Shown one piece after another: positions 1 through 10,937 of a stretch of DNA of 10,937 nucleotides. Position 1 is the stretch's first letter; every line of letters begins with the position of its first letter. The notes under the pieces were generated by a model. The model made no database searches. It worked only from the letters and a program-made list of their open reading frames with translations, and had not been told where the DNA came from. The DNA comes from Candidatus Heimdallarchaeota archaeon. Its GTDB lineage: Archaea; Asgardarchaeota; Heimdallarchaeia; JABLTI01. The translations under genes were made by a program, and so were the position numbers. The stretch covers positions 1-10,937 of the forward strand of contig JAHLVW010000013.1 of assembly GCA_019058275.1 (NCBI GenBank), in the 5' to 3' direction.

Positions 1-30
1 GTTTTTTTAACTAATGAATGCATTTATTCT

Positions 31-45
31 AAAAGCTTTAATATA
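31..45 (+). promoter_or_regulatory. Putative archaeal BRE/TATA promoter of the aminotransferase
   Basis: AAAAGC (purine-rich, BRE-like) followed by TTTAATATA at 37-45, about 80 nt upstream of ATG 125. The layout resembles the candidates at 1547-1560 and 4276-4289. The AT-rich background limits certainty. Confidence 0.45.
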
Positions 46-124
46 CGCTGAATGAACGGAATATTCTAATCCGCGTTTCAAATTAATATTCAGCAAACAT
101 TAAATCATTGTGGAATGTTTTAAA

Positions 125-1414
125 ATGTCAAATAATGAAGAAAGATTTGATTTTGCAGCATGGACAAAATTACTACCACCATCAGAAATTAGGATTTTGT
201 TAGAGTATAAAGTTAAGTATAATTTTGGTGGTGGGTTACCTGGTGCTTTACCAATTGATACTTTAACAGACATACTAATCGAAATTGGAGAAGAGAACAA
301 ACAAGACTATAAAGACGGTAAATTAGGTAAAGCACTCTCTTTATGGAACTATGGACCAACTGGCGGACAAGAATTCTGCTTAAGAGTTTTAGCGGACAGG
401 TTAAGACGAGTAGATGATATTAATCTCGATAAGGAGACTGGTTGGAAAGATGTTATATTAACTGCAGGATCACAACAAGCAATTTATGCGATTTTAGATA
501 CTATAATAGATCCTGGAGATGTTATTTTAACTCCCAGTCCTGCCTATCTTGGATTTCTAGCACCAGCGTTCAAATTAGGTGCAGAAATTGTTACAATACC
601 AACTGATTTGGATGGTATGCTTCCCGAATATGTTGAAAAAGCAATAGACAAGTGTGTGAAAAAGTTTGGTAAGAAACCCTCAATCCTTTATGTTGTTCCT
701 GATTCAGATAATCCAAAAGGAACCACCTTACCATTTAAACGAAGAAAGGCTCTCTTTGATATTACAGAAGAGCATGATATATTACTTATTGAGGACCAAG
801 CATACAAAGAAATACAATTTGGTGAAGAGCTAATAAAACCAATAAAATCACTAGATAAAGACAATAGTCGTGTAGCATACTTGAGAACAACTTCAAAAGA
901 AGCAGCAGTATTACGTATGGGTTATTCTGTTCTTCCAGAGAGTCTCAAGTATCAAGTGCTTAAAGACAAAGGATATTTAGACTTATGTTCCCCCACAATA
1001 CTTCAGAAAGTTATGGCGATTTATTATGAGAAATATATTGACAAAGTTTTACCTGATTGTTTGAAAACTTACAAGAAACGTTCTGAAGCTATGTTAAAAG
1101 GTATAAAAGAGACGTTTCCTGCAGGAGAATATACTAAACCAACTGGTGGCTTCTTTGTTTGGTATGAATCCGAGAAACAATTTAACTCTAAGTCTTTCCT
1201 AATGGATAAATGCATTCCAAATGACATTATGTTCGTACCAGGAGCTGCATTCTATCCTATTAAAGGCTGGTCATTTGATGACACTTCAGATGGTTTAATC
1301 GAATCCCAAGCAAAAACAAACACAATGCGAATAGGTTATTCTTATAACAAAGCTGACATTATATACGATGGTATCACTAGATTAGGCAAATTACTAACTG
1401 AAGAATTGTCATAG
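125..1414 (+). CDS. PLP-dependent aminotransferase class I/II (2-aminoadipate/aromatic aminotransferase-like, LysN/ARO8/MocR-AT-like)
   Basis: Fold-type I motifs: FGGGLP, NYGPTGG, LTAGSQQAI, PAYLG, DNPKGTTL (NPTG), IEDQAY (PLP-binding Asp), TTSK (catalytic Lys) ...LRMGY, PTGGFFVW, VPGAAFY, MRIGYS (substrate-carboxylate Arg). The ORF track starts at GTG 110; ATG 125 is the more likely start. Substrate cannot be determined. Confidence 0.92.
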   Translation: MSNNEERFDFAAWTKLLPPSEIRILLEYKVKYNFGGGLPGALPIDTLTDILIEIGEENKQDYKDGKLGKALSLWNYGPTGGQEFCLRVLADRLRRVDDINLDKETGWKDVILTAGSQQAIYAILDTIIDPGDVILTPSPAYLGFLAPAFKLGAEIVTIPTDLDGMLPEYVEKAIDKCVKKFGKKPSILYVVPDSDNPKGTTLPFKRRKALFDITEEHDILLIEDQAYKEIQFGEELIKPIKSLDKDNSRVAYLRTTSKEAAVLRMGYSVLPESLKYQVLKDKGYLDLCSPTILQKVMAIYYEKYIDKVLPDCLKTYKKRSEAMLKGIKETFPAGEYTKPTGGFFVWYESEKQFNSKSFLMDKCIPNDIMFVPGAAFYPIKGWSFDDTSDGLIESQAKTNTMRIGYSYNKADIIYDGITRLGKLLTEELS

Positions 1415-1439
1415 ATTTTGTTTGATGGTTATTGTTGTT

Positions 1440-1475
1440 GAGAAATTATCATTTTTTGATAATTTCTTATTTTAT
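1440..1475 (+). terminator. Hairpin plus T-rich tract downstream of the aminotransferase (putative terminator)
   Basis: Perfect 11-bp inverted repeat AGAAATTATCA (1441-1451) / TGATAATTTCT (1457-1467) with a T5 loop, followed by TATTTTAT. It starts 26 nt after the stop codon. Confidence 0.6.
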
Positions 1476-1546
1476 CTAATTGAATTGTCATTTAATGTTT
1501 ACTAATATTATTCAATTGAGCAATGAGGATTTTTAAGATGCAAATG

Positions 1547-1560
1547 CAAAAGTTTTTATC
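1547..1560 (+). promoter_or_regulatory. Putative BRE/TATA promoter of the ATPase subunit I gene
   Basis: CAAAAG followed by TTTTTATC (1553-1560). Predicted TSS is around 1583, SD-like AGGTG at 1593-1597, ATG at 1607. Confidence 0.55.
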
Positions 1561-1606
1561 TAAAAGCAATCGAACATCAAGAGACTTTGCACAGGTGTAA
1601 AGAGAG

Positions 1607-3688
1607 ATGAGCTTATTACCTGATAGATTAAAAACAGTAAAAGTTGTTGTTCCACAAGAGAATACTAGAAGTTTGTTTAGATTTCTTTCAACTTGTGATG
1701 ACCTCGATATTATTGATGTACAAAAAAGACCTTTTGATATTGGATCTTTTGATCATGGCTCAGAAATCAAAGAATTACATGAAAATTTCGATAAAGTCAT
1801 TGAACACTTCGAAATCAAAGATAAAGTTGGAAGAGTCAAGAAAGTTAAAATTGAAGATCAAAAGATATCTACAGTGTTAAAGAATATCGAGCAAATGTCA
1901 AAAGATATTATTGTGAAATTAAATCAAATTGATGAACGAATCATCCTAGCAGAACAAGAACTTATGAAGAATAAATCTGTTATTGAAATTGCACAAAATT
2001 TAATTCCGTTTGGCTTTAGCTTTGAAGATTTAGATGATGAACGACCATACTTCAGTGTTATCGTAGGTAGATTGGATACTAAAAGAATTCCAAGATTTAA
2101 ATGGAATCTAGATGCAATTACTGATAGTAATTATGTACTTAAAGAATCTAAATCTAAAGGTAATTATTCATTTATCGCTATTGGATTTCTAGAACGTTAT
2201 CAAGAAGATATCAGCCGACTTCTAGTTGCTTATGGTTTTGAAAAAATCTCAATTCCAGAGCGAATATCTGGAAGCCCTGAAAAAGTGGTTCAAAAGAATA
2301 AAGTGAAAAATGAACGTTTAGTAGAGAAAATAAAGGAACTCAAAAAAGAAGCGGATTCCATTATCGATAAACATGGCTCGGAAATTCTTGCTTTTAGTGA
2401 GCAATTGGCTATAGAAGAGAATTTCTTAAAGATTTCAAACATGTTAAGACATACAAAAAGAAATGCTACTTTTTGGGCATGGATTCCTCAGAAAAAAACC
2501 AGTAAATTTGAGAAAGGAATTAAATTAGCTACAGATAAAAGTACTATTGTTGAATTTTCTAAACCTGTATTCGAAGAGTCTGAATTTCCAACTAAAACAT
2601 CTGTACCTAAATTTGCTCGAATTTATGATTCACTAGTTAGTGCTTATGGCGTTCCAGGATACAACGAGTTTAACACAGCTATCCTAATCCAAATTTTCTT
2701 CCCAATTATGTTTGGTATCATGTTCGCAGATGTTGGTCACGGTTTATTGTTTACTCTTCTTGGTGTTTATGGTATGACATTAAGAAACAAAAAATTAGGT
2801 ACTGATAGCTTCATGGATGAAATCAAAGGTTACTTCAAGAGCGGTTATATGTTAATGATTGTCTCTGGTATTGCTGCTATGATTTTTGGAGTTTTATTTG
2901 GATCCTACTTTGGTGCTACTCATCACGTTGCTGACTGGGTGCCACAAGCTATTTGGTTTAGTCCCGAAGATACAGAACACCTTTATAATGGAGCTTCTTC
3001 AGTTATCTTAATGCTTGAGCTCTCCCTACTAATTGGTATGATTCATATGACCATTGGTTATGTCTTGCGATTTATTAATAGTAGTAAACACAACCACTAC
3101 ATAGAAGCCTTCACAGTAGCATTGATGTGGGCAAGTTTCCACTGGGCATTATTCATCCTTGTCTTCACTTTTGGAACTAATTTCATGAACTGGTTCAGTG
3201 CAGATCTCACAGGAACATTCGATTTAGCATTATTGTCAATTGGTGGTGAACCAATTCAATTCTTCACAATCAATGGTGCATTATGGTTCTTCTTGGGTGC
3301 TTTTGCTATACCAATATTAGTTATGACCATTTATCTAACTACACATGGTTCAGATGGTATTGCTGAATTAATTGAATTATTATTGTCCACCCTATCAAAT
3401 ACTATAAGCTATGCTCGGATTTTTGCTATGAATGCTGTGCATGGAGCTTTATCACATATATTCCTCCTCACTGACTTTGTCAAAGGGGAAGGTCTCGGTG
3501 TTATCAATTTCATTGGTATGGCTATAGGTGCTTTAGTGATACTAGCTTTAGAAGGATTATTCTCATTCATTCAAACCTTAAGGTTACAATGGGTAGAATT
3601 CTTCGGAAAAGTTGGCTATCAAGGCACTGGCTTTAAATTCCAAGCAATGACTATTGAACGAAAATACTCAAGTATTGTTCAAAAATAA
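1607..3688 (+). CDS. atpI: A/V-type ATP synthase/ATPase subunit I (subunit a)
   Basis: 693 aa. Soluble coiled-coil N-terminal half, then WAWIP, PTK...YGVPGYNEFN, FFPIMFGIMFADVGHG, a hydrophobic multi-TM C-terminal half, SNTISYARIFA with the essential Arg (equivalent to Vph1 R735), LEGL and LRLQWVEFFGK...G..F. Confidence 0.95.
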   Translation: MSLLPDRLKTVKVVVPQENTRSLFRFLSTCDDLDIIDVQKRPFDIGSFDHGSEIKELHENFDKVIEHFEIKDKVGRVKKVKIEDQKISTVLKNIEQMSKDIIVKLNQIDERIILAEQELMKNKSVIEIAQNLIPFGFSFEDLDDERPYFSVIVGRLDTKRIPRFKWNLDAITDSNYVLKESKSKGNYSFIAIGFLERYQEDISRLLVAYGFEKISIPERISGSPEKVVQKNKVKNERLVEKIKELKKEADSIIDKHGSEILAFSEQLAIEENFLKISNMLRHTKRNATFWAWIPQKKTSKFEKGIKLATDKSTIVEFSKPVFEESEFPTKTSVPKFARIYDSLVSAYGVPGYNEFNTAILIQIFFPIMFGIMFADVGHGLLFTLLGVYGMTLRNKKLGTDSFMDEIKGYFKSGYMLMIVSGIAAMIFGVLFGSYFGATHHVADWVPQAIWFSPEDTEHLYNGASSVILMLELSLLIGMIHMTIGYVLRFINSSKHNHYIEAFTVALMWASFHWALFILVFTFGTNFMNWFSADLTGTFDLALLSIGGEPIQFFTINGALWFFLGAFAIPILVMTIYLTTHGSDGIAELIELLLSTLSNTISYARIFAMNAVHGALSHIFLLTDFVKGEGLGVINFIGMAIGALVILALEGLFSFIQTLRLQWVEFFGKVGYQGTGFKFQAMTIERKYSSIVQK

Positions 3689-3727
3689 AAAAAAGTAGAA
3701 AATCTGCTATATGCAGATTTCTTTTTT
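3687..3727. terminator. Bidirectional hairpin terminator candidate between convergent atpI and zinc-finger genes
   Basis: A8 tract (3687-3694), stem AAATCTGC (3700-3707) / GCAGATTT (3713-3720) with TATAT loop, and T6 tract (3722-3727). A U-tract follows the stem on both strands. Confidence 0.7.
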
Positions 3728-3789
3728 CCTATTAAATTTGAGATTATGTGAGGTGTAATTAGATACTCCTCATAAGATAAGAAATAGTG

Positions 3790-4086
3790 TTAAAATGTAA
3801 ATTCGAATTCTTCTTCTTCAGGTTCTGGTTTTACTCTTCTCATAGCATCAGCAATTATTTCTGGATGCTGATCTCTTACATGTTTTTTCCAATTTTTTAC
3901 CCATAATCCACAATAACAACACATATATCTTTCTTCTCTCTCTTCCTTCTGTTCAAGGTATTTCATATATTTTGGATGTCTTCTTTTCATATGCTCTTCT
4001 TCTTCTTCTATGATACTCTGACAAATTTTGCATATTTTCAGACCATCCTTTCTTCTCACAATGAAGTCATTTATACTTCTAGCCAT
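3790..4086 (-). CDS. Small protein with two tandem C2H2-type zinc fingers (C-x2-C-x9-H-x4-H-P) and an acidic C-terminal tail; function unknown
   Basis: CKIC-QSIIEEEEE-H-MKRR-HP and CCYC-GLWVKNWKK-H-VRDQ-HP have identical spacing. ATG start is preceded by AGGGGG. The ORF fills an otherwise empty gap and has a terminator candidate downstream. Confidence 0.85.
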   Translation of the reverse strand: MARSINDFIVRRKDGLKICKICQSIIEEEEEHMKRRHPKYMKYLEQKEEREERYMCCYCGLWVKNWKKHVRDQHPEIIADAMRRVKPEPEEEEFEFTF

Positions 4087-4275
4087 AATGATAAGCCCCC
4101 TGGCTTATTATAAAATGCTTAGCAGGCATTTACTTCGGTATTCACATACTCGCTGATTATTTATTACATGAAAAAATATTATATGAACATTTCTCTTTAA
4201 ATAGTAGTTTTTTAATGATTTTTTGTCAAAGAAACTAAAATCTCTCATCTTGCTTTAAAAATGTTAGAAAGAGAC

Positions 4276-4289
4276 ATAAGGTTTTTAAA
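4276..4289 (+). promoter_or_regulatory. Putative BRE/TATA promoter of the ribosomal protein operon
   Basis: ATAAGG followed by TTTTTAAA (4282-4289). Canonical archaeal spacing puts the TSS at about 4311-4314, where GC content jumps and the first hairpin starts. Confidence 0.65.
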
Positions 4290-4312
4290 CAGATTATTCA
4301 AGTTTGGACTAC

Positions 4313-4484
4313 TGCCGCGCTGAATTTCTCTAAGCGTGTGCATAATTGGGCTCCGACCTTGCACGAGATGTGCAGAAGGGGAGTCATGCCTCTTGGAGGT
4401 TTCAGGAATTTAATCATAGATTCACTGGATTAAAAACTATCATAAGAGTGGGAAAATCCCCATAAATAGTCGTCTTTACGATTA
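4313..4484 (+). ncRNA. Candidate structured cis-regulatory leader RNA (r-protein leader) or small ncRNA upstream of uL22
   Basis: Six hand-folded hairpins: 4313-4342, 4349-4385, 4388-4400, 4401-4429, 4448-4463 and 4467-4484. GC is about 55% over 4313-4400 versus about 23% over 4201-4300 (hand count). Several G-U pairs work only on the + strand. No recognisable tRNA, 5S, SRP or RNase P signature. Confidence 0.55.
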
Positions 4485-4519
4485 CTAAAAAGAAAAATCA
4501 AAGATATGAGGAAATGCGT

Positions 4520-4981
4520 ATGCCACAATATGGATACTCGATTTACGGGTTAGATCCGGATCGTACAGCCATTGCCAGTGCACGAGAAATTGACATTAGT
4601 CCAAAGGCTGCTAGAGAAATTTGCAACACAATTAAAGGGATGTTTCTTGACAAAGCAAAAGAATATCTTGAAGATGTTATTGTCATGAAAAAAGCTGTTC
4701 CATACAAACGACACAAGAAGCACGTTGCCCATCGAAAAGAGCTTACTAAATGGCCTGCTGGTCGATTTCCAATAAAAGCTGCAAAGAGAATCCTTGAAGT
4801 TTTAGATAATGCTGAAAATAATGCTGAATTCAAGGGTTTAGATGTAGAAAGAATGAAGATTATTCACGCTTGTACTCATAAGGGGATGATAGTCAAGAGA
4901 TTTTTCCCTAGAGCCCATGGATCATCTTCCCCTAAATTCAATTATCTTACCCATATTGAAATAGCCATTGAAGAGGTTTGA
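4520..4981 (+). CDS. rpl22: 50S ribosomal protein uL22 (archaeal L22)
   Basis: MPQYGYS, ISPKAAREIC, AVPYKRHKKHVAHR, GRFPIKAA, NAENNAEFKGLD, PRAHG, THIEI. ATG 4520 has SD GAGGA at 4508-4512; the ORF track uses ATG 4514. Confidence 0.97.
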   Translation: MPQYGYSIYGLDPDRTAIASAREIDISPKAAREICNTIKGMFLDKAKEYLEDVIVMKKAVPYKRHKKHVAHRKELTKWPAGRFPIKAAKRILEVLDNAENNAEFKGLDVERMKIIHACTHKGMIVKRFFPRAHGSSSPKFNYLTHIEIAIEEV

Positions 4982-4983
4982 AC

Positions 4984-6099
4984 TTGTCTGCAGTAAAACA
5001 TTTCATAAGAAAAGGTGTTCGTCAAGCTGAAATTGATGAGTACTTAGGTAAAGAATTAGCAAGAGCAGGATACGGAGGAGTTGATATTACAAAAACTCCC
5101 CTGGGTGAACGAATCACCATCTATGCATCTAGACCTGGTATTGTCATCGGTCGTCGTGGTAAAAACATTAGAATGATCACTGATGAATTGGTTTCTAGAT
5201 TTGGTTTGGAAAATCCTCAAATTGAAGTCAAAGAAGTTGTAAACCCTGAATTAAATGCTAAAGTTATGGCTTTTTCACTTGTCTCTGCCATTGAACGAGG
5301 AGTTCATCGCCGTAGAGCAGCATATTCAGTTCTAAGAAGAGTTCTGAATGCTGGAGCAAGGGGATGCGAAATAATTATTGCTGGCAAGCTTACAAGTAAA
5401 CGATCTCGTCATGAAGCTTATAGAATGGGTCTTCTTGCTAAAAGTGGAGAAATTGGTTCTCAACTCGTTAGAAGAGCTAATGCAACTGCTGTTTTGAAAT
5501 TAGGAACAATTGGTGTTACTGTCAATATTATGAGAGGCGATATCCCTCTTCCAGATGATATTAGCATTTTGGCTGTACAATTGGGTGAAGATGCTGTCAT
5601 TGAAGAAGTGGTTACTCCTGAAATTAAAGTAAAGGAAGTAGAACCTAAAAAAGTGAAAGAAGCACCAAAAGAGAAAGAACCCAAGAAAGATGAGAAGAAA
5701 GACAAGCCAGTTACTAAGAAGAAAACTGACTTGGACAAAAAGGTTGAAGAATTATCTGACTTAATTGAAAAGACTCCTAGTGAAGCAAAGAAACCAAAGA
5801 AAACAAAAACAAAGAAACCAGCTGTGAAGAAAACACCTGCAGCTGTAAAAACAGAGAAACCAAAAGCTTCAGCTAAAAAGGACGTCAAGAAACCTGAAAC
5901 AAAGAAACCAAAGACAACTAAGAAAGAAGATGATAAAGCAAAAACAACAACTACAAAGAAAGCAGTTACTACTAAAACTGCTGCTAAAAAAGTAGAAGAA
6001 AAACCCAAAGCAAAAACAACAAAGAAAATAACTAAAGCTTCAACTTCTAAAAAAGAGACTAAAACCTCCAAACCTAAAAAAGAGGAGAAGAAAAAATAA
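4984..6099 (+). CDS. rps3: 30S ribosomal protein uS3 with long Lys-rich C-terminal extension
   Basis: ELARAGYGG, KH domain RPGIVIGRRGKNI, PELNA, GARGCEIIIAGKL, LPDDI. Likely start is TTG 4984 (MSAVKHFI) with SD GAGGT at 4973-4977; the track uses TTG 4978. Confidence 0.97.
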   Translation: MSAVKHFIRKGVRQAEIDEYLGKELARAGYGGVDITKTPLGERITIYASRPGIVIGRRGKNIRMITDELVSRFGLENPQIEVKEVVNPELNAKVMAFSLVSAIERGVHRRRAAYSVLRRVLNAGARGCEIIIAGKLTSKRSRHEAYRMGLLAKSGEIGSQLVRRANATAVLKLGTIGVTVNIMRGDIPLPDDISILAVQLGEDAVIEEVVTPEIKVKEVEPKKVKEAPKEKEPKKDEKKDKPVTKKKTDLDKKVEELSDLIEKTPSEAKKPKKTKTKKPAVKKTPAAVKTEKPKASAKKDVKKPETKKPKTTKKEDDKAKTTTTKKAVTTKTAAKKVEEKPKAKTTKKITKASTSKKETKTSKPKKEEKKK

Positions 6100-6112
6100 G
6101 AGTTGAATAAAA

Positions 6113-6316
6113 ATGGCCAACCTAAAAGTGCGTGAAATTCGTTATATGACTGCTGATCAAAGAAAGAGTCAATTAAAACGACTTCAAAAAGAGCTTGCTT
6201 ATTTACGAGCTAGTGTAGCAACTGGTGGTTCATTAGAAAAACCCAGTCAAGTTAAACAAGTCAAAAAGACTATTGCTAGAATATTAACTATTCAAAAAGA
6301 GAATGGTGAGCGTTGA
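6113..6316 (+). CDS. rpl29: 50S ribosomal protein uL29
   Basis: LKVREIR...GGSLEKP...VKKTIARILT; syntenic position after uS3. Confidence 0.96.
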   Translation: MANLKVREIRYMTADQRKSQLKRLQKELAYLRASVATGGSLEKPSQVKQVKKTIARILTIQKENGER

Positions 6317-6624
6317 ACCCTATAACACCTGAAAATATCCACAGACATGAGTTGATTGGTTTGAATGTTGAAATAGTGAGAGCTTTAGACAAGCAAATGA
6401 TTGGCATGAAAGGTTTGATCGTTGATGAAACAAAAAACATGCTGGTTATTGATTCATTAAAAAAGCATTCAAACATGGATGAACCTCATCGTGTAAGAAT
6501 CCCAAAGAAAGATTGCACATTCAGATTCAATCTACCATCAGGGCAACTTGTGGATGTCGAAGGACGCTTACTAAAATTAAAACCAGAAAATCGTTTGAAA
6601 AATATTATTCGTAAAAGGTGGTAA
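6313..6624 (+). CDS. rnp1: Ribonuclease P protein component 1 (Rpp29/POP4)
   Basis: ITPENIHRHELIGL, G.IVDETKNML, IPKKDCTFRF, G..L...PENRLK. Canonical position between uL29 and uS17. The TTG start overlaps the uL29 TGA (TTGA), with GGTGA upstream at 6305-6309. Confidence 0.95.
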   Translation: MNPITPENIHRHELIGLNVEIVRALDKQMIGMKGLIVDETKNMLVIDSLKKHSNMDEPHRVRIPKKDCTFRFNLPSGQLVDVEGRLLKLKPENRLKNIIRKRW

Positions 6625-6630
6625 AAAAAT

Positions 6631-6975
6631 ATGTCCAGATATATTGGCGTTGATGTTCCAGAACCAGAAACAGAATGTAGTGATATAAAATGTCCGTTTC
6701 ATGGAACACTTCGTGTAAGAGGTAGGATCATCAATGGTACTGTAATTAGTCATAAAATGCAAAACACATGTGTTATTCGTAAGGATTTCCTCTTCTATAT
6801 AAAGAAGTACAAGAGATACGAACGTCGACATAGTACCATTAGTTCCCACAACCCTCCATGTATTGATGCTAGAGAAGGTGACAATGTAACCATCATGGAA
6901 TGTAGACCACTAAGTAAAAGTGTCTCATATGTTGTCATTGCTAAAGAATCTCAAGCTGAGGGTGTCAAAGAATAG
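6631..6975 (+). CDS. rps17: 30S ribosomal protein uS17 (archaeal/eukaryotic S11-type)
   Basis: IGVDVPEP..C.D.KCPFHGTLRVRG, KYKRYERR, HNPPC, ECRPLSK. Confidence 0.97.
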   Translation: MSRYIGVDVPEPETECSDIKCPFHGTLRVRGRIINGTVISHKMQNTCVIRKDFLFYIKKYKRYERRHSTISSHNPPCIDAREGDNVTIMECRPLSKSVSYVVIAKESQAEGVKE

Positions 6976-7000
6976 AATAATTTGAGGAGAATAAAGAAAC

Positions 7001-7417
7001 ATGTCAAGAAGAAAAGTAACAGGAATATCTCTCCCAAGACTTAGCAAAGGTGTTAGTGTAGGTACACGACTAAAATGTGCTGATAACACAGGTGCAAAAG
7101 TCATACAGATTATTGCAGTAAAAGGATTTAAGGGTCGTCTTAACCGCTATCCCACTGCTTCAGTTGGAGACATGGTTATTGTTTCTGTTAAGAAAGGAAC
7201 CCCACAAATGAGACGACAAGTTCTCCCAGCTATAGTTATTCGCCAAAGAAAAATGTACCGTAGACCAAGTGGTCTTTGGGTGCAATTTGAAGATAATGCA
7301 GCTGTAATAGCAAGTCCCGAAGGAAGTCCTAGAGGGAGTGAAATTCGAGGTCCGGTAGCAAAAGAAGCTGCTGAAAGATGGCCAAGAGTTGCCCATACTG
7401 CAAGCACAATTGTCTAA
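7001..7417 (+). CDS. rpl14: 50S ribosomal protein uL14
   Basis: [60 protein letters not shown] upstream. Confidence 0.98.
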
Positions 7418-7442
7418 TAACTCTAAATAAGGAGATGAAAAA

Positions 7443-7853
7443 ATGAAAAAGAATCCTAATGTCACAAAACAACCTTCAAAGAAGCGAAAACAGCTCTATA
7501 CCGCTCCATTACATCGCAGAAGAAAATTATTAACTGCTCCACTTACACCAGTACTTGCTGAAAAAGAAGGTATTAGACAATTAGTTATTAGAAAGGGAGA
7601 TTCTGTCCGAATTCGTAAAGGATCTTTCAGAGGTATCGAAGGTGAAGTTTCTAAAATTGATTACAAAACTATGAGACTTACAATTGAAGGTGTAACCTTT
7701 GAAAAATCTGATGGATCAGCTCAACATTTCCCAGTCAGAGCTTGTAATTGTGAAATCATTAACTTGAAAAATATGAAAGATAAACGACGAAAAGCTATCG
7801 TTGATCGAAGACTTCCTGAAATTGAAGCTGAGGAAGCTAATGTAAAAAGCTAA
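7443..7853 (+). CDS. rpl24: 50S ribosomal protein uL24
   Basis: KQPSKKRK.LYTAPLH.RRK, KOW motif IRKGDSVRIRKGSFRG.EG.V. SD GGAGATGA. Confidence 0.97.
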   Translation: MKKNPNVTKQPSKKRKQLYTAPLHRRRKLLTAPLTPVLAEKEGIRQLVIRKGDSVRIRKGSFRGIEGEVSKIDYKTMRLTIEGVTFEKSDGSAQHFPVRACNCEIINLKNMKDKRRKAIVDRRLPEIEAEEANVKS

Positions 7854-7869
7854 GGAATGTGAAAAAAGA

Positions 7870-8619
7870 ATGACAAAAACAGGTGGTTCAAAGCATCAGA
7901 AAAGAGTAGCATCCCCAAGAAACTGGGTACTTCCACGTAAGAAACACAAGTTCGCATTCAGAGCAGACCCAGGACCTCATAGCAGAGAAAGATGTATTCC
8001 ATTAGGAATTCTTCTAAGGGATGTCCTTCATTTAGCTGAAACTGCTAGAGAACTCAGATTTATCTTGAATAAAAAATTGATTAAAGTTGATGGAAGAGTT
8101 GTATCAAATCCAAAATTCCCAGTGGGTTTAATGGATGTTGTTGAAATTGAACAACTTAAGAAAGCATATCGTATACTTCCTCATGAATTGCATGTATTGA
8201 TGCCATTTGAAATGAAGAAAACAGCTCAAAACTCTAAAGCATGTCAAATCATGAATAAAACCACAATCAAGAATGGAATTACTCAACTAAACTTGCATGA
8301 TGGTAGAAATATTCTCTTACCAAAAGAGGAAGGAATAGAACAGAAGTATAATTCAAAAGATACCATCATAATCGATCTTCCATCCCAGAAAATTGCTAAT
8401 CACTTTCCATTCAAGGAAGGCATGTATGCAATTATAATAGCAGGTCGAAACGTTGGAAAACATGGTTCAATTAAAGAGTTCCAATGGCGTTTCGGACCGA
8501 GAGCATCGACAGTCACTCTGAAATCCCCTGAGGGAACAGAGGTACAAACAACTCCGGAATATATATTCATAATTGGTGAAAAATCACCATGGTGGAGTGC
8601 TAAAGGAGCTGATAATTAA
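7870..8619 (+). CDS. rps4e: 30S ribosomal protein eS4 (S4e)
   Basis: KHQKRVASP..W, PGPH, PLGILLRD, KVDGRV...KFPVGLMDV, QLNLHDGRNI, GRNVG..G.I. Confidence 0.97.
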   Translation: MTKTGGSKHQKRVASPRNWVLPRKKHKFAFRADPGPHSRERCIPLGILLRDVLHLAETARELRFILNKKLIKVDGRVVSNPKFPVGLMDVVEIEQLKKAYRILPHELHVLMPFEMKKTAQNSKACQIMNKTTIKNGITQLNLHDGRNILLPKEEGIEQKYNSKDTIIIDLPSQKIANHFPFKEGMYAIIIAGRNVGKHGSIKEFQWRFGPRASTVTLKSPEGTEVQTTPEYIFIIGEKSPWWSAKGADN

Positions 8620-9167
8620 TGAGCTTGACTAAAGAAGATTATCTCAAAGATTGGGAACAACACAAAATGCGTAAACCAAAAGTAGTTTCACTTATTATTC
8701 ATTGTTGTGTTGGTGGATCTGGTGAAGCTCTTGAACGAGTAAAGAAGATTATCGAATCCATTGGTGAGATGAAAACTGTCGAAACTCGAGCAAAAAGAAC
8801 TTTCAGAGAATTCGGTATAAGACAATATGAACCTATTGGTGCAAAAGTAACCATTCGTGATGAGGAGAAAATCAAGAAACTTATACCACGATTATTCGAC
8901 GTTAAAGATAACAAAATTTCCAAAAGAGCTTTTGATAGCGAAGGAAATTTTGGCTTTGGAATTAAAGAACACATCGATATTCCGGGTACAAAATATGACC
9001 CCAATCTCGGTGTTACAGGACTGGACATTAACTTAAGACTTGAACGTCCAGGTTATCGGGTAAAGCGCAGATTTCGATCCCCGAAGAAGATTCCTATGAG
9101 ACATAGGATATCTCAGGCAGAAGCGATAGTTTTCGCTGAAACCGAATTAGGATTAAATGTAGAATAG
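8619..9167 (+). CDS. rpl5: 50S ribosomal protein uL5
   Basis: MRKPK, CVGGSG, AKRTFREFGIR..EPIGAKVTIR, FDSEGNFGFGIKEHIDIPGTKYDP..G..G.D, RPGYRV. TAATG overlap with the eS4 stop. Confidence 0.97.
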   Translation: MSLTKEDYLKDWEQHKMRKPKVVSLIIHCCVGGSGEALERVKKIIESIGEMKTVETRAKRTFREFGIRQYEPIGAKVTIRDEEKIKKLIPRLFDVKDNKISKRAFDSEGNFGFGIKEHIDIPGTKYDPNLGVTGLDINLRLERPGYRVKRRFRSPKKIPMRHRISQAEAIVFAETELGLNVE

Positions 9168-9176
9168 GTGAAAGCA

Positions 9177-9359
9177 ATGGCAAAAGGATCTGGTACAAAA
9201 CCAAAAGAACTGAAATTTGGCAAAGGATCAAGACAATGCACACGATGCGGTGCCCATGAAGGCCTTATTCGAAGACATAGAATAAACCTCTGTAGACGTT
9301 GCTTCAGAGAAGTAGCAAAAACAATCGGTTTCAAACGATATGGAGGCCATGGAGGATAA
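9177..9359 (+). CDS. rps14: 30S ribosomal protein uS14 (zinc-binding type)
   Basis: KFGKGSRQCTRCG...GLIRR..INLCRRCFRE.A..IGF. Likely start is ATG 9177 with SD AGGTGA at 9166-9171; the track uses GTG 9168, which lies inside that SD. Confidence 0.96.
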   Translation: MAKGSGTKPKELKFGKGSRQCTRCGAHEGLIRRHRINLCRRCFREVAKTIGFKRYGGHGG

Positions 9360-9395
9360 CCTTCATAGGTGCAAGAATAAGGAGAAGATGAAAAA

Positions 9396-9788
9396 ATGCC
9401 TCTATTAGACACACTAGCAAATGCGATGAATAACATTCAAAACGCTGAAACTCTTGGTAAAAGAGATGTCTTTTTGAAACCCGCATCAAAGTTAATCTCC
9501 TCTGTCATCAAAGTTATGATTGCCAAAGGATACATAGGTGAATTTGAATTCATTGATGATGATAGAGCTGGTCTTTTCAAAGTACAATTGCTAGGTAGAA
9601 TTAACAAATGTGCAGTAATTAAACCACGCTTTCCCGTAAAGCATAAGGAATTCGAATCCTGGGAAGAAAAATTCCTTCCTGCACGAGATTTCGGAATTCT
9701 AATTGTCTCCACACCAAAGGGTGTGATGAGTCATGAAGATGCTAAAGCTTTAGGTATAGGAGGAAGACTCCTAGCTTATGTCTACTGA
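9396..9788 (+). CDS. rps8: 30S ribosomal protein uS8
   Basis: DTLANA...[64 protein letters not shown]. Confidence 0.98.
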
Positions 9789-9808
9789 TTTAAGGATGGG
9801 TTAAACAA

Positions 9809-10369
9809 ATGCCAAAAGCTGTTTATGTTGAAAAAACTGTAGAAACCCCTGAAGGAGTAACAATTGCTCTTAATGGTATGAAAGTAACAGTCACTGGACC
9901 CAAAGGTAGCTTGGAAAGAGATTTCATAGGTGAACCTGTTAAATTGGACTTATCAAAGAATACCTTGAAATTGTCTGTAGCTTTTCCAAGGAAAAGAGAA
10001 CTGGCAATGTTGGGTACCATTGCAGCGCATGTGAAAAATATGATCACAGGTATAACTCAAGGTTATACTTATAAATTGACAATTGTCTATTCTCACTTTC
10101 CTATAACAGTAGATGTTAAACCAAATGAAATCATAATCAAGAATCTTTACGGGCAACGAAACCCAAGAAAAGCAAAGATTTTTGGTGATGATGTTAAGGT
10201 GAAAGTTGACGGTGATGAGATAATCATCACAGGTATAGACAAAGAACATGTTGGTCAAACATCAGCCAATCTTCAAGAAATCTGCAAACTTCGTGGAAAA
10301 TTCCACAAAGATCCTCGTAGATTTATGGATGGAATATGGCTATCAGCTCAATATGTTGGTATAGATTAG
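9809..10369 (+). CDS. rpl6: 50S ribosomal protein uL6
   Basis: PEGV, V.GPKGSL.RDF, GTIAAHVKNMI.G.T.GY.Y, VYSHFPI, GIDKE.VGQTSAN, KDPRRFMDGI. Confidence 0.97.
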   Translation: MPKAVYVEKTVETPEGVTIALNGMKVTVTGPKGSLERDFIGEPVKLDLSKNTLKLSVAFPRKRELAMLGTIAAHVKNMITGITQGYTYKLTIVYSHFPITVDVKPNEIIIKNLYGQRNPRKAKIFGDDVKVKVDGDEIIITGIDKEHVGQTSANLQEICKLRGKFHKDPRRFMDGIWLSAQYVGID

Positions 10370-10379
10370 GAGTTGAAGA

Positions 10380-10937
10380 ATGTTGACTGTAGATAAAAGA
10401 TTACTTCGTGAAAGAGAAAAAATGAGAAAATCTCGTCCGAAGTTTAGAAGACAAGAAAGTTGGCGTTACAAGAGATTGAAAAAAAATTGGCGAAAACCAA
10501 TTGGTATTGATAATGCCATGAGACATCATAAACGAGGTATACCAACAATAGTTAGAGTAGGTTATCGTGGACCAAAAGTTGTTAGAGGACTTACCAGAAG
10601 TGGTAAAGAAGAAGTTATGGTCCATAATCCTAAAGAACTCGAAATTGTCGATAAAGATACTCAAATTGCTAGAATATCTTCAACTGTTGGTGTGAAGAAG
10701 AAAGTAGATATCACTAACAGAGCTGATGAACTAGGCGTCAAAATTATTAATCGACCAGAAGAAGCTTTAACATTTGCAACAATCTCAGAAATTTCTGAGG
10801 AATTACTCCTTGAAGAGGAAGCGCTAGCTAAAATTGATGAAGTTAAACCACGAAAGAAAAAGACTTCCCCACGTAAAGGACTAACAGATAGAGAGCTTGC
10901 TGAATTGGAGCGAGTAGAATCTGAATTAGCTAAATCA
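10380..10937 (+). CDS. rpl32e: 50S ribosomal protein eL32 (L32e), 3'-truncated by the window, with C-terminal extension
   Basis: Not in the ORF track. Hand translation from ATG 10380 (SD GGAGTTGA): MLTVDKRLLREREKMRKSRPKFRRQESWRYKRLKKNWRKPIGIDNAMR...VGYRGPKVVRGL..SG..EVMVHNPKEL...ISSTVG.KKK..I...ADELGVKIIN. The frame stays open to the window end. Confidence 0.96.
   Translation, partial: MLTVDKRLLREREKMRKSRPKFRRQESWRYKRLKKNWRKPIGIDNAMRHHKRGIPTIVRVGYRGPKVVRGLTRSGKEEVMVHNPKELEIVDKDTQIARISSTVGVKKKVDITNRADELGVKIINRPEEALTFATISEISEELLLEEEALAKIDEVKPRKKKTSPRKGLTDRELAELERVESELAKS

What the first reader, a model, noticed from the sequence alone, without database searches (positions are those of the whole stretch)
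4313..4519. Candidate undescribed structured leader RNA heading an archaeal uL22-start ribosomal protein operon
Seen: a TATA box at 4282-4289 predicts a TSS at about 4311-4314, giving a ~200-nt 5' leader, and GC rises there from ~23% to ~55%. Hand-folded hairpins are packed nearly back to back. H1: UGCCGCGCU 4313-4321 / AGCGUG(U)GCA 4333-4342. H2: GGCUCC-GA-CCU-UGCAC [GAGAU] GUGCA-GA-AGG-GGAGUC 4349-4385, 14 bp with a GA bulge on each strand. H3: GCCUC[UUG]GAGGU 4388-4400. H4: UUCAG-GAAUUUA[AUCA]UAGAUUC-A-CUGGA 4401-4429. H5: GUGGG/CCCAU 4448-4463. H6: UAGUCGU[CUUU]ACGAUUA 4467-4484. Every stem has at least one G-U pair, which suggests selection at the RNA level on the + strand. Established: bacterial S10 and spc operons are autoregulated by uL4 and uS8 through mRNA structures, and only a few archaeal r-leaders are described. 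I know of none in front of uL22. Inference: a feedback leader bound by an operon product, or a separately processed ncRNA.
Basis: partly seen in the sequence, partly recalled or inferred. Interest (0 to 1): 0.8.

Follow-up and report, generated by a model that had tools for sequence, protein, structure and literature searches.

The report
Archaeal mRNA leader mimicking uL6 site
The messenger for a large ribosomal-protein operon in one family of Asgard archaea begins with a conserved folded RNA whose unchanging hairpin copies the spot on 23S ribosomal RNA where protein uL6 binds, so it is probably a feedback sensor of a kind not yet described for that protein in any prokaryote.

Summary
The element is real. 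A conserved TATA box (4282-4289) precedes a ~209-nt leader of the rpl22-to-rpl15 operon. All six hairpins fold as described (core z = -3.4; opposite strand -1.1). I found 28 homologs, each directly upstream of rpl22, all in one Heimdallarchaeia family. 23 of 37 pairs show two-sided changes, and there is no Rfam match. Only H1, the base of H2 and the Shine-Dalgarno site occur in all 28; H3-H6 are lost or replaced in some. New here: the invariant top of H1 matches the apex of 23S helix 97 in length and register (12 of 14 invariant bases; p about 0.02, or 0.006 with the stem required). The H2 base resembles the base of helix 42. H97 is uL6's primary site, uL6 latches H97 to H42, and uL6 is encoded in this operon. 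Best reading (0.6): a uL6-sensing feedback leader. Binding, transcription start and regulation are untested, and each match alone is statistically modest. No uL6 leader appears in the 2020 r-leader tables; yeast RPL9B (uL6) autoregulation is the nearest precedent. The scan noted this leader before in one other genome, without the rRNA match.

The parts
4266..4289 (+). Promoter: purine-rich BRE-like stretch and TATA box (4282-4289)
   Evidence: TATA invariant in the 16 aligned homologs; 28-31 nt from its end to H1 in all 28
4311..4311 (+). Predicted transcription start (pyrimidine-A, 21 nt after the TATA box); not measured
   Evidence: Conservation begins abruptly here, 21-23 nt after the TATA box in 16 homologs; inference from archaeal promoter geometry
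4313..4342 (+). H1, first hairpin of the transcript
   Evidence: Folds; lower stem has two-sided changes
4318..4336 (+). Invariant top of H1; 4319-4335 matches the apex of 23S helix 97 (E. coli about 2744-2760, my numbering), the primary uL6 site
   Evidence: 16 of 19 positions invariant in 28 homologs; best match in own rRNAs is H97 at G000:C98:102498-102514
4343..4348 (+). Short A/U-rich linker ending in UU(G)
4349..4385 (+). H2; its 6-bp base (4349-4354 with 4380-4385) resembles the base of 23S helix 42 with strand order inverted; the upper part is variable
   Evidence: 4346-4356 is identical (11/11) to the own 23S H42 3' strand; the base is paired in all 28 homologs with compensatory changes
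4388..4400 (+). H3, dispensable
   Evidence: Folds; absent or replaced in L241, L243, L248, L253
4401..4429 (+). H4, variable-length hairpin, dispensable
   Evidence: 9 of 10 pairs with two-sided changes; deleted in L253
4448..4463 (+). H5, short hairpin not conserved in sequence
4467..4484 (+). H6, hairpin with a conserved loop motif about 23 nt before the Shine-Dalgarno site
   Evidence: Motif in 23 of 28 homologs, stems vary while staying paired
4508..4513 (+). Shine-Dalgarno-like GAGGAA
   Evidence: Present in all 28 homologs, 11-13 nt before the ATG
4520..4981 (+). rpl22 (uL22), first gene of the operon
   Evidence: PF00237
9396..9788 (+). rps8 (uS8), rival ligand
   Evidence: PF00410
9809..10369 (+). 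rpl6 (uL6), proposed ligand, 12th gene of the operon
   Evidence: PF00347 and solved uL6 structures; same strand and cluster as rpl22 in 9 genus genomes

Best explanation
A ribosomal-protein feedback leader (r-leader) that senses free uL6 by rRNA mimicry. Shown: a conserved, covarying structure starts at the predicted 5' end of the rpl22-rps3-...-rps8-rpl6-...-rpl15 transcript, and its invariant hairpin H1 reproduces the H97 apex. Inferred step 1: H1, helped by the H42-like base of H2 next to it, binds the N-terminal domain of uL6 when uL6 exceeds 23S rRNA. Inferred step 2: binding lowers expression of the operon, most likely at translation initiation of rpl22, passed on by translational coupling through the tightly packed genes. 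Most speculative step: the two invariant H1 bases that differ from rRNA (U-U in place of G-C) make the loop complementary to the Shine-Dalgarno site, so a loop-to-SD pairing may be the switch.
For: 28 of 28 homologs lie directly upstream of rpl22; 22 of them were fetched through the protein, not the motif. H1 top: 16 of 19 positions never change over an rpl22 tree of 3.5 substitutions per site. A profile built only from leaders finds H97 as its best match in the own 16S+23S: score 15.0 against 7.4 for the next; p = 0.018 against 2000 shuffles, 0.006 with the closing stem required. The same top match appears in four other genus 23S sequences (p 0.02-0.03). At the three variable H1 positions the rRNA base is always among the leader variants. 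A relaxed H1/H97 pattern occurs exactly twice in the 4.1-Mb genome: in the leader and in 23S (pattern designed after the fact). Unbiased tiling of the core against own rRNA gives H42 as the top match (family-wise p <= 0.003). The H42 positions that are invariant in 30 class 23S sequences (GUC) are the best-kept H2 positions (28, 27 and 25 of 28). The divergent homologs keep H1 and the H2 base helix while losing the rest. uL6 N-terminus binds h97 (PMC4199504) and uL6 stabilises the H42-H97 latch (PMC9638911). No U-tract terminator in any leader. The H1 loop pairs with the SD at a median of -4.7 kcal/mol; the rRNA loop gives -0.5.
Against: No binding, expression or transcript data. Each rRNA match is modest and was recognised after the fact. 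The full covariance model scores H97 at only 5.2 bits, E = 8, and the 19-nt invariant block gives p = 0.12 without the stem constraint, 0.03 with it. The H42 match is weaker against other genus rRNAs (family-wise p 0.02, 0.09, 0.27, 0.40), and L241 keeps the helix but only one of its six rRNA-like pairs. The H97 base that docks on H42 (B. subtilis G2780) is U in every leader. That uL6 touches the base of H42 is my recollection of ribosome structures and was not checked. uL6 is a late-assembling protein encoded 5.3 kb downstream. A pyrimidine-rich loop will pair with many purine-rich stretches; H2's own 3' strand often pairs better than the SD, and 4 homologs pair with the SD only weakly.
Confidence: 0.6

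Rival explanations
1. An r-leader with a different or additional ligand: eL40 (which also sits against H42 and H97), uS8 (the bacterial spc repressor), or another operon protein with no rRNA mimicry.
For: eL40 and bL36 contact H42, H89, H91 and H97 (PMC11354259), and eL40 is encoded in the genome. The H3/H4 junction carries the 5' strand of the 16S h21 uS8 core in 24 of 28 homologs. Several known r-leaders do not mimic rRNA (PMC7247131).
Against: eL40 is on another contig and is not among the operon genes in relatives, so it would give no feedback. The uS8 core needs the G597-C643-U641 triple and A642 on one strand (PMC4176348); the leader has A at 643 and 644, U at 640, and lacks the junction in 4 homologs.
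Confidence: 0.2
2. A protein-independent or non-ribosomal cis element: a 5' stabilising structure, or a switch in which the H1 loop pairs with the SD or with H2; the H97 likeness is coincidence.
For: H1 begins 2 nt from the predicted 5' end. The loop is complementary to the SD and to the purine strand of H2. The rRNA p-values are only 0.006-0.1.
Against: It does not explain invariance of the stem and of the G-A-A and U-A loop ends while neighbouring stems covary freely, nor a second rRNA-like helix from the same protein site.
Confidence: 0.12
3. A separately released non-coding RNA (about 75-120 nt), for example a decoy or chaperone for uL6 or eL40, cut from the operon transcript.
For: The conserved core is compact, starts at the predicted start site and is followed by an A-rich, poorly conserved spacer.
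Against: No U-tract terminator; the TATA-like stretch after H4 is missing in 4 homologs; single copy, always before rpl22. RNase P, SRP, tRNA and 5S identities are excluded.
Confidence: 0.08

Closest known systems
23S rRNA helix 97 apex and helix 42 (the uL6 site and H42-H97 latch; PMC4199504, PMC9638911)
   Same: H1 has the same three closing pairs, the same 11-nt loop length and 12 of 14 invariant bases; the H2 base has the H42 base pairs including the G-U wobble in 24 of 28 homologs.
   Different: Loop positions 2751-2752 are U-U instead of G-C, so the base that docks on H42 is lost; the lower H97 internal loop is absent; the H42-like helix is inverted in strand order and lacks the bulged C and the K-turn arm.
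rRNA-mimicking r-leaders: uL1 (bacteria and archaea), uS8-spc of E. coli, archaeal S15, eL15 and L4 candidates (PMC7247131, PMC10931766)
   Same: Structured, narrowly distributed 5' region of an r-protein operon with likeness to the rRNA site of a protein encoded in that operon.
   Different: No sequence or structure match to any (Rfam). L6 is not among known or predicted ligands in Table 1 or Table S1 of PMC7247131. None of the passages or supplements searched mentions Asgard, Heimdall or Loki lineages. It lies before rpl22, whereas the E. coli uS8 site lies at rplE.
Yeast RPL9B (uL6) autoregulation (Gudipati et al. 2012, as summarised in PMC8047918)
   Same: uL6 in excess binds a stem-loop in its own transcript and lowers expression.
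   Different: 3' end of a single eukaryotic gene, acting through the choice of termination pathway. I could not read the original paper, so whether that stem-loop resembles H97 is unchecked.
Archaeal L7Ae K-turn leader (PMC6298567, abstract)
   Same: Archaeal 5' leader bound by a ribosomal protein.
   Different: H2 has 2-nt bulges, not a 3-nt bulge followed by tandem G-A pairs; L7Ae was not among the operon genes identified.

Membership tests
r-leader (autogenous ribosomal-protein leader) | Consistently located 5' of ribosomal-protein genes | tested here: met
   28 of 28 homologs directly upstream of rpl22; other pattern hits were coding-region chance matches
r-leader (autogenous ribosomal-protein leader) | Conserved secondary structure with covariation | tested here: met
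   97% of cells paired; 23 of 37 pairs with two-sided changes against 6.5 in shuffles and 2-6 in slid controls (alignment fitted to the model). Independent MAFFT alignment: 6 against 2.5. R-scape was not available.
r-leader (autogenous ribosomal-protein leader) | Lies within the transcript (start site upstream, no terminator before the gene) | tested here: inconclusive
r-leader (autogenous ribosomal-protein leader) | Binds a protein of the operon and represses it | not testable with these tools
   Needs binding and reporter assays
rRNA-mimic leader for uL6 | Reproduces the H97 apex in sequence and register | tested here: met
   12 of 14 invariant bases; p = 0.018, 0.006 with stem; replicated on 4 more 23S sequences
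rRNA-mimic leader for uL6 | Reproduces the neighbouring H42 | tested here: inconclusive
   Family-wise p from <=0.003 (own) to 0.40; sequence likeness lost in L241
rRNA-mimic leader for uL6 | uL6 encoded in the regulated operon | tested here: met
   9809-10369, gaps of at most 36 nt from rpl22 onward; same in genus genomes
uS8 / spc operator | h21-like internal loop with the G597-C643-U641 triple and A642 on a continuous strand | tested here: not met
   Positions 643 and 644 are A, 640 is U; the junction is absent in 4 of 28
K-turn / L7Ae site, C/D or H/ACA sRNA | 3-nt bulge followed by tandem G-A, A-G pairs; box motifs | tested here: not met
   Inspection of the alignment and folds; no Rfam hit
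5S rRNA, RNase P RNA, SRP RNA, tRNA | Match to the family model; no other copy in the genome | tested here: not met
   No hit in the window; RNase P at C22, SRP at C74, a permuted 5S-like gene at C89
Any Rfam 15 family | Covariance-model match | tested here: not met
   No match over the element at E <= 1 in the window or in 6 divergent homologs

The most novel reading that the evidence does not exclude
The first ribosomal-protein feedback leader in Asgard archaea and the first prokaryotic one for uL6. It rebuilds a two-helix rRNA site (H97 from domain VI, H42 from domain II) side by side in an mRNA, uses the rRNA-divergent loop bases as an anti-Shine-Dalgarno switch over a 19-gene operon, and parallels uL6 (Rpl9) self-regulation in yeast.
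Probability: 0.3. Interest if true: 0.8.

Novelty: new variant of a known kind. Interest (0 to 1): 0.6.

Why it matters
Only a handful of archaeal r-leaders are known or predicted, and how archaea balance the proteins of the S10/spc cluster is largely open. A uL6 sensor would add a new ligand to the r-leader list and give a cis-regulatory RNA in the archaeal group closest to eukaryotes. It would also connect to the one known case of uL6 self-regulation, in yeast. The natural deletions define a minimal ~75-nt unit (H1 + H2) that can be tested in vitro with one recombinant protein, although the organism is uncultured. The limit on importance is its narrow range: one family among the 83 Heimdallarchaeia genomes searched.

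Tried and rejected
Rfam scans of the window and 6 divergent homologs: nothing over the element. Displaced 5S rRNA, prompted by the failure of RF00001 on this genome: rejected, a permuted 5S-like gene lies on C89. RNase P and SRP RNAs lie elsewhere. Repeat or mobile element: single copy. Likeness of H1 to 23S helix 11: own H11 differs and was never a profile hit. Likeness of the upper H2 stem to the upper H42 strand: 8/8 in this genome, but other genus rRNAs differ while their leaders do not, so treated as partly chance. uS8 site at H3/H4: core incomplete and dispensable. Pairing of the linker with the first codons: appears with 15 nt of coding sequence, mostly vanishes with 60 nt. Internal promoter after H4: motif absent in 4 homologs. 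Wider distribution: model search of 83 class genomes and pattern search of 301 phylum genomes found the element only in this family; the 10 outside near-matches inspected lay in coding regions; viral contigs gave nothing. The SERF paper on the minimal L6 site and Gudipati 2012 were not held. The sigma-70 promoter scan is not relevant to archaea.

Full report
SETTING. The window is contig C116 of a 4.1-Mb, 32% GC genome. Its closest uL22 relatives are labelled Heimdallarchaeota or Asgard MAGs, including record JABLTI01; from memory that lineage is Gerdarchaeales, which I did not verify. Downstream of the element lie rpl22, rps3, rpl29, rpp29, rps17, rpl14, rpl24, rps4e, rpl5, rps14, rps8, rpl6 and rpl32e on one strand, with gaps of at most 36 nt. 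In relatives the string continues through five more genes, by their sequences rpl19e, rpl18, rps5, rpl30 and rpl15, and then stops. Upstream is a divergent 98-aa zinc-finger-like gene, so the operon starts at rpl22.

OBSERVATION. The leader folds better than all 200 shuffles (z = -2.78). The core 4311-4432 gives z = -3.37 on the + strand and -1.13 on the - strand. In 16 homologs the + strand always folds more stably than the - strand, and 13 have z of -2.0 or lower. GC is 54% over 4311-4400 but 41% over the whole interval. Rfam gives nothing over the element, here or in six divergent homologs.

CONSERVATION. I collected 28 homologs: 10 from genomes of the same family and 12 from contigs found through uL22, plus 6 from a motif scan of metagenomes. 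All sit directly before rpl22, one per genome. Sequence is variable between the TATA box and the predicted start, strongly conserved from 4311, and variable again after 4432. The TATA-to-H1 distance is 28-31 nt in all 28. On a MAFFT alignment of 15 close sequences, 98.9% of cells pair and 6 pairs change on both sides against 2.5 in shuffles. On the model-fitted alignment of all 28, 97% pair and 23 of 37 pairs change on both sides against 6.5 in shuffles and 2-6 in slid controls; that alignment leans towards the structure. The element was not found outside this family in 83 class genomes or 301 phylum genomes. Other families have rps19 directly before rpl22 or unrelated leaders.

WHAT IS ESSENTIAL. 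The divergent homologs act as natural deletions. L253 lacks H3 and H4 entirely; L241, L243 and L248 replace them; L010, L241, L243 and L248 replace the upper part of H2; five lack the H6 motif. All 28 keep the top of H1, a 6-bp helix at the base of H2 a few bases after it, and GAGGAA 11-13 nt before the ATG. In the top of H1, 16 of 19 positions never change over an rpl22 tree of 3.5 substitutions per site, while the three variable ones change 6, 3 and 6 times. Invariance of both stem and loop, beside freely covarying stems, points to base-specific recognition.

THE rRNA MATCH. Window 4319-4335 reads GCUGAA-five bases-CUAAGC, the form of the 23S helix 97 apex in this genome (G000:C98:102498-102514). 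E. coli numbers (2744-2760) are my mapping from memory. A profile made only from the 28 leaders ranks H97 first in the own 16S and 23S, 15.0 against 7.4 for the runner-up. The p-value is 0.018 against 2000 dinucleotide shuffles and 0.006 if the three closing pairs are required; for the 19-nt invariant block it is 0.12 and 0.03. Four other 23S sequences of the genus give the same top match (p 0.02-0.03); they are kin, not independent tests. The rRNA base is among the leader variants at all three variable positions, so the only fixed differences are U-U for G-C at 2751-2752. Separately, tiling the core against the own rRNA gave as top hit an 11-of-11 match between 4346-4356 and the 3' strand of helix 42 (family-wise p <= 0.003). 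The partner strand 4380-4385 matches the H42 5' strand less its bulged C. This second match is weaker against relatives' rRNAs (0.02, 0.09, 0.27, 0.40) and tolerates changes, though the three bases invariant in 30 class rRNAs are kept in 28, 27 and 25 of 28 leaders.

WHY uL6. The N-terminus of uL6 binds h97, and this contact is conserved to yeast L9 (PMC4199504). uL6 stabilises the latch between H42 and H97 (PMC9638911; PMC11077053). So the two parts that every homolog keeps both resemble helices of one protein's site, and that protein is in the operon, in all nine genus genomes where both genes were found. In family f3, where rpl22 and rpl6 lie far apart, no such motif precedes rpl22. However, family f2 has the same rpl22-to-rpl6 operon with an unrelated leader, so the operon layout does not require the element. 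eL40 also touches H42 and H97 (PMC11354259) but is encoded elsewhere. A uS8-like junction at H3/H4 lacks the core triple described in PMC4176348 and is dispensable.

MECHANISM. Shown: structure, position, invariance and rRNA likeness. Inferred: free uL6 binds H1, aided by H2, and lowers operon expression. No leader has a U-run over 4, which argues against intrinsic attenuation or a terminated small RNA and leaves translation initiation or decay. The binding unit is 120 nt from the SD, so it needs a link. One candidate: the two rRNA-divergent bases make the H1 loop complementary to the SD (median -4.7 kcal/mol against -0.5 for the rRNA loop), and the C/U variation at 2755 is compatible with pairing to G. 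This is weak evidence: the loop often pairs better with H2's purine strand, four homologs pair poorly, and it is not clear whether bound uL6 would favour or block the pairing. I put it near 0.3.

COMPARISON AND NOVELTY. It works like the rRNA-mimicking r-leaders and meets the comparative criteria for one; binding is untested. L6 is absent from the known and newly predicted ligands in PMC7247131, and a 2024 review mentions uL6 only as a member of the uS8-regulated spc operon. My paper searches found no uL6 leader and no Asgard r-leader, within an open-access library only. The nearest functional precedent is yeast RPL9B, where excess Rpl9 binds a 3' stem-loop (PMC8047918). Earlier notes of this scan saw the leader here and in one other genome, with no rRNA match.

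VERDICT. A real, conserved, uncatalogued leader RNA (about 0.95); an r-leader (about 0.8); sensing uL6 through an H97 mimic (0.6). New variant of a known kind; interest 0.6.

Noticed in passing
G000:C89:84586-84712 (outside the window); also L161, L163-L169: 5S rRNA-like gene in circularly permuted order (3' half, capped helix I, 5' half) between inverted flanks; RF00001 passes its cut-off in only 4 of 83 class genomes. The scan has reported this several times before.
   Followed up: partly
L085 (G000:C98:98488-102769): The 23S gene spans 4282 nt with several inserts: about 850 nt with an A-rich ORF-like stretch near gene positions 2036-2885, two shorter ones near 3395-3680, and about 60 nt apparently inside the sarcin-ricin loop near 3866-3930 (by eye).
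   Followed up: no
L019-L029, about 60-100 nt upstream of rpl22: Family f3 has a different, short conserved rpl22 leader: a small stem with an internal loop that looks like a loop-E (bulged-G) motif, and TTG/GTG start codons.
   Followed up: no
L170-L173, upstream of rpl22: Family f2 has the same rpl22-first operon but another conserved leader: a long stem enclosing a shared AAACCUUAAAAAU stretch. Candidate second r-leader.
   Followed up: no
window 3790-4086 (-): 98-aa protein with two C-x2-C-x9-H-x4-H motifs, divergent from the operon and kept at this position in family loci; no Pfam family above cut-off. It appears split in L255.
   Followed up: partly
window 4984-6099 (+): uS3 carries a C-terminal Lys/Thr/Ala-rich low-complexity tail of about 170 aa; family uS3 lengths run to 443 aa.
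   Followed up: no
window 3699-3728: Bidirectional terminator-like hairpin with U-tracts on both strands between the V-ATPase subunit I gene and the zinc-finger gene.
   Followed up: no
window 4266-4276: A conserved GAAA-x-GAC stretch 5' of the BRE in the 16 aligned promoters, longer than a usual BRE; possible factor-binding site.
   Followed up: no
L175, about 200 nt upstream of rps14: In family f4 genome G022 a tmRNA- or tRNA-like end (T-loop-type motif with an insertion) precedes an rps14-rps8-rpl6 unit (by eye).
   Followed up: no
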